A stretch of DNA of 32,000 nt from Vibrio mangrovi (GCF_024346955.1 NZ_AP024884.1:610230-642229), one strand, 5' to 3'. Positions 1 through 32,000 are shown, counted from the first letter of the stretch. Notes: generated from the sequence alone by a model not told the origin. Program-made: numbers and translations.

Positions 1-987
1 AAGATAGTCGAATGCTTCTTCTGTCGTTTTACCTTTAAAGAGAACAGTAAATTCCTCACCGCCATAGCGATAGACTTTAGCTCTTCCTTTCACCTGACGT
101 AGCCTGCTGGCAACAAGTTTTAAGACATCATCTCCAGTATCATGGCCATAGTTATCATTAAATTGCTTGAAATGATCGACGTCGATCATTGCGATAGTAA
201 AACGGCGCCCCAGATGTTTCATTGCATTATCGAGTGCGGCTCTACCGGGAATATTGGTTAATCGATCATTAAATGCGAGCTCATGTCCGGCGGCGATGAC
301 ATACAACACCAGAAAAATACCTGAGATAGAAAATAGTATGCTGGAGATGTGAGGGATGTGAAAAAAAACGAAGACATCGGATGTAAGCAGTATAGATGTA
401 TAAACGACGGCATCGAGTTTGCGGTTTTTTCTCAGCAGCAGAAGCATAGTGATACCGCTCAGAACGATCAGGTAAAGAAACAGAATGAAAGGTAATCGCG
501 ATATCTGCGGAACAGATGATAGCAACTGCGTGAAAATATCAGGAAAGTTTCCCTGATTAAAATGATCGAGAATCAGCAACGACCAGAGAAAGAACATTCC
601 CTGGGCAAGCAGATAATATAAGAAATCTTTGGTGACCAGGCCGGAATCACGAAATACATAGCTCATGACACAACTGATCGGAAAGAGCAGAGCCAGCAAA
701 GACAGCTCCAGTAATGTTGAACCGGACGTTAATGGTGTTTGTAAACGAAATTGTATGACTGCATAGGCGAGTAACTGAGCCACTGCCAGCATACCCATTC
801 GGCTCTGTTTAAATATTTGTGCGATCATTAATGAAGTGAAAAACAATACATAGGGCAGATTGACCAATACACTTGAATTTGATAGCGAAGTGATCATTTC
901 ATGACCAATACCAATATGGATAGCCATGATAAGTAAAACAGGGAGCAGAGAACGGAACCAGGAAGGACTGACCGACATTGAAGGCAT
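1..987 (-). CDS. Diguanylate cyclase (GGDEF domain) with N-terminal multi-pass membrane domain; the C-terminal end runs off the window
   Basis: Minus-strand translation from ATG 985-987 (alternative ATG 976-978) gives about 6 hydrophobic helices. It continues with ...NDRLTNIPGRAALD...IDVDHFKQFNDNYGHDTGDDVLK...YRYGGEEFTVLFKG (GGEEF active-site motif). The frame stays open to position 1, so the ORF is absent from the supplied track. Confidence 0.85.
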   Translation of the reverse strand, partial: MPSMSVSPSWFRSLLPVLLIMAIHIGIGHEMITSLSNSSVLVNLPYVLFFTSLMIAQIFKQSRMGMLAVAQLLAYAVIQFRLQTPLTSGSTLLELSLLALLFPISCVMSYVFRDSGLVTKDFLYYLLAQGMFFLWSLLILDHFNQGNFPDIFTQLLSSVPQISRLPFILFLYLIVLSGITMLLLLRKNRKLDAVVYTSILLTSDVFVFFHIPHISSILFSISGIFLVLYVIAAGHELAFNDRLTNIPGRAALDNAMKHLGRRFTIAMIDVDHFKQFNDNYGHDTGDDVLKLVASRLRQVKGRAKVYRYGGEEFTVLFKGKTTEEAFDYL

Positions 988-1313
988 AGATGATTGATTC
1001 GTCAAACAATTGGTTGAACTTTACGTGATTTTTCGCCAGAAATACACAGTTTTATTGATTTTCCTGCGCTTTTATTGAATTTTTTGTTAAAAATAAGTGA
1101 TTGGATGCACTTGCAATCCGGATAACATCGTCCCTAAAAATTCAAAAGATGAAGGGGATCGAGCTCTCCTGATTGATGACATTGTCATATCCGTGAACAA
1201 AAATGTGTCAGACAGGTTATCTGAAGCTATGGTTATGATATACCCTGAATTCTGTCTGCTATTTTTTGGGGAATTGAATCTATTCTGGTCCTGATAATCG
1301 ATGGAGAATAAAG

Positions 1314-1700
1314 ATGCATATCAGTGTTGATGTCCATAATTATATGGAAAATTTAGTCGGTCAGATCCTGAGTTCAGATGATTTTAAGGAGCGATACGAT
1401 CATGAACAATTGGCGGATCTTGCCTGTTTAGCGTTGAGTCAGCTTCGTCCCGTATATATTCGCCATGATATCGATTTCTTATCGGCTCTTCCGGAAGAAC
1501 GGTTGGTGAAGTTAAAACAGTTTGCAAAAGATGCGGTTGAAGCCGGAGAAACGATGATTCAGAATGATCGCCGTCGGAATCCGGAGTATCGGGAAATTCC
1601 AATTGTTGTTGCAACAGCACGTTATGATGATGATTTAGAGTTGGAATGGTATGAGAGTCCGATTCTTGGTCATCATACGGATCATCAGAAGGAGAAATAA
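1314..1700 (+). CDS. ComFB-family (late competence development protein ComFB-like) small protein
   Basis: 128-aa ORF. The N-terminal NYMENLVGQIL...LADLACLALSQLRPVYIRH pattern resembles the ComFB fold family as I remember it. It sits divergently next to the GGDEF gene. Confidence 0.6.
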   Translation: MHISVDVHNYMENLVGQILSSDDFKERYDHEQLADLACLALSQLRPVYIRHDIDFLSALPEERLVKLKQFAKDAVEAGETMIQNDRRRNPEYREIPIVVATARYDDDLELEWYESPILGHHTDHQKEK

Positions 1701-1985
1701 GTGGGATTTTTATCTCGGCTGTTCGGTCAGCGCAGCCAGCATCAGGAAGCTTCGTCTAGTGCCGAACCTGTCTATTACAAAGATTTTGCTATTTTCCCCG
1801 AGTCTATTGCGGAAAACGGTCAGTTTCGGGTTGCCGGACGAATTACCCGGGAAATCAATGGTGAAATGAGAGAACATCGCTTCATTCGATCAGATGTGTT
1901 GATGAGTCGCAGCAGTGCTGATGAGTTAATGGTTACTAAAGCAAAAATGTTTATTGATCAGATGGGCGAAAAGATCTTCAGTTGA
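1701..1985 (+). CDS. Small conserved hypothetical protein, translationally coupled to the ComFB-like gene
   Basis: GTG start directly abuts the upstream TAA (taaGTG), with a GGAGAA Shine-Dalgarno just upstream. A strong terminator follows. No family recognised with confidence. Confidence 0.5.
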   Translation: MGFLSRLFGQRSQHQEASSSAEPVYYKDFAIFPESIAENGQFRVAGRITREINGEMREHRFIRSDVLMSRSSADELMVTKAKMFIDQMGEKIFS

Positions 1986-2018
1986 GTTCTGTTCAAGTTG
2001 ATTAAAATCATGATGAAA

Positions 2019-2055
2019 GAAACCACAAGCCGATAAGCTTGTGGTTTCTTTTTTT
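2019..2055 (+). terminator. Rho-independent terminator of the ComFB-like operon
   Basis: 12-bp perfect stem gaaaccacaagc / gcttgtggtttc (2019-2030 / 2037-2048), 6-nt loop, then a T7 run. Confidence 0.8.
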
Positions 2056-2261
2056 GCGATGATTAATTTTTACCATGATATTCAATTCACTAATCATTCT
2101 CGTTAGTATGGTGAATGGTTCATGGAAGATGTTGGACCAAAGCAGTTAGCACAACGTGTTATAAAGAAAAATCGGTTGTGCTTTATTGCAATTTGCTTGA
2201 GTTTAAGCAAGCCGTTAGATAAAAAAAGAATATTAACTGTGCCAATCATAAGGGAATAGCT

Positions 2262-3797
2262 ATGCAAATTGGTGTGCCTAAAGAACGACTTGCGGGTGAA
2301 ACGCGAGTTGCAGCTTCGCCAACTTCGGTGGGGCAGCTGTTAAAGCTGGGGTTCGACGTTCTTGTTGAAGCTCATGCCGGTGAGAACGCTAGTTTTGAAA
2401 ACCAAAGTTTCGAAGCAGCAGGAGCCCGGATTGTATCAAATGAAGAAGTATGGAATGCCGATATTATCTTAAAAGTTAATGCGCCAACTTCTGAAGAAAT
2501 TGAGCTTATTAAAGAAGGGACAACTCTGATCAGTTTTATCTGGCCAGCCCAGAATCCTGAATTACTGGAAACCCTGTCCAGCAAGAAAATCAATGTCCTT
2601 GCAATGGATTCTGTACCGAGGATTTCTCGGGCTCAGTCACTTGATGCTTTATCATCAATGGCAAATATCGCCGGTTACCGGGCGGTTGTTGAAGCAGCGC
2701 ATGAATTCGGACGTTTCTTTACCGGGCAGATTACAGCAGCTGGTAAGGTTCCACCGGCGAAAGTATTTGTTGCCGGAGCTGGTGTTGCCGGATTGGCAGC
2801 AATTGGTGCAGCCGGAAGTTTAGGTGCGATTGTCCGGGCTTTTGATGTGCGTCCTGAAGTTAAAGAACAGGTACAATCCATGGGTGCGGAGTTCCTTTCT
2901 GTTGATTTTCAGGAGACTTCCGGATCCGGTGATGGTTATGCTAAAGAGATGTCTGACGATTTCAATCGTAAAGCAGCAGAGCTTTATGCAGAGCAGGCAC
3001 AGGATGTCGATATTATTATCACAACAGCGTTAATTCCCGGTAGACCAGCTCCCAAGCTCATCACCAAAGAGATGGTTGACAGCATGAAAGCGGGGAGTGT
3101 GATTGTTGATCTGGCTGCTGCGAATGGCGGCAACTGTGAATATACCGTTGCCGATCAGGTAATTACGACTGACAATGGTGTAAAAATTATCGGTTACACG
3201 GATATGGTTGGACGTCTGCCAACTCAGTCTTCTCAGCTGTATGCAACCAACCTGGTGAATTTGCTGAAGTTATTATGCAAAGAAAAAGATGGTGAGATTC
3301 TCATTGACTTTGATGATGTCGTCCAGCGTGGTGTGACTGTTATTAAAGAAGGTGAAGTTACCTGGCCAGCACCCCCGATTCAGGTTTCGGCACAACCTCA
3401 GGCTAAATCTGAGCCAGTGAAACCAGTGCAGAAAGAGGAAGCAAAGCCTGTATCACCAGTGAAAAAAGCATTCGGTCTGGCCGTTGGTGTTGGTGCATTT
3501 GCCTGGGTTGCTTCTGTTGCGCCTGCGGCTTTTTTAAGTCACTTTACAGTTTTTGTATTAGCCTGTGTGGTTGGTTATTACGTGGTTTGGAATGTAACTC
3601 ATGCATTGCATACACCTTTAATGTCAGTAACTAACGCGATTTCAGGGATTATTGTTATCGGGGCTTTATTGCAAATTGGCCAGGGAAATAGTTTTGTGAC
3701 GTTTTTGTCGTTTGTGGCCGTATTGATCGCTAGTATCAATATATTTGGCGGCTTCACTGTCACGAAACGTATGCTTGAAATGTTCCGTAGAGGCTAA
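2262..3797 (+). CDS. pntA: NAD(P) transhydrogenase subunit alpha
   Basis: 511 aa. It has an alanine-dehydrogenase/PNT-type N-terminal domain, the Rossmann motif [22 protein letters not shown], and C-terminal transmembrane helices. This is the classic PntA architecture, and pntB follows directly. Confidence 0.96.
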
Positions 3798-3810
3798 CAA
3801 GGAGTAACGA

Positions 3811-5190
3811 ATGTCTGCAGGATTGGTACAAGCGGCGTATATCGTTGCTGCTTTATTTTTTGTGATGAGTCTGGCTGGCTTATCCAAACAAGAGTCGGCT
3901 AAAGTCGGGAATTACTACGGTATTACCGGAATGGCAATTGCCTTGTTGGCGACTATTTTTGCACCTGATACATCTGGTTTCGCCTGGATTATTATTGCGA
4001 TGGCAATTGGTGGCACGATTGGTATGCACCTTGCCAAGAAAGTTGAAATGACGCAAATGCCTCAGTTGGTTGCTATTCTCCATAGTTTTGTGGGGATGGC
4101 TGCTGTACTTGTAGGATTCAACAGCTTCATTGAAGCGCCGGAAACAGCGACACATGCGGAGCATGTGATCCATCTGGTTGAAGTTTTCTTAGGTGTTTTC
4201 ATCGGTGCGGTAACATTTACCGGTTCGATTGTTGCGTTTGGAAAACTACACGGAGTGATCAAATCTTCACCATTGAATATTCCGCATAAGCATAAGTGGA
4301 ATCTGGCAGCAGTAATTGTTTCTGCGTTATTGCTGATCTACTTCGTGAATGTTGACGGTAGTTATTTTGCGCTGATTGTGATGACTCTGATTGCTTTTGT
4401 GTTTGGCTATCATCTGGTTGCTTCTATTGGCGGTGCCGATATGCCGGTTGTTGTTTCTATGCTGAACTCATATTCAGGATGGGCCGCCGCCGCCGCGGGT
4501 TTTATGTTGGCAAACGATCTGCTGATTGTTACTGGTGCACTCGTCGGTTCTTCCGGTGCAATTCTTTCTTACATCATGTGTAAAGCGATGAATCGCTCTT
4601 TTATCAGTGTGATTGCTGGTGGATTTGGTCAGGAAGTGGTGATCAGTGATACCGAGGAGGGAGGGGAACACCGTGAGATCATGGCTGAGGATGTTGCTGA
4701 GTTACTGAAAAACTCGAAATCAGTGGTGATCACTCCAGGATATGGTATGGCGGTTGCTCAGGCTCAGTATCCCGTTTCTGAAATTACAGAAAAGCTGAGA
4801 GCTCATGGCGTAGAAGTCCGGTTTGGTATCCATCCGGTGGCCGGACGTTTACCGGGTCATATGAATGTTCTGTTAGCGGAAGCGAAAGTACCGTATGAAA
4901 TTGTTCTTGAAATGGATGAAATCAACGAGGATTTCAGTGAAACAGATACGGTGCTTGTTATTGGCGCGAACGATACGGTCAACCCCGCAGCATTAGAGGA
5001 TCCTAACAGTCCGATTGCCGGTATGCCGGTTTTGGAAGTATGGAATGCGAAAGATGTGATCGTGTTTAAACGCTCGATGAATACCGGGTATGCAGGTGTG
5101 CAGAATCCACTATTCTTTAAAGAGAATACGCATATGCTGTTCGGTGATGCAAAAGCTTCGTGCCTGCACATTCTGGAACACCTGGAATGA
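3811..5190 (+). CDS. pntB: NAD(P) transhydrogenase subunit beta
   Basis: 459 aa. It has an N-terminal multi-TM domain and a C-terminal NADP(H)-binding domain III ([36 protein letters not shown]). It starts 13 nt after pntA, preceded by an AAGGAG SD. Confidence 0.96.
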
Positions 5191-5215
5191 TGCTTTAAGT
5201 GATAGCTTATGATTC

Positions 5216-5243
5216 AAGCCGGCGATAATGCTGGCTTTTTTTA
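5216..5243 (+). terminator. Rho-independent terminator after pntB
   Basis: Stem aagccggc / gctggctt (one G-U pair), loop gataat, then a T-rich tail tttttttatttt. Confidence 0.7.
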
Positions 5244-5350
5244 TTTTCGGGACACATTATTGACACCAACATAACACGTAGGTAACTATTTTTGTCATAA
5301 TGCTAACCAGATCATGAAACTTGTCTGAGAATATAGAGTCACATAAAAAG

Positions 5351-6799
5351 ATGATATTAAAACGATTCATGTTGTTATTCGTGTCTATAATACCATATGC
5401 ATATGCGGACTCTTTACCGACAAGAATCGATCACTTTATTTCCCTGTTCCGCTACGACGAAGCGTTAGTTTCCTATGATTTACGTAAAATAGAAGCAGAA
5501 TATGCAACAAGATTGATTACGCCGGAGTCTATGTTGCCTCAGACATTTCAATATCCTTTAAAAGATATTCAACAGCTTTATGCTCTGGCAAATCAGTGTA
5601 CCGGAAACTTACCCTTGAGCCCTTTAACAACTGAACCTCTGGTTTTTACCCGGGCGATGTGTAAGGGAACAAAGCTCCCGCTTCGCTGGTTTGCCAGAAG
5701 TTCTCTGATTCATCCGGGTGGGGGAACATATGCGGCCCGTTATGTGAAGAAATATCCTGAGTTTTTTGATGAACTCAAAGTTTATATGCATATTCAGGAG
5801 CGTCCTGAAGCGCCGCAAGATAGTTTATTAGGACGTCTGCAACGTATGGACAGTGAGTCGGTGACCTCTTTAATTTCAGGTGACTCGATGTTCAGTGAGC
5901 AAAATGAGCTCTGGTTAAGAAAAGGCGATCAATATTATGTTTTTCCGGAGAGTATCTGGAAAAACAATGCTGAGGAAGCCGGGTTGGTGTTTACCTATGT
6001 CAATACGGATGACTCGACCTGCTTTGTTCAGCGAGGTAATTTATGTTGGGCTGAGGAAGATCAATCGGATATTTTACGTTATATCCTGGTTGGTCTCGTC
6101 GTTGTCAACGTTTTGCTGGTGATTAGCTGGTTTGTCTATCGCTGGAATTCAAAACGGCTTGAACTGAGAAGCCGTATGTTGATCTTACAGATCTTGACAC
6201 ATGAATTGCGGACACCAATAGCTAGTTTGTCTCTGACTGTTGAAGGATTTCGGCGAGAGTTTGAACGACTTCCGGAAACTGTTTACGATGAGTTCAGGCG
6301 ATTATGTGAGGATTCTCGTCGTCTAAGACAATTGGCAGAAGCCAGTAAAGATTATTTACAGTCGGATACAAAGCCATTGGCTGTCGATTGGGTGCCATCG
6401 GTTGCCGAGTGGTTACAGTTTAAAATAGAGGAAGAATTTGAGTCACCCATTCATTTTTCAATCAATCAGGATATTGCTGCAAAATTAAATGTCTATTGGT
6501 TGGGAACTTGTATTGATAATTTGCTAAGAAATGCAATTAAATATGGTGTTGCTCCAGTGCAGCTGGATGTGACGACTTCAAGTCATATGGTTACGTTTAA
6601 AGTAATCGATCAAGGCATGCTGACTCAGGGAGATTGGCGTCAGTTGCGTAAACCCTTCGTCAGTAAAAGTGGTTTAGGACTTGGTTTAACAATTGTAGAA
6701 TCTATGGTTGGGAGAATGGGAGGCAAGATGTCTCTGGTCGGGCCACCAACAACATTTATTTTGGAGATACCCTGTGAAACAGACGTTGCTTCTTGTTGA
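5351..6799 (+). CDS. vxrA: Two-component sensor histidine kinase with a large periplasmic domain (VxrA/WigK-like by position)
   Basis: Signal-anchor MILKRFMLLFVSIIPYAYA, a roughly 230-aa periplasmic region, TM2 ILVGLVVVNVLLVISWFVY, H-box LTHELRTPIASL, N-box NLLRNAIKYG and G-box SGLGLGLTIVE. The order pntAB, kinase, OmpR-type regulator matches the vxrAB locus as I recall it in V. cholerae chromosome 2. The start is uncertain (TTG 5321 in the track versus ATG 5351). Confidence 0.75.
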   Translation: MILKRFMLLFVSIIPYAYADSLPTRIDHFISLFRYDEALVSYDLRKIEAEYATRLITPESMLPQTFQYPLKDIQQLYALANQCTGNLPLSPLTTEPLVFTRAMCKGTKLPLRWFARSSLIHPGGGTYAARYVKKYPEFFDELKVYMHIQERPEAPQDSLLGRLQRMDSESVTSLISGDSMFSEQNELWLRKGDQYYVFPESIWKNNAEEAGLVFTYVNTDDSTCFVQRGNLCWAEEDQSDILRYILVGLVVVNVLLVISWFVYRWNSKRLELRSRMLILQILTHELRTPIASLSLTVEGFRREFERLPETVYDEFRRLCEDSRRLRQLAEASKDYLQSDTKPLAVDWVPSVAEWLQFKIEEEFESPIHFSINQDIAAKLNVYWLGTCIDNLLRNAIKYGVAPVQLDVTTSSHMVTFKVIDQGMLTQGDWRQLRKPFVSKSGLGLGLTIVESMVGRMGGKMSLVGPPTTFILEIPCETDVASC

Positions 6800-7430
6800 A
6801 GATGATAAAAACTTGGCTGATGGCTTACTGGTAAGTCTGGAACAAGCCGGATATAACTGTTTGCATGCAGAGAGAATATCGGAAGTTAAACAATATTGGG
6901 ATCAGGCTGATTTAGTGATTTTAGACAGACAGCTTCCTGACGGTGATTCGGTTGAACATTTGGCCGACTGGAAAAATATTAAAGACGTACCTGTCATACT
7001 GCTAACGGCATTAGTGACGGTCAAAGATAAAGTGGCAGGACTTGATTCCGGAGCAAATGATTATTTAACCAAACCATTTGCAGAAGCGGAACTGTTTGCC
7101 AGAATCAGAGCGCAGTTACGTTCTCCTGACGGTCAGCAGGATGATACCAAAGTTGTCACGACAGAATTAACAATTGATAAAGCGACCCGGGAAGTTCACT
7201 ACAAGGGCGAATTAATTACTTTGACGCGAACTGAGTTTGATTTGCTCTTGTTCCTGGCTAGTAACTTAGGCAGGGTCTTTACCCGGGATGAGTTATTGGA
7301 TCATGTATGGGGCTACAATCATTTCCCAACGACCAGAACTGTAGATACACATGTTCTTCAGTTAAGACAGAAACTCCCCGGATTGGAAATAGAGACGTTG
7401 CGGGGTGTCGGCTATAAAATGAAAGCCTGA
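6774..7430 (+). CDS. vxrB: OmpR/PhoB-family response regulator (VxrB/WigR-like by position)
   Basis: Receiver domain (KQTLLLVEDD, LVILDRQLPDGD, ILLTALVTVKDK) plus winged helix (LTRTEFDLLLFL, TVDTHVLQLRQKL, RGVGYK). GTG 6774 gives the canonical N-terminus and a 26-nt overlap with the kinase stop. The track start at 6708 adds an implausible extension. Confidence 0.85.
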   Translation: MKQTLLLVEDDKNLADGLLVSLEQAGYNCLHAERISEVKQYWDQADLVILDRQLPDGDSVEHLADWKNIKDVPVILLTALVTVKDKVAGLDSGANDYLTKPFAEAELFARIRAQLRSPDGQQDDTKVVTTELTIDKATREVHYKGELITLTRTEFDLLLFLASNLGRVFTRDELLDHVWGYNHFPTTRTVDTHVLQLRQKLPGLEIETLRGVGYKMKA

Positions 7431-8311
7431 TGAAGAAAAAAAGCCTCTTCTTGCTGGGAGTACTGTTATGTACTCCCGGTTATCATGTTTATGCCGACTG
7501 GTTTGAACAAAATACGCCGTTAACTCAGGCTCATGAACATTTACTCGAAAATGATTTACCTAAAATGTTCAGTTCTTTGGTTGAAGTATGGCAGAGCCCC
7601 AATGGAAATCACCTCAGAAATCATCTGAATGATCTGTTGTTGCAATCGCTGAATGCTGATTGTGGGAAGAGTCTGGATCGTACGCCTTTTCCTGACTGGA
7701 TTAAATCATTAGCTGTCCGGCGGGTTGAAATTCAAAGTCCGGGGCGTGATGCATTTCAGCTCTTAGTTGATTTAGTGACAACGTCACAAATAAAAGAAGT
7801 CTCATTTACACGCTGGATAGACCATTCTATCTCCCTTGACAGCTCTTTCTCTCAGATTAATCGTGACGTTGTCACTGATGATGAACGTACTTATGTTAAA
7901 CGATATAATTTGAATAACCGTCTTCCGATGGGGCTTTATCGTTTAATTGTTTCCAGAAAAAACGGTGAGTCATGGAGTTCTTGGGTGATCTTAGATAACC
8001 CTAAGACTTATCACACCATTCACTGGCGTTCAAAGGAACAATGGAATGTAGAAAAAACAGCAATTCCTAATCCTTACTGCCCGTTACCTAAGATGAGAGT
8101 TTCCGTATACAGCTACGATGATGGTAAATACTCGGAAGTTTGGAAGCAAACCTATGAGTCCAATTATCCCACTCAGTTACCGGCAAATACATTAGAGCCG
8201 GATCGGTATGTGCTGGCCGTATCGATGAATCATCAGCGATGGCAGGGACCAATTACTATTGAGCAATCTCAAGTAATCAGTAAAACATATGATGTTTCAC
8301 TAGAGGAATAG
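7430..8311 (+). CDS. Secreted/periplasmic protein of unknown function, third gene of the operon (vxrC position)
   Basis: ATGA overlap with the regulator stop. N-terminal signal peptide MKKKSLFLLGVLLCTPGYHVYA. No catalytic motif recognised. Confidence 0.6.
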   Translation: MKKKSLFLLGVLLCTPGYHVYADWFEQNTPLTQAHEHLLENDLPKMFSSLVEVWQSPNGNHLRNHLNDLLLQSLNADCGKSLDRTPFPDWIKSLAVRRVEIQSPGRDAFQLLVDLVTTSQIKEVSFTRWIDHSISLDSSFSQINRDVVTDDERTYVKRYNLNNRLPMGLYRLIVSRKNGESWSSWVILDNPKTYHTIHWRSKEQWNVEKTAIPNPYCPLPKMRVSVYSYDDGKYSEVWKQTYESNYPTQLPANTLEPDRYVLAVSMNHQRWQGPITIEQSQVISKTYDVSLEE

Positions 8312-8371
8312 CTAAAGATATATAACAATCTGTCGTTATAAACATTAAATTTCATTCGGTTTATAGCGCAT

Positions 8372-9529
8372 ATGGATATAAAACTAAAATACCTGATTCC
8401 TTCACTACTTGTCGTTTCATCCGGGAGTATGGCTGCTTCCTACGCTGTTGAAGCCCGGGGAGATGCGATGGGAGGAACAGGGGTTGTTTCAGCCAATTAC
8501 CTTACTGCTCCTTTCTATAATCCTGCCATTGTTGCGATCTATCGTAGAAATGATGATGCGGGGATGATACTTCCCAGTTTTGGCCTGACCTATAATGATC
8601 CTGATGACATTTCTAATACAATTGATGACATTAGTGATTTAGTTAAGCAGGTTGAAGGCGGAGATCTTTCAAGAGTCGGAGAACTTCAGAGCCAGTTAGA
8701 TGCTTTAGATGGTGGCGAATTGAAAGCTGACATTGGTGGCGCTGTAGCGATAGGAATTCCCAATCAGTATATTGCGATGAACCTGTTTGGAAAAGCTTAT
8801 GCTGAAACCTACATTACACCATCGATCTCAACCGGTGGAGCAACAACGCTTGATAATGCTCAGAATAGTACAATTGATGCTGTTTCTGTAGCTGTCACGG
8901 AAGTTGGCCTTTCTTTGGCAAAATATCAGACATTCCTGGGGCAACACATTGCGATGGGGATATCTCCGAAGCTACAACGGGTTTATACATATGTATATGA
9001 GGCCAGCCTGCAGAATTATGATCTCAGCGATATTGATGCAAACAGTACCGGTGAAACAATCTTTAATATAGATGCTGGTTTTCTGTGGTTCTATGGCCCG
9101 CTCAGAGTTGGCTTTGCTGCAACGAATTTAGTTTCCCGGGATATTACGACAAAGCAGGTTGCTTCTAGTATTGCCGGTAAAGCAGACCTTCAGTATGACT
9201 ATCAATTAAGACCTCTATACACTGTTGGCGTCGGCTTGATTGGAGATTATGCATCCATCAGTGTTGACTATGATCTGAATGAAGAAGAACGTTACACTGG
9301 TTTCAATGATAATACGCAGATGCTCCGTGTCGGAGGAGAGATTGATATTCTGCGCCAACTTAAACTTCGGGCCGGCTACAAGAAAAATCTTGCTTATAGT
9401 AACTCAGACGGAACCTATACAGCAGGGATTGGACTTTCTCTCCTTGGCTTATTTGAGCTTGATGCTGCAGTGAGTTATACCAATACACATGCGAAAGGCG
9501 CTTATGTGAACTTTCTATCGACATACTAA
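8372..9529 (+). CDS. Outer-membrane beta-barrel protein, TraF-like (vxrD position)
   Basis: Signal peptide (LIPSLLVVSSGSMAAS), an alternating beta-strand pattern throughout, and a C-terminal aromatic residue (YVNFLSTY). The N-terminal GDAMGGTGV...YLTAPFYNPA resembles the TraF-type OMP family as I remember it. Confidence 0.6.
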   Translation: MDIKLKYLIPSLLVVSSGSMAASYAVEARGDAMGGTGVVSANYLTAPFYNPAIVAIYRRNDDAGMILPSFGLTYNDPDDISNTIDDISDLVKQVEGGDLSRVGELQSQLDALDGGELKADIGGAVAIGIPNQYIAMNLFGKAYAETYITPSISTGGATTLDNAQNSTIDAVSVAVTEVGLSLAKYQTFLGQHIAMGISPKLQRVYTYVYEASLQNYDLSDIDANSTGETIFNIDAGFLWFYGPLRVGFAATNLVSRDITTKQVASSIAGKADLQYDYQLRPLYTVGVGLIGDYASISVDYDLNEEERYTGFNDNTQMLRVGGEIDILRQLKLRAGYKKNLAYSNSDGTYTAGIGLSLLGLFELDAAVSYTNTHAKGAYVNFLSTY

Positions 9530-9564
9530 TCTTGCTTTAAATTTCTGCTGATTCTCATTTTCCA

Positions 9565-9595
9565 AGCCTCCTCTGAAAAGAGGGGGCTTTTTTCT
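9565..9595 (+). terminator. Rho-independent terminator ending the kinase operon
   Basis: 10-bp stem agcctcctct / agagggggct (one G-U pair), loop gaaa, then a T6 run. Confidence 0.8.
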
Positions 9596-10076
9596 TTCTC
9601 ATAATTCTAATGCTTCTTATATCTGTATGACTACAGATAGTAATTACTCACTTAGTGAAGTTAATTTTCAATGGAAAATAACTTGATCCTTTTTCTGATA
9701 ATGTAGGTATATCGGTGGTAATTTAAAAATATTCATTATTTATCAGATAGTTGAGAAAGAATAATATGTTGCCCATGTGGTGAATACAACAAGGTATCAT
9801 GTCTTTATTATTTGAAGGATCTTAATGGATCTGTGGTTAGTGAATACTTCTGCTGTGTGATGCTGTCACACTAAAGTAATGCTATAATGCACTATAACTA
9901 ATAGCTGTTAAATAAAGAGACACGATATCTCAGTATGAAACCCTCAAATCCACTGAATCATTACCTATATATCTATACGAGAAGAGCATTCTCACATTTC
10001 TGTATCCTGTTGCTGTCGGATACAAACATATGGGCTAAGTTTCAATTGAGTGATTCTGAGTTCAGGTAAATAGCAT

Positions 10077-10397
10077 ATGAAGATTTTTATCGTGGTATTT
10101 ATATTGAGTGTCTGTGCTGGTAGCGTCTTTGCTAAAGGGATCTTATCTGATGCAGAAATAAGACAACAAATTATACGTGATTCAATCCGGCAGTATTCGG
10201 GCAATTGTGCCTGTCCATACAATAGAGCTTCAAATGGTTATAAATGTGGTAAAAGGAGCGCGTGGAGCCGTGCCGGTGGTTATTCTCCGATATGTTATGC
10301 CAGTGAGATCTCCGATGGTGATGTTAAAGAATGGAGAGCAGCACATAGTCAGCAGAAGTCTGGTGGAAAACAGCAAAATGCCATTCAGGATAAATAA
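10077..10397 (+). CDS. Small secreted cysteine-containing protein of unknown function
   Basis: 106 aa with signal peptide MKIFIVVFILSVCAGSVFA, then GNCACPYNRASNGYKCGKRSAWSRAGGYSPICY. It is the last chromosomal gene before the left attachment site. A long AT-rich leader lies upstream. Confidence 0.55.
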   Translation: MKIFIVVFILSVCAGSVFAKGILSDAEIRQQIIRDSIRQYSGNCACPYNRASNGYKCGKRSAWSRAGGYSPICYASEISDGDVKEWRAAHSQQKSGGKQQNAIQDK

Positions 10398-10491
10398 CGA
10401 TATACTGGGTCGGCAATAGTTTGAAATACCAAGTATTGCTAAACAGTTTTAAGGCTCAAAGTGGACATTACTAAATAGTTCTAACAAAACA

Positions 10492-10525
10492 AGTGCGCAT
10501 TATGTCACCCGTCATTATGTTGAGG
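10492..10525 (+). other. dif-like XerC/XerD site 1 (attL; attP1-type with 12-nt central region)
   Basis: AGTGCGCATTA-TGTCACCCGTCA-TTATGTTGAGG. The XerC arm is identical to the dif arm at 30664-30674. The inner 7 nt of the XerD arm are identical to dif and the outer 4 nt diverge. Confidence 0.75.
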
Positions 10526-10649
10526 GTTTGCCTTCAGGCCTGAGCGCGGCAAAGGGTGGGCGAGAGAGGTCATGATTCCGCGCCGAAGGCGGCTTGTCCG
10601 TCTGGCAGCGCGTGAAGGGGGCGAAAGAGAATCGCTTTGCAAGTGAAGC

Positions 10650-10678
10650 CCGTAACATAATGTCGAATAATGCGCATT
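10650..10678 (-). other. Inverted dif-like XerC/XerD site 2 (attP2-type with 7-nt central region)
   Basis: The reverse complement reads AATGCGCATTA-TTCGACA-TTATGTTACGG. It can pair with site 1 across a 124-nt GC-rich spacer (10526-10649), giving a forked hairpin with a bulged central region. Confidence 0.7.
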
Positions 10679-10744
10679 TTACTTAATTTTCAAAAAAGTA
10701 GAATTTATAATGCTTGCCTCATTAGTTGCATATGGTAAGTATTA

Positions 10745-11308
10745 ATGTATAAAAAACAATTTATTGACGCCTTTAACATCACTAAATCTTTAGGTTTTGA
10801 GACAGATTCTATTGATCTAAACGGGGCACTTCTTGACCAAAATACTCGAGCTAAGATTTATTCAACTATCCAAAATCAACTTGGTAAATTCAGTCCCGAA
10901 GAAGTATCTCAACAGTGCTTTGGGGCTACATACATCTTGAAGAATGAGTTAGAACAACTTTTAGATAAAAAGTTTTATTACACCTTGGGCTATATTGATT
11001 TAGAAGGAAAGTCAGTTTTCTATACTGACTTTGATGTTCTTAAAGGTTATATGGGACAACAGAATAAAACGTTTAGCCAGCCTATAAATCTTCATGCTTG
11101 GTTAACTACTACGGGTGGTGAAATTATTGACGCTACTTTGATGACTACTCTTAGTGTCGTTCGCAAGCAACCTGAGTTATTGGGCGGTGTAATTGCTTCC
11201 GTCAATGAATCACTTACTGATTTGAGTTACCATCCACAAATCATTGGCGAAGAATATCTTAAAGATTGTGGTTTCATGGTTGATTTCGAATTCTGGGAAT
11301 TTTCGTAA
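10745..11308 (+). CDS. Hypothetical protein; possible transglutaminase-like/papain-fold Cys-His-Asp enzyme
   Basis: 187-aa ORF with TATAAT-like and SD-like sequences upstream. The motif order QQC58FGATY ... LGY ... LH117AWL ... IID129AT has the spacing typical of the transglutaminase-like core (C, about 59 aa, HAW, 12 aa, D). This is pattern-based only. Confidence 0.5.
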   Translation: MYKKQFIDAFNITKSLGFETDSIDLNGALLDQNTRAKIYSTIQNQLGKFSPEEVSQQCFGATYILKNELEQLLDKKFYYTLGYIDLEGKSVFYTDFDVLKGYMGQQNKTFSQPINLHAWLTTTGGEIIDATLMTTLSVVRKQPELLGGVIASVNESLTDLSYHPQIIGEEYLKDCGFMVDFEFWEFS

Positions 11309-11671
11309 TCCAATTTTTTCATTCGTCGGTGCAGAATCTGACCCGGGATTATCCGGAATAAAGCGGAATAAACCGGAATCTTTGCCCTCGTTTTTTGGGC
11401 TATAAGCATTTAGCTTATAGTCCGAAGAATGAGGAGACAAGCCCCGGTGAAATCATTGCATCCCCTGCATGCAAAGGGCGCGTCAGTGGCATGCAACATG
11501 CCAGGCATTCGTCATTCCCAATCTTTCACAATCCCGATTTACAATATTCCCTTGACCAGATCGGCAATATTCCTAATCTTCGGCTTGGTTCGAAATCTGA
11601 CCCAAAGCGGATTGGATTGGATGCAGAATGGAGTGGTTTTGTATGGGGTGGTTTGCTGGCCGAACCGGAAG

Positions 11672-11695
11672 AAAATTGCAGATCTGCAATTTTTT
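11672..11695. terminator. Palindromic (potentially bidirectional) terminator-like hairpin in the ORF-poor stretch
   Basis: aaaattgca-gatc-tgcaatttt is a perfect 9-bp stem, with an A-run 5' and a T-run 3'. Confidence 0.45.
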
Positions 11696-12255
11696 AGTCT
11701 ACTGATCCTCCCAAGCCAGAAAATGGATCTTTTCTATTCGTCGTCCAGTTACTGGGTTAGGCTTTGACTTAAAAGGGTTTAATAGTAAGAAATAAAATCT
11801 TGCGATCCCTATTGTTTCATCTTTCATTTCATACTCTATCTGACCATACCGGAAGACCATTTACATTTCACATACCCCTTAAATGCTGATTATAGGAGCG
11901 AGGAAGTCCCACGAGTGGGACTGACTTTCACATGTGAAAGTTTTCAGCGCTGCAAAAATTTCGGTATGCCGAATTTTAAGTATTCTCAGATTTTTCAGTC
12001 TATCGGAAGCATTTTTCCCGAGGTTATCCGCACATGATTTGATTCCCTATGGTCATTTTCTATGGATAAAGCTCTCTTTATAGGAGATAGAAGTTCTAAA
12101 AACTCCGGCATTAGCTGAAATAGACTGTCTTAACGGCCTGTTCGGGCATAGGTATTCCTATTGGATACACCATCAAAATATTTCTGCTGATTTCCACCCT
12201 AATTCGGTTTTTCGAGCCCTTTCTCTTGAGTTTTTTAATTAAAGGAGATTCTTAT

Positions 12256-12345
12256 ATGAAGTTTGAACAAATGTTTATACGAATAATACTAGCTATTCGC
12301 TTATTTGAATTAGTCTTGAAATGGCTTGACTATTGGAATAGTTAA
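12256..12345 (+). CDS. Candidate 29-aa small hydrophobic/amphipathic peptide (below the track cutoff)
   Basis: AAAGGAG SD 8 nt upstream of the ATG. Translation is MKFEQMFIRIILAIRLFELVLKWLDYWNS. It is convergent with the 12466-13128 gene and ends at the shared hairpin 12354-12373. Confidence 0.3.
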   Translation: MKFEQMFIRIILAIRLFELVLKWLDYWNS

Positions 12346-12348
12346 GTG

Positions 12349-12373
12349 AAAAAGGGCACCTGTATAGGTGCCC
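12349..12373 (-). terminator. Rho-independent terminator of the 12466-13128 minus-strand gene
   Basis: Stem gggcacc / ggtgccc with loop tgtata. On the minus strand it is followed by TTTTT (the A-run at 12349-12353). Confidence 0.65.
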
Positions 12374-12465
12374 AATATAAAGACCTGTGCAAAATTGCAG
12401 TAACAACTTAATTCGGAATTGCTTGGAGACTTTTGTATCGGACTTTAAGCTAATATGGACTTTTA

Positions 12466-13128
12466 TCAAACACCTAGTTTGGGTATGGGGACTATGGTTT
12501 TAAATAAAGAACTGTAAGGTAATGTAGCCCATTCGTAATTTTTAACTAACCATCCGACAAGGAGTAAAAGGGCTATAAATAGTGCTGTCCCCATACTTTT
12601 TATGAAGAGATGGCGCAATTTTTCACCCCAGTCATATTTGGCCTTGATTCTGTTTTCTTCTGCAATAGCATGCAGTCTGGATGCTAATTGTTTATTATCA
12701 AGTTCCAATTCAGCTTCTTTGAACGCAAGCTTTCTTTCGTGTTCAGAGTTTAATCGCTCAAACTCATCAAATGTTGCTATAAATTTGCGTAGGGCATCAT
12801 CTAGATCGTCTTGAAGTTTATTGTATCCGTCAGGATCTCTTTTGTAATCAAAGACCGCATCATGGGTTCGTTTTCTTAGGTCTTTCAGAAATTCGATGTC
12901 TAAACCATCTAGTGACTTATTCAAATCATTGATTAGACGTGTTCTACGAAGCATTGAGTTCTGGTCAAAACTGGCTGTTGCTTTAATTTGATCCATAATA
13001 GGGTTGTGGGCGAGCTTGGCTACTTGTGCCACTACAGAATTTTTATAGGGATTTTCTGGCTGCTCAGCTAGAAGGCTTTCCATCTTCGGCAAAGATATGC
13101 CAGATGGGTGCTTTTCATCTTTATTCAT
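12466..13128 (-). CDS. Coiled-coil protein with a C-terminal transmembrane anchor, unknown function
   Basis: Preferred start is the internal ATG (MNKDEKH...) with a GGAAGG SD 5 nt upstream. The track start at 13164 lies inside the upstream terminator hairpin. The protein has a long charged helical region and a C-terminal TM helix, TALFIALLLLVGWLV. Confidence 0.6.
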   Translation of the reverse strand: MNKDEKHPSGISLPKMESLLAEQPENPYKNSVVAQVAKLAHNPIMDQIKATASFDQNSMLRRTRLINDLNKSLDGLDIEFLKDLRKRTHDAVFDYKRDPDGYNKLQDDLDDALRKFIATFDEFERLNSEHERKLAFKEAELELDNKQLASRLHAIAEENRIKAKYDWGEKLRHLFIKSMGTALFIALLLLVGWLVKNYEWATLPYSSLFKTIVPIPKLGV

Positions 13129-13186
13129 TTGACCTTCCGTTGGTGAAGAGTTAAAAAGCCGCATGCTTTAATAGCGGCTTATGGTT

Positions 13187-13504
13187 TCATTTTGATTGGT
13201 AAGCTTCTTTCATCTCTTTCATTACGAAGACAATTGCTGTGGCTTGTTTTTCATCGAATCCGGCATTGACTAGTCTGTTAATGTTGTGACGAATTTTTTC
13301 ATATTCTATCTTTACTTCTTGATCTGACAGGGACTTTTCTTTTAATGCCTCTAACGGGGATAGTTTTCTTAATGTCCAGGATCCGTCGTCGTTGTCTATC
13401 CATTGGATGACATCACTTTCTTCCCATTGTAATTCTTTTTGGATTTCATCAGGAATGAGGAAGTAGGACTCTCCATCTTCGTTTTTTTCTATTGTAACTT
13501 TCAT
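13187..13504 (-). CDS. AbrB/SpoVT/MazE-like small DNA-binding protein (copy 1)
   Basis: 105 aa. The N-terminus MKVTIEKNEDGESYFLIPDEIQKELQWEESDVIQWIDNDDGSWTLRK fits the swapped-hairpin AbrB-type pattern. It lies downstream of, and in an operon with, the XRE repressor. At the left-most copy only, a terminator hairpin (aagccgc / gcggctt) spans the duplication edge. Confidence 0.55.
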   Translation of the reverse strand: MKVTIEKNEDGESYFLIPDEIQKELQWEESDVIQWIDNDDGSWTLRKLSPLEALKEKSLSDQEVKIEYEKIRHNINRLVNAGFDEKQATAIVFVMKEMKEAYQSK

Positions 13505-13516
13505 GATAGACCTTGG

Positions 13517-14062
13517 TTACTTGGATTGTTCTTTTGACTTAATGATTTTTATTGTCTGAAGAGCTTCGCTTCCACTTAAACCAAATTCGTTCATCAGGGT
13601 GAATGCCGCTTCTTTTTCACTTTCGGTATCGTTAACTATTTGTTCTACTTTTTTCACTATTCTGTTGGTTTTTACAGCGTTTTCGCCAAACAGATCTCTT
13701 ATTTTACCTTCTTCTTGTAGTGTTTCTTCGGCCTCTTGAGATATCTGTTTCATTCTACTCTTCATTAAGAGGGCTTCGGATAGTTTTACTAATATCTCTT
13801 TTTCTTCGTCTCCCATTTGTCCGATGCTTGACATTAAGTATTGCTCGGCTTTGTCCTGACATTCGTAAGGTTCAGAAATTAGTTCATTGACCGTAACACA
13901 TAGATAGGATGCCAGTTGCTTTAATGTAGATACTTTGGGTTCACTTCGCCCTGTTTCGTACTCAATGAGAGTTCTTTTCGATACCCTGATTGCTTTAGCG
14001 ACATCTTCTTGTGTGAGTTCCATTTTTATTCGTGCTTGCTTGAGTTTTTCTGCAAATGACAT
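13517..14062 (-). CDS. XRE-family helix-turn-helix phage repressor (RstR analogue), copy 1
   Basis: The internal start MSFAEKLKQARIKMELTQEDVAKAIRVSKRTLIEYETGRSEPKVSTLKQLASYL is a canonical XRE HTH N-terminus. It is divergent from the replication gene. The longer 240-aa track ORF would overlap the rep start. Confidence 0.8.
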   Translation of the reverse strand: MSFAEKLKQARIKMELTQEDVAKAIRVSKRTLIEYETGRSEPKVSTLKQLASYLCVTVNELISEPYECQDKAEQYLMSSIGQMGDEEKEILVKLSEALLMKSRMKQISQEAEETLQEEGKIRDLFGENAVKTNRIVKKVEQIVNDTESEKEAAFTLMNEFGLSGSEALQTIKIIKSKEQSK

Positions 14063-14185
14063 CTCATTTGTCCCTATAAAGACATTTATTCTCACATTAT
14101 ATATGCAGTTTTTATCACCACACCCTTGAGGTGATGAAAAGATTACTTTATCATTGAGGAAAAATGCACTTGACAGGTTTTTGGA
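14063..14185. promoter_or_regulatory. Divergent repressor/replication control region (copy 1)
   Basis: 123-bp AT-rich spacer between divergent genes. It contains the inverted repeat atcacc...ggtgat (14114-14135) and TTGACA-like and TATA-like hexamers. Operators were not defined. Confidence 0.4.
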
Positions 14186-15763
14186 ATGTACGATTTTTTG
14201 GAAATCACGGTACCATTCAAGAGTGAGTTTGTGACTCAATCTCTTGGCTGTGGCTATGTGAATTACGAAAAGTTGTCTTCTTTATCCGGCCTGAAAGTTG
14301 GGGCAGGTGATATTGAATTTGGAGTTACGGGAAATAAGGATCTCCGGGATCTTTATATCCCTTGGCAAAAAATTCCTTCAAGTTATACCGATATTGCCTG
14401 TAAAGTTTTTGATGCGAACCCTGCCTGTAATTGTGAATGGGGATATCTTCGTTTTAAAGCATCGCCCGCCAAAATTATGCAGGGTCATAACGTTTATGGC
14501 TCTGACAATCTGCGTAATTGCGTTGAACATCTGATGTTTGCTTTTCTTAAAGCAACCCCGGACCTATTTGACTCACTTGAATGGGGATTAGCTGAACTTT
14601 CACGTATCGATGCTACTTATTCGATTCAGTTTGAGAGTCGGGATGTTTTGGCACAGGCGGTGAACGGTCTTCGAAACGTTTCCAATCGCTATCTTCGTCC
14701 ATCGAACCGCTACATTAACAAAACTTTGGGTGATGACTGTGATGCCAGTGTCTACTGGAGCGCTGCAACGGGCGAAAATCCGGATACAGGACGGACTAAG
14801 ACACTGCTGTTTTATGTTAAGGATGCAGAAATTAAGCATCAGTTAAGTCAGTTGCAATCTCGCGCAAAGAAAGAACGAACTCATCATTACGACCATATTA
14901 TTGCTGAACTCTCATCTCACGAACTACAAGATTTTGTTGCTAATCGGGGACGTTTTGAAGGGCGGGGGAAGAAGCGTTATATCCAGCGTGTCTGCGGCTC
15001 TTCTAATGTTTGGGCGGTTATTCGTTATGCTGAACAGTTTGAACAAATTAATGGCTACTCATTTTGTGAATACCTGTTTAAAGATCTTTTTGGGGATCTC
15101 TTTCTGGCTCTTGAGGGCAATGAGATAGAGGTATTTGACGATCACAAAGTAAAACATGCTTTATATGATATGTATCAGAGCATTACTCCAAAAGGCAACA
15201 TTTCCTACGCAAAGGCAGATCGTATATTCAGATTTTATATGTCTCTCTGCGACCGTGGTTACCACAACATCAAACGGCATACATCAAAGGCAACTCTATC
15301 GCGCAATATGAAAGAACTCTGCGCTATTGGCCTGTCCAAAGCCGATCTTCAGAACCTGCATAACGGTGAGCGCATGAAGTTATCTAAAGTCATCCATTTT
15401 GATTTTGACAATCAAAGGCCGGCGAACTACGTCGAACCCAAATCACCATTTGCCGATGGTTCATCAAATTATCTTGCTGAAATATTTGGGGTCTCTTATC
15501 GCTTATCCCATGACATGGGACTTACGGATAATCCGTCCGACTTTCTTCATGACACACTCAGATTACCGGATGATTTCGATTTTGAACCACTCTTGGATCT
15601 TAATGAGATCCCTATCAGCCCACGTGAATCTATGACTCTCGTTATTTGGCCGGATGGCGAAATAGCACTGACACGACACAGGCAGAAGAAATTTAAGCCT
15701 AACATCATTACCGGCCTGATCAACCCAGAACCGTCTCGTTACTATCAGGCTTATCTACATTGA
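14186..15763 (+). CDS. Filamentous-phage replication initiation protein (gene II / CRI / RstA-type rolling-circle nickase), copy 1
   Basis: 525 aa. The N-terminus MYDFLEITVPFKSEFV parallels f1 gene II MIDMLVLRLPFIDSLV. It is the first and largest gene of the rightward operon, divergent from the repressor. Confidence 0.75.
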   Translation: MYDFLEITVPFKSEFVTQSLGCGYVNYEKLSSLSGLKVGAGDIEFGVTGNKDLRDLYIPWQKIPSSYTDIACKVFDANPACNCEWGYLRFKASPAKIMQGHNVYGSDNLRNCVEHLMFAFLKATPDLFDSLEWGLAELSRIDATYSIQFESRDVLAQAVNGLRNVSNRYLRPSNRYINKTLGDDCDASVYWSAATGENPDTGRTKTLLFYVKDAEIKHQLSQLQSRAKKERTHHYDHIIAELSSHELQDFVANRGRFEGRGKKRYIQRVCGSSNVWAVIRYAEQFEQINGYSFCEYLFKDLFGDLFLALEGNEIEVFDDHKVKHALYDMYQSITPKGNISYAKADRIFRFYMSLCDRGYHNIKRHTSKATLSRNMKELCAIGLSKADLQNLHNGERMKLSKVIHFDFDNQRPANYVEPKSPFADGSSNYLAEIFGVSYRLSHDMGLTDNPSDFLHDTLRLPDDFDFEPLLDLNEIPISPRESMTLVIWPDGEIALTRHRQKKFKPNIITGLINPEPSRYYQAYLH

Positions 15764-15773
15764 GGTGAATTAC

Positions 15774-16079
15774 ATGCAAGTCTTTTTCATTAGTGCAACA
15801 CATCGCTTTGGTACATCGTTTAAAAAGAGCCCTCAGGGAGTTCAGTATGACATCTGCAATCTGGCCTATGGCGATCCTGTCGAACCGGTAAGTCAACCGA
15901 ATATGACCTTTTACGGTCATGGTGCTCAGGTCAGAGAAATTGGTCTGGCGAAAACGGCTATGTCGAGTTTTGAGACAGTGAAAGTCGGACAGCTTATTGA
16001 ACTCATTTTTACTCCGAATCCGGAAAATCCCCGGATGAATATTGTGTCCGGCTGGAAACCGGTGAAGCAGGAAGGTTAA
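15774..16079 (+). CDS. Putative ssDNA-binding protein (gene V / RstB positional analogue), copy 1
   Basis: About 101 aa, immediately after rep. The SD context ttGAGGTGaatta is the same 13-mer found before zot. Assigned by size and position only. Confidence 0.45.
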   Translation: MQVFFISATHRFGTSFKKSPQGVQYDICNLAYGDPVEPVSQPNMTFYGHGAQVREIGLAKTAMSSFETVKVGQLIELIFTPNPENPRMNIVSGWKPVKQEG

Positions 16080-16085
16080 TCCGGT

Positions 16086-16319
16086 ATGGCTTTATGTGTA
16101 GAGCAAGGAGAACAGGGATATTTGTACATCTCCGGCTCTGCCATCAACGAATGTTCATCGTTGGTTGTTTTGACCGTCGATGAATATAAAGCAAATACAG
16201 TTCAGCTAAATCCTTCAGAAATTTCTAGTCTGTTCTTCTTTGCTTTTGGTCTTGTCCTCGTCTCTTACAAAATATCCTGGGTCGTGGGCGTTATGAAAAA
16301 TCTCATTGGTAAAATATAG
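16086..16319 (+). CDS. Small membrane protein (putative minor coat/morphogenesis protein), copy 1
   Basis: 77 aa with a C-terminal hydrophobic helix LFFFAFGLVLVSYKISWVVGV. Its C-terminal tail NLIGKI resembles that of the major coat (RMIGKI). Confidence 0.5.
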   Translation: MALCVEQGEQGYLYISGSAINECSSLVVLTVDEYKANTVQLNPSEISSLFFFAFGLVLVSYKISWVVGVMKNLIGKI

Positions 16320-16327
16320 GTGGATTT

Positions 16328-16558
16328 ATGTTCATTCAAAAAATTAAAACTTTCTTGATGGCTTCTTTTGCTATGGCCATTACCGCGCCTGCATTTGCGG
16401 AGGATCCTGCAACTTCAAATCCCGTTCAGCAATTGATGGACTCCATTGATATTTCAGGAGTCAGTGCGATCGTTGTTTCCTTTGGCGTGCTTATTCTTGG
16501 TGTGAAGTTTGGTGAGAAAGGGATCGTCTTTGCAAAACGTATGATTGGTAAAATCTGA
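16328..16558 (+). CDS. Major coat protein (pVIII/Cep-like) precursor, copy 1
   Basis: 76 aa. Signal peptide MFIQKIKTFLMASFAMAITAPAFA, then a mature peptide of about 52 aa with an acidic N-terminus (EDPATS), a hydrophobic core (VSAIVVSFGVLILGV) and a basic C-terminus (KFGEKGIVFAKRMIGKI). Good AGGTGG SD. Confidence 0.85.
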   Translation: MFIQKIKTFLMASFAMAITAPAFAEDPATSNPVQQLMDSIDISGVSAIVVSFGVLILGVKFGEKGIVFAKRMIGKI

Positions 16559-16653
16559 TGTATGTTGCGGTTGCCTCCATTCAGTTTTATTGCGTCATTC
16601 TGTTTCTGGGGGGACTTTGTGGAATTGCCTGCGTTATAGGCTTCAGGGGGTAA
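16558..16653 (+). CDS. Candidate 31-aa hydrophobic protein (pVII/pIX-like minor coat candidate), copy 1; not in the track
   Basis: The ATG overlaps the coat stop (cTGATG). Translation is MYVAVASIQFYCVILFLGGLCGIACVIGFRG. It ends inside the terminator hairpin. Confidence 0.35.
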   Translation: MYVAVASIQFYCVILFLGGLCGIACVIGFRG

Positions 16654-16667
16654 CATACCCCTTTTTT
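16647..16667 (+). terminator. Short rho-independent terminator/attenuator after the coat gene, copy 1
   Basis: ggggta-aca-tacccc followed by T6. The placement after the major coat gene parallels the Ff phages. Confidence 0.55.
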
Positions 16668-16692
16668 ACTTGTTAAACAGAGGACTAATTAC

Positions 16693-18171
16693 ATGATATT
16701 GAAAAAGTTCTTCGTTTACTTTTTTATATTGAATATAGTCATTCTCCCTTTGAAAAAGGCCAATGCGGTTGTTCCTTTAGTTGTGGGTATTGGATATGCG
16801 GTTGATGTAGCTGCTCCTATTGCGATTCGCTATCTTGCATCTGATATTGCTATTAGTGCCGTTGCCAAAGCTGTACAGGTTTCCAACGCTTACTATTCAG
16901 CGACAGCCACAGCTTCTAACGCAAAGTTTCTGAAATATTTTAAGGGGAAGGCTGCATTAGGAGTTGCTGCATTTGTTGGGGTTCTTGATGCACTTGGTTT
17001 ATACCTGTCAAATGATAGCTTTTATTCCAAAGATGAGAGTTCTCAGGATCCCGGGGCAGCCCAACAAGGGTATTTCTGGAGCTCTCCGGATGGCCAACGT
17101 TCATCTGGTAGTGAAGTTGCTGATATTCGTATTTCAGACCTTAAAGAATCTCATCCAGATAATAATTACATCTATAGAATAGAATCCAGTTCTGACAACT
17201 CTATTCGTTATTATTTCTATCGGGTTGATACTGATACTCAAGGGAATGTTTCTGAAATTTATACCAGTGCCCGAACAGTATCTCGTCATGAATGTTCTTC
17301 GTCAAATGGGGTTGGTGTATCCAGTTGTTCTTCTGATTTTGATCCTAATTTTGGTTTAAAAGTCGAAGATTCTGATGTGCAGACTTCAGTTCTTGATTAT
17401 TTATCTTCTCTTGATGAGTCTAAACAGTTGGAATTTTTTGCTGATCCTGATGGTGTTCTAGATTCAGCTTTGGTTGAAGATCTGACGGTTGACGATGCTC
17501 CTCCAATGCTTGATGGTGAGAGTCCTATTCCCAATATTGGCGATCAGTCATGGTCTGATGCCCATATGATTACAACGGGTGTCGCTCAGTCTTCAGATTC
17601 CTCTGCTGCAAATTATGTCCCTCAGGATGATTGGGATAATGCCTATTATCTGGCAAATACTGTTGCTAATGGGAATGACTATATTACCGGATTGAATTCT
17701 GGTGCAGTTTCTATTCCTGATACAACAGGGACGACGCCTAATACCACAACTGGTGAGGGCAGTGTGAAAGTTGATCTTTCCAGTATTGAATCTCGTATTG
17801 ATACAACGAATTCCCTGAATCAGTCCATTCTTGAGGAATTTCAGAAGATCAATTCAACAACAACTCAGACTAAAAAGTCATTTGATGAGAGCAACCGTTA
17901 TTCGTTCTGGACTCCTATTTATCCTAATGGATTTGAAGGTGTGTTGAATGCTTTCATTGAAAAAATGAAACAGACTGATGCTTATCAGTTTCTGAGTGGA
18001 TTTACTTTGAATCTTTCATCTGGAGTCTATCCGGTGACTGAATTTTGCTTTACTGAACTTGGTTTTGGCTGCTTCGAGTTGAAGCTGGATGCGAATGTCT
18101 GGCTGGCAATTAAGTCGATGGTGATCCTTTTTTCTCTGGTAATGGCAAGACGTATTGTGTTTGGAGGTTAA
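16693..18171 (+). CDS. Minor coat adsorption protein (pIII/OrfU-like), copy 1
   Basis: 492 aa. N-terminal signal sequence MILKKFFVYFFILNIVILPLKKANA, Ser/Thr/Asp/Gly-rich linkers, and a C-terminal membrane anchor VWLAIKSMVILFSLVMARRIVFGG. It lies between the coat and pVI-like genes. Confidence 0.75.
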   Translation: MILKKFFVYFFILNIVILPLKKANAVVPLVVGIGYAVDVAAPIAIRYLASDIAISAVAKAVQVSNAYYSATATASNAKFLKYFKGKAALGVAAFVGVLDALGLYLSNDSFYSKDESSQDPGAAQQGYFWSSPDGQRSSGSEVADIRISDLKESHPDNNYIYRIESSSDNSIRYYFYRVDTDTQGNVSEIYTSARTVSRHECSSSNGVGVSSCSSDFDPNFGLKVEDSDVQTSVLDYLSSLDESKQLEFFADPDGVLDSALVEDLTVDDAPPMLDGESPIPNIGDQSWSDAHMITTGVAQSSDSSAANYVPQDDWDNAYYLANTVANGNDYITGLNSGAVSIPDTTGTTPNTTTGEGSVKVDLSSIESRIDTTNSLNQSILEEFQKINSTTTQTKKSFDESNRYSFWTPIYPNGFEGVLNAFIEKMKQTDAYQFLSGFTLNLSSGVYPVTEFCFTELGFGCFELKLDANVWLAIKSMVILFSLVMARRIVFGG

Positions 18172-18175
18172 TCCT

Positions 18176-32000: not shown

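Follow-up and report, generated by a model that had tools for sequence, protein, structure and literature searches.

Two inverted dif-like sites in Vibrio mangrovi as the probable single-stranded attachment region of a CTX-type filamentous phage

Two dif-like sites, inverted with respect to one another, mark the left border of a prophage in the 32-kb window analyzed here (the whole stretch of Vibrio mangrovi DNA), and a complete dif stands at the right border. How a phage could come to be bounded in this way is the question raised by this locus. An initial annotation had proposed that the pair can fold into a forked hairpin of the CTXphi type. We think that 10492-10678 is indeed the attachment region of an 11,432-nt XerCD-dependent IMEX of the CTX type at the chromosome-2 dif of V. 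mangrovi, a reading to which, from sequence comparisons and predictions, we assign a probability of about 0.85.

Site 1 occupies 10492-10525 on the + strand and reads AGTGCGCATTA-TGTCACCCGTCA-TTATGTTGAGG, with a 12-nt center; site 2 (10650-10678) is inverted, and its reverse complement, AATGCGCATTA-TTCGACA-TTATGTTACGG, has a 7-nt center. The sequences of both sites and the lengths of their centers had been given correctly to the base in the initial annotation, as had the GC-rich spacer of 124 nt between them, for which we found a GC content of 0.56-0.61 against 0.26-0.45 in the AT-rich surroundings. At the other end of the prophage, a perfect 28-bp dif at 30664-30691 (AGTGCGCATTA-TGTACG-TTATGTTAAAT) is identical to the chromosome 2 dif of V. 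brasiliensis (L011). The pattern GCGCATTA-N5-12-TTATGTT matches three times in the window, at site 1, site 2 and the dif, and not once in 100 shuffles, and a search for the full dif pattern with up to three mismatches returned the 30664 site as the sole match in the window. The sites and their parts are:

10492-10502, + strand: XerC-binding arm of site 1 (attP1-like), AGTGCGCATTA, the same as the XerC arm at 30664-30674
10503-10514, + strand: center of site 1, 12 nt, TGTCACCCGTCA, whose first 3 nt (TGT) equal the start of the dif center
10515-10525, + strand: XerD-binding arm of site 1, TTATGTTGAGG, identical to the XerD arm of CTXphi attP1
10526-10649, + strand: GC-rich spacer of 124 nt, predicted to fold into a fork; a module common to many Vibrio inoviruses
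10650-10678, - strand: site 2 (attP2-like), AATGCGCATTA-TTCGACA-TTATGTTACGG on this strand, with a 7-nt center
30664-30691, + strand: regenerated canonical dif, with a probably phage-derived XerC arm (AGTGCGCATTA) followed by the chromosomal TGTACG and XerD arm (TTATGTTAAAT)

The published centers of CTXphi attP1 and attP2 are 12 bp and 5-7 bp, with a spacer of ~90 bp (PMC3089051; PMC4246890), and attP2 is AATGCGTATTA-TACGCCA-TTATGTTACGG (PMC3089051). In the CTXphi record NC_015209 we found AGTGCGCATTA-TGTGGCGCGGCA-TTATGTTGAGG, then 89 nt, and then the reverse complement of AATGCGTATTA-TACGCCA-TTATGTTACGG. The CTXphi-type geometry claimed for V. mangrovi agrees with these data, given that the centers are 12 and 7 nt long and the arms TTATGTTGAGG and TTATGTTACGG equal those of the published attP1 and attP2, with a spacer of 124 nt versus ~90 nt. 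We took as one hallmark of a CTX-type site that the bases adjoining the XerC arm are able to pair with the center of the target dif, and the homology predicted on the XerC side is present: TGT (10503-10505) matches the start of the dif center TGTACG (30675-30680). Since phage and dif have the same XerC arm, the crossover can be placed no finer than the 14 nt of 10492-10505. A BLAST search of 10480-10700 against phage records matched the ig-1/attP region of CTXphi through both sites and, through the spacer, the Vibrio inoviruses VAI1/VAI2, V5 and FR1 and a V. cyclitrophicus prophage.

The pairing of the two sites on the plus strand, put forward in the initial annotation, is reproduced by DNA folding in silico. 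As single-stranded DNA, the + strand pairs both sites with a minimum free energy of -39.2 to -39.4 kcal/mol (z of -2.9 to -3.2), an energy that none of 200 shuffles equals. The fold consists of a XerC-arm stem, a partly paired, bulged center, a 10-bp XerD-arm stem and a branched spacer; the (+)-strand sites are thus predicted to anneal into a forked hairpin with a mismatched center. Folded in the same way, the CTXphi hairpin has the same topology and an energy of -39.0 kcal/mol. The attP(+) forked hairpin of CTXphi goes back to Val et al. (2005) and Das et al. (2010), as summarized in reviews (PMC3089051; PMC4246890). The fold of the - strand is 5.6 kcal/mol weaker, since G.T pairs turn into A.C there. 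The hairpin lies on the strand of pII, the coat genes, zot and an M13-like nick motif, which argues that it is on the packaged (+) strand, and here too gene orientation and nick motif agree with the location first proposed. The z-scores are moderate (around -3), and the inverted repeat also folds on the - strand.

Hairpins of this kind are found in many other phages. An exact scan of IMG/VR for TTATGTTGAG-N100-130-CCGTAACATAA found 42 contigs carrying paired sites, mostly inoviruses of 6-14 kb, and in all ~40 distinct hairpins the center of site 1 is 9-12 nt long and that of site 2 6-8 nt. Some have XerC arms that fit other hosts (...CCCATAA). Homologues of the spacer occur in V5, VAI2, PE003B and ~30 IMG/VR contigs (L092 is 85% identical), and spacer blocks, among them AAAGGGTGGGCGAGAGA and GAGAATCGCTTTG, are nearly invariant across ~30 phages with far more diverged genes. 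For the spacers, RNAalifold predicts conserved internal stems with compensatory changes. The centers covary as well. In 40 hairpins, whose sequences are related to one another, the three center positions beside the XerD arm are complementary in 36/40, 31/40 and 32/40 cases, where shuffles give ~18, 16 and 20 (range 16-20) and 0 of 2000 reach the observed counts. The pair types seen are AT, TA, GC, CG and GT, and center positions 4-5 are mostly mismatched between the two sites. This covariation indicates selection for intrastrand pairing, that is, for a duplex with a bulged center. The three center nucleotides beside the XerD arm are, separately, free of recombinase-binding constraint.

The 20-kb interval between hairpin and dif had been taken for one phage genome, a view that we had to abandon; next to an 11,432-nt phage, it contains a further copy of 8,740 bp that has no attP. 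Positions 13167-21909 and 21907-30649 are identical, at an offset of 8,740 bp (the core unit, B), and the hairpin and the segment that follows it (A, 10679-13166) occur a single time in the window. The features between hairpin and dif are:

10745-11308, + strand: orf187, a cargo gene with a possible papain-like fold, 67 nt past the hairpin
12466-13164, - strand: orf232, with a coiled-coil and a C-terminal TM segment and of no known family, in the phage-specific segment A
13156-13180, + strand: (+) origin hairpin of the phage, AAGCCGC-atgctttaata-GCGGCTT, with the predicted pII nick at 13169/13170 (CTTT^AATAG)
13170-21909, + strand: core unit B, copy 1, 8,740 bp
21900-21919, + strand: junction of copy 1 and copy 2, CAGTCTTTTT^AATAGCGGCT, where the terminator T-run is joined to the origin nick and the left arm of the origin is missing
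21910-30649, + strand: core unit B, copy 2, 100% identical to copy 1, without the attP hairpin and without segment A
30632-30663, + strand: terminator past the immunity gene (GGACTGA..TCAGTC + T8), followed by the 14-nt phage tail TTTAAATTCCTCAT

Unit B encodes orf105 and an XRE repressor, both on the - strand, then pII (PF05144/PF05155), an RstB-like ssDNA-binding protein, coat proteins, pIII-like and pVI-like proteins, Zot, orf117, and an S-type pyocin-like HNH DNase with its immunity protein; no dif-like site is present in it. The 14-nt tail TTTAAATTCCTCAT lies directly 5´ of the phage XerC arm. Segment A contains orf187, ~1.15 kb without a convincing ORF, and orf232. Directly after CTX-type hairpins, orf187 is also found in L095, L109 and V. 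fluvialis L119. Megablast against phage records gave no match for segment A and, for unit B, a match confined to one 55-61-nt element. Neither orf187 nor orf232 matched in Pfam or PHROGs, PADLOC gave no match for six cargo proteins, and Rfam no credible family in 9900-22100. For orf232, tblastn found no homologue in the other loci, and none was found among viral contigs; an exact-protein look-up from the ATG at 13164 had no match, as annotators use a shorter 220-aa form.

Several candidate explanations of this content were tried and rejected. For two sequential Xer integrations, no dif-like site bounds the 8,740-bp unit in searches with 3 mismatches or for the arms only. Segment A (10492-13166 plus the tail) was considered as a satellite IMEX invaded by an attP-less phage B, but the junction of A with the first B is a complete M13-type origin hairpin with one arm on each side, and the hairpin, A and B form one 11,432-bp unit in two other assemblies. 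A role of orf187 as a Xer activation factor, suggested by its position beside attP, where Xaf genes lie, was also dropped: a confident AF2 model (pLDDT 88.7) has no HTH and shows weak papain/transglutaminase-like similarities, and homologues are also located away from dif sites.

The locus is the chromosome-2 dif region of Vibrio, with pntAB and the vxrABCD(E) operon on the left flank and a gene for an iron-type alcohol dehydrogenase (ADH) on the right. In Vibrio sp. MEBiC08052 (L006), one dif, AGTACGCATTA-TATACG-TTATGTTAAAT, lies between the vxr operon and the Fe-ADH gene; no hairpin is present in this interval, and the ADH gene follows ~110 nt past the dif. An empty site with a single dif and no hairpin had been expected, and is seen in this sister species rather than in V. 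mangrovi itself; MEBiC08052 is the closest species representative (VxrD 91% identical), with intergenic DNA too diverged for a base-by-base alignment. About 15 other Vibrio species have a single dif, 1-1.5 kb after vxrD, and among the chromosomal loci L006-L036 no hairpin was found.

Exact-protein look-ups led to two other V. mangrovi assemblies that carry the same phage, with 100% identical DNA. In GCA_900184095.1 the order is vxrE, hairpin, A, B, tail, dif and ADH, with a single B, which gives a phage length of 11,432 bp. GCA_033542575.1 contains a complete tandem, in which the internal junction reads ...CAGTCTTTTTTTTAAATTCCTCAT-AGTGCGCATTA-TGTCACCCGTCA-TTATGTTGAGG, corresponding to the tail TTTAAATTCCTCAT, the XerC arm and the attP1 center in the order that the CTX model predicts, and the rightmost junction ends in TGTACG-TTATGTTAAAT. 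As far as these junctions tell, the tandem is the expected product of successive CTX-type integrations into the regenerated dif. The layout derived at the outset for a single XerC exchange, with both sites kept at the left and dif rebuilt at the right, is the published outcome for CTXphi, where integration yields one new dif and two non-functional sites (PMC3089051), and is present here in three assemblies. Logan k-mer contigs of run ERR1893544 stop at window position 10521 and start at window position 30648; each contig end lies exactly k-1 = 30 nt into shared sequence, which places the borders at 10491|10492 and 30677|30678, and the branch points coincide with the predicted prophage borders. 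Judging from these contigs, the reads include the tail|attP1 junction, from tandem or circular phage.

Could the two sites instead be leftovers of duplex XerCD integrations of the VGJphi or TLCphi type, for which the hairpin is irrelevant? They might then represent a hybrid attL of two successive IMEXs, or one attL with a decayed inverted remnant, and Vibrio dif loci do often hold IMEX arrays bounded by dif-like sites (PMC12715192); in V. renipiscarius (L028), two long-center sites stand 4 kb apart at the same locus. In V. mangrovi, however, the sites are inverted, and the 124 nt that separate them are too few to accommodate an element. Free or circular phage genomes (V5, VAI1/2) also contain the inverted pair together with a homologous spacer, and the pair recurs at the internal junction of the GCA_033542575.1 tandem, so it belongs to the phage. 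A 12-bp center is unsuited to duplex Xer recombination (PMC4246890), and the covariation of the centers indicates that intrastrand pairing is selected. A search for VGJ-type features failed: neither site is split across the prophage ends (site 2 is intact, with no crossover within it), the right end is a canonical dif, and an Xaf-like gene was not found. Pfam detected no integrase or DUF3653-like domain in 10 larger phage ORFs, and PHROGs no integrase or Xaf in the 10 ORFs scanned, 7 of them common to the Pfam set; this screen covered ORFs of 60 aa and above, the pVI-like ORF by PHROGs only. We consider duplex leftovers extremely improbable.

A different suggestion is that the spacer and stem are mainly another ssDNA cis element, such as a (-) origin or a packaging signal, with integration secondary or lost. 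In the intergenic region of Ff phages, ssDNA hairpins serve as the (-) origin and as the packaging signal, and the near invariance of AAAGGGTGGGCGAGAGA and GAGAATCGCTTTG over ~30 phages with much more diverged genes would suit such an element. The phage nevertheless sits at dif with the exact CTX-type product. Moreover, CTXphi and V. fluvialis L119 have unrelated spacers and yet the same arms and center asymmetry, which argues that the arms are under a common constraint. As the main function of the module, another cis element therefore seems to us very unlikely, although a second role of the spacer is compatible with a role in integration, the two not being mutually exclusive.

In the CTX-type reading that we favor, and by analogy with CTXphi, site 1 would anneal to site 2 in the packaged (+) single strand. 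The XerC arm of this duplex would have 10 Watson-Crick pairs and one G.T pair, the XerD arm would be that of CTXphi, the center, with 12 versus 7 nt, would be mismatched and bulged, and the spacer would form the fork. Host XerC would cleave after AGTGCGCATTA on the site-1 strand and exchange it with the top strand of dif, and the TGT next to the cleavage would pair with dif and stabilize the exchange. The pseudo-Holliday junction would then be resolved through replication. After the XerC exchange, the site 1 XerC arm (10492-10502) would be the arm of the chromosomal dif. The window shows the corresponding result: its prophage has both sites side by side at the left and a canonical dif at the right. 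In its duplex form the integration would be irreversible, and the hairpin in the window would be a fixed scar; to make new virions, rolling-circle replication would have to start at one origin, pass an internal junction and end at a second origin.

The replication module is of another kind. The M13 counterpart of the origin hairpin, GAGTCCAC-gttctttaata-GTGGACTC, has the same design of stem and 11-nt loop, and in M13 pII nicks between 5780T and 5781A, CTTT^AATAG (PMC5405960; PMC11765958). The same 11-nt loop with covarying stems is found upstream of pII in at least 20 related inovirus contigs, and in L037-L039, the pII relatives examined for this, it is on the same strand as pII. The phage pII matches the Pfam families PF05144 and PF05155 with E = 9e-50 and 5e-25, respectively. 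By its loop, stem and initiator, this is an Ff-type (+) origin with a pII (Phage_CRI) initiator, the nick being predicted.

Copy 2 of unit B begins exactly at AATAG, the predicted pII nick, and its 5´ neighbor CAGTCTTTTT is the T-run of the terminator, which in the intact phage continues as TTTAAATTCCTCAT-AGTGCGCATTA; the hybrid junction has an origin hairpin without its left arm. Most likely, the joint between the two B units was made by illegitimate joining associated with pII and rolling-circle replication, in which a 3´ end in the T-run would have been ligated to the pII-bound 5´ end at the nick. By one route, 2,692 bp comprising tail, attP and A would have been deleted from a tandem dimer like that of GCA_033542575.1; by another, an attP-less 8,740-nt circle would have recombined back into the prophage. 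Michel and Ehrlich reportedly described, in 1986, pII-mediated illegitimate recombination at the origin nick of M13. A TTT microhomology event independent of pII may also be the cause; the joint has 3 nt (TTT) of microhomology and falls after the 5th T of the 8-T run, a loose mimic of CTTT^A. In this array, a rolling circle from the first to the hybrid origin could give attP-less 8.74-kb circles only.

The extra 8,740-bp copy (21910-30649) might, however, be an assembly artefact from abundant circular or tandem phage DNA and not chromosomal. Such an origin would fit the 100% identity of the two copies, the single copy or full tandem in other V. mangrovi assemblies, and the branching of the ERR1893544 Logan graph at the phage borders, from which multiple junction types appear to coexist in the culture. 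A collapsed or expanded repeat would normally copy the existing tail/attP1 junction, whereas the B/B joint CAGTCTTTTT|AATAGCGG is in neither the single nor the full-tandem arrangement, and some sequenced molecule must therefore have had it. That the joint coincides with the origin nick points to a biological origin as well, and we regard an artefact as unlikely, if still to be reckoned with.

The attP hairpin module might serve for more than integration, and copy 2 perhaps did not lose it by accident, a speculation to which we give little credence. The near-invariant spacer blocks could double as a second ssDNA cis element, for example a (-)-strand origin or a recombinase-accessory site, and the T-run of the terminator could be a second place at which pII terminates. 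If true, attP and A would be shed, and the phage would toggle between an integrative 11.4-kb form and a replicative, bacteriocin-carrying 8.74-kb form.

On the comparisons made here, the 11.4-kb V. mangrovi inovirus with a CTX-type attP(+) is previously undescribed, while the mechanism itself has been known since 2005. In a literature search on the assembly accession and on phages of V. mangrovi, no paper describing this prophage turned up. The attP hairpin is unmentioned in the Vibrio inovirus surveys examined, and recent surveys of the borders of Vibrio inoviruses take attP to be a duplex motif of 28 bp (PMC12715192). Our reading would extend the ssDNA attP(+) mechanism of the cholera-toxin phage beyond CTXphi, RS1, Ypf and CUS-1, and would make attP(+) a portable module, found in an Ff-like inovirus (pII/M13-type origin) of a non-pathogenic environmental Vibrio and in ~40 other viral contigs. 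Spotting the inverted pair gives exact prophage borders and allows irreversibility to be predicted. The locus may also illustrate, in nature, how a rearrangement with one end at a rolling-circle nick removes the integration module from a prophage copy, and it presents a filamentous phage that carries a DNase bacteriocin/immunity pair. What is added is thus the module on an Ff-type replicon, the family-wide center asymmetry and covariation, and the probable nick-anchored loss of the module; the known mechanism is unchanged.

How does this phage compare with others that use Xer? The VGJphi- and TLCphi-type IMEXs have a single double-stranded attP and integrate reversibly, and they encode an activation factor, XafV or XafT, beside attP (bioRxiv 10.64898/2026.06.12.731946; PMC4246890). 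They resemble the V. mangrovi phage in being filamentous or satellite phages that make use of host XerCD and integrate at dif, but their site architecture and activation-factor gene are absent from the V. mangrovi phage. The V. mangrovi phage agrees with the Ff phages (M13/f1/fd) in the 11-nt loop ...CTTT^AATA and in the Pfam families to which pII belongs. The joint between the two B units also resembles Ff origin-nick recombination: one of its ends coincides with the nick to the nucleotide, and the other falls at a T-rich stretch similar to the sequence 5´ of the nick. Unlike the Ff case, the event is seen in an array of Vibrio prophage copies in the chromosome, the integration module was lost, and the part played by pII is putative.

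Environmental Vibrio inoviruses (V5 OL512807, VAI1/VAI2 MN200777-8, vB_VpI_FR1, 10N.286.52.F6_PE003B and ~40 IMG/VR contigs) have spacers 70-85% identical to that of the window, the same XerD arms and the same asymmetry of a long and a short center, and several have orf187 and an M13-like origin hairpin directly after the module. Most have centers of 9-11 and 6-8 nt and spacers of 98-115 nt, the V. mangrovi spacer having an additional insertion of ~20 nt that is also in L092; in this sample, centers of 12 and 7 nt occur in CTXphi and the V. mangrovi phage only.

The likeness to CTXphi extends over the whole attachment region and the arrangement of the prophage. Both phages have inverted dif-like sites on the (+) strand with 12- and 7-nt centers, identical XerD arms (TTATGTTGAGG/TTATGTTACGG), near-identical XerC arms followed by TGT, and a forked fold of near-identical predicted energy. 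The gene order is common to both, with the attP hairpin, a repressor on the - strand, and then Rep on the + strand and the structural genes on the strand of the hairpin, and so is the form of the prophage, with both sites at the left, dif regenerated at the right, and tandem arrays. In contrast, the spacers are unrelated in sequence (124 nt in the V. mangrovi phage and ~90 nt in CTXphi), the genome measures 11.4 kb against 6.9 kb in CTXphi, and the host, V. mangrovi, and the target, the chromosome-2 dif, are unlike those of CTXphi. The V. mangrovi phage has an Ff-type pII (Phage_CRI/G2P) with an M13-like nick hairpin where CTXphi has RstA, and it carries a pyocin-like DNase with its immunity protein, orf187 and orf232 where CTXphi carries ctxAB.

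The phage core is duplicated as a perfect tandem repeat of 8,740 bp at window positions 13167-30649, and its repeat unit begins exactly at the nick predicted for pII, the Ff-type replication initiator (13169^13170, CTTT^AATAG). At the internal joint of the duplication a terminator T-run is fused to this predicted nick, and the second copy carries neither the attP hairpin nor segment A, the phage-specific part at 10679-13166. The features that bear on the phage are as follows (window coordinates).

10745-11308: orf187, a gene that recurs adjoining CTX-type hairpins (inverted attP1/attP2 pairs)
13156-13180: M13-like (+) origin hairpin, loop ATGCTTTAATA
19717-19777, second copy 28457-28517: 61-nt element between zot and orf117
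20348-21897, second copy 29088-30637: S-type pyocin/colicin-like HNH DNase gene (PF06958 + PF21431) and Im-type immunity gene (PF01320)

The origin loop, with covarying stems, was found in at least 20 IMG/VR inovirus contigs as well as in V. fluvialis.

Two Logan contigs assembled from run ERR1893544 end at window positions 10521 and 30648. Because both break exactly k-1 nt into sequence common to the path from chromosome to attP1 and the path from the 14-nt phage tail to attP1, this culture shows an integrated copy and tandem or circular phage DNA side by side. In contrast to these breaks, the NCBI draft assembly GCA_900184095.1 contains only one phage copy.

The prophage carries cargo in which the DNase gene is followed by an overlapping immunity gene. 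This is a bacteriocin-immunity pair serving as inovirus cargo, and it was absent from all of the other approximately 110 fetched loci, about 70 of which are inovirus contigs or records. The 61-nt element, which folds as a long imperfect hairpin, matches V. cyclitrophicus inoviruses PQ189297-PQ189303 at 95-98% identity. These inoviruses share no DNA similarity with the V. mangrovi phage outside the element, which we regard as a candidate packaging signal or (-) origin.

Homologues of orf187 with 68-70% identity lie directly 3´ of CTX-type hairpins in three loci (L095, L109, and V. fluvialis L119), and just upstream of the origin hairpin in another, L039, whose contig does not reach far enough to the left to show an attP. 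Homologues with 73% identity also occur in V. parahaemolyticus islands that have no dif-like sites, where their neighbors are HetE-N and PIN-TPR-GreABC genes. For the orf187 protein, AF2 gives a confident model, with a top PDB match to 2hly (function unknown) and weak matches to SseI/glutaminase/transglutaminase-like structures. Conservation of residues C58, H117, and D129 is suggestive of a papain-like enzyme. Downstream of orf187, approximately 1.15 kb of segment A (11309-12465) lacks a convincing ORF, gave no match in Rfam, and may consist of decayed genes or an unrecognized element.

The same chromosome-2 dif locus holds other XerCD-borrowing integrated elements (IMEXs) with long-centre attP1-like sites in two species.

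L028 (V. renipiscarius) 13071-13103 and 17032-17064: long-centre attP1-like sites
L119 (V. fluvialis) 8538-8693: inverted pair, centres of 12 nt and 6 nt, 94-nt spacer

Near this locus, the single-copy V. mangrovi assembly also encodes a 321-aa tyrosine recombinase (PF00589; L068 12651-13616), approximately 1 kb past the right end of the window and 2.3 kb right of dif, which adjoins ddl and lies outside the prophage borders.

The V. fluvialis spacer is unrelated in sequence to that of V. mangrovi, and there an orf187 homologue and then an M13-like origin hairpin come after the inverted pair.
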